Source of the DNA: Escherichia coli | Lineage (GTDB): Bacteria > Pseudomonadota > Gammaproteobacteria > Enterobacterales > Enterobacteriaceae | Direction: 5' to 3' (one strand) | Assembly: GCF_017348835.2 (NCBI RefSeq) | Contig: NZ_CP071375.1 | DNA: 64,000 nt | The notes under the pieces: generated by a model | The model's database searches: none | What the model saw: only the letters and a program-made list of their open reading frames with translations | Told to the model about the DNA's origin: nothing | Shown: positions 1-64,000 of the stretch, in pieces | Position numbering within the stretch: the stretch's first letter is position 1 | Layout of the letters: the number at the start of each line of letters is the position of its first letter | Made by a program: the position numbers and the translations under genes

Positions 1-512
1 GCTCTGGCGACAGGTAACTGTGCCAGCCGCAGGGCATTCTGCCCGACTTCACTGCGACAACGCAGGGTCGGCGCAGCATCGCACGCTTTTTGCTGGGCAA
101 GCAGTTCTTCAACTGTCGTAACGCTTTTCACTTCAACTGGAATAGCCGCCAGACTGCGCTCAAGTCGGGCATCTCCTGGATGACGTTTCAGTTGATCCTC
201 AAGCAACAGCCGCGCCCGGTCATCATGACCAAAATGGCGATAGGCTTCCGCAAGGTATAAAGACAGCGGAATATTATCCGGCACCTGCTGGTGTATATAT
301 TCAAATTCGCGGATGGCGGTTGCTTCGTCGTTATTTTTCTGTGCCTTCAGCGCCTTATCGAGACGGGGATAAATAACAAAATGGCGATAATCGCTCAGCC
401 CCAGCTCTTCTGCGCTGGTGCCGATATTGTCTGCGAGTGCGCTGGTACTCAATAAAGACGTCAGCAGTAAACCAGACCATCCGATGACGCGATTAAGGTT
501 ATTCTCCTTCAT
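1..512 (-). CDS. nfrA: NfrA, phage N4 adsorption protein A; N-terminal part only, gene continues past the window start
   Basis: Reverse complement of 480-512 reads MKENNLNRVIG, starting 9 nt downstream of the nfrB stop; frame stays open to the window edge; product recognised by recall. Confidence 0.8.
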   Translation of the reverse strand, partial: MKENNLNRVIGWSGLLLTSLLSTSALADNIGTSAEELGLSDYRHFVIYPRLDKALKAQKNNDEATAIREFEYIHQQVPDNIPLSLYLAEAYRHFGHDDRARLLLEDQLKRHPGDARLERSLAAIPVEVKSVTTVEELLAQQKACDAAPTLRCRSEVGQNALRLAQLPVAR

Positions 513-2736
513 TTTCGGACTCCAGTTGCGCAACCTGTTCTGTGTTTAAACCTGCTTTGAGTAATAGTGATTGCATCGAAACTTGTAATTCGCGTTGAAT
601 TGTCAGGACGCGATCCAACGTTTCCTGGCTGATAACGCCTTCGGTGACCAAAAACTTGCCGAGCGGCAGAGAACTGCGTTCATGGCGCAATAACAACACG
701 TTAATTGCCGAACGATTAATATGACCGAGCGTGGTCAGTATTTCGGCGAACAGGAACTGATGCGGCACATATTGCCGCCAGATTTCACCGGCCTGCTGTT
801 CCGTGAGCCACTGATGCTGAACCGCATTGTACAACATTGCCCGCGGATCGTGACCGCGTCGGCGTGCATACCAGTGACGTAACCCCGTGACAATTTGTCC
901 CCGCAGAACAATGACGTAACGCACTTTGCGTCCGACTTTACGCGTCAGGGCCGCCAGCGAAACCGGGTCAATACCATCTTCACTGCCGACAATTAACTCA
1001 TCATTTTCCAGACGCAGCGGCAGTACCGCATAATGCAGCGCCACGGAGGGCGGCATTTCGGCAATCAGCGAGGAAGGGATCTGCCAGGCATCGATGGATT
1101 CCCACGCCACGCCGTTTTGCTCTGCCAGCGCCTGTGCCAGCTGCTCGGCGCTAATCAGCCCCTGCATCAGCATTGAACCGCCCAGGCGTAGACCTTCGAC
1201 GCGATTACGCAGTGCTGTATCGAGTTGTTCTTCAGTGATGACCTGATTTTCCAGCAGAATTTGACCTAACGGGCGCAACGAGCGGGTATCGCCAGTCACG
1301 CTGGGGAAGTCATGCGTTGTTTTATCCCACGCGACGCGACGTGGATCGCCGTGTTGAAGTACCTGTTTTAACGCGCGCCAGTTGGCCATGAAGTTAATCA
1401 GGTTGCCCCAGAAAAGACGCAGGACAGATAGTAGCCCCTGCGTCAGGCCGTAGTAGCCAGTGACGAAAATCACCCGCTGCACGATGCGGTTAACCATCAA
1501 GCCAAAGTTTAGCCACAGCAGGGTCATTAACCATGCGCTGCCGCTAAAAATAGAAAGGAAATGCCAGGCATCGGGCCACAAACTTTCATACGCCAGCAAC
1601 AGCAAAAGCTGGATCATCACCAGCATCGCGAGGAAGCTGACAAAGTTACTGATTGCCCCTTTGCGGTCGCGCCAGAGAAAGTAGTTCAGCGTCAGGCTGG
1701 AGGTCCATTTATGGGTTTTAAAGCCCTGGAAAACAATGCCGATGATCCAGCGGGATTTTTGTCGAACCGCAGTCGAAAAGGTATCGGGGAAATATTCGCG
1801 CACGCAGATCATGTTTGACGTCCGTGCGTGCTGTAAAAATTTACGCTGCTCGCGTTCTTTGGCTTCGTCCACCACCGGAAAACGGACAAAAATTTCCGTC
1901 ATACCTTTTTCTTTCAGGCGGAAGCCAATGTCGTAATCTTCAGTAAGACTCTGCACGTCGAAAGCAATACCGTCACCGTCAGCTAACAGTGCGGTCACGG
2001 CGCGGCGGCTGAAACAGGTGCCGACGCCTGCGCTGGGCACTTGTCCGGCGAGGGCTTCACGCACCGGAACATCTTTTCCATGCAGTTCTGAAAACTCATC
2101 AATGTAAGTCATGCTGGTGAAGTGCGTCCATTCGCGTTCGAACGGATACACCGGGATCTGAATCAGATCTTTACGCTCGACCAGATAGTTGAACAGACGC
2201 AACTCCATCGGTGAAATTACGTCTTCGGCGTCATGCAGAATAAAACCAGCAAAAGCGAAATTGGCGCTACGCTCAAATTGGGTGATGGCGTCCAGCACGT
2301 TGTTCAGACAGTCGGCTTTGCTGGTGGGGCCAGGACGCGCGCAGACTACCTTATGCACATTCGGGAAGCGAGCGCACACTTCGTCAACATCACGCTGAGT
2401 GTCCGGGTCGTTGGGGTAGGTGCCAACAAAGATATGATAGTTTTCGTAGTCGAGCGTGGTCGCCGCCAGCTCGGCCATATTGCCGATGACGCCCGTTTCA
2501 TTCCACGCCGGAACCATAATCGCTAACGGTTTTTCATCTGGTTTATACAGTTCGCGGTAACTCATTCGCGGGTAGCGGCGATAAACACTCAACTTGCGTT
2601 TAATGCGGCGTACCCAGTAGACGACATCAATAAAAAAATCGTCCAGCCCGCTGATGAACATGATGACCGCTAACGTTATCGCGATTACTTTTAAGCCATA
2701 GAGCCAGGTAGCAAAAACATCAAGAAGCCAGTCCAC
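499..2736 (-). CDS. nfrB: NfrB, membrane glycosyltransferase required for phage N4 adsorption
   Basis: 745-aa ORF with N-terminal TM helix and glycosyltransferase-like core; recognised by recall. Confidence 0.92.
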   Translation of the reverse strand: MDWLLDVFATWLYGLKVIAITLAVIMFISGLDDFFIDVVYWVRRIKRKLSVYRRYPRMSYRELYKPDEKPLAIMVPAWNETGVIGNMAELAATTLDYENYHIFVGTYPNDPDTQRDVDEVCARFPNVHKVVCARPGPTSKADCLNNVLDAITQFERSANFAFAGFILHDAEDVISPMELRLFNYLVERKDLIQIPVYPFEREWTHFTSMTYIDEFSELHGKDVPVREALAGQVPSAGVGTCFSRRAVTALLADGDGIAFDVQSLTEDYDIGFRLKEKGMTEIFVRFPVVDEAKEREQRKFLQHARTSNMICVREYFPDTFSTAVRQKSRWIIGIVFQGFKTHKWTSSLTLNYFLWRDRKGAISNFVSFLAMLVMIQLLLLLAYESLWPDAWHFLSIFSGSAWLMTLLWLNFGLMVNRIVQRVIFVTGYYGLTQGLLSVLRLFWGNLINFMANWRALKQVLQHGDPRRVAWDKTTHDFPSVTGDTRSLRPLGQILLENQVITEEQLDTALRNRVEGLRLGGSMLMQGLISAEQLAQALAEQNGVAWESIDAWQIPSSLIAEMPPSVALHYAVLPLRLENDELIVGSEDGIDPVSLAALTRKVGRKVRYVIVLRGQIVTGLRHWYARRRGHDPRAMLYNAVQHQWLTEQQAGEIWRQYVPHQFLFAEILTTLGHINRSAINVLLLRHERSSLPLGKFLVTEGVISQETLDRVLTIQRELQVSMQSLLLKAGLNTEQVAQLESENEGE

Positions 2737-2885
2737 ACAAAAACCTTACATTAACGCTGGTTATGTTTAGGGTGGCGTATATTAAGGTTTTTTATGAATT
2801 GTGACAGCTTTTTACCATTAATAGGTATGACTATTGCGGCACGTTATTTTTACACTGGTTATAAAAGTTGCCGTTTGCTGAAGGA

Positions 2886-4328
2886 TTAAGCGGGTAATGT
2901 GATAACAAACCTTGTCCCCCGCGCATTTGACGTAACCGCAACCGTGCCTTTATGCGCGACAACAATTGATTTCACTATCGCCAGCCCAATGCCGCTACCT
3001 TCGCCTTTTCGCTGGCGGGAGGGGTCAACGCGGTAGAAACGGTCAAACAATCGCGGTAAGTGTTCGGGCGCAATGGGCGTACCGGGGTTTTCGACGATAA
3101 CTTGCACCTGATGCTCGACCGTCTGGCAGCGCACTACAATAGCCTCACTGGGTGGCGTATAACGTAGGGCATTAGAAAGCAGGTTGCTTAACGCCCGACG
3201 CAGCATCAGCGGATCGCCCGCAACCTGACATTCGTCGCCAACAAATCGCAACTCCACGCCGCGATCTTCCGCTAACGCCTCGAAAAAATCGAACACTTTG
3301 CCGATTTCATCCGCCAGGTTGAGCATTTTCTTTTCGGGGATTAGCTGGTTGTTATCGGCCTGAGCGAGAAACAGCATATCGCTGACCATTTTCGCCATTC
3401 GCGTCAGCTCTTCGAGATTAGAGTAGAGCACATCTTCCAGTTCCTTCTGGCTGCGCGACTGGCTGAGGGCGATTTCCGTTTGCGTTATGAGATTAGTAAT
3501 TGGTGTGCGAATTTCGTGGGCGATATCCGCTGAGAAATTGGACTGGCGGGTAAAGACATCCTCAATACGCTCGATCATATGGTTGAACGACAGTACCAGC
3601 TGTTCCAGCTCAATGGGCACGGTCTGCGGGTCAAGGCGGACGTCGAGATCTTTCGAGGTGATATTCTGGATTTGACGGCTGACGCTGCGGATCGGCGCGT
3701 GACCTTTATGTACCGCCAACAGTACGATAAAGACGATTAGGATGCTGATTACCGATGCGGTCATAATAAGTTTATTCATCAAATCATTTATGTAATGAAG
3801 ATGAAAATCGATCGAAAGCGCGATGTAGAGCGTATAAATCGGTTTGCCGTCCACCAACGGGCCAACCGGCAAGTTAATCATCCGCCAGTTGCTGTGTTCC
3901 ATATGCCCGTGACCGTGGCCTGGCATCATCATCGTCGGGCCGGAAAGGAGATACACCTCGCCACCCTGAGCGTCTTTATCGGGTATGGCGTCACGCGTAA
4001 ACTCGCGGATATCCGGCGCACCGGGGGAGTGATACACCGTTTTACCCTGGCTATCTGCCAGGGAAATCAACACATTGGAATAACCACTGACGATATCTTC
4101 CAGCGTCATTAAGCGTCGGGCTTGCATTTCGTCAGGGTGATTTAGTACCCGTTCAAGGGTGGCGCTAATCTCTTTTAAATCATTAATATCCTGCTCGGCA
4201 AAATGCACTTTTACTGAGTGGATCATGATCCATGCAAAGGCGAAAAACGCCGCGATGGTGGCCAGGCTGATAAAAAAGGTCAGGCGGGTTGCCAGCGAAA
4301 ACGGGCGCTGAAATGGCTTACTGACCAT
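2886..4328 (-). CDS. cusS: CusS, copper/silver-sensing histidine kinase
   Basis: ORF 2886-4340; start taken at internal Met (MVSKPF...) giving 480 aa; [20 protein letters not shown] kinase motifs; 11-nt overlap with cusR. Confidence 0.9.
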
Positions 4329-5001
4329 CCGGCACCTCAAGCATGTAACCCACGCCGCGCACGGTTTGAATCAGCTTCGGCTCAAAGTCGTTGTCGATTT
4401 TGCCGCGTAGCCGCTTCACCGCCACATCAATGGCGTTAGTGTCGCTGTCGAAATTCATGTCCCATACCTGCGAGGCGATAAGCGAGCGGGGCAGCACTTC
4501 GCCCTGATGGCGAAGGAAAAACTCCAGCAGAGTAAATTCTTTACTGGTCAGAGTGATGCGCGTGCCGCTGCGGGTGACTTTGCGGCTGACGAGATCGACC
4601 ATCAGATCGGCAACCTGAAACTGACTTTCGATAATCACCGCCGCCCCGCGCCGCAGGAGAGTGCGCACCCGCGCCAGCAGTTCAGCAAAAGCGAATGGTT
4701 TCACCAGGTAGTCATCTGCCCCCAACTCCAGCCCCTTGACGCGATGTTCAATGGTGCCAAGCGCGGTAAGCAACAGAATCGGCATCCCTTTATTGGCGGA
4801 GCGCAACATGCGCACGATATCCCAGCCGTTCACGTCCGGCAGCATAATATCGAGGATTATCAGATCATAATCACCGGTCATCGCCAGATGGTAGCCATTC
4901 AGCCCGTTGTCGGCCAAATCGACCACAAAACCGGCTTCGGTTAACCCTTTGGTCAAGTATTCTCCGGTTTTCTTTTCATCTTCGACAATCAACAGTTTCA
5001 T
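4318..5001 (-). CDS. cusR: CusR, OmpR-family response regulator
   Basis: 227-aa [19 protein letters not shown] receiver domain plus winged-helix C-terminus. Confidence 0.93.
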
Positions 5002-5066
5002 ATTTCCTCCGCATGTTGCCCGGGCAATTCTAGAGTAGCGGGATCAGATGGCAATCGCTTATTGGC

Positions 5067-5088
5067 AAAATGACAATTTTGTCATTTT
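5067..5088. promoter_or_regulatory. CusR box: perfect palindrome AAAATGACAA-TT-TTGTCATTTT in the cusR / cusC divergent promoter
   Basis: Palindrome read directly at 5067-5088, placed between the divergent cusR and cusC starts. Confidence 0.8.
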
Positions 5089-5157
5089 CCTGTCACCGGA
5101 AAATCAGAGCCTGGCGAGTAAAGTTGGTGGTATAAAATCACCAGAAATTATCAGCCT

Positions 5158-6540
5158 ATGTCTCCTTGTAAACTTCTGCCATTTTGTGTGGCCCTTGCGC
5201 TAACCGGTTGTTCACTGGCACCGGATTATCAGCGCCCGGCAATGCCCGTGCCGCAGCAGTTCTCACTCAGCCAGAACGGCCTCGTTAACGCAGCAGATAA
5301 CTACCAGAACGCGGGCTGGCGCACCTTTTTTGTTGATAATCAGGTGAAGACGCTGATTAGCGAGGCGCTGGTGAATAACCGGGATTTGCGCATGGCGACG
5401 CTGAAAGTGCAGGAAGCGCGGGCGCAATATCGTCTGACCGATGCTGACCGCTACCCACAGCTCAATGGCGAGGGCAGCGGCAGCTGGAGCGGCAATCTTA
5501 AAGGCGATTCAGCCACGACGCGGGAGTTTTCTACTGGCCTTAACGCCAGCTTTGACCTCGATTTTTTCGGGCGCTTAAAGAACATGAGCGAAGCCGAGCG
5601 ACAAAATTATTTAGCCACTGAGGAAGCTCAGCGCGCGGTGCATATTCTGCTGGTTTCTAATGTCGCGCAAAGCTATTTCAATCAGCAGCTGGCGTATGCG
5701 CAATTGCAAATAGCCGAAGAAACGCTGCGTAATTATCAGCAGTCATATGCGTTTGTCGAAAAACAACTGTTGACAGGTAGCAGTAATGTTCTGGCGCTGG
5801 AACAGGCTCGCGGGGTGATTGAAAGTACCCGCAGCGACATCGCTAAACGTCAGGGGGAACTGGCGCAGGCGAATAATGCATTGCAACTGTTATTGGGAAG
5901 CTACGGCAAGCTGCCGCAAGCGCAGACAGTAAACGGCGGCAGTCTGCAAAGCGTTAAATTACCGGCGGGCTTGTCGTCGCAAATCTTATTGCAGCGCCCG
6001 GATATTATGGAAGCTGAACATGCGTTAATGGCGGCTAATGCCAATATTGGTGCTGCACGCGCGGCATTTTTCCCGTCTATCAGCCTGACCAGCGGAATAT
6101 CAACCGCCAGCAGCGATCTGTCGTCATTATTTAACGCCAGCAGCGGGATGTGGAATTTTATACCCAAAATTGAGATCCCCATTTTTAATGCCGGACGTAA
6201 CCAGGCCAATCTGGATATCGCCGAAATTCGCCAGCAGCAGTCGGTGGTGAATTATGAACAGAAAATCCAGAACGCCTTTAAAGAAGTGGCAGATGCGCTG
6301 GCATTACGTCAAAGCCTGAACGATCAAATTAGCGCCCAGCAGCGTTATCTGGCATCGCTGCAAATTACTTTGCAACGGGCGCGGGCATTATATCAGCACG
6401 GCGCAGTAAGTTATCTGGAAGTGCTGGATGCCGAGCGTTCTTTATTTGCAACCCGACAAACTTTACTTGACCTGAATTATGCCCGTCAGGTTAACGAAAT
6501 TTCTTTATATACCGCACTTGGTGGCGGTTGGCAGCAATAA
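5158..6540 (+). CDS. cusC: CusC, outer-membrane efflux channel lipoprotein
   Basis: 460-aa ORF with lipobox LTGCS near N-terminus; TolC/OprM-like. Confidence 0.92.
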   Translation: MSPCKLLPFCVALALTGCSLAPDYQRPAMPVPQQFSLSQNGLVNAADNYQNAGWRTFFVDNQVKTLISEALVNNRDLRMATLKVQEARAQYRLTDADRYPQLNGEGSGSWSGNLKGDSATTREFSTGLNASFDLDFFGRLKNMSEAERQNYLATEEAQRAVHILLVSNVAQSYFNQQLAYAQLQIAEETLRNYQQSYAFVEKQLLTGSSNVLALEQARGVIESTRSDIAKRQGELAQANNALQLLLGSYGKLPQAQTVNGGSLQSVKLPAGLSSQILLQRPDIMEAEHALMAANANIGAARAAFFPSISLTSGISTASSDLSSLFNASSGMWNFIPKIEIPIFNAGRNQANLDIAEIRQQQSVVNYEQKIQNAFKEVADALALRQSLNDQISAQQRYLASLQITLQRARALYQHGAVSYLEVLDAERSLFATRQTLLDLNYARQVNEISLYTALGGGWQQ

Positions 6541-6563
6541 CTTTTAACTCCAGGAGAGAATAA

Positions 6564-6896
6564 ATGAAAAAAGCACTGCAAGTCGCAATGTTCAGTCTGT
6601 TTACCGTTATTGGCTTTAATGCCCAGGCTAACGAACATCATCATGAAACCATGAGCGAAGCACAACCACAGGTTATTAGCGCCACTGGCGTGGTAAAAGG
6701 TGTTGATCTGGAAAGCAAAAAAATCACCATCCATCACGATCCGATTGCTGCCGTCAACTGGCCGGAGATGACCATGCGCTTTACCATCACCCCGCAGACG
6801 AAAATGAGTGAAATTAAAACCGGCGACAAAGTGGCGTTTAATTTTGTCCAGCAGGGCAACCTTTCTTTATTACAGGATATTAAAGTCAGCCAGTAA
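6564..6896 (+). CDS. cusF: CusF, periplasmic copper chaperone
   Basis: 110-aa ORF with signal peptide and His/Met-rich mature N-terminus; SD-like GGAGAG upstream. Confidence 0.92.
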   Translation: MKKALQVAMFSLFTVIGFNAQANEHHHETMSEAQPQVISATGVVKGVDLESKKITIHHDPIAAVNWPEMTMRFTITPQTKMSEIKTGDKVAFNFVQQGNLSLLQDIKVSQ

Positions 6897-6911
6897 CCCA
6901 GGTTTAATGAG

Positions 6912-8135
6912 ATGAAAAAAATCGCGCTTATTATCGGCAGCATGATCGCGGGCGGTATTATTTCTGCGGCAGGTTTTACCTGGTTTGCAAAGGCTGAACC
7001 ACCCGCAGAAAAAACATCGACCGCAGAACGTAAAATCTTATTCTGGTACGACCCTATGTATCCCAATACGCGGTTCGATAAACCAGGTAAATCGCCGTTT
7101 ATGGATATGGATCTGGTGCCGAAATATGCCGATGAAGAGAGTTCTGCGTCTGGTGTGCGCATTGACCCGACTCAGACGCAGAATCTGGGGGTGAAAACGG
7201 CTACCGTCACGCGCGGACCGCTGACTTTTGCCCAGAGTTTCCCGGCGAATGTCAGTTACAACGAGTATCAGTATGCCATTGTGCAGGCTCGCGCTGCCGG
7301 GTTTATCGACAAGGTGTATCCGCTTACCGTGGGCGATAAAGTACAAAAGGGCACACCGCTTCTCGACCTGACCATTCCTGACTGGGTGGAAGCGCAGAGT
7401 GAGTATTTACTGCTGCGCGAAACCGGCGGTACGGCGACCCAGACTGAAGGCATTCTTGAGCGGCTGCGACTGGCGGGAATGCCGGAGGCGGATATTCGCC
7501 GCCTGATCGCCACGCAAAAAATCCAGACTCGCTTTACGCTCAAAGCACCCATTGATGGCGTGATCACCGCGTTTGATCTGCGCGCGGGAATGAATATCGC
7601 CAAAGATAACGTGGTAGCGAAAATTCAGGGTATGGACCCGGTGTGGGTCACTGCTGCGATCCCGGAGTCTATCGCCTGGCTGGTGAAAGATGCCTCGCAG
7701 TTTACGCTCACCGTTCCGGCACGACCGGATAAAACACTCACCATCCGCAAATGGACGCTGCTACCCGGCGTGGATGCCGCGACCCGCACGCTGCAGCTGC
7801 GTCTGGAAGTCGACAACGCCGACGAGGCGCTAAAACCGGGCATGAACGCCTGGTTGCAACTCAATACCGCCAGCGAACCGATGCTGCTCATTCCGTCACA
7901 AGCGCTGATTGATACCGGCAGCGAACAGCGGGTGATTACCGTTGATGCCGACGGGCGCTTTGTACCGAAACGCGTTGCCGTTTTCCAGGCATCGCAAGGT
8001 GTCACCGCATTACGCTCTGGTCTGGCGGAAGGTGAAAAGGTGGTTTCCAGCGGCCTGTTCCTGATTGATTCCGAAGCCAATATTTCTGGCGCACTGGAGC
8101 GGATGCGCTCTGAAAGTGCTACCCATGCGCATTGA
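6912..8135 (+). CDS. cusB: CusB, membrane fusion protein of the Cus efflux pump
   Basis: 407-aa ORF directly after cusF; recognised by recall. Confidence 0.92.
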   Translation: MKKIALIIGSMIAGGIISAAGFTWFAKAEPPAEKTSTAERKILFWYDPMYPNTRFDKPGKSPFMDMDLVPKYADEESSASGVRIDPTQTQNLGVKTATVTRGPLTFAQSFPANVSYNEYQYAIVQARAAGFIDKVYPLTVGDKVQKGTPLLDLTIPDWVEAQSEYLLLRETGGTATQTEGILERLRLAGMPEADIRRLIATQKIQTRFTLKAPIDGVITAFDLRAGMNIAKDNVVAKIQGMDPVWVTAAIPESIAWLVKDASQFTLTVPARPDKTLTIRKWTLLPGVDAATRTLQLRLEVDNADEALKPGMNAWLQLNTASEPMLLIPSQALIDTGSEQRVITVDADGRFVPKRVAVFQASQGVTALRSGLAEGEKVVSSGLFLIDSEANISGALERMRSESATHAH

Positions 8136-8146
8136 GGGAATAACCA

Positions 8147-11100
8147 ATGATTGAATGGATTATTCGTCGCTCGGTGGCGAACCGTTTTCTGGTGCTGATG
8201 GGCGCGTTATTTCTGAGTATCTGGGGCACCTGGACCATCATTAACACGCCAGTGGATGCGTTGCCGGATCTCTCCGATGTGCAGGTGATTATTAAAACCA
8301 GCTATCCCGGTCAGGCACCGCAAATCGTTGAAAATCAGGTGACTTATCCGCTAACCACCACCATGTTGTCGGTGCCTGGCGCGAAGACTGTGCGTGGTTT
8401 CTCGCAGTTTGGCGACTCTTATGTGTATGTCATTTTCGAAGATGGCACCGATCCGTACTGGGCGCGCTCGCGGGTGCTGGAGTACCTCAACCAGGTACAG
8501 GGTAAGCTGCCTGCGGGAGTCAGCGCCGAGCTGGGGCCAGATGCCACGGGTGTTGGCTGGATCTATGAATATGCACTGGTGGATCGCAGCGGTAAGCACG
8601 ATCTTGCCGATTTACGCTCATTGCAGGACTGGTTTCTCAAATATGAGCTAAAAACCATCCCTGACGTTGCGGAAGTGGCGTCGGTGGGCGGTGTGGTGAA
8701 AGAGTATCAGGTGGTTATCGATCCTCAGCGCCTGGCGCAGTATGGCATCAGTCTCGGCGAAGTGAAAAATGCGCTGGATGCTTCAAACCAGGAAGCGGGC
8801 GGTTCGTCGATCGAACTGGCGGAAGCGGAATATATGGTGCGCGCCAGCGGCTATCTGCAAACGCTCGACGACTTTAATCACATCGTTTTAAAAGCCAGTG
8901 AAAATGGCGTGCCCGTTTATCTGCGTGATGTTGCGAAGGTCCAGGTTGGCCCGGAGATGCGCCGGGGCATTGCCGAACTGAACGGCGAAGGCGAAGTGGC
9001 AGGTGGGGTGGTGATCCTGCGCTCCGGCAAAAACGCCCGAGAAGTGATCGCCGCCGTGAAGGACAAACTGGAAACGCTGAAAAGTAGTCTGCCGGAAGGC
9101 GTGGAGATAGTTACAACATACGATCGCAGCCAGCTCATTGACCGCGCCATCGACAACCTCAGCGGCAAGTTGCTGGAAGAGTTTATTGTGGTGGCGGTAG
9201 TCTGTGCGCTGTTTCTCTGGCATGTGCGCTCGGCGCTGGTGGCGATTATTTCGTTGCCGCTGGGGTTGTGTATTGCTTTTATTGTCATGCACTTTCAGGG
9301 ACTGAACGCCAATATTATGTCGCTGGGCGGCATTGCGATTGCCGTCGGGGCGATGGTCGATGCCGCTATCGTCATGATCGAGAATGCGCATAAACGGCTG
9401 GAAGAGTGGCAGCACCAGCATCCTGACGCCACGCTGGATAATAAAACGCGCTGGCAGGTGATCACCGATGCGTCTGTTGAAGTGGGTCCGGCGTTGTTTA
9501 TCAGTCTGCTGATTATCACGTTGTCGTTTATCCCGATCTTCACCCTGGAAGGGCAGGAAGGGCGTCTGTTTGGCCCGCTGGCGTTCACTAAAACCTATGC
9601 GATGGCGGGCGCGGCGCTGCTGGCGATCGTAGTGATCCCGATCCTGATGGGCTACTGGATCCGTGGCAAAATTCCGCCGGAAAGCAGTAACCCGCTCAAT
9701 CGCTTTTTGATTCGTGTTTATCATCCGCTATTGCTGAAAGTACTGCACTGGCCGAAAACCACGCTGTTGGTGGCCGCGCTTTCGGTGCTGACGGTTCTCT
9801 GGCCGCTCAATAAAGTTGGCGGGGAATTTTTACCGCAGATCAATGAAGGCGACTTGTTGTATATGCCATCGACGCTGCCGGGGATTTCCGCAGCAGAGGC
9901 GGCGAGTATGCTGCAAAAAACCGACAAGCTAATTATGAGCGTACCTGAAGTGGCGCGGGTATTTGGCAAAACCGGGAAAGCGGAAACCGCCACCGATTCT
10001 GCTCCGCTGGAGATGGTAGAAACGACCATCCAGCTTAAGCCGCAGGAGCAGTGGCGGCCAGGCATGACGATGGACAAAATCATTGAGGAACTGGATAACA
10101 CCGTGCGTCTGCCGGGGCTGGCGAATCTGTGGGTGCCGCCAATTCGTAACCGTATCGATATGCTCTCGACCGGCATTAAAAGCCCCATCGGCATTAAAGT
10201 TTCCGGCACTGTGCTGGCGGATATCGACGCGATGGCGGAGCAAATTGAAGAGGTGGCACGAACGGTGCCAGGCGTGGCTTCTGCTCTAGCCGAGCGTCTG
10301 GAAGGTGGGCGCTATATCAACGTTGAGATTAACCGTGAAAAAGCCGCGCGTTACGGTATGACGGTGGCAGATGTGCAGTTGTTTGTGACTTCTGCTGTGG
10401 GCGGGGCGATGGTTGGCGAAACGGTGGAAGGAATTGCCCGTTATCCAATTAATCTGCGTTATCCGCAAAGCTGGCGCGATAGTCCGCAGGCACTGCGCCA
10501 GCTGCCGATTCTGACGCCGATGAAGCAGCAAATCACCCTGGCAGACGTGGCCGACGTTAAAGTCTCTACCGGACCGTCGATGCTGAAAACCGAGAATGCG
10601 CGCCCGACGAGCTGGATTTATATCGATGCCCGCGATCGTGACATGGTGTCGGTGGTTCACGATTTGCAAAAAGCGATAGCTGAAAAAGTGCAGTTAAAAC
10701 CGGGCACCAGCGTGGCATTCTCCGGGCAGTTCGAGCTACTGGAGCGCGCCAACCATAAGCTGAAACTCATGGTGCCGATGACACTGATGATCATCTTCGT
10801 GCTGTTGTATCTGGCATTCCGTCGGGTGGGCGAAGCGTTGCTGATTATCAGCAGCGTACCGTTTGCGCTGGTGGGCGGCATCTGGTTGCTGTGGTGGATG
10901 GGCTTTCATCTTTCTGTGGCGACGGGCACTGGCTTTATTGCCCTTGCCGGGGTTGCTGCCGAATTTGGCGTGGTGATGCTGATGTATTTACGTCACGCCA
11001 TAGAGGCCGAGCCGTCGTTGAATAATCCGCAAACATTCAGCGAGCAGAAGCTGGATGAGGCGTTGTATCACGGCGCGGTTCTGCGCGTGCGCCCGAAAGC

Positions 11101-11290
11101 GATGACGGTGGCGGTGATTATCGCCGGTTTGCTGCCGATTCTGTGGGGAACGGGGGCTGGTTCAGAGGTGATGAGCCGGATTGCCGCGCCGATGATTGGC
11201 GGCATGATCACCGCGCCTTTGCTGTCGCTGTTTATTATCCCGGCGGCGTATAAGCTGATGTGGCTGCACCGACATCGGGTACGGAAATAA
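8147..11290 (+). CDS. cusA: CusA, RND-type inner-membrane copper/silver efflux pump
   Basis: 1047-aa ORF, 12-TM RND architecture; recognised by recall. Confidence 0.95.
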
Positions 11291-11391
11291 AAGCAGGATA
11301 CCCCGTTTAACCGTGTGGATTGTGTCTTGCGACGATGGGCACTAAATGTTAAAAGGTGCCCCTCAACAAAAAAGACACACAGGGGAAAGGC

Positions 11392-12768
11392 GTGAAAAAC
11401 GCGTCAACCGTATCGGAAGATACTGCGTCGAATCAAGAGCCGACGCTTCATCGCGGATTACATAACCGTCATATTCAACTGATTGCGCTGGGTGGCGCAA
11501 TTGGTACTGGTCTGTTTCTTGGCATTGGCCCAGCGATTCAGATGGCGGGTCCGGCTGTATTGCTGGGCTACGGCGTCGCCGGGATCATCGCTTTCCTGAT
11601 TATGCGCCAGCTCGGCGAGATGGTGGTCGAAGAGCCGGTATCCGGTTCATTTGCCCACTTTGCCTATAAATACTGGGGACCGTTTGCAGGCTTCCTCTCT
11701 GGCTGGAATTACTGGGTGATGTTCGTGCTGGTGGGAATGGCAGAGCTGACCGCTGCGGGCATCTATATGCAGTACTGGTTCCCGGATGTTCCAACGTGGA
11801 TTTGGGCTGCCGCCTTCTTTATTATCATCAACGCCGTTAACCTGGTGAACGTGCGCTTATATGGCGAAACGGAGTTCTGGTTCGCGCTGATTAAAGTGCT
11901 GGCAATCATCGGCATGATCGGTTTTGGCCTGTGGCTGCTGTTTTCTGGGCACGGTGGCGAGAAAGCCAGTATCGACAACCTCTGGCGCTACGGCGGTTTC
12001 TTCGCCACCGGCTGGAATGGGCTGATTTTGTCGCTGGCGGTAATTATGTTCTCCTTCGGCGGTCTGGAGCTGATTGGGATTACTGCCGCTGAAGCGCGCG
12101 ATCCGGAAAAAAGCATTCCAAAAGCGGTAAATCAGGTGGTGTATCGCATCCTGCTGTTTTACATCGGTTCACTGGTGGTTTTACTGGCGCTCTATCCGTG
12201 GGTGGAAGTGAAATCCAACAGTAGCCCGTTTGTGATGATTTTCCATAATCTCGACAGCAACGTGGTAGCTTCTGCGCTGAACTTCGTCATTCTGGTAGCA
12301 TCGCTGTCGGTGTATAACAGCGGGGTTTACTCTAACAGCCGCATGCTGTTTGGCCTTTCTGTGCAGGGTAATGCGCCGAAGTTCCTTACCCGTGTTAGCC
12401 GTCGCGGCGTGCCGATTAACTCGCTGATGCTTTCCGGAGCGATCACTTCGCTGGTGGTGTTAATCAACTATCTGCTGCCGCAAAAAGCGTTTGGTCTGCT
12501 GATGGCGCTGGTGGTAGCAACGCTGCTGTTGAACTGGATTATGATCTGCCTGGCGCATCTGCGTTTTCGCGCGGCGATGCGACGTCAGGGACGTGAAACA
12601 CAGTTTAAGGCGCTGCTTTATCCGTTCGGCAACTATCTTTGCATTGCCTTCCTCGGCATGATTTTGCTGCTGATGTGCACGATGGATGATATGCGCTTGT
12701 CAGCGATCCTGCTGCCGGTGTGGATTGTATTCCTGTTTGTGGCATTTAAAACGCTGCGTCGGAAATAA
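11392..12768 (+). CDS. pheP: PheP, phenylalanine-specific permease (APC family)
   Basis: ORF 11356-12768; likely GTG start at 11392 (MKNASTVSED...) giving 458 aa. Confidence 0.9.
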   Translation: MKNASTVSEDTASNQEPTLHRGLHNRHIQLIALGGAIGTGLFLGIGPAIQMAGPAVLLGYGVAGIIAFLIMRQLGEMVVEEPVSGSFAHFAYKYWGPFAGFLSGWNYWVMFVLVGMAELTAAGIYMQYWFPDVPTWIWAAAFFIIINAVNLVNVRLYGETEFWFALIKVLAIIGMIGFGLWLLFSGHGGEKASIDNLWRYGGFFATGWNGLILSLAVIMFSFGGLELIGITAAEARDPEKSIPKAVNQVVYRILLFYIGSLVVLLALYPWVEVKSNSSPFVMIFHNLDSNVVASALNFVILVASLSVYNSGVYSNSRMLFGLSVQGNAPKFLTRVSRRGVPINSLMLSGAITSLVVLINYLLPQKAFGLLMALVVATLLLNWIMICLAHLRFRAAMRRQGRETQFKALLYPFGNYLCIAFLGMILLLMCTMDDMRLSAILLPVWIVFLFVAFKTLRRK

Positions 12769-12799
12769 GGCATTCACGCTACATCCGACAAAACGATGT

Positions 12800-12833
12800 C
12801 CGCTCTCATCCATTCGATGAGAGCGGTTTTTTT
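12800..12833 (+). terminator. Rho-independent terminator of pheP
   Basis: Hairpin CCGCTCTCATC / GATGAGAGCGG followed by TTTTTTT, read directly. Confidence 0.75.
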
Positions 12834-12835
12834 AA

Positions 12836-14131
<1,296 letters not shown>

Positions 14132-14163
14132 TTATGCAAATCAGGAGAATCTGAGGGGAAATA

Positions 14164-14181
14164 GCCGGGCAGATGCCCGGC
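14164..14181 (-). terminator. GC-rich hairpin just downstream of nfsB (possible terminator; weak U-tract)
   Basis: GCCGGGC-AGAT-GCCCGGC perfect 7-bp stem read directly. Confidence 0.4.
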
Positions 14182-14190
14182 AAGAGAGAA

Positions 14191-14844
14191 TTACACTTCG
14201 GTTAAGGTGATGTTTTGCGGCAGACGAGATTTCGGCAGCGTAGCGTTAAAATCTTCAACGCTGTGATGACCTACCGGAACAACCACCAGACTGGTGTAGC
14301 CTTTCTCTTTCAGACCAAATTCTGCATCGAGGATGGCGGCGTCAAAACCTTCGATGGGTACCGCGTCCAGACCCAGAGCCGCCACGCCGAGCAGGAAGTT
14401 ACCGACGTTGAGATAAACCTGTTTTGCCATCCACTCTGCATCATCATGCAGATCTTTACGGTGCATATCAGCGAAGAACTTGCGACCTTTATCGTTCGCG
14501 GCTTTCGCTTCCGGCGTGGCAAAGCGGCCATCAGCATCTTCCTGGTCAACAACCAGCTTCAGCCAGGCATCGTCCATCGCGGTTTTTGCACAGAACACCA
14601 CGACGTGCGAGGCATCAAGTATTTTACGTTCGTTGAACACATAATTACCGGCAGCGGATTTGGCAACACGCGCTTTACCTTCTTCCGTGCTGGCAACAAT
14701 AAAATGCCACGGCTGGGAGTTGGTGCTGGATGGGCTGTATTGCAGTAGCGTTTTGATCTGCTCGGCCTGTTCCGGGGTAAGTTTTTTGCTGGCATCAAAT
14801 GCCTTAGTGGAATGACGCTTTAAGGCGACAGAAATGATATCCAT
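14191..14844 (-). CDS. nfsB: NfsB, oxygen-insensitive NAD(P)H nitroreductase
   Basis: ORF 14191-14895; start taken at [17 protein letters not shown] giving 217 aa. Confidence 0.93.
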
Positions 14845-14937
14845 AAAGACTCCATGTGAAAGTAATTTTGCGTGCCAGCAGATTACAAGGTTCAACGAGA
14901 AATGGTAAGCGAGAAAAATGCGCTATAGATTTCCGCT

Positions 14938-15306
14938 TTAGCCTGGACGCACTCTTTTTTGATCGCGTTTAGCCAGACCATCAACCACCAGATTCCACGA
15001 ATCGTTGATCAGATCGCGAAGTAACGCTTCGGAGATTTCCTCGCCGGGATACACCGAAATCCAGTGCTTTTTATTCATGTGATACCCTGGCTTAATGCTT
15101 GGGTATATTTGCTGATTTAACAGGGATTTTTGTGGATCGGACTTCAGATTGATAAAGGGGACGCCGCGTAGCTCCGACGACAGCATAAAAATCTTGCCGC
15201 CAATTTTAAAAACATCGAACTCCGGGCCAAAAGGCCAGCAAAGCTCGACAAAGGGTAACTCAAGGGCCAGGCGTTTCGCCGTTTCGTGCAGTGATTGCTT
15301 ATCCAT
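14938..15306 (-). CDS. ybdF: YbdF, small conserved protein of unknown function
   Basis: ORF 14938-15426; start taken at [14 protein letters not shown] giving 122 aa. Confidence 0.8.
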
Positions 15307-15370
15307 AAACGTTCCTTTAGGCGAAGGAGAATAAGCAAAGTATGCCGCGAAGTACGGCGATAATCGACGT

Positions 15371-15619
15371 TTAATCCGCCAGCGAGAACCAGCGTCGCCA
15401 GATAAAGCGCAGAACAAAATACTCAATAGCGCCCAGCACTAAAAACCACAGACAAAACAATAAAGTGTAAAGCTGACTAAGATCCATCAGATGGAACGTG
15501 GTCACCAGTTTTTGTGCCAGCGTCAGCCCCAGTGCGGGGGCGGGCAGCAGCAGGCAAGAGAGGAAAGCCATCAGCAAAATGCCTGCTGCGGTGGTCAAGG
15601 TTTCTAAAGGGTGTTTCAT
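15371..15619 (-). CDS. ybdJ: YbdJ, small inner-membrane protein
   Basis: 82-aa ORF with two hydrophobic helices. Confidence 0.8.
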
Positions 15620-15684
15620 AACATTGTTAAATGTAAGTTAAAACACCATTGTCAGGGATATTCTTCTGTAAGGCAATTCCCGGC

Positions 15685-16812
<1,128 letters not shown>

Positions 16813-17098
16813 TTATGTTGGCGTTTTCTATTCAGTATAGAAGTGGGAGCGGCCAGGCGAGATGCGGAAGTTCTGGAATGTTTCTTTTTTTGGTGATGGT
16901 GACTGAAGCAATTTGGCTACTTTTGCAATGTGACAAGTTATGGCACGGCTGGCTGGTGGCGAAGAATTTTGATGATTGGGGCGCGCAGAATAAAACTGGC
17001 TCAGCTTCAGTTGATCAAATGAGGAGTGAGAAGTCCGAAACAAGACTCACTGTATAAATAAACAGCTATTTTATTGAGGAAGGGTAAGATAACGGCGG

Positions 17099-17332
17099 GT
17101 GCCTGAAGCTTTCCGGTTTCAGGTTAACTCTGAGGTCTGGAAAGATGAAGCCCCAGGAGATATTTCTATCAACCCTGGGGCTACCTACCCAAACCTGAAC
17201 AATTTGGATGGTAGTCCCTTCTTCGCATGGAGGCAATATAAACATGCTGACGAAATATGCCCTTGTGGCAGTCATAGTGCTGTGTTTGACAGTGCTGGGA
17301 TTTACGCTTCTGGTCGGAGACTCGTTGTGTGA
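17099..17332 (+). CDS. mokE: Possible mokE, the overlapping reading frame that couples hokE translation; start codon uncertain
   Basis: Open frame in a different phase overlapping the hokE start, as in hok/mok loci; the annotated start at 17099 is GTG and lies close to the likely mRNA 5' end. Confidence 0.3.
17125..17200 (-). ncRNA. sokE: Expected position of the sokE antisense RNA (boundaries approximate)
   Basis: Inferred only from hok/sok family architecture (antisense to the mok leader upstream of hok); no promoter or terminator pinned down. Confidence 0.3.
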
Positions 17333-17396
17333 GTTTACGGTGAAGGAACGTAATATTGAGTTCAGGGCTGTTCTCGCTTACGAACCGAAGAAGTAG
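17244..17396 (+). CDS. hokE: HokE, type I toxin (small membrane-depolarising peptide)
   Basis: ATG at 17244; 50 aa [50 protein letters not shown], typical Hok TM helix plus conserved C-terminus. Confidence 0.9.
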
Positions 17397-17402
17397 CCGT
17401 TG

Positions 17403-17496
17403 TGCGGGGAGCAATCCCCGCATATCCGGTTGTCAGGTCAGAGTGGTAAGGCACCTGCTTTACACTTTCGCCCGCAGTCAGTGATGGCTGCGGGCG
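17403..17496. other. Two perfect hairpins downstream of hokE (hok mRNA 3' fold-back region / entD 3' end); the first carries a GGGG-N6-CCCC motif
   Basis: TGCGGGG-agcaat-CCCCGCA at 17403-17422 and CGCCCGCAG-N10-CTGCGGGCG at 17469-17496, read directly; neither has a clear U-tract. Confidence 0.6.
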
Positions 17497-17517
17497 AATC
17501 GTACCAGATGTTGTCAA

Positions 17518-18138
17518 TTAATCGTGTTGGCACAGAGTTATGACTATTTTTTCTTTTATCTGCCAGTGCACAGCAAACATCTCATTCTCACGATGAATGA
17601 TGACCTGCTGTTTATTCCAGCTAATTATCTGATAGTCCAGAAAACCTGCATCAGTTTGGATCTCACTTGCCTTAAATGCGCTCTCTTTGGCGGAAAATGC
17701 CAGTGTCAGCGCCAGAGAAAAGGCTAAACCGCAGTCAGCGAGTCGCTCGTGTTCTGCTGGTGTAATAATGTTGTCTGTCAATTCGGTCGCTGTTTGCGCA
17801 GAAAAAATTTCTTCGATATCAACGCCAATCGGTTGACGGGAAACCACGGCCAATGCCGTAGCCCCGCAGTGGCTAATACTGCCGTATACCTCCGCAGGCC
17901 ACACCGGTTGGCGTAGCTCGCCGATTGCGGGCACACATTTATAGCCATATTCCCGCAAGGCATAAACAGCAGCGATCCGTCCGGCTAAATGCTCCGTTTT
18001 ACGTTTACGTCCAGCGTGTTGCAGTTGTGCGTAGTGCGGCAGCCAGAGTAAATCCTGCTCACAAAAATTCGCCGGATCGAACTCAACAAAATGCAGCGTA
18101 TGTCCGGCAAAGGGGAGGGAGGTATGCGTAGTTTTCAT
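17518..18138 (-). CDS. entD: EntD, phosphopantetheinyl transferase for EntB/EntF
   Basis: ORF 17518-18288; start taken at MKTTHTSLPFAGH giving 206 aa (the longer ORF runs into a REP element). Confidence 0.88.
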   Translation of the reverse strand: MKTTHTSLPFAGHTLHFVEFDPANFCEQDLLWLPHYAQLQHAGRKRKTEHLAGRIAAVYALREYGYKCVPAIGELRQPVWPAEVYGSISHCGATALAVVSRQPIGVDIEEIFSAQTATELTDNIITPAEHERLADCGLAFSLALTLAFSAKESAFKASEIQTDAGFLDYQIISWNKQQVIIHRENEMFAVHWQIKEKIVITLCQHD

Positions 18139-18174
18139 ATCGACCATATTCGAGACTGATGACAAACGCAAAAC

Positions 18175-18275
18175 TGCCTGATGCGCTACGCTTATCAGGC
18201 CTACGTGGTCCTGCAATATATTGAATTGGCAAGATTTTTGTAGGCCGGATAAGGCGTTCACGCCGCATCCGGCAT
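18175..18275. repeat. REP/BIME-type palindromic repeats between entD and fepA
   Basis: GCCTGATGCGCTACGCTTATCAGGCCTAC and GTAGGCCGGATAAGGCGTTCACGCCGCATCCGGCA, typical REP palindromic units. Confidence 0.8.
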
Positions 18276-18312
18276 GAACGACGCGCACTTTGTCAACAAT
18301 CTGACGTTAGCA

Positions 18313-20553
18313 TCAGAAGTGAGTGTTTACGCTCATATACAACGTACGTCCCGGCTCGTTATAGGTATACGCCCCGGCACCGGCGATATAGTTGGCCCCT
18401 GCCAGATCGCCCGTGGTCTGGGCATTACCCGCACGCCACAAACGTTTGTCGAACAGGTTGTCCACGCCGCCGGTCAGACTGACATTCTTCGTCACATCCC
18501 AGGTCGCGCTCAGACCCACAATGCTGTAAGGACTGATTTCTTTGGTTTCCGGGCCAACCGCTGGCTGACCTTTATAGTTGTACTTCTTCGGCTGCTGCTT
18601 ACCGTACCAGGTGAAGGTCGTTTGCATCGACAAATCTTCTCGTGCCTGCCAGCTCAGCGTTGAGTTCAACGTATACTCCGGGATGATCGACAAACGGTCG
18701 CCCGTGGTTTTGTTTTCACTCTTCAGCATATAAGTGATGTTATTAGTCCACATCACCGTTTCGCTAACCGGTACGTTTAACGATCCTTCCAGACCTTCAA
18801 CCACCGCTTTCGGCACGTTATCCCACTGATAGAGATCGGTGCCGACTGCGTTTTGCCCTACAGCCACATAGCCCGCTTCAATCTTATTGCGATAATCGTT
18901 ACGGAACCAGGTGACGCCCGCCAGCCAGCCGTCGCGTTTGAACTCCAGACCAATCTCTTTGTTGATGCTGGTTTCCGCTTTCAGGTCATCATTACCTTGC
19001 AGATAGCAGCCGCCCGCGCTGGCATAGCAACCCTGACCTTTACTGTAGAGAATGTAGTTCGGGTTAGTCTGGTACAGGCTCGGCGCTTTATAAGCACGGG
19101 CAATGCCCATTTTCAGCGTGAAGTCATCGCCTAAACCTTGCGATATGTTCAGCGCCGGGCTCCAGTTATTGCCAACTATACTGTGATGATCGAAACGCAG
19201 CCCCGGCGTTACGATGGTGCTGTCAGTCAGCTCCATATTGTTTTCGGCAAACAGCGAGAAAATTTCTGCTTTTGAATACGGGCTACGGTCGGTGGCACTC
19301 ACGCCATCAATAGCGCCACCGGTATTCGTTCCGGTCAGTGCCTGGGTGTTGGAACTTAAGTCCTTCATCCGCTGCTGATTCCACTCCGTACCCAGCGTCA
19401 GCGTCTGGTTAACGAGGAAATCAATCGGCAGGTTAACTTCGCTGTGCAGCATCACGTCATCAAGATCGATATCGACGAAATCCTGTGTCGCTTTTTCGTT
19501 AAATTTCCCTTCGGTACCGCCCGCCAGACCTTCCGGAATACGCGAGTTACGGGTGTGTTCGTACTGCACCCAGTTGCTGGTGGTCACGCCGTTATCCCAG
19601 CCACCGTTCCAGGTCAGCGAGTAGTTCTGGCGATACAGGCGGTTGGTTTCATCGCCATATTTCGAGCGAGTGTAAGCGTCAGAGTTGGTGTTCTGGGTAT
19701 CGCCCGCATACAGGTTACCCTGGCGGCTGTAACCCGCTTCCAGTTCGAGTGATTGCAGAGGCGCGAAGTCCCAGCGCACCACGCCATTAATATCTTTGTT
19801 GATCACCCCTTCGCGCCCGGCTGGTAACGTCGTGGCATACGTTCCGGCACGCGCGGACTGATGGCCCTGGTTGATATCCCACGCGTCAGCCTGAGTTTTG
19901 TCGAGGTTGCCATACAAGCGGAAGCTGAATTCGTCGCCCAGCGGACCGGTCAGGCTAAAGTTAGTGCGTTTGGTGGCACCTTCCTCTTTATGTTCTGGCG
20001 CATTGAAATATGCGTCCCAGGAGCCGTGCCACTCGCCGCTGCCTTTTTTGGTAATGATGTTAACCACGCCGCCCGCCGCGCCGTTGCCGTAACGCGCAGC
20101 TGCCGGACCACGCAGAACTTCAATACGTTCAATCATTTCAGGTGGCACCCAGGAAGTATCACCACGGGTATCGCGCTCGCCACGCCAGCCCTGACGCACC
20201 GAGTTACGGCTGCTTACCGGTTTGCCGTCAATCAAAATTAGCGTGTTTTCCGGACCCATGCCGCGAATATCAATCTGTCGGTTATTCCCACGCTGACCAC
20301 TGGTGGAGTTACCGGTCAGGTTAACGCCTGGCATGGTACGGATGATCTCCGACACATCGCGGGCAACCGGGTTTTTGCGGATTTCATCTGCGGTGATGGT
20401 CGAAACGCCAGGCGCCTGTAAGTTCTGCTCGGCGGCGGTAACGACAATAGTATCGTCATGTGAAACAGGAGTATCGGTCGGCTCTTGTGCCTGCGCTACC
20501 CCATAAATCCCCAGATTGACCAACAAGGCCAGGGAATGAATCTTCTTGTTCAT
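18313..20553 (-). CDS. fepA: FepA, TonB-dependent ferric enterobactin outer-membrane receptor
   Basis: ORF 18313-20613; start taken at MNKKIHSLALLVNLGIYGVAQA (signal peptide) giving 746 aa; C-terminal ...YMSVNTHF. Confidence 0.95.
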   Translation of the reverse strand: MNKKIHSLALLVNLGIYGVAQAQEPTDTPVSHDDTIVVTAAEQNLQAPGVSTITADEIRKNPVARDVSEIIRTMPGVNLTGNSTSGQRGNNRQIDIRGMGPENTLILIDGKPVSSRNSVRQGWRGERDTRGDTSWVPPEMIERIEVLRGPAAARYGNGAAGGVVNIITKKGSGEWHGSWDAYFNAPEHKEEGATKRTNFSLTGPLGDEFSFRLYGNLDKTQADAWDINQGHQSARAGTYATTLPAGREGVINKDINGVVRWDFAPLQSLELEAGYSRQGNLYAGDTQNTNSDAYTRSKYGDETNRLYRQNYSLTWNGGWDNGVTTSNWVQYEHTRNSRIPEGLAGGTEGKFNEKATQDFVDIDLDDVMLHSEVNLPIDFLVNQTLTLGTEWNQQRMKDLSSNTQALTGTNTGGAIDGVSATDRSPYSKAEIFSLFAENNMELTDSTIVTPGLRFDHHSIVGNNWSPALNISQGLGDDFTLKMGIARAYKAPSLYQTNPNYILYSKGQGCYASAGGCYLQGNDDLKAETSINKEIGLEFKRDGWLAGVTWFRNDYRNKIEAGYVAVGQNAVGTDLYQWDNVPKAVVEGLEGSLNVPVSETVMWTNNITYMLKSENKTTGDRLSIIPEYTLNSTLSWQAREDLSMQTTFTWYGKQQPKKYNYKGQPAVGPETKEISPYSIVGLSATWDVTKNVSLTGGVDNLFDKRLWRAGNAQTTGDLAGANYIAGAGAYTYNEPGRTLYMSVNTHF

Positions 20554-20720
20554 TGTTTTATTCCTGCATTTTTGCCACGAATTGCAACTGTCGGGCATGG
20601 TCGTCATCAACACGACGCATCCCGCTACCGCGAAAACCTTTGATCCTGAAAGACACGCAGTGCAGTTGGTTAATTAATGTCCGCGCTTCCCACGGCGCGC
20701 CATTACGCTATTGCAAATGC

Positions 20721-20747
20721 AAATAGTTATCAATAATATTATCAATA
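20721..20747. promoter_or_regulatory. Fur box(es) in the fepA / fes divergent promoter
   Basis: AAATAGTTATCAATAATATTATCAATA resembles the Fur consensus GATAATGATAATCATTATC; sits between divergent iron-uptake genes. Confidence 0.7.
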
Positions 20748-20795
20748 TATTTCTGCAATCAATGAAAAATTGCACAGTAAACATGGGGTTATGGT

Positions 20796-21998
20796 GTGAC
20801 GGCGTTAAAAGTAGGAAGTGAGAGCTGGTGGCAGTCGAAACATGGCCCGGAATGGCAGCGTCTGAATGACGAAATGTTTGAGGTCACTTTCTGGTGGCGT
20901 GATCCCCAAGGTTCTGAAGAATACTCGACGATAAAGCGCGTATGGGTCTACATCACTGGTGTGACCGATCACCATCAGAACAGCCAGCCCCAGTCGATGC
21001 AGCGAATTGCAGGCACTAACGTCTGGCAGTGGACGACACAACTCAATGCCAACTGGCGCGGCAGCTACTGCTTTATTCCCACCGAACGCGATGACATTTT
21101 TTCTACACCATCCCCCGATCGCCTCGAATTACGTGAAGGCTGGCGAAAACTATTACCCCAGGCGATAGCCGATCCGCTGAATCCACAAAGCTGGAAAGGC
21201 GGGCGAGGGCACGCTGTTTCTGCACTCGAAATGCCGCAAGCGCCTCTGCAACCGGGATGGGATTGTCCGCAAGCGCCAGAAATACCAGCCAAAGAAATTA
21301 TCTGGAAAAGTGAACGGTTGAAAAATTCACGTCGTGTATGGATTTTTACCACCGGCGATGTAACAGCAGAAGAACGCCCGCTGGCAGTTTTGCTCGATGG
21401 CGAATTTTGGGCGCAAAGTATGCCCGTCTGGCCTGTGCTGACTTCGCTGACCCATCGTCAGCAACTTCCTCCCGCCGTGTATGTGTTGATCGACGCTATC
21501 GATACCACGCACCGCGCCCACGAACTGCCGTGTAATGCGGATTTCTGGCTCGCAGTACAGCAAGAGTTATTACCCCTGGTGAAAGCTATTGCCCCTTTTA
21601 GCGATCGTGCCGATCGCACCGTGGTTGCCGGGCAGAGTTTTGGTGGGCTTTCCGCGCTGTATGCCGGACTGCACTGGCCTGAACGCTTTGGCTGTGTATT
21701 AAGCCAGTCAGGATCGTACTGGTGGCCGCATCGGGGCGGGCAGCAAGAGGGCGTGTTACTTGAAAAGCTAAAAGCTGGTGAAGTTAGCGCCGAAGGTCTG
21801 CGCATTGTGCTGGAAGCGGGTATTCGCGAGCCGATGATCATGCGGGCCAATCAGGCGCTGTATGCGCAATTACACCCCATAAAAGAATCCATTTTCTGGC
21901 GTCAGGTTGACGGCGGACATGATGCGCTTTGTTGGCGCGGTGGCTTGATGCAGGGGCTAATCGACCTCTGGCAACCACTTTTCCATGACAGGAGTTGA
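20796..21998 (+). CDS. fes: Fes, ferric enterobactin esterase
   Basis: 400-aa ORF starting at GTG 20796 (MTALKVGSESWW...); recognised by recall. Confidence 0.9.
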   Translation: MTALKVGSESWWQSKHGPEWQRLNDEMFEVTFWWRDPQGSEEYSTIKRVWVYITGVTDHHQNSQPQSMQRIAGTNVWQWTTQLNANWRGSYCFIPTERDDIFSTPSPDRLELREGWRKLLPQAIADPLNPQSWKGGRGHAVSALEMPQAPLQPGWDCPQAPEIPAKEIIWKSERLKNSRRVWIFTTGDVTAEERPLAVLLDGEFWAQSMPVWPVLTSLTHRQQLPPAVYVLIDAIDTTHRAHELPCNADFWLAVQQELLPLVKAIAPFSDRADRTVVAGQSFGGLSALYAGLHWPERFGCVLSQSGSYWWPHRGGQQEGVLLEKLKAGEVSAEGLRIVLEAGIREPMIMRANQALYAQLHPIKESIFWRQVDGGHDALCWRGGLMQGLIDLWQPLFHDRS

Positions 21999-22000
21999 AT

Positions 22001-22219
22001 ATGGCATTCAGTAATCCCTTCGATGATCCGCAGGGAGCGTTTTACATATTGCGCAATGCGCAGGGGCAATTCAGTCTGTGGCCGCAACAATGCGTCTTAC
22101 CGGCAGGCTGGGACATTGTGTGTCAGCCGCAGTCACAGGCGTCCTGCCAGCAGTGGCTGGAAGCCCACTGGCGTACTCTGACACCGACGAATTTTACCCA
22201 GTTGCAGGAGGCACAATGA
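22001..22219 (+). CDS. ybdZ: YbdZ, MbtH-like protein (partner of the EntF adenylation domain)
   Basis: 72 aa from ATG 22001 (MAFSNPFDDPQGAFYILRN...); AGGAG 7 nt upstream; stop overlaps the entF ATG (ATGA). Confidence 0.88.
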   Translation: MAFSNPFDDPQGAFYILRNAQGQFSLWPQQCVLPAGWDIVCQPQSQASCQQWLEAHWRTLTPTNFTQLQEAQ

Positions 22220-32757: not shown

Positions 32758-33933
32758 ATGGATACGTCACTGGCTGAGGAAGTACAGCAGACCATGGCAA
32801 CACTTGCGCCCAATCGCTTTTTCTTTATGTCGCCGTACCGCAGTTTTACGACGTCAGGATGTTTCGCCCGCTTCGATGAACCGGCTGTGAACGGGGATTC
32901 GCCCGACAGTCCCTTCCAGCAAAAACTCGCCGCGCTGTTTGCCGATGCCAAAGCGCAGGGCATCAAAAATCCGGTGATGGTCGGGGCGATTCCCTTCGAT
33001 CCACGTCAGCCTTCGTCGCTGTATATTCCTGAATCCTGGCAGTCGTTCTCCCGTCAGGAAAAACAAGCTTCCGCACGCCGTTTCACCCGCAGCCAGTCGC
33101 TGAATGTGGTGGAACGCCAGGCAATTCCGGAGCAAACCACGTTTGAACAGATGGTTGCCCGCGCCGCCGCACTTACCGCCACGCCGCAGGTCGACAAAGT
33201 GGTGTTGTCACGGTTGATTGATATCACCACTGACGCCGCCATTGATAGTGGCGTATTGCTGGAACGGTTGATTGCGCAAAACCCGGTTAGTTACAACTTC
33301 CATGTCCCGCTGGCAGATGGTGGCGTTCTGCTGGGGGCCAGCCCGGAACTGCTGCTACGTAAAGACGGTGAGCGTTTTAGCTCCATTCCGTTAGCCGGTT
33401 CCGCGCGTCGTCAGCCGGATGAAGTGCTCGATCGCGAAGCGGGTAATCGTCTGCTGGCGTCAGAAAAAGATCGCCATGAACATGAACTGGTGACTCAGGC
33501 GATGAAAGAGGTACTGCGCGAACGCAGTAGTGAGTTACACGTTCCTTCCTCTCCACAATTGATTACCACGCCGACGCTGTGGCATCTCGCAACTCCCTTT
33601 GAAGGTAAAGCGAATTCGCAAGAAAACGCACTGACTCTGGCCTGTCTGCTGCATCCGACCCCCGCGCTGAGTGGTTTCCCGCATCAGGCCGCGGCCCAGG
33701 TTATTGCTGAACTGGAGCCGTTCGACCGCGAACTGTTTGGCGGCATTGTGGGTTGGTGTGACAGCGAAGGTAACGGCGAATGGGTGGTGACCATCCGCTG
33801 CGCGAAGCTGCGGGAAAATCAGGTGCGTCTGTTTGCCGGAGCGGGGATTGTGCCTGCGTCGTCACCGTTGGGTGAGTGGCGCGAAACAGGCGTCAAACTT
33901 TCTACCATGTTGAACGTTTTTGGATTGCATTAA
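32758..33933 (+). CDS. entC: EntC, isochorismate synthase
   Basis: ORF 32746-33933; start taken at MDTSLAEEV giving 391 aa. Confidence 0.93.
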
Positions 33934-33942
33934 GGAGCGAGG

Positions 33943-35553
33943 ATGAGCATTCCATTCACCCGCTGGCCGGAAGAGTTTGCCCGTCGCTATCGGGAAAAAG
34001 GCTACTGGCAGGATTTGCCGCTGACCGACATTCTGACTCGCCACGCTGCGAGTGACAGCATCGCGGTTATCGACGGCGAGCGACAGTTGAGTTACCGGGA
34101 GCTGAATCAGGCGGCGGATAACCTCGCGTGTAGTTTACGCCGTCAGGGCATTAAACCTGGTGAAACCGCGCTGGTACAACTGGGTAACGTCGCTGAACTT
34201 TACATTACCTTTTTCGCACTGCTGAAACTGGGCGTTGCGCCGGTGCTGGCGCTGTTCAGCCATCAGCGTAGTGAACTGAACGCCTATGCCAGCCAGATTG
34301 AACCGGTGTTACTGATTGCCGATCGCCAACATGCGCTGTTTAGCGGGGATGATTTCCTCAATACTTTCGTCACAGAACATTCCTCCATTCGCGTGGTGCA
34401 ACTGCTCAACGACAGCGGTGAGCATAACTTGCAGGATGCGATTAACCATCCGGCTGAGGATTTTACTGCCACGCCGTCACCTGCTGATGAAGTGGCCTAT
34501 TTCCAGCTTTCCGGCGGCACCACCGGCACACCGAAACTGATCCCGCGCACTCATAACGACTACTACTACAGCGTGCGTCGTAGCGTCGAGATTTGTCAGT
34601 TCACACAACAGACACGCTACCTGTGCGCGATCCCGGCGGCTCATAACTACGCCATGAGTTCGCCGGGATCGCTGGGGGTATTTCTTGCCGGAGGAACGGT
34701 TGTTCTGGCGGCCGATCCCAGCGCCACGCTTTGCTTCCCATTGATTGAAAAACATCAGGTGAACGTTACCGCGCTGGTGCCACCGGCAGTCAGCCTGTGG
34801 TTGCAGGCGCTGGCTGAAGGCGAAAGCCGGGCGCAGCTTGCCTCGCTAAAACTGTTACAGGTCGGTGGCGCACGTCTTTCTGCCACGCTTGCGGCGCGTA
34901 TTCCCGCTGAGATTGGCTGCCAGTTGCAGCAGGTGTTTGGCATGGCGGAAGGGCTGGTGAACTACACCCGACTTGATGATAGCGCGGAGAAAATTATCCA
35001 TACCCAGGGTTACCCAATGTGTCCGGACGATGAAGTGTGGGTTGCCGATGCCGAAGGAAATCCACTGCCGCAAGGGGAAGTTGGACGCCTGATGACGCGC
35101 GGGCCGTACACCTTCCGCGGTTATTACAAAAGTCCGCAGCACAATGCCAGTGCCTTTGATGCCAACGGTTTTTACTGTTCCGGCGATCTGATCTCTATTG
35201 ATCCAGAGGGTTACATCACCGTGCAGGGGCGCGAGAAAGATCAGATCAACCGTGGCGGCGAGAAGATCGCTGCCGAAGAGATCGAAAACCTGCTGCTGCG
35301 CCATCCGGCGGTGATCTATGCCGCACTGGTGAGCATGGAAGATGAGCTGATGGGCGAAAAAAGCTGTGCTTATCTGGTGGTAAAAGAGCCGTTGCGCGCG
35401 GTGCAGGTGCGTCGTTTCCTGCGTGAACAGGGTATTGCCGAATTTAAATTACCGGATCGCGTGGAGTGTGTGGATTCACTTCCGCTGACGGCGGTCGGGA
35501 AAGTCGATAAAAAACAATTACGTCAGTGGCTGGCGTCACGCGCATCAGCCTGA
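33943..35553 (+). CDS. entE: EntE, 2,3-dihydroxybenzoate-AMP ligase
   Basis: 536-aa ORF; adenylate-forming motifs SGGTTGTPK and YCSGD. Confidence 0.95.
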
Positions 35554-35566
35554 AGGAGAGAACACG

Positions 35567-36423
35567 ATGGCTATTCCAAAATTACAGGCTTACGCATTGC
35601 CGGAGTCTCACGATATTCCACAGAATAAAGTCGATTGGGCCTTTGAACCGCAACGTGCCGCGTTGTTAATCCATGATATGCAGGACTATTTTGTCAGCTT
35701 CTGGGGCGAGAACTGCCCGATGATGGAGCAGGTGATCGCGAATATTGCTGCGCTGCGCGACTACTGTAAACAGCACAATATTCCGGTTTATTACACCGCC
35801 CAGCCGAAAGAGCAGAGCGATGAAGATCGGGCGCTGTTGAATGATATGTGGGGGCCGGGCCTGACCCGCTCGCCGGAACAGCAAAAGGTGGTGGATCGCC
35901 TGACGCCAGATGCCGACGACACGGTGCTGGTGAAGTGGCGCTACAGCGCGTTTCATCGTTCTCCGCTGGAGCAAATGCTCAAAGAGAGTGGACGTAACCA
36001 GCTGATTATTACAGGGGTATATGCCCACATTGGCTGTATGACCACCGCAACCGGCGCATTTATGCGCGATATTAAACCGTTTATGGTGGCGGATGCGCTG
36101 GCCGATTTCAGCCGTGACGAGCATTTGATGTCGCTGAAATATGTAGCCGGACGTTCTGGCCGGGTGGTGATGACCGAAGAATTACTGCCAGCACCTATCC
36201 CCGCCAGCAAAGCGGCGCTGCGTGAGGTGATCCTGCCGTTGCTGGACGAGTCCGATGAACCGTTCGATGACGACAACCTGATCGACTACGGTCTGGATTC
36301 GGTGCGCATGATGGCGCTGGCGGCGCGCTGGCGCAAAGTGCATGGCGATATCGACTTTGTCATGCTGGCGAAAAACCCGACCATCGACGCCTGGTGGAAG
36401 CTACTCTCCCGCGAGGTGAAATA

Positions 36424-36424
<1 letters not shown>
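35567..36424 (+). CDS. entB: EntB, isochorismatase / aryl carrier protein
   Basis: 285-aa ORF; carrier-protein serine motif GLDSV near C-terminus. Confidence 0.95.
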
Positions 36425-37586
<1,162 letters not shown>

Positions 37587-37628
37587 ACCCGACAGAATTA
37601 TATGAGATTGCAGGAAAACTCGGTTAAC

Positions 37629-37648
37629 GGAGTGATCGAGTTAACATT
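37629..37648. promoter_or_regulatory. CRP-like site upstream of cstA
   Basis: aGTGA-tcgagt-TaACA matches TGTGA-N6-TCACA at 4 of 5 positions in each half-site; cstA is a carbon-starvation gene. Confidence 0.4.
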
Positions 37649-37766
37649 GTTAAGTTAAATATTGGTTTCAACTCCGATTTACATGGTTGCTGTGTTGTTA
37701 AATTGCGCAAAGATGTTATAGAAACAAAATGTAACATCTCTATGGACACGCACACGGATAACAACT

Positions 37767-39872
37767 ATGAACAAATCAGGGAAATACCTCGTCTGGACAG
37801 TGCTCTCTGTAATGGGAGCATTTGCTCTGGGATACATTGCTTTAAATCGTGGGGAACAGATCAACGCGCTGTGGATTGTGGTGGCGTCGGTCTGTATCTA
37901 TCTGATCGCTTACCGTTTTTATGGCCTGTATATCGCCAAAAATGTGCTGGCGGTTGACCCGACGCGTATGACGCCAGCGGTGCGCCATAACGACGGGCTG
38001 GACTATGTGCCGACGGACAAGAAAGTGCTGTTCGGTCACCATTTTGCGGCCATTGCCGGAGCAGGTCCGTTGGTGGGGCCGGTGCTGGCAGCGCAAATGG
38101 GCTACCTGCCGGGGATGATCTGGCTGCTCGCCGGGGTGGTTCTCGCCGGTGCGGTGCAGGATTTCATGGTGCTGTTTGTTTCTACGCGCCGTGACGGTCG
38201 TTCGCTGGGTGAGCTGGTCAAAGAAGAGATGGGGCCAACCGCCGGGGTGATCGCGCTGGTGGCCTGCTTTATGATCATGGTCATTATCCTTGCAGTACTG
38301 GCGATGATCGTGGTGAAAGCCCTGACTCATAGCCCGTGGGGAACGTATACCGTTGCGTTCACCATTCCGCTGGCGCTGTTTATGGGGATCTACCTGCGCT
38401 ATCTGCGTCCGGGGCGTATTGGTGAAGTGTCGGTCATCGGTCTGGTATTCCTGATTTTCGCCATTATCTCTGGCGGCTGGGTGGCAGAAAGTCCGACCTG
38501 GGCACCGTACTTTGACTTTACCGGCGTGCAGCTGACCTGGATGCTGGTGGGTTACGGTTTTGTGGCGGCGGTGCTGCCGGTGTGGTTGCTGCTGGCTCCG
38601 CGTGACTACCTCTCTACCTTCCTGAAAATCGGGACGATCGTCGGTCTGGCGGTAGGCATTTTGATTATGCGCCCGACGCTGACCATGCCTGCACTAACTA
38701 AATTTGTTGATGGTACTGGCCCGGTATGGACCGGTAACCTGTTCCCGTTCCTGTTTATCACCATCGCCTGTGGCGCGGTGTCAGGCTTCCATGCGCTGAT
38801 CTCTTCCGGCACCACGCCGAAGATGCTGGCGAACGAAGGGCAGGCGTGCTTTATCGGCTACGGTGGAATGTTAATGGAATCCTTCGTGGCGATTATGGCG
38901 CTGGTTTCCGCCTGTATCATCGATCCGGGCGTTTACTTTGCCATGAACAGCCCAATGGCGGTGCTGGCTCCGGCAGGGACGGCGGATGTGGTCGCTTCTG
39001 CCGCGCAGGTGGTGAGTAGCTGGGGCTTTGCGATTACCCCGGATACGCTAAACCAGATTGCCAGCGAAGTGGGTGAACAGTCGATCATTTCCCGTGCGGG
39101 CGGTGCGCCGACGCTGGCGGTGGGGATGGCCTACATTCTGCACGGCGCGCTGGGCGGCATGATGGATGTGGCGTTCTGGTATCACTTCGCCATTTTGTTT
39201 GAAGCATTGTTTATTCTGACGGCGGTGGATGCAGGTACGCGTGCTGCGCGCTTTATGTTGCAGGATCTGCTGGGCGTGGTTTCTCCGGGCCTGAAACGGA
39301 CCGATTCACTGCCTGCTAACCTGCTGGCAACGGCGCTGTGCGTGCTAGCGTGGGGCTACTTCCTGCATCAGGGGGGGGTCGACCCGCTGGGTGGTATTAA
39401 CACTCTGTGGCCGCTGTTTGGTATTGCCAACCAGATGCTGGCAGGGATGGCGCTGATGCTCTGTGCCGTGGTGCTGTTCAAAATGAAACGTCAACGTTAC
39501 GCCTGGGTGGCGCTGGTACCAACGGCCTGGCTGCTGATTTGTACCCTGACCGCTGGCTGGCAGAAAGCGTTTAGCCCGGATGCGAAAGTCGGCTTCCTGG
39601 CCATTGCTAACAAGTTCCAGGCAATGATCGACAGCGGCAATATTCCGTCGCAGTATACTGAGTCACAGCTGGCGCAACTGGTGTTCAACAACCGTCTGGA
39701 TGCCGGGTTAACCATCTTCTTTATGGTGGTCGTGGTGGTTCTGGCACTGTTCTCGATTAAGACGGCACTTGCGGCATTGAAAGAGCCGAAGCCAACGGCG
39801 AAAGAAACGCCGTATGAGCCGATGCCGGAAAATGTTGAGGAGATCGTAGCGCAGGCGAAAGGCGCGCACTAA
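37767..39872 (+). CDS. cstA: CstA, carbon starvation protein / peptide-pyruvate transporter
   Basis: 701-aa polytopic membrane ORF; recognised by recall. Confidence 0.93.
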   Translation: MNKSGKYLVWTVLSVMGAFALGYIALNRGEQINALWIVVASVCIYLIAYRFYGLYIAKNVLAVDPTRMTPAVRHNDGLDYVPTDKKVLFGHHFAAIAGAGPLVGPVLAAQMGYLPGMIWLLAGVVLAGAVQDFMVLFVSTRRDGRSLGELVKEEMGPTAGVIALVACFMIMVIILAVLAMIVVKALTHSPWGTYTVAFTIPLALFMGIYLRYLRPGRIGEVSVIGLVFLIFAIISGGWVAESPTWAPYFDFTGVQLTWMLVGYGFVAAVLPVWLLLAPRDYLSTFLKIGTIVGLAVGILIMRPTLTMPALTKFVDGTGPVWTGNLFPFLFITIACGAVSGFHALISSGTTPKMLANEGQACFIGYGGMLMESFVAIMALVSACIIDPGVYFAMNSPMAVLAPAGTADVVASAAQVVSSWGFAITPDTLNQIASEVGEQSIISRAGGAPTLAVGMAYILHGALGGMMDVAFWYHFAILFEALFILTAVDAGTRAARFMLQDLLGVVSPGLKRTDSLPANLLATALCVLAWGYFLHQGGVDPLGGINTLWPLFGIANQMLAGMALMLCAVVLFKMKRQRYAWVALVPTAWLLICTLTAGWQKAFSPDAKVGFLAIANKFQAMIDSGNIPSQYTESQLAQLVFNNRLDAGLTIFFMVVVVVLALFSIKTALAALKEPKPTAKETPYEPMPENVEEIVAQAKGAH

Positions 39873-39879
39873 AGTCAGA

Positions 39880-40020
39880 GTGAGGGGGATGTTGGCGAAT
39901 GTTGGCATAGTGCCGAGGGTTCCCCCTCACTCTAACCATCTCCCCGATGGGGCGAGGGGACTGACCGAGCGCGTTGATAGCATTTGTAGGCCGGATAAAG
40001 CGTTCACGCCGCATCCGGCA
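39880..40020. repeat. Palindromic intergenic repeats (REP-like) between cstA and ybdD
   Basis: AGAGTGAGGGGGA ... TCCCCCTCACTCT inverted repeat at about 39880-39935, then REP unit GTAGGCCGGATAAAGCGTTCACGCCGCATCCGGCA. Confidence 0.75.
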
Positions 40021-40052
40021 CTCTTTCAGCAACATGGTTAGCGGAGGCCAAG

Positions 40053-40250
40053 ATGTTTGATTCACTGGCAAAAGCCGGAAAATATTTAGGTCAGGCGGCG
40101 AAGCTGATGATTGGTATGCCTGATTACGACAACTATGTCGAACATATGCGGGTTAACCATCCCGATCAAACGCCGATGACCTACGAAGAGTTTTTCCGTG
40201 AGCGGCAGGACGCGCGCTACGGTGGAAAAGGCGGCGCGCGCTGCTGCTAA
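40053..40250 (+). CDS. ybdD: YbdD, small DUF466-family protein co-located with cstA
   Basis: 65-aa ORF; recognised by recall. Confidence 0.85.
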
Positions 40251-41347
40251 ATTTGCACGTCAGGCTTTAACGATTCCACTTTTTCGAACGCTGCACGCAA
40301 CGTATCTGGTGTCAGCGTGACTGGCAGGTAATGAATGGACTCCACCGGGCGCAAGGTGTGGGCAATCACTTTGTCGATCTCCGCCTGATTATTGATATCC
40401 ACTTCCAGCTCCGCCAGCGTAGTCGGCAGATGAAAACGCTGATACGCTCCAGTTAATTGCGCCAGAACATCATCCTGACCCAGCAAGGCGCTTTGCACCA
40501 GAATTCCGTAGGCGACTTTGGTGCCGTGAAGAAACTTCTCGGTTTGCGGCAGCACGGTCAGACCGTTATGCACGGCGTGAGCCGCCGCCACACGCGTAAA
40601 ACGATCGCCCAGACCACCGACCATTCCACCTCCGGCGATAATGGCATCCACCACATCGCAAAATGATTGCGTTAACTGCTGATTTTGCTGATCGCTCAGC
40701 GCCTGTTCGCTACTGTTTAACAAGACGTCGCGAATGGCCTGCGCATTATTGATCCCCAGCCGCACGGTTAGCGGCAACGTTTCTGGTTGCGGAGCCAGCA
40801 CCACCGCTTCATACCATTTCGCCAGCGTGTCACCGATCCCCGCCAGCAGATATTGTTGCGGCGCATTGAGGATAATCTCTGGTTCCACCAGCACCATAAA
40901 ATTGGCGTCGTCGAAAATCTCATAATGCAGCGCCTGTCCGGCATCGTTATACCAGACGGAGAGCGGTGTCCAGGCGGCGCAGGTGGCGGCGATCGTCGGA
41001 GCGGCAACAAATGGCAGACCGAGACGGCGGGCGAGGGCTTTCGCGGTGTCGAGTAGTGCGCCGCCGCCGACGCCAATCACCACGCTGCGATCGTCACCGG
41101 ACTCAGCCGCCAGTTGTTGTACATCGCTTTCGCTGCAATGACCGCGAAACAAAATATGCTTTGCCCCCGGCAGTTCAAACGCTGGCGGAAGTTTGGTTTG
41201 CGCCGCAGCAATGGCGCGTTCGCCGTAGATCCACACCGCGCGAGAAAGTTGTTCATCAGTGAAAAAATCGTGCAGATGATTGAAACTTCCTGGATGTGAA
41301 AAGTAGTTAGCCGGGCCGACGACCACGCGGATAGGATTGTGAGGCAT
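40247..41347 (-). CDS. ybdH: YbdH, iron-containing (group III) alcohol/hydroxycarboxylate dehydrogenase
   Basis: 366-aa ORF (exact start not verified); glycerol-dehydrogenase-like motifs. Confidence 0.88.
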
Positions 41348-41455
41348 GTTGTGTTGTCCTTATTGTTTTATTTAGACATCTAAACGTCTTGATTGCCAAA
41401 TACTAGCATCGTGTTATAGTGCCTTCAACACGCAACTTCGTCAGGTACAATAAAA

Positions 41456-42616
41456 ATGACAAATAACCCTCTGATTCCACAAAGCAAACTTCCACAACTT
41501 GGCACCACTATTTTCACCCAGATGAGCGCGCTGGCGCAGCAACACCAGGCGATTAACCTGTCGCAAGGCTTTCCTGATTTTGATGGTCCGCGCTATTTAC
41601 AGGAGCGGCTGGCGTACCACGTTGCCCAAGGGGCAAACCAATACGCGCCCATGACCGGCGTGCAGGCCTTGCGCGAGGCGATTGCTCAGAAAACGGAACG
41701 TTTGTATGGCTATCAACCAGATGCCGATAGCGATATCACCGTAACGGCAGGGGCGACGGAGGCGTTATACGCGGCGATTACCGCATTGGTGCGCAATGGC
41801 GATGAAGTGATTTGTTTTGATCCCAGCTATGACAGTTACGCCCCCGCCATCGCGCTTTCTGGGGGAATAGTGAAGCGTATGGCACTGCAACCACCGCATT
41901 TTCGCGTTGACTGGCAGGAATTTGCCGCATTGTTAAGCGAGCGCACCAGACTGGTGATCCTCAACACTCCGCATAACCCCAGTGCAACTGTCTGGCAGCA
42001 GGCTGATTTCGCCGCTTTGTGGCAGGCGATCGCCGGGCACGAGATTTTTGTCATTAGCGATGAAGTCTACGAGCACATCAACTTTTCACAACAGGGCCAT
42101 GCCAGTGTGCTGGCGCATCCGCAGCTGCGTGAGCGGGCAGTGGCGGTTTCTTCATTTGGCAAGACCTATCATATGACCGGCTGGAAAGTGGGTTATTGTG
42201 TTGCGCCAGCGCCCATCAGCGCCGAAATTCGCAAGGTACATCAGTATCTGACCTTTTCGGTGAATACCCCGGCACAGCTGGCGCTTGCTGATATGCTACG
42301 TGCAGAACCTGAGCATTATCTTGCGTTACCGGACTTTTATCGCCAGAAGCGCGATATTCTGGTGAATGCTTTAAATGAAAGCCGGATGGAGATTTTACCG
42401 TGTGAAGGTACATACTTTTTGCTGGTGGATTACAGCGCCGTATCTACCCTGGATGATGTTGAGTTTTGCCAGTGGCTGACGCAGGAGCACGGCGTAGCGG
42501 CGATTCCGCTATCGGTGTTTTGCGCCGATCCCTTCCCTCATAAACTGATTCGTCTCTGTTTTGCCAAGAAGGAATCGACGTTGCTGGCAGCAGCTGAACG
42601 CCTGCGCCAGCTTTAG
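41456..42616 (+). CDS. ybdL: YbdL, PLP-dependent methionine aminotransferase
   Basis: 386-aa ORF; aminotransferase class I features including SFGKT (PLP lysine). Confidence 0.9.
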   Translation: MTNNPLIPQSKLPQLGTTIFTQMSALAQQHQAINLSQGFPDFDGPRYLQERLAYHVAQGANQYAPMTGVQALREAIAQKTERLYGYQPDADSDITVTAGATEALYAAITALVRNGDEVICFDPSYDSYAPAIALSGGIVKRMALQPPHFRVDWQEFAALLSERTRLVILNTPHNPSATVWQQADFAALWQAIAGHEIFVISDEVYEHINFSQQGHASVLAHPQLRERAVAVSSFGKTYHMTGWKVGYCVAPAPISAEIRKVHQYLTFSVNTPAQLALADMLRAEPEHYLALPDFYRQKRDILVNALNESRMEILPCEGTYFLLVDYSAVSTLDDVEFCQWLTQEHGVAAIPLSVFCADPFPHKLIRLCFAKKESTLLAAAERLRQL

Positions 42617-43246
42617 CTATTTAACCGTCCAGGCGCGGGAATATTGACGGTCGGCAAACAACTCTTGCAGGCCGTTAATTTGCTTCAGGCGCAGCACTTC
42701 GTCGCTGTCCATTCCCAGCTCTTTGCCAATTTTATTATCGTCCCATCCCAACTGGCTAAGTTCACGGACGATTTCCGACATGGCGGTGATTTGATGGCGT
42801 CCACGAGCGCGATTATGACGAATAGTCGCGGCGATGCGTTGATTACGCGTACCTTCCAGACAGGTCACCGGCAAATAACCTTTTAAGCGTAATTGTAATG
42901 ATGATGAGCCTTTACCAATTTCATGGCGGTGAAAACCATCCACGATTTCCAGGGCATTTTTATCCGTATGCGTGACCACAATGGGTTGGGTAAAACCATC
43001 TATTTCAATGGATTTTTTCAGCAGTTTTTTTTCGGGTGGTGCCACGTTGTTTGGGTTGTAATCATTAGGCATAAGTTGGCTGTTTTTAACCCACAGAACG
43101 CAATCCACTGGCTCTTCACGAAAGGGGCTAACCTGATGGATCGCCATGCGGATTTCATTAATCGCTTTGATGCGATCATCTTCCGGCAAGCTGGCGAGAA
43201 ATTGCGTTAAATCCTGCGTTAATCGTTGTTGCATAGTATCCCCCAT
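42617..43246 (-). CDS. ybdM: YbdM, ParB-like nuclease-domain protein (IbrB-like)
   Basis: 209-aa ORF; DGFHRH and RHNRARG motifs resemble ParB/sulfiredoxin boxes; 28-nt overlap with ybdN. Confidence 0.85.
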   Translation of the reverse strand: MGDTMQQRLTQDLTQFLASLPEDDRIKAINEIRMAIHQVSPFREEPVDCVLWVKNSQLMPNDYNPNNVAPPEKKLLKKSIEIDGFTQPIVVTHTDKNALEIVDGFHRHEIGKGSSSLQLRLKGYLPVTCLEGTRNQRIAATIRHNRARGRHQITAMSEIVRELSQLGWDDNKIGKELGMDSDEVLRLKQINGLQELFADRQYSRAWTVK

Positions 43247-44439
43247 TCCTGACGTTTTCCTTTTATCCGTTCGTTATAACGCTGATAGTTCTTCGCTTTC
43301 GTAGGACTAAATGATAATGCCCGACACCAGTAATCGTTATTGAGTAAAACTTTGCATATCCGCCGCCAGGAAGGGATATCTTTCGCGCCAATGTCCCCTT
43401 GCTGGGTTTGTGGAACCTCGATGCCTTTTTTCTGATACCAGTGCAAATAAATGGCGATTTTATTGCGGTAATGCTCAGCTGTTTTTTCCGGCATGCTATT
43501 GAGCAGCAATAATGCATATTCTTGCCAGTCTAAATGTTCTGGCTTGAGGATTTTCCGATGCCCATAGAAATGATTGTCATGTCCGGCGTAAATGCCGCCA
43601 CTTTTTACCCCGCTGACTCGTGCGCACATAGCAGCCCAGCGATCCGGTTCGATAACGTGATAGAGCCATAATCCTTGTCGTTGCTCCGGGCCAAAAGGTT
43701 CGCAAATTCGCATATGACGCAGAGGAACGCCTGCCTGATACATTAGGTTATACAGTGGGTTGCAGAGACTTTGATGATTTGCATACCAGGTCCAGATATC
43801 AGCCACTTTCCAGTCGTAAATGGGATAAATGTACCAGCTATGACCGCCTGGTGCGGCCGTAGTCCAGGGTTTATCGTCGGCAAAACGTTGTTTATTTAAA
43901 CTGGCGATGGCGACAAAACGGTTGTAGGACTCATCCGCACGGATGCCGATCATCATCGCCGCCGGACGTTTTTGTGAAAACCATTCGGCAAACTCACGTA
44001 CAAATTGTTCGAAGGTCATGCCTGGCTGGTAAAAGGAGAAAAAGTCAGGATCGGTTATCGCATCTTGCGGGGGCTGACGCACCCATTCGACATCAGGTTC
44101 CCAGCACTGCCATTCGGGTTGGTATTGTGAAAGGGAATTTTGCGTCGTAAGCGGGAGCGCAACCCAGTAAAACTCTTCGATGACATCGGTGTACAACTCG
44201 CGCAGGGACTGAACATAGTTAATGGTGCAAGAGAATTGCGCCTCCCAGTCGATAAACAAAACGCAGATTTTTTTGCCCATTTGTCGAGCAAGTTCGGCTG
44301 TCAGATGCAGCATTAAACCAGAGTCTTTGCCGCCAGAAAATGAGACACAAACGCGGGGTAGGGTGTTGAGTGTCCAGGTAATACGCTCTCGTGCAGCTTC
44401 CAGAATATTGAGCGGAAGAGGAATTTTATAAATAGACAT
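43219..44439 (-). CDS. ybdN: YbdN, PAPS-reductase-like PP-loop ATP pyrophosphatase family protein (IbrA-like)
   Basis: 406-aa ORF; PP-loop SFSGGKDS at residues 33-40. Confidence 0.85.
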   Translation of the reverse strand: MSIYKIPLPLNILEAARERITWTLNTLPRVCVSFSGGKDSGLMLHLTAELARQMGKKICVLFIDWEAQFSCTINYVQSLRELYTDVIEEFYWVALPLTTQNSLSQYQPEWQCWEPDVEWVRQPPQDAITDPDFFSFYQPGMTFEQFVREFAEWFSQKRPAAMMIGIRADESYNRFVAIASLNKQRFADDKPWTTAAPGGHSWYIYPIYDWKVADIWTWYANHQSLCNPLYNLMYQAGVPLRHMRICEPFGPEQRQGLWLYHVIEPDRWAAMCARVSGVKSGGIYAGHDNHFYGHRKILKPEHLDWQEYALLLLNSMPEKTAEHYRNKIAIYLHWYQKKGIEVPQTQQGDIGAKDIPSWRRICKVLLNNDYWCRALSFSPTKAKNYQRYNERIKGKRQEWGILCNND

Positions 44440-44585
44440 CTGAAGACGCTCTCTGAACGTTACAGGGTGATCAGTGAGATAAGACTGTTAATTATAAAGT
44501 AAACACTGAAAAGCAGAGTGTTTTATTTTTCATTCGCGCTGTGAATAAATAGGTGAAAGTTATAGTAGCTGTCTGAAGTTATATA

Positions 44586-45488
44586 TCAAAAACACTCATT
44601 TAGACGGTCAATAAATCGTGAGAACACCAGATTGTTTAAAGAAGATTTATTATAGGAAATGTAAAGCTTTATTGAAGGTAACGGATGTTCTAGTTTTATC
44701 TCTTTTAAATTAAGAAAATCACGGTGGGAGTTATAAAGTTCATAGGGGACTATTCCCAGTAAATCTGTAACTGCAATGCTATTAATGATTGTCAGCAAAG
44801 AGGAACCACGAAATGAAATTTTGCGATTCATAAATCTCTCGTCTATTTCCATTTGAATATCATCAACCCCTGCTGATTTAGATATTAATTGGGTGAACTC
44901 TTCTGCCATAATTTGTTCATAAGTGCTATTGTCAGTAATTCGTGGATGCCTATTACTACAAATTAGAGTATTGCGAATCGTATGCAATGGCATGCAAATG
45001 ACGGAACGGCTGATCACTGGCATTTGGGTGATCACCAGATCGGCTTTGCGGTGAACCAACAGTTCTTCAGCATTCTCTGCTGACATGAGGATATCATGGC
45101 ACTCAATCTCGACAGAGGAATCTTGCCGTAGGCAGCGGATCAGCATACTATTATTAGAGCAAGAAATGAGCTGAGGGCCGTGAATAATAAAGTTTTTCTT
45201 TAGTTCGGACTTATTGACTATATTAATTGTTTGTTCAAGGCCTCTGAGATTTTTCTCAAGATGGTGATGCAGATTTAACCCTGTTGTCGTCGGCGCGATA
45301 CCTTTTCCTGAGCGAATGAATAAAGGGTCATTAAATTGCGCACGTAAGCGTTGTAACGACTGGCTCACGGCTGATGGGGTGATATATAGTGATTCAGCAG
45401 CTTTGCTAATGCTTAAATGCTGGTAAATACACTCAAATATGACAAGAAGATTTAAGTCGAACTTTTTCAAGTCGTAGAGATTGGTCAT
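44586..45488 (-). CDS. ybdO: YbdO, LysR-family transcriptional regulator
   Basis: 300-aa ORF; N-terminal LysR HTH (LSISKAAESLYITPSAVSQSLQRLR); markedly AT-rich coding sequence. Confidence 0.88.
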   Translation of the reverse strand: MTNLYDLKKFDLNLLVIFECIYQHLSISKAAESLYITPSAVSQSLQRLRAQFNDPLFIRSGKGIAPTTTGLNLHHHLEKNLRGLEQTINIVNKSELKKNFIIHGPQLISCSNNSMLIRCLRQDSSVEIECHDILMSAENAEELLVHRKADLVITQMPVISRSVICMPLHTIRNTLICSNRHPRITDNSTYEQIMAEEFTQLISKSAGVDDIQMEIDERFMNRKISFRGSSLLTIINSIAVTDLLGIVPYELYNSHRDFLNLKEIKLEHPLPSIKLYISYNKSSLNNLVFSRFIDRLNECF

Positions 45489-45696
45489 ACACTACTCCGG
45501 TTATATTTTTCTTCCATGATATATTCACTTAATCAATGTTTTTTGCGTATATATTTTTATTGGTTATGTTTTTTTGCTTAACTCAGGATTAAGTTTTTCT
45601 AAAATAGCACAGCCACTTAGGGCAGAGCGAGCAATTCATGCTTTTTTAGGATGGTTGAAAAGCAGGGATATAGTTCAACCATCCATGAATTACCTT

Positions 45697-46443
45697 TTAT
45701 TTATTTCCCATAATGATATTAAGCGTTTTCTGATCGGGCAACCCCACGGCCTGTTGCAGCGTATTTTCCTTACTCATGTAATAGATAGCCGGCGTGACAT
45801 TTGCCCCCAGATCGTCCATCAGTTTCTCATTGTCACTTAACACTTTCATTTGCTCTGTACTTACGTTTGCAGGCACGTTTAGCTTAAGCTTGCCACCAGA
45901 GGCTTCATATTCTTGCCAGGTTTTTGCGGGATCTTTGGAGGCAAGAATTGCCGCGGCTGTCGCCGGACTTTCTGGTTTGATAACCCCAACCAACAATGTT
46001 CTCAACTGTACTTTGCCAGAATCTACCCACGGGCGCGCCTGCTGCCAGAACTGTTTACAATATGGGCAGAACGGATCGGCGAAGACGTAGACAATGACCG
46101 GCGCGTCTTTTTTACCGTCGAGGAGCCAGTGGGATTGTTCCATCCGTTGCCACATTTCGCGTCCGGCTGGTGCGTAAATTTCTTTTTCGATAAGTGTGTT
46201 ACTCAGGTTTTCACCTTTCTCGTTGTACATGTAACCAGAGATAGCGTGCTTACCATCTGGAGTCAGGTAGATGGTGACGCCCATATCCTGATACTTTCCG
46301 AGATAACCTTTCATTCCTCCGGGGGCATCGAACGTTTTGATGATTGTAATGCCCTGTTTTTCAATCGCTTTTACTGGAGCAGGAAGTTCCTCTGCGAAGG
46401 CGATTGCAGGAAGCAGAGCCAGTAAAAGTATCTTTTTTAACAT
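45697..46443 (-). CDS. dsbG: DsbG, periplasmic disulfide isomerase
   Basis: ORF 45697-46503; start taken at [17 protein letters not shown] (signal peptide) giving 248 aa; CPYC active site. Confidence 0.92.
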
Positions 46444-46726
46444 TAATTTGTCCTTTTCAGTCAGTGCAAAAGTCGAGTAAAAGGCATAACCTATCACTGT
46501 CATAGGTAAGAGCTTAGATCAGGTGATTGCCCTTTGTTTATGAGGGTGTTGTAATCCATGTCGTTGTTGCATTTGTAAGGGCAACACCTCAGCCTGCAGG
46601 CAGGCGCTGAAGATACCAAAGGGTAGTTCAGATTACACGGTCACCTGGAAAGGGGGCCATTTTACTTTTTATCGCCGCTGGCGGTGCAAAGTTCACAAAG
46701 TTGTCTTACGAAGGTTGTAAGGTAAA

Positions 46727-46814
46727 ACTTATCGATTTGATAATGGAAACGCATTAGCCGAATCGGCAAAAATTGGTTACCTTACATCTCATCGAAAACA
46801 CGGAGGAAGTATAG
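46727..46814. promoter_or_regulatory. ahpC promoter / OxyR-binding region (approximate)
   Basis: Position upstream of ahpC in the divergent dsbG-ahpC region, with GGAGGAAG SD at 46801-46808; OxyR assignment from prior knowledge of the ahpC promoter, motif not derived here. Confidence 0.45.
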
Positions 46815-47378
46815 ATGTCCTTGATTAACACCAAAATTAAACCTTTTAAAAACCAGGCATTCAAAAACGGCGAATTCATCGAAATCACCGAAAAAGATAC
46901 CGAAGGCCGCTGGAGCGTCTTCTTCTTCTACCCGGCTGACTTTACTTTCGTATGCCCGACCGAACTGGGTGACGTTGCTGACCACTACGCAGAACTGCAG
47001 AAACTGGGCGTAGACGTATACGCAGTATCTACCGATACTCACTTCACCCACAAAGCATGGCACAGCAGCTCTGAAACCATCGCTAAAATCAAATATGCGA
47101 TGATCGGCGACCCGACTGGCGCCCTGACCCGTAACTTCGACAACATGCGTGAAGATGAAGGTCTGGCTGACCGTGCGACCTTCGTTGTTGACCCGCAGGG
47201 TATCATCCAGGCAATCGAAGTTACCGCTGAAGGCATTGGCCGTGACGCGTCTGACCTGCTGCGTAAAATCAAAGCAGCACAGTACGTAGCTTCTCACCCA
47301 GGTGAAGTTTGCCCGGCTAAATGGAAAGAAGGTGAAGCAACTCTGGCTCCGTCTCTGGACCTGGTTGGTAAAATCTAA
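46815..47378 (+). CDS. ahpC: AhpC, alkyl hydroperoxide reductase peroxiredoxin
   Basis: 187-aa ORF; peroxidatic Cys motif FTFVCPTE; strong SD; highly expressed-type codon usage. Confidence 0.97.
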
Positions 47379-47517
47379 ATTTCCTTCGTCTTTCACGCCA
47401 TAGCGGCGTTGGCGTCGCCCGTTCACCCCGGTCACTTACTTATGTAAGCTCCCGGGGATTCACAGGCTAGCCGCCTTGCTCTGACGCGAAATACTTCGGA
47501 AATTCACCTAATTCTTC

Positions 47518-47540
47518 GGGTGCTGCGGCACCCGATTTTC
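47518..47540 (+). terminator. Hairpin plus U-rich tract in the ahpC-ahpF spacer (partial terminator/attenuator)
   Basis: GGGTGC-TGCG-GCACCC followed by GATTTTCTTCC, read directly. Confidence 0.5.
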
Positions 47541-47622
47541 TTCCCCGCACCATGATGCAAGCTGCATCCAGGTAGCCGCAGAGGCCGCTTGCATGATGAT
47601 GTTTAAAGCCCAGGAGATAAAC

Positions 47623-49188
47623 ATGCTCGACACAAATATGAAAACTCAACTCAAGGCTTACCTTGAGAAATTGACCAAGCCTGTTGAGTTAATTGCCACG
47701 CTGGATGACAGCGCTAAATCGGCAGAAATCAAGGAACTGTTGGCTGAAATCGCAGAACTGTCAGACAAAGTCACCTTTAAAGAAGATAACAGCTTGCCGG
47801 TGCGTAAGCCGTCTTTCCTGATCACCAACCCAGGTTCCAACCAGGGGCCACGTTTTGCAGGCTCCCCGCTGGGCCACGAGTTCACCTCGCTGGTACTGGC
47901 GTTACTGTGGACCGGTGGTCATCCGTCGAAAGAAGCGCAGTCTCTGCTGGAGCAGATTCGCCATATTGACGGTGATTTTGAATTCGAAACCTATTACTCG
48001 CTCTCTTGCCATAACTGCCCGGACGTGGTGCAGGCGCTGAACCTGATGAGCGTATTGAACCCGCGCATCAAGCACACTGCAATTGACGGCGGCACCTTCC
48101 AGAACGAGATCACTGATCGTAACGTGATGGGCGTTCCGGCAGTGTTCGTGAACGGGAAAGAGTTTGGTCAGGGCCGCATGACGTTGACTGAAATCGTTGC
48201 CAAAATTGATACGGGCGCGGAAAAACGTGCGGCAGAAGAGCTGAACAAGCGTGATGCTTATGACGTATTAATCGTTGGTTCCGGCCCGGCGGGTGCAGCG
48301 GCAGCAATTTACTCCGCACGTAAAGGCATCCGTACCGGTCTGATGGGCGAACGTTTTGGTGGTCAGATCCTCGATACCGTTGATATCGAAAACTACATTT
48401 CTGTACCGAAGACTGAAGGGCAGAAGTTGGCAGGCGCACTGAAAGTTCACGTTGATGAATACGACGTTGATGTGATCGACAGCCAGAGCGCCAGCAAACT
48501 GATCCCGGCAGCGGTTGAAGGTGGTCTACACCAGATTGAAACAGCTTCTGGCGCGGTACTGAAAGCACGCAGCATTATCGTGGCGACCGGTGCAAAATGG
48601 CGCAACATGAATGTTCCGGGCGAAGATCAGTATCGCACCAAAGGCGTGACCTACTGCCCGCACTGCGACGGTCCGCTGTTTAAAGGCAAACGCGTAGCGG
48701 TTATCGGCGGCGGTAACTCCGGCGTGGAAGCGGCAATCGACCTGGCGGGTATCGTTGAGCACGTAACGCTGCTGGAATTTGCGCCAGAAATGAAAGCCGA
48801 CCAGGTTCTGCAGGACAAACTGCGCAGCCTGAAAAACGTCGACATCATTCTGAATGCGCAAACTACGGAAGTGAAAGGCGACGGCAGCAAAGTCGTTGGT
48901 CTGGAATATCGTGATCGTGTCAGCGGCGATATTCACAACATCGAACTGGCCGGTATTTTCGTCCAGATTGGTCTGCTGCCGAACACCAACTGGCTGGAAG
49001 GCGCAGTCGAACGTAACCGCATGGGTGAGATTATCATTGATGCGAAATGCGAAACCAACGTCAAAGGCGTATTCGCAGCGGGTGACTGTACGACGGTTCC
49101 GTACAAGCAGATCATCATCGCCACTGGCGAAGGTGCCAAAGCCTCTCTGAGTGCTTTTGACTACCTGATTCGCACCAAAACTGCATAA
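47623..49188 (+). CDS. ahpF: AhpF, alkyl hydroperoxide reductase flavoprotein subunit
   Basis: ORF 47593-49188; start taken at [13 protein letters not shown] giving 521 aa; FAD motif [12 protein letters not shown], redox CPHCDG. Confidence 0.95.
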
Positions 49189-49217
49189 GAAGAAGTAAGA
49201 TTCACCTGCAATTGCTT

Positions 49218-49249
49218 AGCCGCCGGGGTCAAACCTGGCGGCTTTTTTA
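49218..49249 (+). terminator. Rho-independent terminator of ahpF
   Basis: AGCCGCC-N12-GGCGGCT followed by TTTTTT; a second GC-rich imperfect hairpin (49261-49288) with T-run on the minus strand probably terminates convergent uspG. Confidence 0.75.
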
Positions 49250-49308
49250 TGGCAATAAAAAGCCCCGCCGGGATGGCTCCGGGCAGGGCTGGAGACTTAT
49301 TCTGGCAA

Positions 49309-49737
49309 TTAACGCACAACCAGCACCGGCAGATTGGCGTGGCGGATCACGCTCGAGGCGTTAGAACCTAACAGATGGGTCGAAATCGATGGGTTGCGAG
49401 AACCGATAACTACAACATCAGCCCCCAGTTCTTCTGCCAACTCATTGACTTCATCCCGCACGCTACCAAAACGGACATGTTGTTTAATGCGGGAAGGATC
49501 GATGGTGAAGTGGCTGACCATCGTTTGCAGACGTTCTTCTGCTTCATGTTGCAGATGCTCTTCAAAACGACGCACATCAGCGGCAAAACGGTGCAGGCTC
49601 AGGCTGGCTGACCCGGGTAGTACGTGAAGTAGATGAATAACTCCGTCATCCTGAGCGAGGAATTCAGCGTGGCGAACAGCTTTGTCGCTCAATTCCATTT
49701 CAAATACATCAACTGGCATAATGATTGTCTTATACAT
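49309..49737 (-). CDS. uspG: UspG, universal stress protein G
   Basis: 142-aa ORF; Usp fold features; recognised by recall. Confidence 0.9.
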
Positions 49738-49957
49738 AACCCTTTCTCCCTGTTAATCATGAACAAATCATTCGCCATGATTATAATATTTATCCCTGAT
49801 ATTTGTCTGGTTCTTTTTCCTTACGAACGGTTTCTGTGATGAATATATTCTCACTGAACACCAGGAATTCTCCCAAAACCTGCGGTACCGCCCGTTTTCC
49901 CGCTGTGATAGCTACCCTTAAAGACTGACTCTTTTTTGAACTGTCTCTGGAGGTTGC

Positions 49958-51196
49958 ATGAAAGCATTGACTTATCACGGCCCACATCACGTTCAGGTAG
50001 AAAATGTTCCCGATCCGGGCATTGAACAGGCAGATGATATTATTCTGCGTATAACGGCAACGGCGATCTGTGGCTCTGACCTCCATCTTTATCGAGGCAA
50101 AATACCCCAGGTTAAACATGGCGATATTTTTGGTCATGAATTTATGGGGGAAGTCGTTGAAACCGGAAAGGACGTAAAAAATTTGCAAAAAGGCGACCGG
50201 GTGGTAATTCCGTTCGTCATTGCTTGTGGCGACTGTTTTTTCTGTCGATTACAGCAATATGCCGCCTGCGAAAATACCAATGCGGGTAAAGGCGCTGCGC
50301 TCAATAAAAAACAGATACCAGCACCAGCGGCATTGTTTGGTTATAGTCACCTGTATGGTGGCGTTCCTGGCGGGCAGGCGGAATATGTCCGCGTCCCTAA
50401 AGGGAATGTGGGGCCGTTTAAAGTACCGCCTTTGCTTTCAGATGATAAAGCCCTTTTCCTTTCTGATATTCTGCCAACGGCATGGCAGGCAGCAAAAAAT
50501 GCGCAGATCCAACAAGGTTCAAGCGTTGCAGTCTATGGTGTTGGTCCTGTGGGATTGTTGACAATCGCCTGTGCACGGTTGCTCGGTGCGGAACAGATTT
50601 TTGTTGTTGATCATCATCCCTACCGCTTGCATTTCGCCGCCGACCGCTACGGCGCGATCCCGATTAATTTTGATGAAGACAGCGATCCGGCACAGTCAAT
50701 TATTGAACAAACGGCAGGTCACCGGGGCGTGGATGCAGTAATAGACGCCGTCGGTTTTGAAGCGAAAGGCAGCACCACGGAAACGATGCTGACTAACCTG
50801 AAACTGGAGGGCAGCAGCGGTAAAGCGTTGCGCCAGTGTATTGCGGCGGTCAGGCGTGGCGGCATTGTTAGCGTACCGGGCGTCTACGCTGGATTTATTC
50901 ACGGTTTCCTGTTTGGCGACGCCTTTGATAAAGGGTTGACGTTTAAAATGGGACAGACCCACGTTCACGCATGGCTGGGAGAATTATTACCGTTAATTGA
51001 GAAAGGATTACTGAAACCAGAAGAAATTGTTACCCACTATATGCCGTTTGAAGAGGCCGCCCGGGGATATGAGATTTTCGAAAAACGTGAAGAGGAGTGC
51101 CGTAAGGTGATTCTGGTACCCGGTGCACAAAGCGCAGAGGCGGCGCAGAAGGCGGTTTCAGGTCTGGTGAATGCGATGCCGGGGGGAACAATATGA
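49958..51196 (+). CDS. ybdR: YbdR, Zn-dependent alcohol dehydrogenase family oxidoreductase
   Basis: 412-aa ORF; zinc-ADH motifs GHEFMGEV and CGDCFFC. Confidence 0.9.
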
Positions 51197-51199
51197 TCG

Positions 51200-51289
51200 T
51201 CAGGAGTGGTTTTCGAGGTAAAGGACAGCCATGACGATAATCGCCGCCATAATCAGAAATCCTATCAGGATGTAAAATGCTTCTGCCAT
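51200..51289 (-). CDS. Candidate 29-aa single-TM small protein, MAEAFYILIGFLIMAAIIVMAVLYLENHS (hypothetical)
   Basis: ATG at 51289 to TGA at 51200; 21-residue uninterrupted hydrophobic core flanked by acidic/polar ends; weak SD-like GGAA upstream; no homology evidence available. Confidence 0.35.
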   Translation of the reverse strand: MAEAFYILIGFLIMAAIIVMAVLYLENHS

Positions 51290-51426
51290 GGTTATTTCCA
51301 CAAACGAAACGGAATAATTTTGCAGCAAAAGTGAACAGTGAGAACCAGGAAAAATTGCTGATTTTGCGTAAAGAGGATGCGAGTGCATCCTCTGGGCAAA
51401 GCGAGTTATCGCTTGTGCAGATGGGA

Positions 51427-51837
51427 TTAAAGCAGGTAGTCGCCAGCAGCTTCTGGCTGGTATTCGAGTTCCAGCACTTCAAGGTGGGTTGCAACGCCGC
51501 CCGGAAGTTCCCAGTGAATGGAATCGCCAACGCGCAGCCCCAGCAGTGCGGCACCTACCGGAGCCATAACGGAAAGCTGAGTATTGCTATCGGTCATTTT
51601 TGCCGGATACACCAGCGTGCGCACACGCACTTCGCCATCGCTAAGATTGCGGAATTTAACCCGGCTGTTCATTGTCACCACGTCGTGTGGCATCTCTTCT
51701 GGCGAACACATTTGGGCGCGATCCAACTCTGCGTTTAACGCGTCGGCGATTGGCAAACCAGCATAGGCGGGCTGCTCCAGCAGAATATCGATGCGTTCGG
51801 CATCCAGGTCGTTAATGATGATAGTTGGTCTGGACAT
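51427..51837 (-). CDS. rnk: Rnk, regulator of nucleoside diphosphate kinase (GreA/GreB-like)
   Basis: 136-aa ORF; recognised by recall. Confidence 0.9.
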
Positions 51838-52066
51838 TTTTACTCCATGTCGTCGGTACTGCGAGTGTCGCAGATAAACATACCCAAAAGAAAACCCTCA
51901 CCGTCAGGCGGCGAGGGTTTAACTCACATGATGATACTGACTGTTGCTCACTCTTTGAAGTGATTTGCGTCACATTCAGGGAATTCCTCAATGCAGCGCA
52001 TTATGTATAAATCTTAATCGCCTTGGTTTATGGAAGACGAATTAGCGTGTTTTGTAAATCAGAGGA

Positions 52067-52873
52067 TTAATAACCCGCTTTATCAATCACAAAGGTTTTG
52101 CCACAGTTACCTGGGTGAGGTTGTGGCAAGAATGAGTTTGCAGAAAGCGGAGCGTTGATGGCGTCAGCTTTGATCGAGATCTGAATTTCAGTCAAATACG
52201 CAGGGTTACCCTGGCACGTTAGCTTAACTGCTTTCACGTTCTCTTTTCCCCAGCTTTTGGCAAAGGCAGCGTCAAAGTCACGGCGGCTCACTGTTTTACC
52301 GTAATTATCAGCAAGGAATTTTCCGGCTTCGCTCTCTTTAATTTCTTGATTCAGGCGTACCATCGTACCGAAGTATGCGTCCGGATCAAAACCAAAGCAG
52401 GCACCGTGTTTGGCATATTCGTAGCGTTCCAGGCAGGAACGTCCGCCAGCTCCTGGCATGACTTCACTTAGTTTAGCGGCCGTTTCCAGTGATAATCCGG
52501 TTTCCGGCGATGAACACATCCGGCTGGCGCGCGCTTCTGGTAGATTCGGGATTGGGCGAGTAGCGCAACCGAAGCGCATCCAGCGGCGTTCATCAACACC
52601 ACGGGCAGCAACCGATTTAGGCAATCCTGGCCACAGACCATGTACGGTCAGAAAATCAGCTTTGTTGGTCGTTTCGGTTTGCAGGCGACATTCATCTCGT
52701 TCGTTACGATTTCGATCGTGTTGACTCTGGCAAAATCCGGTTTGCCAGGAGAGAGCCAGGACATAGCGATCAAAATCGCCATACTGTTTTGCCTGCAACG
52801 CTAAGGCGTTGGCAGAAGAGAAGGGAAGCAGAGAAACCGCGAGCAACGCGGCGTTACGCCAGAATGCTTTCAT
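52067..52873 (-). CDS. rna: RNase I (periplasmic T2-family ribonuclease)
   Basis: ORF 52067-52891; start taken at MKAFWRNAALLAVSLLPFSSANA (signal peptide) giving 268 aa. Confidence 0.92.
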   Translation of the reverse strand: MKAFWRNAALLAVSLLPFSSANALALQAKQYGDFDRYVLALSWQTGFCQSQHDRNRNERDECRLQTETTNKADFLTVHGLWPGLPKSVAARGVDERRWMRFGCATRPIPNLPEARASRMCSSPETGLSLETAAKLSEVMPGAGGRSCLERYEYAKHGACFGFDPDAYFGTMVRLNQEIKESEAGKFLADNYGKTVSRRDFDAAFAKSWGKENVKAVKLTCQGNPAYLTEIQISIKADAINAPLSANSFLPQPHPGNCGKTFVIDKAGY

Positions 52874-52927
52874 AATGGGTGTGGAACTCATACATACACT
52901 GAATACTATCTATTAAATCATAAAAAA

Positions 52928-52955
52928 GCCCGCCAGGTGGGCTTACCTGGCGGGC
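52928..52955 (-). terminator. Rho-independent terminator of the cit operon (after citT)
   Basis: GCCCGCCAGG-N8-CCTGGCGGGC perfect 10-bp stem with a run of 6 T on the minus strand (A-run 52922-52927). Confidence 0.8.
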
Positions 52956-52986
52956 GTGATGATTTATTCAGCGTTTGGCGAACGTA

Positions 52987-54450
52987 TTAGTTCCACATGG
53001 CGAGAATCGGCCAGCCAACCAACAGCAACATAGAGATGTAAATCACCCCGAAGATTGCGCCAAGACGCCAGTAATCTTTTGATTTCACATAGCCACAGCC
53101 GTAAATAATCACCCCAGGACCGGTTGCATACGGCGTCAGACAGCCCATGATACCGATAGACAGCACCAGCAGGATACATAGTTGTTCCATTGGTACGCCC
53201 GGAATACCTTTACCGACGGCCAGAATAACCGGCAGCATGGTTGCGGTGTGCGCAGACAGGCTGGCAAACAGGTAGTGTGCAAAGTAGAACACCAGAACCA
53301 GTACAATCACCGTTGCGTTTGGTGAGAATCCTTCCAGGTGCGTACTCATGGTACCGGCGAACCAGTCAATAAAGCCTGAACGAGTCAGGCCGTTAGCCAT
53401 CACAACCAGCGTTGCCAGGTTGACCAGCGTGTTCCATGCGCTGTTATAGCGGGTAATGTCTTTCCACGGCACAACGTGCAGGGCCAGCATTAGCGAAACT
53501 GCCAGCAGACCAACCGCAGTAGCATTAATGACTTCACTGCCAAATACCCACAAACCTAAGCTGAGCAATACAAGGCCAATCAGCGTCCACTCTCTGCGTG
53601 TCAGCGCACCCATGGTTTTTAGTTCATCACCCGCCCAGGTTGCCACTTCTTCACTGTGTGTGATTTCCGGTTTGTACAGCACGTAGGAAAGCCACGGCGC
53701 AATGATAAGCAAGATAACCCCAACCGGCAGGAAGCAGAGGAACCACTGCAACCAGCTAATCTGGATACCGGCAATTTTGCTGACGAACTCCAGACCCAGC
53801 ACGTTTGGTGCCGCACCGGTGACAAACATGGACGAACTCAGACTGGTACTAATGACCATCATCCACATCAAATAGCCGCCAATACGACGCGCGGACGGAT
53901 CGTTCGGGAATGATTTAAACAGCGGCGGCAGGTTTTTAATGACCGGAAAAACCGTACCCCCGGTACGCGCGGTGTTGGACGGTGTAAACGGTGCCAGCAG
54001 AATGTCGATAATGACAATCGCATAACCCAACGTCAGCGTGCGTTTGCCCATGAATTTCACCAGGAAAAGGGCAATGCGACGACCTAACCCGGAAACTTCA
54101 TACCCTAATGCAAAAATAAATGCGCCAAATACCAGCCATACCGTGGTGCTGGAAAAACCAGCCAGACCCCATTTCAGCGCCTGTTTTTGCGCATTAAACG
54201 CTGGGTCAGCTAATTCTTTGGCATCAAAGAGCAGGTAATTACTGCCAATAACGCAAATAGTAACCGCAATAAAACTGATCGCTGTTGCCGGAATTGGCTC
54301 GAGGATCATGCCGACAATCATTGCCACAAACACAGCGAAGTAATGCCATGCCTGCGGCGGCATACCGTCGGGGACAGGGATAAGAAACATGACGCCCATC
54401 ACCACCAGTGGAGCCAATAGTTTCCATATATTATCTTTTGCTAAAGACAT
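52987..54450 (-). CDS. citT: CitT, citrate:succinate antiporter
   Basis: 487-aa polytopic membrane ORF; recognised by recall. Confidence 0.93.
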   Translation of the reverse strand: MSLAKDNIWKLLAPLVVMGVMFLIPVPDGMPPQAWHYFAVFVAMIVGMILEPIPATAISFIAVTICVIGSNYLLFDAKELADPAFNAQKQALKWGLAGFSSTTVWLVFGAFIFALGYEVSGLGRRIALFLVKFMGKRTLTLGYAIVIIDILLAPFTPSNTARTGGTVFPVIKNLPPLFKSFPNDPSARRIGGYLMWMMVISTSLSSSMFVTGAAPNVLGLEFVSKIAGIQISWLQWFLCFLPVGVILLIIAPWLSYVLYKPEITHSEEVATWAGDELKTMGALTRREWTLIGLVLLSLGLWVFGSEVINATAVGLLAVSLMLALHVVPWKDITRYNSAWNTLVNLATLVVMANGLTRSGFIDWFAGTMSTHLEGFSPNATVIVLVLVFYFAHYLFASLSAHTATMLPVILAVGKGIPGVPMEQLCILLVLSIGIMGCLTPYATGPGVIIYGCGYVKSKDYWRLGAIFGVIYISMLLLVGWPILAMWN

Positions 54451-54500
54451 ACGGGTTCTCCGAAAATTAATATTTCAAAATTTATCAAGTGCTTAAATAA

Positions 54501-55905
<1,405 letters not shown>

Positions 55906-55908
55906 GGC

Positions 55909-64000: not shown

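Follow-up and report, generated by a model that had tools for sequence, protein, structure and literature searches.

The 64,000-nt stretch of Escherichia coli DNA analysed here (GCF_017348835.2, contig NZ_CP071375.1; hereafter the window) covers the chromosomal region entH-cstA-ybdD-hcxA. The genes cstA and ybdD follow one another on the plus strand, and the spacer between them holds an inverted repeat directly behind cstA, a BoxC/HPG1 repeat and a single REP unit (Table 1). According to Hwang et al. 2018, CstA and its small partner YbdD form the constitutive pyruvate importer of E. coli; that paper mentions neither an operon nor a promoter of cstA-ybdD, and the SMRT-Cappable-seq supplements name neither gene. 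A consensus scan of the spacer for promoters and terminators predicted no intrinsic terminator and no strong promoter. The GGAGG ahead of ybdD is kept in every allele aligned except LI60C3 (AGAGG). A 53-codon GTG open reading frame at 39880-40041 was rejected as coding: it starts within the left arm of the inverted repeat, and the G-run just 3' of its start varies by 1-2 nt among strains, which shifts the reading frame.

Downstream, hcxA converges on ybdD, and its read-through transcripts are likely to run antisense across ybdD and the spacer; hcxA is also the likely source of a minus-strand signal in K-12. Just inside the 3' end of hcxA, at 40268-40272, the window lacks one nucleotide that K-12 and UTI89 have (TTTAAC in place of TTTAAAC). 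The last hcxA codons are therefore shifted and the reading frame ends 4 nt inside ybdD, whereas in K-12 9 nt separate the hcxA stop from the ybdD stop.

Table 1 Features of the cstA-ybdD locus in window coordinates, with the paralogous K-12 spacer in the last row.
Feature	Position	Strand	Details
cstA (pyruvate/proton symporter)	37767-39872	+	701-aa ORF; RefSeq annotation of matching genomes; stop TAA 39870-39872
cstA-ybdD spacer	39873-40052		180 nt
Proximal repeat, left arm AGAGTGAGGGGGA	39877-39889	+	starts 4 nt past the cstA stop; locus-specific, nearly invariant across Escherichia
Window equivalent of the K-12 Cappable-seq start	39882	+	G inside the left arm; good to about 1-2 nt
10-nt tandem duplication in the loop	about 39888-39897 and 39898-39907		absent from some strains (allele alignment)
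Proximal repeat, loop	39890-39920	+	31 nt; nested 6-bp helix, 39892-39897 with 39911-39916 (predicted fold)
Proximal repeat, right arm TCCCCCTCACTCT	39921-39933	+	doubles as the BoxC 5' end
BoxC/HPG1 repeat	39920-39972	+	match to six other K-12 copies; own hairpin 39936-39959
Window equivalent of the K-12 RNA 3' end at 632098	39969	+	transferred from K-12 by alignment
REP unit GTAGGCCGGATAAAGCGTTCACGCCGCATCCGGCAC	39986-40021	- (classical consensus orientation)	single unit; stem arms 39990-40003 and 40006-40019
ybdD Shine-Dalgarno sequence GGAGG	40044-40048	+	read from the sequence
ybdD (YbdD/YjiX family, small CstA partner)	40053-40250	+	65 aa; ORF list; RefSeq annotation of matching genomes
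hcxA (ybdH), convergent	40247-41347	-	ORF list; RefSeq annotation of matching genomes
btsT(yjiY)-yjiX spacer, K-12	NC_000913.3 4589080-4589128	-	49 nt

An inverted repeat joined to a BoxC element

The arms AGAGTGAGGGGGA and TCCCCCTCACTCT of the proximal repeat are exactly complementary over 13 nt, on which sequence reading and a repeat finder agreed, and the stem lengthens to 16 nt with one mismatch (39874-39889 with 39921-39936). No second copy of the 13-mer arm was found within 2 mismatches in the 64-kb window. The number of perfect inverted repeats (stem of at least 13 bp, loop of 3-60 nt) expected from 60 windows simulated with a first-order Markov model was 0.083 per 64 kb; the window itself has two such loci, namely the proximal repeat and a repeat at 26111-26147. 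The inverted repeat between cstA and ybdD is a real, non-random feature. The centroid structure predicted for the spacer RNA consists of three separate stem-loops. As plus-strand RNA the proximal repeat folds with -34.3 kcal/mol in the window versus -23.4 kcal/mol in K-12, which carries the weakest allele.

The repeat at 26111-26147, the second of these two loci, has a 14-bp AT-rich stem (ATAAACCCATAATT / AATTATGGGTTTAT), a 9-nt loop and a T-rich tail, and is probably the terminator of the adjoining 1339-codon open reading frame (22078-26097) just upstream. At 34627-34672 there is a further inverted repeat, with a perfect 12-bp stem around a 22-nt loop. Within the proximal repeat, the hexamer GGAUGU at 39887-39892 spans the junction of left arm and loop and is base-paired in the predicted stem; it arises from the 10-nt tandem duplication, and alleles without the duplication have none. 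We take GGAUGU to be the core of the CsrA-binding consensus, and cstA is among the established targets of CsrA, through its leader.

A BoxC element contributes its 5' end as the right arm of the repeat. Left arm and loop are specific to the locus, and the left arm is missing beside the six other K-12 BoxC copies. These six copies give the consensus ttcCCCTCACCCTAACCCTCTCCCCnnnGGGGCGAGGGGACyGAyCGnGC. The family is defined by a match over about 50-56 nt that takes in the internal hairpin CCCTCTCCCC / GGGGCGAGGGG, and the window element belongs to it by its 21-nt core (within 4 substitutions) and by flanks that align with the six K-12 copies. It departs from the consensus at two substitutions, CACTCT for CACCCT and CCATCT for CCCTCT. 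The former perfects the 13-bp stem, and the latter weakens the BoxC hairpin (-11.6 kcal/mol versus -17.2 in K-12, plus-strand RNA). Together they abolish the four-G-tract motif: searched for four tracts of at least 3 G with loops of 1-7 nt, the minus strand GGGGAGATGGTTAGAGTGAGGGGG had only two runs of at least 3 G, whereas the K-12 allele satisfies the rule. We take the HPG1 family to be the 56-bp BoxC of the older literature (Bergler 1992, Bachellier 1996, Blattner 1997). The K-12 cstA-ybdD copy has already been catalogued, as HPG1 member 19 (Kaplan et al. 2016, PMC5100583). The K-12 BoxC copy in yjdP-phnP (NC_000913.3 4314159-4314479, minus strand), is preceded by TGAGAGGGAATGTGCGCGCTGGCCCCCTCACCCT, which resembles the hairpin TGAGGGGGAATGTGCTGAGCGCTCCCCTTACTCT found behind cstA in B2 strains, and pairing of an upstream arm with the BoxC 5' end may recur at other loci.

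REP elements are imperfect palindromes of about 35 nt with the consensus GCC(G/T)GATGNCG(G/A)CG...CTTATC(C/A)GGCCTAC. The unit in the spacer reads GTGCCGGATGCGGCGTGAACGCTTTATCCGGCCTAC as the reverse complement of 39986-40021 and conforms to it. It is extragenic, and elsewhere in genomes only the REP part of the query finds matches. The sole Rfam match in 37400-40600 was a sub-threshold one to the REP-derived naRNA4 (39989-40030, 32.2 bits against a gathering score of 59.5, E = 0.0036), and that scan returned no known regulatory RNA. The spacer holds this one REP only, so it does not form a BIME, which has at least two REPs in alternating orientation with conserved linkers. Its folding energy as plus-strand RNA is -16.1 kcal/mol in the window versus -21.1 in K-12.

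The original prediction had placed a perfect stem of about 13 bp, with a spacer of about 30 nt and a REP unit after it, between cstA and ybdD. The stem proved to be exactly 13 bp around 31 nt, the REP at 39986-40021 was confirmed by its arms, the consensus and the naRNA4 match, and the position between the two genes agrees with the ORF coordinates and the RefSeq annotation. The feature itself was right, and its predicted start at 39880 falls 3 nt inside the left arm, which begins at 39877. The anatomy was correct as regards the repeat and the REP and incomplete in that the BoxC element at 39920-39972 was overlooked, as were the nested 6-bp helix, the 10-nt duplication in the loop and the rarity of the perfect-stem allele.

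Conservation within Escherichia and in other genera

Across 15 E. coli alleles the spacer is a mosaic of 112-182 nt, in which the 10-nt loop duplication, the BoxC core, the REP and a distal hairpin vary between strains. The proximal repeat with BoxC was recovered over at least 80% of a 97-nt query in 4,096 of 5,426 complete E. coli genomes, and the BoxC tail with REP and ybdD start in 3,688 of them; the exact window allele occurs in 2. BoxC and REP are thus missing at the locus in 25-32% of E. coli genomes (about 32% for the REP), so both are dispensable and cannot be essential. B2 strains such as UTI89 have a different distal hairpin (GCCCTC..GAGGGC then ATTTGTA) and lack the BoxC core while retaining its CCGAGCG tail; other Escherichia species have neither core nor tail. 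E. albertii, E. whittamii, Escherichia sp. MOD1-EC7003 and SCPM-O-B-8794 (a divergent genome labelled E. coli) carry the hairpin and the REP without BoxC.

The proximal stem retains 11-13 of its 13 pairs, read as plus-strand RNA, in all 17 Escherichia alleles and species compared. Pairs were counted by fixed offsets, as the MAFFT alignment mis-registered the right arm where it had one C fewer. The left arm is near-invariant in these 17 sequences, and changes in the right arm are mostly C to U, yielding G.U pairs. Two positions have changed on both sides, position 12 (G-C to A-T, two sequences) and position 3 (A-T to T.G, E. albertii); together with several G-C to G.U changes these make up the covariation, in 17 closely related sequences in which most pairs are invariant. 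Most BoxC-bearing E. coli alleles have an A.C mismatch at stem position 3, and the window allele is the only one of the 17 with 13 Watson-Crick pairs; the perfect 13/13 stem is a rare allele. The distance from the cstA stop to the stem is 4 nt in all Escherichia alleles. In alleles without BoxC the sense RNA is more stable than the antisense RNA (-26.9 versus -14.2, -28.9 versus -19.2 and -22.9 versus -14.6 kcal/mol), whereas in BoxC-carrying alleles the antisense hairpin equals the sense hairpin in stability. The sense-strand bias of the BoxC-less alleles points to selection on the cstA-sense transcript; the evidence from covariation is at most modest. As judged from the sequences compared, the proximal hairpin predates BoxC and is conserved throughout the genus Escherichia.

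We then examined the same spacer in other genera. A scan for YbdD relatives gave 80 loci, one per species, with cstA directly upstream in 77; one locus with a divergent CstA (45% identity) was left out, leaving 76 species of Enterobacteriaceae. In three of these the spacer is 14-20 nt long and has no hairpin, which argues for an ancestral cstA-ybdD operon. The other 73 spacers (47-146 nt) all fold at -18.6 kcal/mol or better, and 63 of them have z < -2 against dinucleotide shuffles (median z -3.2). Of the two strands, the sense one is favoured by >2 kcal/mol in 42 species, as against 6 species that favour the antisense one, counted over species that are non-independent samples; base composition could be a partial cause of this asymmetry.

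The hairpins of the different genera are mutually unrelated in sequence and non-homologous. Simple GCCCTCTCC..GGAGAGGGC stems are found in Citrobacter and Salmonella, clear T5 terminators in Atlantibacter and C. freundii, REP-like units in Enterobacter, and large double BoxC-like palindromes in E. asburiae, E. hormaechei, Leclercia and Lelliottia. The distal hairpin of E. coli B2 strains aligns positionally with the Citrobacter/Salmonella hairpin, and the REP of other Escherichia lies in the same place. Seven spacers (Enterobacter, Lelliottia, Leclercia, Phytobacter, Pluralibacter) contain large near-perfect palindromes in which two BoxC-like halves stand in inverted orientation, CCCCTCACCCnnGCCCTCTCCC...GGGAGAGGGTnAGGGTGAGGGG; with folding energies of -62 to -90 kcal/mol, these palindromes are reminiscent of miniature inverted-repeat elements. 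Two public records stood apart from the enterobacterial loci. Streptomyces sp. DH24 (a 465-bp contig) carries an enterobacterial ybdD (98% identity), and a 'Bacillota bacterium' metagenome-assembled genome carries one (89% identity) together with an Enterobacter-type REP spacer; both look like contamination or mis-binning in public assemblies.

RNA ends mapped in K-12

The published Term-seq data place a plus-strand RNA 3' end inside the K-12 spacer, at NC_000913.3 632098 (Adams et al. 2021, PMC7815308; supplementary files 1 and 3). This end was recorded at LB OD 2.0 only, one of three conditions, with 1,686 reads, and lies 84 nt before the ybdD ATG (PMC7815308). It corresponds to the G of CTGACCGAG in K-12, about 9-10 nt past the BoxC hairpin. 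At three other K-12 BoxC copies RNA 3' ends lie 2-3 nt past the hairpins, so that BoxC hairpins recur at RNA ends at four loci. The K-12 Term-seq lists (PMC7815308) have no plus-strand 3' end at either the REP or the proximal repeat. For the minus strand, Adams et al. 2021 (PMC7815308) report a Rho-termination region at 631994 with a Rho score of 4.49, where the read count dropped from 78 to 10 in the absence of bicyclomycin and from 120 to 69 in its presence. This position is 10 nt beyond the base of the proximal repeat on the antisense strand, at a lower resolution than the plus-strand end. In K-12, the source of all RNA ends considered here and the bearer of the weakest repeat allele, an RNA end close behind a stable stem-loop without a U-tract is seen for the BoxC hairpin on the plus strand and, at lower resolution, for the repeat on the minus strand, and was not seen for the repeat on the plus strand.

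For the carry-over of coordinates from U00096.2 to the newer K-12 version we assumed a shift of +777 (range 776-778), which places a weak transcription start of the older map at 39882. This plus-strand start, at U00096.2 631232, comes from Cappable-seq (Ettwiller et al. 2016, PMC4782308). A candidate -10 hexamer, TAAAGT (39870-39875), spans the cstA stop, with the start 7 nt downstream of it, and ybdD may also be transcribed independently from this start in the left arm.

The paralogous pair btsT(yjiY)-yjiX has the same gene order and the same protein families, and its spacer also holds a GC-rich hairpin, AGCCCCGC-UUCG-GCGGGGCU then UUUGUUCUU. There, a 'primary' yjiY 3' end with 59,788 reads was mapped at 4589097 (Adams et al. 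2021, PMC7815308), which indicates that the transporter message mainly ends before the gene of the small partner. Unlike the structures between cstA and ybdD, the btsT hairpin is short (8 bp), has a UUCG loop and a U-tract and looks like an intrinsic terminator, in a 49-nt spacer without repeat elements.

Proposed role of the spacer structures and its alternatives

On balance we lean towards the reading that the U-less stem-loops of the spacer form and protect the 3' end of the cstA mRNA and uncouple the dosage of ybdD. Transcription from the cstA promoter would enter the spacer, and part of the transcripts would end or be cut there or further downstream. We infer that 3'-to-5' exonucleases would then trim them back to barriers formed by the proximal hairpin, the BoxC hairpin and the REP; a stable cstA-only mRNA would be the outcome, and ybdD dosage would be set separately, by read-through and possibly by the weak start in the left arm. 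On the opposite strand, the structures would in addition bound transcripts that read through from the convergent hcxA. For Rho-terminated E. coli mRNAs in general, stem-loops lacking a U-tract set the 3' ends and shield them (Dar and Sorek 2018, PMC6061677), and the preferred reading agrees with this.

The spacer can be set beside several known systems. Like the protective stem-loops of Rho-terminated transcripts (PMC6061677), its structures are stable and U-less, with K-12 ends a few nt past BoxC on the plus strand and past the repeat on the minus strand; unlike them, they lie between two functionally linked genes and not at the end of a transcription unit. REP elements are known as mRNA stabilisers, as in malE-malF (Newbury et al. 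1987, as cited in PMC6061677). The locus resembles that type in having one canonical REP in an operon-like spacer, a stable hairpin without a U-tract that would be expected to block 3' exonucleases. It differs in that the REP is single and not part of a BIME pair, is absent at the locus from about 32% of E. coli genomes and has no listed K-12 3' end beside it. With the BoxC/HPG1 family (PMC5100583) it shares about 53 nt of match to the consensus, an extragenic position and a catalogued K-12 orthologue, and it departs from the family in its weakened hairpin, the lost four-G-tract and a 5' end paired with a locus-specific upstream arm.

That the repeat and the REP could give the cstA and ybdD parts of the message different stabilities was the functional core of the original prediction. 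The idea gains indirect support from the K-12 3' end at 632098 within the spacer, from the hairpin in 73 of 76 species and from the 3' end in btsT-yjiX. In its details it needs revision: the mapped end comes after BoxC, not after the REP or the 13-bp repeat, many strains do without BoxC and REP, and the weak start and the antisense ends complicate the picture. An independent ybdD promoter downstream of the repeat had been named as evidence that would speak against the idea; a weak K-12 start is listed, but it maps upstream of the structures, in the left arm.

A rather unlikely alternative is that BoxC and REP are neutral or selfish DNA in a tolerant spacer, the perfect stem being due to a chance C-to-T change in the BoxC end, with no selected role in expression. 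It would account for modules that come and go by strain in spacers of 112-182 nt, for an exact allele confined to 2 of 5,426 genomes, and for the presence of multi-copy families here and, in this spacer of other genera, of elements that resemble REP or a double BoxC. It sits poorly with a proximal hairpin that all Escherichia alleles carry, BoxC or no BoxC, whose substitutions are compatible with RNA pairing and whose folding favours the sense strand, and it would leave aside the hairpins of 73 of 76 species and the RNA 3' ends beside BoxC hairpins at four loci. Alternatively, the structures might serve mainly the opposite strand, stopping read-through transcripts of the convergent hcxA or marking their end, and so shield cstA from antisense RNA. 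In K-12 the 9 nt between the two stops leave hcxA no room for a terminator of its own, the minus-strand Rho-termination region at 631994 is found 10 nt beyond the repeat, and in BoxC alleles the two strands form hairpins of equal stability. The alleles of ancestral type and most other genera, however, favour the cstA sense strand (42 versus 6 species), and the 3' end in the btsT-yjiX paralogue is on the sense strand, so we regard this role as improbable.

Slightly less probable still, the hairpin 4 nt past the stop might stall terminating ribosomes and lower CstA output. Such stalling was reportedly described by Liang, Rudd and Deutscher in 2015 where a REP element lies no more than about 15 nt from a stop codon. 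The constant distance in all Escherichia alleles and a stem of -20 to -34 kcal/mol would suit this effect, but the distance between hairpin and stop varies in other genera, which leaves the wider conservation unexplained. That cstA ends at an intrinsic (Rho-independent) terminator is very improbable: GC-rich stem-loops do lie directly 3' of the gene, and in Atlantibacter and C. freundii a T5 tract follows the corresponding hairpin, but the scan of 39873-40052 found no intrinsic terminator and the tails (AACCAT, CTGACC, ACTCTT) have no T-run. We give the least credence to a switch between DNA G-quadruplex and hairpin, as proposed for the HPG1/HPG2 motif family; the K-12 copy is a listed HPG1 member, whereas the window allele GGGGAGATGGTTAGAGTGAGGGGG has lost the four-tract motif. 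The intrinsic terminator, the G-quadruplex switch and the small open reading frame are each poorly supported or fail a defining feature that was tested.

Beyond the preferred reading of protected cstA mRNA ends, we tentatively raise the possibility, doubtful as it is at present, that the spacer between a CstA-family transporter and its PF04328 partner is a conserved slot that needs a sense-strand stem-loop, by which the transporter message would be ended or protected and the dosage of the partner set, and the sequence of which has repeatedly been swapped for available palindromes. The slot would be filled by a simple hairpin resembling a terminator in Citrobacter, Salmonella and E. coli B2, by a REP at the same position in other Escherichia and, in most E. 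coli, by a BoxC fused onto an existing hairpin arm. Palindromic repeats may also simply accumulate at spacers that already bear hairpins. What is new here is modest and consists of the genus-wide proximal hairpin, its fusion to the end of a BoxC element and the cross-genus hairpin slot that is common to the btsT-yjiX paralogue.

In other respects the element is a commonplace instance of repeat families known from E. coli, and the mechanism proposed is a familiar one. If the spacer hairpins do define the end of the cstA mRNA, natural alleles should differ in their CstA:YbdD ratio, and the alleles, with spacers of 112-182 nt and stems from perfect to mismatched, would form a natural series for the tuning of expression by repeat elements within an operon. 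If the idea of a conserved slot is true, interspersed repeats would have been recruited to refill a functional RNA element.

Follow-up and report, generated by a model that had tools for sequence, protein, structure and literature searches.

The ybdN and ybdM genes overlap within a conserved chromosomal locus

The window analysed here is a stretch of 64,000 nucleotides of Escherichia coli DNA in which three intact open reading frames lie next to each other on the minus strand: ybdM (42617–43246, 209 aa), ybdN (43219–44439, 406 aa) and citR, also named ybdO (44586–45488, 300 aa). Counted from the annotated ybdM start, ybdN and ybdM overlap by the 28 nt given in the original prediction (43219–43246, minus strand), while use of a second in-frame ATG at 43234, with a Shine-Dalgarno-like GGGGGA run lying 4 nt before it, shortens this overlap to 16 nt. 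Genes of this type overlap in enterobacterial chromosomal and plasmid copies: the 16-nt overlap is also seen in the Klebsiella chromosomal copy and in plasmid copies, and the Salmonella copy displays 28 nt. Whichever overlap is used, ybdN and ybdM are translationally coupled. An Rfam scan detected no RNA element within the ybdNM operon, and a consensus promoter and terminator scan did not return more sites than shuffled sequence.

The pair had been proposed to belong to an AT-rich, acquired island. The GC content is 0.385 for citR, 0.475 for ybdN, 0.471 for ybdM, 0.537 for ybdL, 0.471 for dsbG and 0.523 for the whole window; strong AT-richness is confined to citR and both intergenic regions flanking it, and the compositional part of the proposal holds for these alone. 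Recent acquisition was rejected, since the citR-ybdN-ybdM trio is present in 5422/5426 complete E. coli genomes and the gene order ahpC-dsbG-LysR-ybdN-ybdM/ybdL is the same in one contig each of Salmonella and Klebsiella pneumoniae. These figures also go part of the way towards the single-copy core context that the original prediction had counted against itself. Within E. coli, dN/dS is 0.048 for ybdM and about 0.05 for ybdN and ybdM, and both genes are under strong purifying selection. The neighbours of ybdNM in E. coli are citR, dsbG, ahpCF, ybdL and hcxA, and the chromosomal locus of E. coli, Salmonella or Klebsiella encodes neither a restriction partner nor a sulfur donor, nor any other accessory enzyme.

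CitR represses ybdNM and H-NS silences citR

The citR product scores 458.7 bits against the NCBIfam CitR model NF047710 (cut-off 400). CitR is a LysR-type repressor of ybdNM; its published ChIP-exo peak is placed upstream of citR-ybdNM, the only place where a CitR ChIP peak was confirmed by expression (PMC9068703). Deletion of citR raises ybdN by log2 5.5 (about 45-fold) and ybdM by log2 2.5, as expected from the predicted co-expression of the pair, and alters 86 genes, including cit, cys and flagellar genes (PMC9068703). The H-NS silencing that had been suspected is experimentally established for the H-NS-bound ybdO (citR) (PMC4720273).

The citR-ybdN intergenic region (44440–44585, minus strand) has a perfect TATAAT at 44491–44496, which is retained in a divergent B2 haplotype and which we regard as a candidate ybdNM promoter. 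Upstream of ybdN, an ATTC-N7-GAAT dyad (44532–44546, minus strand) fits the LysR-type T-N11-A pattern. Between two E. coli haplotypes the surrounding DNA is only about 70–80% identical, and the arms of the dyad are kept while the spacer differs (ATTCACAGCGCGAAT versus ATTCATTGTGTGAAT), making this dyad, from its sequence, a putative CitR operator.

YbdN is a PP-loop protein distinct from CysH and CysD

YbdN displays a PAPS-reductase-fold PP-loop ATP-pyrophosphatase domain (30–234 aa) and a helical DUF3440 domain (237–406 aa), with Pfam matches to PF01507 (PAPS_reduct, 1.2e-13) and PF11922 (DUF3440, 5.1e-23) and a full-length match to phrog_2302 (260 bits). The PP-loop SFSGGKDS is encoded at 44320–44343 (minus strand, residues 33–40), and a six-frame translation of the whole window contains SGGKDS a single time. 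Residues S35, G37, K38, D39 and S40 are invariant among 94 family members, as are about 25 more residues beyond SGGKDS. At the domain boundary, the MRICEPFG stretch (43690–43713, minus strand, residues 243–250) contains the invariant R244 and the mostly conserved C246, a position occupied by Cys in 84, Asp in nine and Ala in one of the 94 sequences. No cysteine is invariant in these 94 sequences, which argues against an obligatory Dnd-like sulfur chemistry. A PDB sequence search with YbdN gave marginal matches only, to a tail protein and to FAD synthase, while the AFDB neighbours of the YbdN model carry the names immunoglobulin-binding regulator or IbrA.

RefSeq names YbdN 'phosphoadenosine phosphosulfate reductase', the fold search placed it nearest to APS/PAPS reductases, and the DUF3440 clade was included in a virome study's count of viral cysH auxiliary metabolic genes. 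On such grounds YbdN could be a true sulfur-assimilation enzyme, that is a PAPS/APS reductase or a 'cysH' auxiliary metabolic gene product, with YbdM being incidental. The cys regulon goes up 4- to 7-fold alongside ybdNM in the citR deletion (PMC9068703), an indirect hint, correlative in nature, that would fit sulfur or ATP-sulfurylase-related chemistry. Against this, YbdN falls far below the curated cut-offs of the CysH models TIGR02057 (34.8 bits, cut-off 254.2), NF002537 (34 bits, cut-off 154) and TIGR00434 (24.8 bits, cut-off 165.1), and reaches 18–25 bits with CysD models whose cut-offs are 195–413. CysH proteins have a degenerate loop and a C-terminal catalytic ECGLH motif, whereas YbdN has the ATP-type SGGKDS, and ECGLH is absent from its sequence, the nearest candidate being C246 in RICEP. 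YbdN further differs from CysH, CysD and FAD synthase by the additional 170-residue DUF3440 domain and by the obligatory ParB-like partner gene, a linkage that recurs among its viral relatives (see below), and E. coli already possesses both cysH and cysD. YbdN as a real CysH or CysD was rejected on the thresholds and motifs, and we consider a role in sulfur assimilation extremely improbable.

YbdM is a ParB-like protein ending after its helix-turn-helix

YbdM combines an N-terminal helical hairpin, a ParB/Srx N-domain and a helix-turn-helix (HTH); in the AF2 model (pLDDT 91.7) the protein stops just past the HTH and the C-terminal dimerisation domain is absent. It matches Pfam ParB_N (2.9e-4) and phrog_2159 (5e-69, 234 bits), and its Foldseek matches are Noc, ParB-CDP/CTPgammaS, KorB and Spo0J (E 1e-7 to 1e-5, 150–160 columns), while a PDB sequence search gave a marginal match only, to Noc. 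The PP-loop/PAPS-reductase, DUF3440 and ParB-like assignments of the original prediction were upheld by these profile and fold searches, and the motifs on which it relied, SFSGGKDS in YbdN and DGFHRH and RHNRARG in YbdM, all lie where it had put them.

Three stretches of YbdM are candidate counterparts of ParB boxes, a correspondence that comes from our own reading of the motifs and not from a computed alignment. The box I candidate is NDYNPNNVAPPE (43031–43066, minus strand, residues 61–72), in which N66 is invariant and N61, N64, P65 and E72 are at least 90% conserved among 52 homologues. DGFHRH (42923–42940, minus strand, residues 103–108) would correspond to ParB box II or to the Srx GCHR motif, with an invariant G104 and with D103, H106 and R107 at least 90% conserved in the same homologues. 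RHNRARG (42800–42820, minus strand, residues 143–149) is the box III candidate, in which N145 is invariant and A147 and G149 reach at least 90% (n = 52). The putative nucleotide-pocket residues G104, R107 and N145 are among those conserved. A DGxHR-type motif is found in the DndB/SspB ParB-superfamily proteins.

In structure, YbdM best matches the CTP-dependent DNA clamps ParB, Noc and KorB, the matches covering its N-domain and HTH, and the candidate boxes are conserved; YbdM differs from these proteins by the missing dimerisation domain, by the extra helical hairpin and by having DGFHR where ParB has GERRxR. Its scores fall short of the ParB/Noc models TIGR00180 (15.9 bits, cut-off 58.45) and TIGR04285 (20.3 bits, cut-off 315). 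YbdM was termed 'completely uncharacterized' in 2022, and its deletion or overexpression alone had fitness effects of only 1–10% (PMC8764527). Full-text literature searches found no biochemical function for the ybdN/ybdM (IbrAB-type) pair, in agreement with what had been supposed.

Relatives of the pair are found on phages, plasmids and islands

An accessory ybdNM paralogue is present in 39% of complete E. coli genomes, the accessory and plasmid paralogues of E. coli having 58–59% protein identity to YbdNM, and relatives were found in 855 plasmid records and 224 phage records. Of the 79 viral loci that encode a YbdN relative, 72 have the gene for a YbdM relative next to it on the same strand, with the IbrB gene downstream in 25 and upstream in 47; a pairing this frequent is far beyond chance. 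The viral pairs sit within DNA replication and recombination modules, and 17/20 of the scanned phage neighbour-family representatives match PHROG families of replication, recombination, modification or nucleotide metabolism. These neighbours include helicases, replication initiators, RecE/Cas4/ExoVIII-type exonucleases, Sak4, SSB and NinG, as well as DnaB, a DNA methyltransferase and dUTPase.

Phage pairs are often accompanied by an extra X domain, a GNAT-like protein or a methyltransferase. The X domain, which occurs in 56/79 viral loci, has no match in Pfam, PHROG, NCBIfam or PDB, and its more than 1700 database clusters are all unnamed or 'hypothetical protein'. The IbrB-type domain is also found fused to a GNAT-like domain (P0179) and to a DPPW-motif protein (P0269), a motif suggestive of an N6/N4 DNA methyltransferase, while in Arthrobacter phage Laroye the pair and a methyltransferase lie directly ahead of the terminase genes.

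IS-rich islands and virulence plasmids harbour the accessory paralogues, whose neighbours are genes for adhesins, autotransporters, haemolysin and siderophores, and in two cases a PerC-family regulator is encoded directly downstream of the pair. On Klebsiella virulence plasmids, ybdNM relatives are beside iro genes. More generally, copies of the pair repeatedly have ent, iro and iuc genes, TonB-dependent receptors and a metal ABC transporter in their vicinity, a recurrence that we treat as general island cargo. A specific link to siderophore loci was rejected, as Klebsiella does not retain the ent adjacency of ybdNM and other copies lie beside adhesins, a haemolysin or T6SS remnants.

ybdNM as the core-genome copy of an IbrA/IbrB-type pair

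IbrA/IbrB is the immunoglobulin-binding regulator of E. coli ECOR-9, and IbrAB reportedly activates prophage eib genes, in work attributed to Sandt in 2002. Like IbrA/IbrB, ybdNM consists of a PAPS_reduct and DUF3440 gene overlapping a gene for a ParB-N and HTH partner. This common architecture, the PHROG matches, the RefSeq name of YbdM ('IbrB-like domain-containing protein') and the names of the AFDB neighbours bear out the proposed resemblance, and by these features ybdNM is the E. coli core-genome copy of the IbrA/IbrB-type pair. The two differ in that ybdNM is a fixed chromosomal copy in a syntenic core locus with its own LysR repressor, whereas IbrAB is on a mobile island, and in that eib activation belongs to IbrAB and not to YbdNM.

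Activation of eib, the only phenotype known for the family, would also suit a pair that co-activates transcription or counteracts silencing without marking DNA covalently. In that case YbdM/IbrB would be a KorB/VirB-like, NTP-switched DNA clamp opening H-NS-silenced promoters, with YbdN/IbrA supplying, consuming or loading the nucleotide ligand. The best structural matches to YbdM include KorB, the accessory paralogues have virulence-type cargo and, twice, the PerC-family gene next to them, and the 86 genes changed in a citR deletion with a single expression-confirmed ChIP peak fit YbdNM as the downstream actor (PMC9068703). However, such a regulator leaves the canonical, fully conserved ATP-pyrophosphatase site of YbdN without a role, the setting of the phage pairs, among replication and recombination genes and often alongside an X domain, a methyltransferase or a GNAT-like protein, looks enzymatic, and YbdM lacks the C-terminal dimerisation domain of clamp-forming ParB proteins. 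On balance we hold a purely regulatory pair to be unlikely.

Likeness to Dnd, Ssp and Dpd is architectural

Two ParB-superfamily proteins, DndB and DpdB, serve as partners of enzymes that modify DNA (PMC12839542). In the DNA phosphorothioation system Dnd, DndB is encoded beside DndC, a PP-loop ATP pyrophosphatase of the PAPS-reductase fold, and the corresponding pair of the Ssp phosphorothioation system is SspB-SspD; in the 7-deazaguanine DNA modification system Dpd, the ParB-like NTPase DpdB assists the DNA-modifying enzyme (PMC12839542). In contrast with Dnd, the C-terminal domain of YbdN is DUF3440, the score of YbdN against the DndC model TIGR03183 is 22.2 bits (cut-off 290.4), and genes for DndA/IscS, DndD, DndE and DndFGH are absent at the ybdNM locus. 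In contrast with Dpd, the catalytic partner is a PP-loop enzyme of the PAPS-reductase clade, and no open reading frame for a TGT-family DpdA or for DpdC was found at 40000–48500 or in the annotated E. coli loci. No Ssp model of PADLOC-DB v2 was matched by YbdN, and no BREX or Ssp genes are nearby. The likeness to the Dnd, Ssp and Dpd pairs on which the original prediction had drawn stands for architecture and fails for membership.

The combination of a ParB-like protein with a PAPS reductase, which recalls Dnd, Ssp and BREX type 4, could also point to an anti-phage defence system or a toxin-antitoxin pair. TASmania flagged Listeria lmo1309/lmo1310 as toxin-antitoxin by guilt-by-association, and one candidate defence cluster pairs a PAPS reductase with a nucleoid-associated protein. 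Yet neither YbdN nor YbdM has a significant full-length match in PADLOC-DB v2, the partial matches being weak: for YbdN, DndC with 21.8 bits and BrxP with 18.5 bits across 72 positions of its profile, and for YbdM, a Type II methyltransferase model with 16.2 bits. The locus is a syntenic core locus outside any defence island and has no effector, and in phages the pair is itself part of replication modules. A toxin-antitoxin pair was rejected, as the 45-fold derepression of ybdN is tolerated and the ybdM deletion is viable. We judge defence or toxin-antitoxin function very improbable. The label of a conflict-related module, given in the original prediction, does not fit the chromosomal locus, which in the comparative check had no restriction or defence neighbours and only weak PADLOC matches; it rests on the phage and plasmid relatives.

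A tentative model of ybdNM as a nucleic-acid modification module

From what is established for ybdNM, namely its domains and folds, its conserved residues, its linkage and genomic contexts, and its regulation, we infer a DNA substrate, adenylation of a phosphate, and a mark that has a consequence. In our estimate, the chance is somewhat short of even that ybdNM, silenced by CitR and H-NS, is a module that modifies nucleic acid in an ATP-dependent, ParB-guided manner. It would be a domesticated core-genome copy of an IbrAB-type two-protein module acting on nucleic acid, most likely DNA. YbdM would bind DNA, probably in an NTP-gated manner, and position or activate YbdN, whose PP-loop would split ATP into AMP and PPi and adenylate a target oxygen, most plausibly on a phosphate by analogy with CysD, FAD synthase and DndC/SspD. 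A nucleophile would then displace AMP, leaving a covalent mark, and C246 may participate in this step. Phage and plasmid modules may mark their own DNA during replication, while island and chromosomal modules would, through the mark or simply as a complex, shift the expression of silenced genes, as IbrAB does for eib. In E. coli, ybdNM is normally off, repressed by CitR, and by H-NS acting over citR.

This model draws on the folds, the invariant SGGKDS of YbdN and G104/N145 of YbdM, the linkage, the phage neighbours, the fusions, the dN/dS values and the precedents of IbrAB and of DndB/DpdB. The rise of the cys regulon in the citR deletion adds an indirect, correlative hint. Several observations count against a modification: none has been reported; the locus has no restriction partner, sulfur donor or accessory enzyme; YbdN reaches 22 bits where the DndC cut-off is 290; the sole genetic phenotype of the family is altered gene expression, which needs no covalent DNA mark; and the fitness effects of ybdM alone are small. 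The substrate may instead be RNA (tRNA) or a protein, with YbdN working in the manner of TilS and TtuA, PP-loop enzymes that modify tRNA, or of Cap9, by which a base is conjugated to a protein, and with YbdM as adaptor or target, which we consider quite improbable.

A wider proposal, doubtful at present, is that IbrAB-type pairs are a third class of ParB-guided PP-loop DNA modification, apart from Dnd/Ssp and Dpd, writing a new covalent mark. Phages would elaborate this mark with the X domain or the GNAT-like protein, phages, plasmids and islands would escape restriction or xenogeneic silencing by means of the mark, and the core genome of Enterobacteriaceae, and apparently that of Listeria, would have fixed a copy under repressor control as an epigenetic switch.

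The gene family, the CitR regulator and H-NS silencing are already published, while the biochemistry is not, and ybdNM, which purifying selection maintains across Enterobacteriaceae, is among the remaining enzyme-like operons of E. coli K-12 without an assigned function. Should ybdNM write a DNA mark, new epigenetic or anti-restriction chemistry could be studied in the best-understood model organism, in which the citR deletion already supplies the derepression of ybdN. Besides, the viral DUF3440 'cysH' genes counted as sulfur auxiliary metabolic genes are more likely to encode IbrA-type nucleic-acid enzymes, and the 'ParB partition protein' labels on plasmid IbrB genes are likely misleading.

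Organization and regulation of the ybdNM-citR locus

Three intact minus-strand ORFs make up the locus, namely ybdM (42617–43246, 209 aa), ybdN (43219–44439, 406 aa) and citR, also called ybdO (44586–45488, 300 aa), and the layout, overlap and motifs of the original prediction were confirmed. The YbdN sequence displays SFSGGKDS at residues 33–40, while DGFHRH (103–108 aa) and RHNRARG (143–149 aa) are found in YbdM, each exactly as quoted; SGGKDS occurs only once in the six-frame translation of the entire window. With the annotated ybdM start the two genes overlap by 28 nt. An alternative in-frame ATG at 43234 is preceded by a better Shine-Dalgarno-like run and leaves a 16-nt overlap, as in the Klebsiella and plasmid copies, and whichever start is used ybdN and ybdM are translationally coupled. 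ybdL (plus strand) and ybdM converge at 42616/42617 with directly abutting stop codons, and no terminator-like site separates them; the two genes are listed as a convergent 'excludon' (PMC12288877).

The locus had been proposed to be an AT-rich, horizontally acquired island. The first part of this proposal is correct for citR (GC 0.385) and its two intergenic flanks but not for ybdN (0.475) and ybdM (0.471), when compared to ybdL (0.537), dsbG (0.471) and the window (0.523); the sharp AT-rich patch is thus confined to citR and its flanks and excludes the enzyme genes. The second part did not stand, since the locus is core: megablast detected 42617–45488 in 5422 of 5426 complete E. coli genomes, nearly always as a single chromosomal copy, and one Salmonella and one K. 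pneumoniae contig share its gene order, ahpC-dsbG-LysR-ybdN-ybdM with ybdL convergent. Orthologues with 70–85% identity are present in Citrobacter, Salmonella, Enterobacter, Klebsiella, Yokenella, Trabulsiella and others. Comparison of the window with the phylogroup-B2 strain Seattle 1946 gave dN/dS values of 0.049 (ybdN) and 0.048 (ybdM); both are maintained, functional genes. The system is real, widespread, under selection and tractable.

Identity to the window is bimodal across E. coli, being at least 95% in 3632 genomes and 80–90% in 1764. The divergent stretch (44290–45790) comprises citR and both intergenic flanks and is 70–84% identical between two deeply diverged haplotypes; outside it, ybdNM and the outer flanks are 93–99.6% identical (94–98% for ybdNM and the adjoining dsbG). 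The citR dS is about 2.3, which is saturated, with a dN/dS of 0.03. H-NS has been shown to bind and repress ybdO in strains K-12, SE11 and SE15, with diversification of the bound region (Higashi et al. 2016, PMC4720273). The suggestion of H-NS silencing hence has experimental support, and the citR dimorphism is the same as this published H-NS-linked diversification. Any horizontal origin is ancient.

The citR product scores 458.7 bits with the NCBIfam equivalog model for CitR (cut-off 400), which identifies it as that regulator. In a citR deletion mutant ybdN and ybdM are up by log2 5.5 and log2 2.5, respectively, and ChIP-exo revealed a CitR peak at citR-ybdNM (PMC9068703). Within the 146 nt separating citR from ybdN lie a perfect TATAAT (44491–44496) and a dyad, ATTC-N7-GAAT (44532–44546), which fits the LysR T-N11-A pattern and whose arms are conserved across the two haplotypes while its spacer is variable; we infer that it is a candidate CitR operator. 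YbdM protein was found to be 29-fold higher upon CTX-M-15 expression, overexpression of ybdM reduced the growth rate by 10% and its deletion shifted fitness by 1–2%, the authors describing YbdM as 'completely uncharacterized' (PMC8764527).

YbdN and YbdM form an IbrAB-type pair

The resemblance to IbrA/IbrB is borne out, as YbdNM has both the sequence features and the architecture of that family. YbdM matches Pfam ParB_N weakly (2.9e-4). Its structure model is confident (pLDDT 91.7) and retrieved Noc, CDP- or CTPgammaS-bound ParB, KorB and Spo0J at E values of 1e-7 to 1e-5, over 150–160 columns covering the N-domain and the HTH, so that the ParB-like assignment stands on profile and structure searches alike; the ParB/Srx-fold enzymes SbnI and SerK and sulfiredoxin ranked lower. 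Across 52 family sequences N66, S79, G104 and N145 are invariant, and the conserved blocks are NxYNPNxVAPPE, DGFHR and RHNRARG together with a C-terminal LGMDxDExLRLKQ helix. We read the first three blocks as probable counterparts of the ParB boxes I–III, which form the nucleotide pocket. In YbdN, whose best structural matches fall in the PAPS-reductase fold clade, the PP-loop residues S35, G37, K38, D39 and S40 are invariant among 94 family sequences with identity down to 33%, and further invariant positions include D64, E66, R121, E170, S171, R174, D209, D214 and R244. No cysteine is invariant in this set: position 246 is Cys in 84 sequences, Asp in 9 and Ala in 1, while C372, C112 and C362 are kept in 87, 66 and 64 of the 94, respectively.

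The proposed likeness to Dnd, Ssp and Dpd modification systems was only partly upheld. Like DndB-DndC and DpdB, ybdNM would combine a ParB-like helper with a DNA-modifying enzyme, but YbdN scores 22 bits against DndC (curated cut-off 290), YbdM scores 15.9 bits against ParB (58.45) and 20.3 bits against Noc (315), and the Dnd, Ssp, Dpd and BREX partner genes are absent at the locus. ybdNM therefore follows the logic of DndB-DndC and DpdB but does not belong to those systems.

A PADLOC scan of YbdN and YbdM gave fragment matches only, and the label 'conflict-related' is inapplicable to the chromosomal copy. In Listeria monocytogenes the ParB and DUF3440 pair lmo1309/lmo1310, which is reported to belong to the core genes, was given the label toxin-antitoxin solely because its two genes are adjacent (PMC7020466). 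A defence or toxin-antitoxin function of ybdNM, for which this label speaks, is very improbable. The Listeria pair suggests that an IbrAB-type pair was fixed independently in a second bacterial lineage.

Phage-encoded pairs lie among replication genes

By tblastn, YbdN relatives were found in 224 phage records, with Flavobacterium, Mycobacterium, Streptococcus, Arthrobacter, Bacillus and others as hosts, and full-length PHROGs families exist for both proteins (phrog_2302 and phrog_2159). A complete IbrA-type ORF was present in 79 of 80 IMG/VR loci, and in 72 of these 79 its immediate same-strand neighbour is an IbrB-type ORF, 25 downstream and 47 upstream. Conservation of adjacency while gene order varies argues for a functional or physical IbrA-IbrB partnership. 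When one representative of each of 20 neighbour families was scanned, 17 matched PHROG families with roles in the replication, recombination or modification of DNA or in nucleotide metabolism, namely DNA helicases, replication initiators, RecE/Cas4/ExoVIII-type exonucleases, Sak4, SSB, NinG/Rap, Holliday-junction resolvase, DnaB, a ParB-methyltransferase fusion and dUTPase. Among cultured phages, the pair lies at the end of the early region, ahead of the portal gene, in Pseudoalteromonas phage XCL1123; between ParB-like genes and a methyltransferase, immediately ahead of the terminase genes, in Arthrobacter phage Laroye; and downstream of the lysis cassette in Streptococcus phage CHPC1230.

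A domain of about 135 residues with the motif NRxAWLGQAxCC, termed X, accompanies the pair in 56 of the 79 viral loci (within L017–L088), as a free gene in 28 (e.g. locus L029, 5601–6002) and fused to the IbrB C terminus in 28 (e.g. locus L042, 4814–5974). It has zero matches in Pfam, PHROG, NCBIfam and PDB, its more than 1700 database clusters are all unnamed or 'hypothetical protein', and it is absent from the window. IbrB is also fused to a GNAT-like domain (protein P0179), free small GNAT-like genes being found in five loci, one of these genes having a weak Pfam GNAT match, and to a DPPW-motif domain (P0269) that in our reading may be an N6/N4 DNA methyltransferase. Other architectures are tandem IbrB domains, a Cys-rich insert of about 200 residues (P0214, P0218, P0252) and, in nearly the same place, within the conserved DG[YF]/TQPIV motif, an apparent intein of about 260 residues (P0135, P0140), whose first residue is Cys, whose last two are HN with Thr following, and which carries LAGFLDGEG as a LAGLIDADG-like motif. 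The fusion partners of IbrB are enzymes or putative enzymes acting on nucleic acids, which points to IbrB as a module that targets a catalytic partner to DNA or loads it there.

The viral cysH auxiliary metabolic genes of one virome study include the DUF3440 clade (bioRxiv 10.1101/2021.01.05.425418). Likewise, 'phosphoadenosine phosphosulfate reductase' annotations in phage records H27–H65 include this clade, IbrA-type and paired with a ParB-like gene; a sulfur-assimilation reading of such genes is probably wrong. For ybdNM, a weak hint of sulfur involvement comes from the cys regulon, whose expression goes up 4- to 7-fold when citR is deleted (PMC9068703). YbdN scores 25–35 bits against CysH (curated cut-offs 154–254) and 18–25 bits against CysD (195–413), below threshold in both cases, and genuine sulfur assimilation by ybdNM is scarcely credible.

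Accessory copies on plasmids and E. coli islands

A paralogous pair with 58–59% protein identity to ybdNM is present in many plasmids, and 855 plasmid records carry a YbdN relative, the top genera being Klebsiella, Escherichia, Ralstonia and Shigella. Examples adjoin iroBCDN on an IncF virulence plasmid of Klebsiella, iutA-iucABCD on a plasmid from Salmonella, ehxBD together with an autotransporter gene, and a metal ABC transporter in Pantoea. The same paralogue type occurs in 2131 of 5426 E. coli genomes, mostly on the chromosome and in at most four copies; its settings include an ST131 island with a TonB-dependent receptor and a tRNA-Asn gene about 8 kb off, an O26 island with a PerC-family regulator directly downstream and iuc genes 4 kb away, an island that encodes PerC alongside a YadA-like adhesin and F17 fimbriae, and an IS-rich region with T6SS remnants.

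In two accessory islands the PerC-family gene is directly 3' of the IbrB-like gene (L095, 10869–11138; L098, 9905–10174), and genes for a YadA-like (Eib-type) adhesin, for F17 fimbriae or for aerobactin are no more than a few kb away from the PerC-bearing copies. Iron-uptake genes near copies (loci L001, L002, L092, L094, L095) comprise iroBCDN, iutA-iuc, TonB-dependent receptors and the metal ABC transporter, and in the window the ent cluster (entA/entH, ~36600–37700) lies about 5 kb from ybdNM. We rejected a specific iron-uptake link, since the ent adjacency is not conserved in Klebsiella and other copies sit beside unrelated cargo; the iron-uptake genes are probably island cargo.

A possible ParB-guided modification of DNA

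Most of the original interpretation of ybdNM holds. Because earlier publications already cover the family, its regulator and the silencing by H-NS, ybdNM is a known unknown rather than a discovery, and neither its existence nor its likely general nature would surprise a specialist. Added here are the core-plus-accessory distribution in E. coli, the obligatory pairing with variable gene order, the phage replication-module context, the lack of an invariant cysteine, the candidate CitR operator and the IbrB architectures with X-domain, GNAT-like, methyltransferase-like and intein elements.

Full-text literature searches turned up no biochemical activity for YbdN/YbdM, IbrA/IbrB or DUF3440. The safest assignment is that YbdN would convert ATP to AMP and PPi, adenylating a substrate oxygen, since its invariant PP-loop has the canonical ATP-type sequence SGGKDS. 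Within the PAPS-reductase fold clade, enzymes whose PP-loop is intact transfer AMP to an oxygen of sulfate or phosphate, the substrate being sulfate for CysD and FMN phosphate for FAD synthase, with the DNA backbone as the presumed target of DndC and SspD. By analogy with this clade, a phosphate group would be the most plausible acceptor of AMP. The most plausible substrate would be DNA, in view of the ParB-type HTH and conserved nucleotide pocket of the partner and of the phage genes lying amid replication genes; RNA or protein is a quite improbable target. C246 and C372 are kept in 89–93% of YbdN-family sequences and neither is invariant, which makes an obligatory sulfur chemistry of the Dnd kind less likely.

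IbrA and IbrB reportedly activate the prophage eib genes jointly, as Sandt et al. are said to have found in 2002. ybdNM might likewise be a regulator or counter-silencer that leaves no covalent mark, a rather unlikely reading to be weighed against the invariant PP-loop. We tentatively favour a ParB-guided, ATP-dependent covalent modification of DNA by ybdNM.

Further features around the locus

Downstream of ybdL, Klebsiella carries genes with Hydrolase and ARD Pfam domains, which resemble mtnC and mtnD of methionine salvage. An Rfam match to the enterobacterial sRNA STnc70, with 44.1 bits (gathering score 40), lies between dsbG and ahpC in the window (46577–46670, plus strand). The stretch at ~49760–51488 is 97–100% identical to K-12 and its counterpart is absent from Seattle 1946, whose annotation is without ybdR between uspG and yldA. 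Finally, short dips in identity at 39801–40040 and 47290–47539 look like intergenic indels.

Follow-up and report, generated by a model that had tools for sequence, protein, structure and literature searches.

The ahpC-ahpF spacer of Escherichia coli: an ERIC repeat, an intrinsic terminator and an RNase III hairpin in one intercistronic region

Background

In Escherichia coli, AhpC and AhpF rank among the most abundant proteins; they have an unequal working stoichiometry, AhpC being decameric and AhpF dimeric. Structured repeats are known from the intercistronic regions of operons, which can hold REP/BIME elements in the 3' UTR of the preceding gene, as between malE and malF. Another such repeat, the ERIC copy between ahpC and ahpF, presumably figures already in the lists of the early ERIC papers.

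Apart from REP/BIME elements, three classes of described systems come closest to the region analyzed here. The first comprises the ERIC repeats of enterobacteria, also called IRU or RU-1, which are described in a review (PMC2229807) as a family of 127 bp with terminal inverted repeats and TA termini whose transcripts form long stem-loops; in Yersinia, according to the same review, ERICs change the stability of flanking transcripts via RNase E and in an orientation-dependent manner. The second consists of graded terminators within operons, such as the internal terminator of sdhCDAB-sucABCD that is discussed in Conway et al. 2014 (PMC4161252). The third is made up of RNase III sites that stabilize the upstream message, for which Gordon et al. 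2017 (PMC5371410) give pflB-pflA and ahpC-ahpF as examples. There, a new RNase III site is tabulated as 'Intergenic (ahpC-ahpF)' at NC_000913.3:639695 from reads mapped to that sequence, and is marked as verified ('Y'), the verification consisting of RNase III cleavage of the ahpFC RNA in vitro and of 5' RACE. The paper also reports an ahpC mRNA half-life of ~14 min in the wild type as opposed to ~6 min in the rnc mutant, with ahpF unchanged, and proposes that a protective 3' hairpin blocks exonucleases and that the arrangement has a role in subunit stoichiometry.

Results and discussion

The window, that is, the whole stretch of 64,000 nucleotides of E. coli DNA that was analyzed (contig NZ_CP071375.1 of assembly GCF_017348835.2, one strand), contains the ahpCF operon, with the following gene-level features.

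46815-47378, plus strand: ahpC, 187 aa (open reading frame list and RefSeq annotation of identical loci)
47376-47378, plus strand: ahpC stop codon TAA, whose last base opens the ERIC palindrome
47379-47622, plus strand: ahpC-ahpF spacer, 244 bp, from the ahpC stop to the ahpF ATG at 47623
47612-47616 and 47623-47625, plus strand: ahpF Shine-Dalgarno sequence AGGAG (from the sequence) and ATG (RefSeq start)
47623-49188, plus strand: ahpF, 521 aa (open reading frame list and RefSeq annotation; RefSeq start at MLDTN)

Window coordinates are converted to those of K-12 MG1655 (NC_000913.3) by adding 592130, and the spacer differs from that of MG1655 by 2 bases, both within the ERIC module. For comparison across genera, the window was aligned with the 80 closest Enterobacteriaceae loci (81 sequences in all); variation within the species was surveyed in 5,426 complete E. 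coli genomes. For the complete spacer, the folding energy is -89.3 kcal/mol, the mean of shuffled sequences being -73.7 kcal/mol (z -3.13), and none of 200 shuffles reaches the value of the real sequence. A preliminary description of this DNA had presented the spacer as a structured region of 244 bp with three hairpins, and all three are indeed present at the places given. Neither the ERIC nor the RNase III site was recognized in that description.

The three hairpins are three separate, unrelated modules: an ERIC repeat, a terminator and an RNase III hairpin. Each of the three belongs to a well-known class, and for the terminator and the RNase III site there are published data at the exact positions. 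We hold with considerable confidence that the spacer combines three independent, already described modules of ahpCF, with termination and RNase III processing acting together. An Rfam scan of positions 46500-49500 (E <= 1) returned no family covering the terminator or the third hairpin.

Some features of the surroundings may be recorded here. In the dsbG-ahpC intergenic region, positions 46577-46670 (plus strand) match the Rfam family STnc70, an enterobacterial sRNA, with 44.1 bits against a gathering threshold of 40 and an E-value of 6e-7; a published Term-seq 3' end at K-12 position 638796 corresponds to window position 46666 and lies 149 nt ahead of the ahpC start codon. On the other side of the operon, a strong terminator-like hairpin followed by a T-run (49218-49243) lies after ahpF, within 49189-49250 on the plus strand, and the ahpF 3' UTR has been described as the source of an Hfq-associated sRNA (PMC7213987, PMC10703908).

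The first module begins with the last base of the ahpC stop codon.

47378-47504, plus strand: ERIC (IRU) repeat, a 127-nt imperfect palindrome in the ahpC 3' UTR, upstream of the terminator
47420-47463, no strand assigned: ERIC core, two ERIC-PCR primer matches back to back, including the CCCCGG...CCGGGG hairpin

The terminal arms of the palindrome (47378-47404 and 47478-47504, 27 nt each) are 74% complementary, with further inner arms besides, and the element folds at -47.1 kcal/mol (z -3.8), an energy that none of 200 shuffles reaches. Using primer sequences taken from PMC4046986, the ERIC-2 primer is matched on the minus strand at 47420-47441 in 20 of its 22 bases (2 mismatches) and the ERIC-1R primer on the plus strand at 47442-47463 in 21 of 22 (1 mismatch), whereas 100 shuffled sequences yielded no primer match. 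Copies at ybiT, rpsB-tsf, ardC-mobH and ybhI-ybhJ align with 47378-47504 from end to end. The median number of places that the family occupies in an E. coli genome is 9 (range 2-15, counting detectable copies), and 32 of its 43,676 places across E. coli are plasmid-borne. One copy, in E. coli isolate 30602_6#35 (L008:401-501), lies inside a mobile element, flanked by the genes of an ArdC-family protein and of a MobH relaxase. Rfam, from which an ERIC model is absent, gave one weak, sub-threshold match on the element, to the Vibrio family V_AS5 (47382-47503, minus strand, E 0.04).

The element thus shares with the ERIC/IRU/RU-1 repeats its length of 127 nt, the imperfect palindrome with terminal inverted repeats, the primer-matching core, the location in a transcribed intergenic site, the dispersed occurrence (~9 copies per E. 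coli genome) and the existence of size variants with internal deletions. There is no essential difference between them and 47378-47504, although no clean TA target-site duplication can be seen here: the left-hand TA, within the TAA stop, abuts the element, and the next TA on the right is 5 nt away. Its placement between cistrons is of the same type as that of REP/BIME elements, but the window element is an ERIC and not a REP. The motifs CCCCGG (47426-47431) and CCGGGG (47452-47457), which form the inner part of a 14-nt inverted repeat, are present, and the hairpin that they make (47426-47457) is a mere tip of the 127-nt palindrome. We conclude that 47378-47504 is an ERIC repeat, a MITE-like element, and that CCCCGG/CCGGGG is not a dedicated regulatory hairpin, a misreading that recognition of the ERIC core prevents.

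Within E. coli, the spacer is found in three forms.

244-bp spacer: full ERIC, 1,762 of 5,426 E. coli genomes
170-bp spacer: ERIC with a 74-bp internal deletion, 2,542 of 5,426 E. coli genomes
128-bp spacer: no recognizable ERIC, 1,112 of 5,426 E. coli genomes

The other 114 nt of the spacer are identical among the three. The 128-bp form is not a clean empty site, as it carries 14 nt, GTTCCGCAATCGCG (L003:587-600), where the window has ERIC plus TCACC over 47379-47509; these are loosely similar to the left end of ERIC (TTCC...TCGCG). By sequence likeness, this allele may be a further-deleted ERIC remnant rather than a site that was never occupied.

Across the 81 Enterobacteriaceae sequences, a full-length ERIC is found in the same position and orientation directly after the ahpC stop in ~37, representing many genera, and these elements are 75-95% identical to that of E. 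coli. The remainder comprises a few truncated ERICs, ~30 REP-like elements and ~10 empty slots. Among the genomes of Citrobacter, Enterobacter, Klebsiella pneumoniae and Salmonella arizonae, many have the REP-like element (GTAGGCCGGGTAAACG...GCCACCCGGCA) in place of the ERIC (aligned loci L013, L018, L020, L021, L033, L045-L048 and others). Because ERIC, a truncated ERIC, a REP-like element or nothing can occupy it across the 81 sequences, the site after ahpC is, on the evidence of the alignment, permissive for repeats and a hotspot for different repeat families.

It has to be considered whether the ERIC could nevertheless be a functional regulator, either as a hairpin abutting the stop codon that terminating ribosomes would open and that would modulate ahpC decay, or as a spacer between the ribosome and the terminator. 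The precedent of the Yersinia ERICs, with their orientation-dependent effect on the stability of flanking transcripts via RNase E (PMC2229807), speaks for such a role, as does the recurrence of the element in the same place and orientation in the ~37 of 81 genomes. So does the dependence of terminator efficiency on the distance from the stop codon that is reported in PMC4824070, this distance being 137 nt in the window and shorter in the alleles whose spacers are smaller by 74 bp or 116 bp. Against this, the intact element is missing in 67% of the complete E. coli genomes and any ERIC element in 20%, and other genera have a REP-like element or nothing in the slot, which suggests a tolerated passenger at a permissive site. 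A regulatory ERIC is thus a possibility that we consider doubtful, and the distribution is most simply read as that of an old, tolerated passenger that is dispensable for the operon.

Downstream of the ERIC lies the second module.

47516-47542, plus strand: intrinsic terminator, stem-loop 47516-47535 (8 bp, 6 of them G-C, tetraloop UGCG) and U-tract UUUUCUU at 47536-47542

In DNA letters, the stem-loop at 47516-47535 reads TCGGGTGC-TGCG-GCACCCGA and is followed by TTTTCTT (47536-47542); as RNA, UCGGGUGC-UGCG-GCACCCGA plus UUUUCUU was detected by a scan with a terminator consensus. It begins 137 nt past the ahpC stop codon, and the stem-loop has a folding energy of -16.6 kcal/mol (z -4.6). Compensatory changes are seen at 6 of the 8 stem pairs among the 81 aligned Enterobacteriaceae, the variants including GGGTGC/GCACCC, GGGCGC/GCGCCC and CAGGCGC/GCGCCTG. 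Paired cells make up 98.5% of the stem as compared with 26-45% in slid registers, and 73 cells are doubly changed as compared with 12.6 in shuffles. The U-tract is conserved directly after the covarying GC stem. Plus-strand Term-seq 3' ends of K-12 have been published in a supplementary table of Adams et al. 2021, at 639668 for two conditions and at 639670 for one, making three data sets; these are window positions 47538 and 47540, inside the U-tract. We conclude that 47516-47542 acts as an intrinsic terminator within ahpCF.

The proposal, made in the preliminary description, that partial termination at the GGGTGC/GCACCC hairpin contributes to the AhpC:AhpF ratio is supported by the covariation and by the mapped ends; a spacer devoid of 3' ends, named there as the observation that would speak against it, is at odds with the published ends at 47538 and 47540. 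This support does not extend to CCCCGG/CCGGGG, which is an ERIC core that is not intact in two thirds of E. coli genomes. A literature search turned up no published efficiency or read-through fraction for the ahpC-ahpF terminator, Gordon et al. 2017 being the only pertinent paper found, and the main text of Altuvia 2018 mentions neither ahpC nor ahpF. In common with graded intra-operon terminators such as that of sdhCDAB-sucABCD, the element combines a GC stem-loop and a U-tract between co-transcribed genes, has 3' ends in the U-tract and is preceded by the gene with the more abundant product. The difference is that here an RNase III hairpin follows 11 nt after the terminator.

47547-47602, plus strand: hairpin 3, RNase III substrate, 56 nt; outer stem 47551-47562 / 47587-47598
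47587-47601, plus strand: 3' arm of hairpin 3, GCTTGCATGATGATG, essentially invariant across genera, with three ATG triplets

The outer stem pairs CATGATGCAAGC (47551-47562) with GCTTGCATGATG (47587-47598), 11 of 12 positions being complementary, with one G.G mismatch. The hairpin folds at -23.0 kcal/mol (z -2.2) into helices of 3, 3, 8, 2, 2 and 2 bp that are broken by small internal loops. It forms in all 81 Enterobacteriaceae sequences, with minimum free energies of -11 to -28 kcal/mol, and, together with the leader, is found as a single copy at >=95% identity in 5,421 of the 5,426 E. coli genomes. A repeat-family origin was considered for hairpin 3 and rejected, since there is one copy per genome and the window holds no copies other than its own two arms.

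Position 639695 of the published RNase III site, placed by its tabulated coordinate, is window position 47565, on the 5' side of the upper stem. RNase III usually leaves a 2-nt stagger between its paired cuts. From a cut at 47565 and this stagger, we infer that the partner cut lies near 47586-47588 and that the ahpF leader is ~36-38 nt long. Hairpin 3 is thus the already published RNase III site, identical with the one that Gordon et al. 2017 (PMC5371410) place at 639695 and group with pflB-pflA. What is added here, beyond that work, is the conservation of the hairpin in 81 Enterobacteriaceae, its single-copy status and the invariance of its 3' arm, with no covariation.

The published cleavage also bears on the origin of the ends at 47538 and 47540, because Term-seq reports 3' ends whatever their origin, be it true termination or exonuclease trimming to a stable hairpin. 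In the main rival to termination, the GC hairpin would act mainly as a barrier to 3' exonucleases, most polymerases reading through, the RNA being cut by RNase III and the ends at 47538-47540 arising by trimming. The stabilization of ahpC mRNA by RNase III cleavage and the exonuclease-blocking 3' hairpin proposed by the authors of PMC5371410 are in keeping with this, and no 3' end at the RNase III site itself is tabulated in Adams et al. 2021, as would be expected after trimming. However, the hairpin has all the canonical features of a terminator, including the conserved U-tract directly after the covarying GC stem, and ahpC mRNA is fairly stable even without RNase III (~6 min; PMC5371410). 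We regard a mainly barrier-type hairpin as improbable; trimming and termination are not mutually exclusive.

In contrast to the terminator stem, hairpin 3 is backed by conservation and by the published cleavage and not by covariation, since compensatory changes are absent, among the 81 genomes, from both its outer and its inner helix. Substitutions in the 5' arm (T-to-C in 6 genomes, G-to-T in 9) are uncompensated. Entropy is zero or close to it in alignment columns 99-109 of the 3' arm (TTGCATGATGA) across the 81 Enterobacteriaceae, whereas the four-fold degenerate sites in the first 200 ahpF codons of these genomes average 1.13 bits, and each of the 43 varies. The conservation of hairpin 3 is not explained by pairing alone. 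Since the arm is invariant, its 5' partner changes without compensation and all 43 of these four-fold sites vary, the 3' arm seems to be constrained in its sequence and not in its pairing alone.

Several roles could account for this constraint: the arm could be a translational enhancer, the start of a mini-ORF, or a binding site for a protein or an sRNA that sets AhpF synthesis, and the sequence preferences of RNase III could also contribute. In the ATG-rich part of the arm, ATGATGATG opens a 4-codon mini-ORF, MM(M/T)(F/S)-stop, in 46 of the 81 Enterobacteriaceae, with the stop 11-17 nt (mostly 14-16) before the ahpF ATG; elsewhere, longer out-of-frame ORFs are found. In Escherichia only, ATGATGATG is in frame with ahpF, giving a 10-codon extension (47593-47622) and a mechanical ORF of 531 aa. 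A conserved mini-ORF or an N-terminal extension of AhpF was rejected as an interpretation of ATGATGATG, as length and frame vary and the ahpF frame is confined to Escherichia. We offer, as a tentative and rather unlikely proposal, that the 3' arm GCTTGCATGATGA (47587-47599) would be a sequence-specific signal in the liberated ahpF leader and that, separately, the ERIC alleles would vary the AhpC:AhpF ratio.

A conserved block of this kind could also be a DNA signal, namely an internal promoter from which a separate ahpF transcript would start. Conservation far above that of synonymous sites, and at the level of sequence rather than of pairing, is what such a signal would be expected to show. 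However, a sigma-70 scan of the spacer found no promoter-like site on the plus strand, the best hexamers identified by eye are poor, and a transcript that began past the block would have hardly any leader. Conway et al. 2014 (PMC4161252) give three promoters, all upstream of ahpC. An internal promoter at hairpin 3 is the least probable of the readings considered here, and we give it very little weight. TTGCAT/ATGCAA motifs were inspected by eye as sigma-54-like or LacI-family-like sites and rejected for their wrong spacing.

The remaining question is whether the long inverted repeat of hairpin 3 occludes the ahpF ribosome-binding site and represses AhpF translation, as the preliminary description had suggested. 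The hairpin is stable (-23 kcal/mol), conserved and close to the site, ending 10 nt before the Shine-Dalgarno sequence and 21 nt before the ahpF ATG, and in the minimum-free-energy fold of the E. coli sequence a weak A/U helix, AUGUUUA/UAAACAU, can bracket the Shine-Dalgarno sequence. Yet both the Shine-Dalgarno sequence and the AUG lie outside hairpin 3, and the leader folds no better than shuffled sequence (z 0.05 for 47585-47640 and z -1.06 for 47546-47640, neither significant). The A/U helix hinges on a 1-nt deletion specific to Escherichia and is not conserved. In addition, the half-life results in Gordon et al. 2017 (PMC5371410) show ahpF stability to be unchanged on loss of RNase III. 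The suggestion of occlusion is not borne out, and we consider it quite unlikely.

Taken with termination and RNase III processing as the preferred reading, the evidence is compatible with the following course of events. Transcripts from the ahpC promoters would traverse ahpC and then the ERIC, which would be co-transcribed as a long hairpin of the ahpC 3' UTR. A certain fraction of them would end in the U-tract of the terminator, where 3' ends are mapped, and yield an ahpC-only mRNA, while polymerases that read through would produce the ahpCF mRNA. This RNA is cut by RNase III in hairpin 3, at the published site, so that its ahpC and ahpF halves part. The ahpC half would then be trimmed back, presumably by exonucleases, to the terminator hairpin and be long-lived, in line with the published half-life effect; the ahpF half would begin some ~36-38 nt before the AUG, its exact 5' end following from the putative partner cut. 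The net outcome would be an ahpC message that is both more plentiful and longer-lived than the ahpF message, an excess that would fit a decameric AhpC and a dimeric AhpF if message levels carry over to protein stoichiometry.

Conclusions

The ahpC-ahpF spacer offers an example of a terminator and an RNase III site that can grade the expression of two genes, with components that are published or of textbook type. The ERIC that precedes them exists as a three-allele polymorphism in 5,426 genomes, which amounts to a natural experiment on the effects of ERICs on neighbouring mRNAs. Lineages of E. coli might differ in their AhpC:AhpF ratio according to which of the three alleles (244, 170 or 128 bp) they carry.
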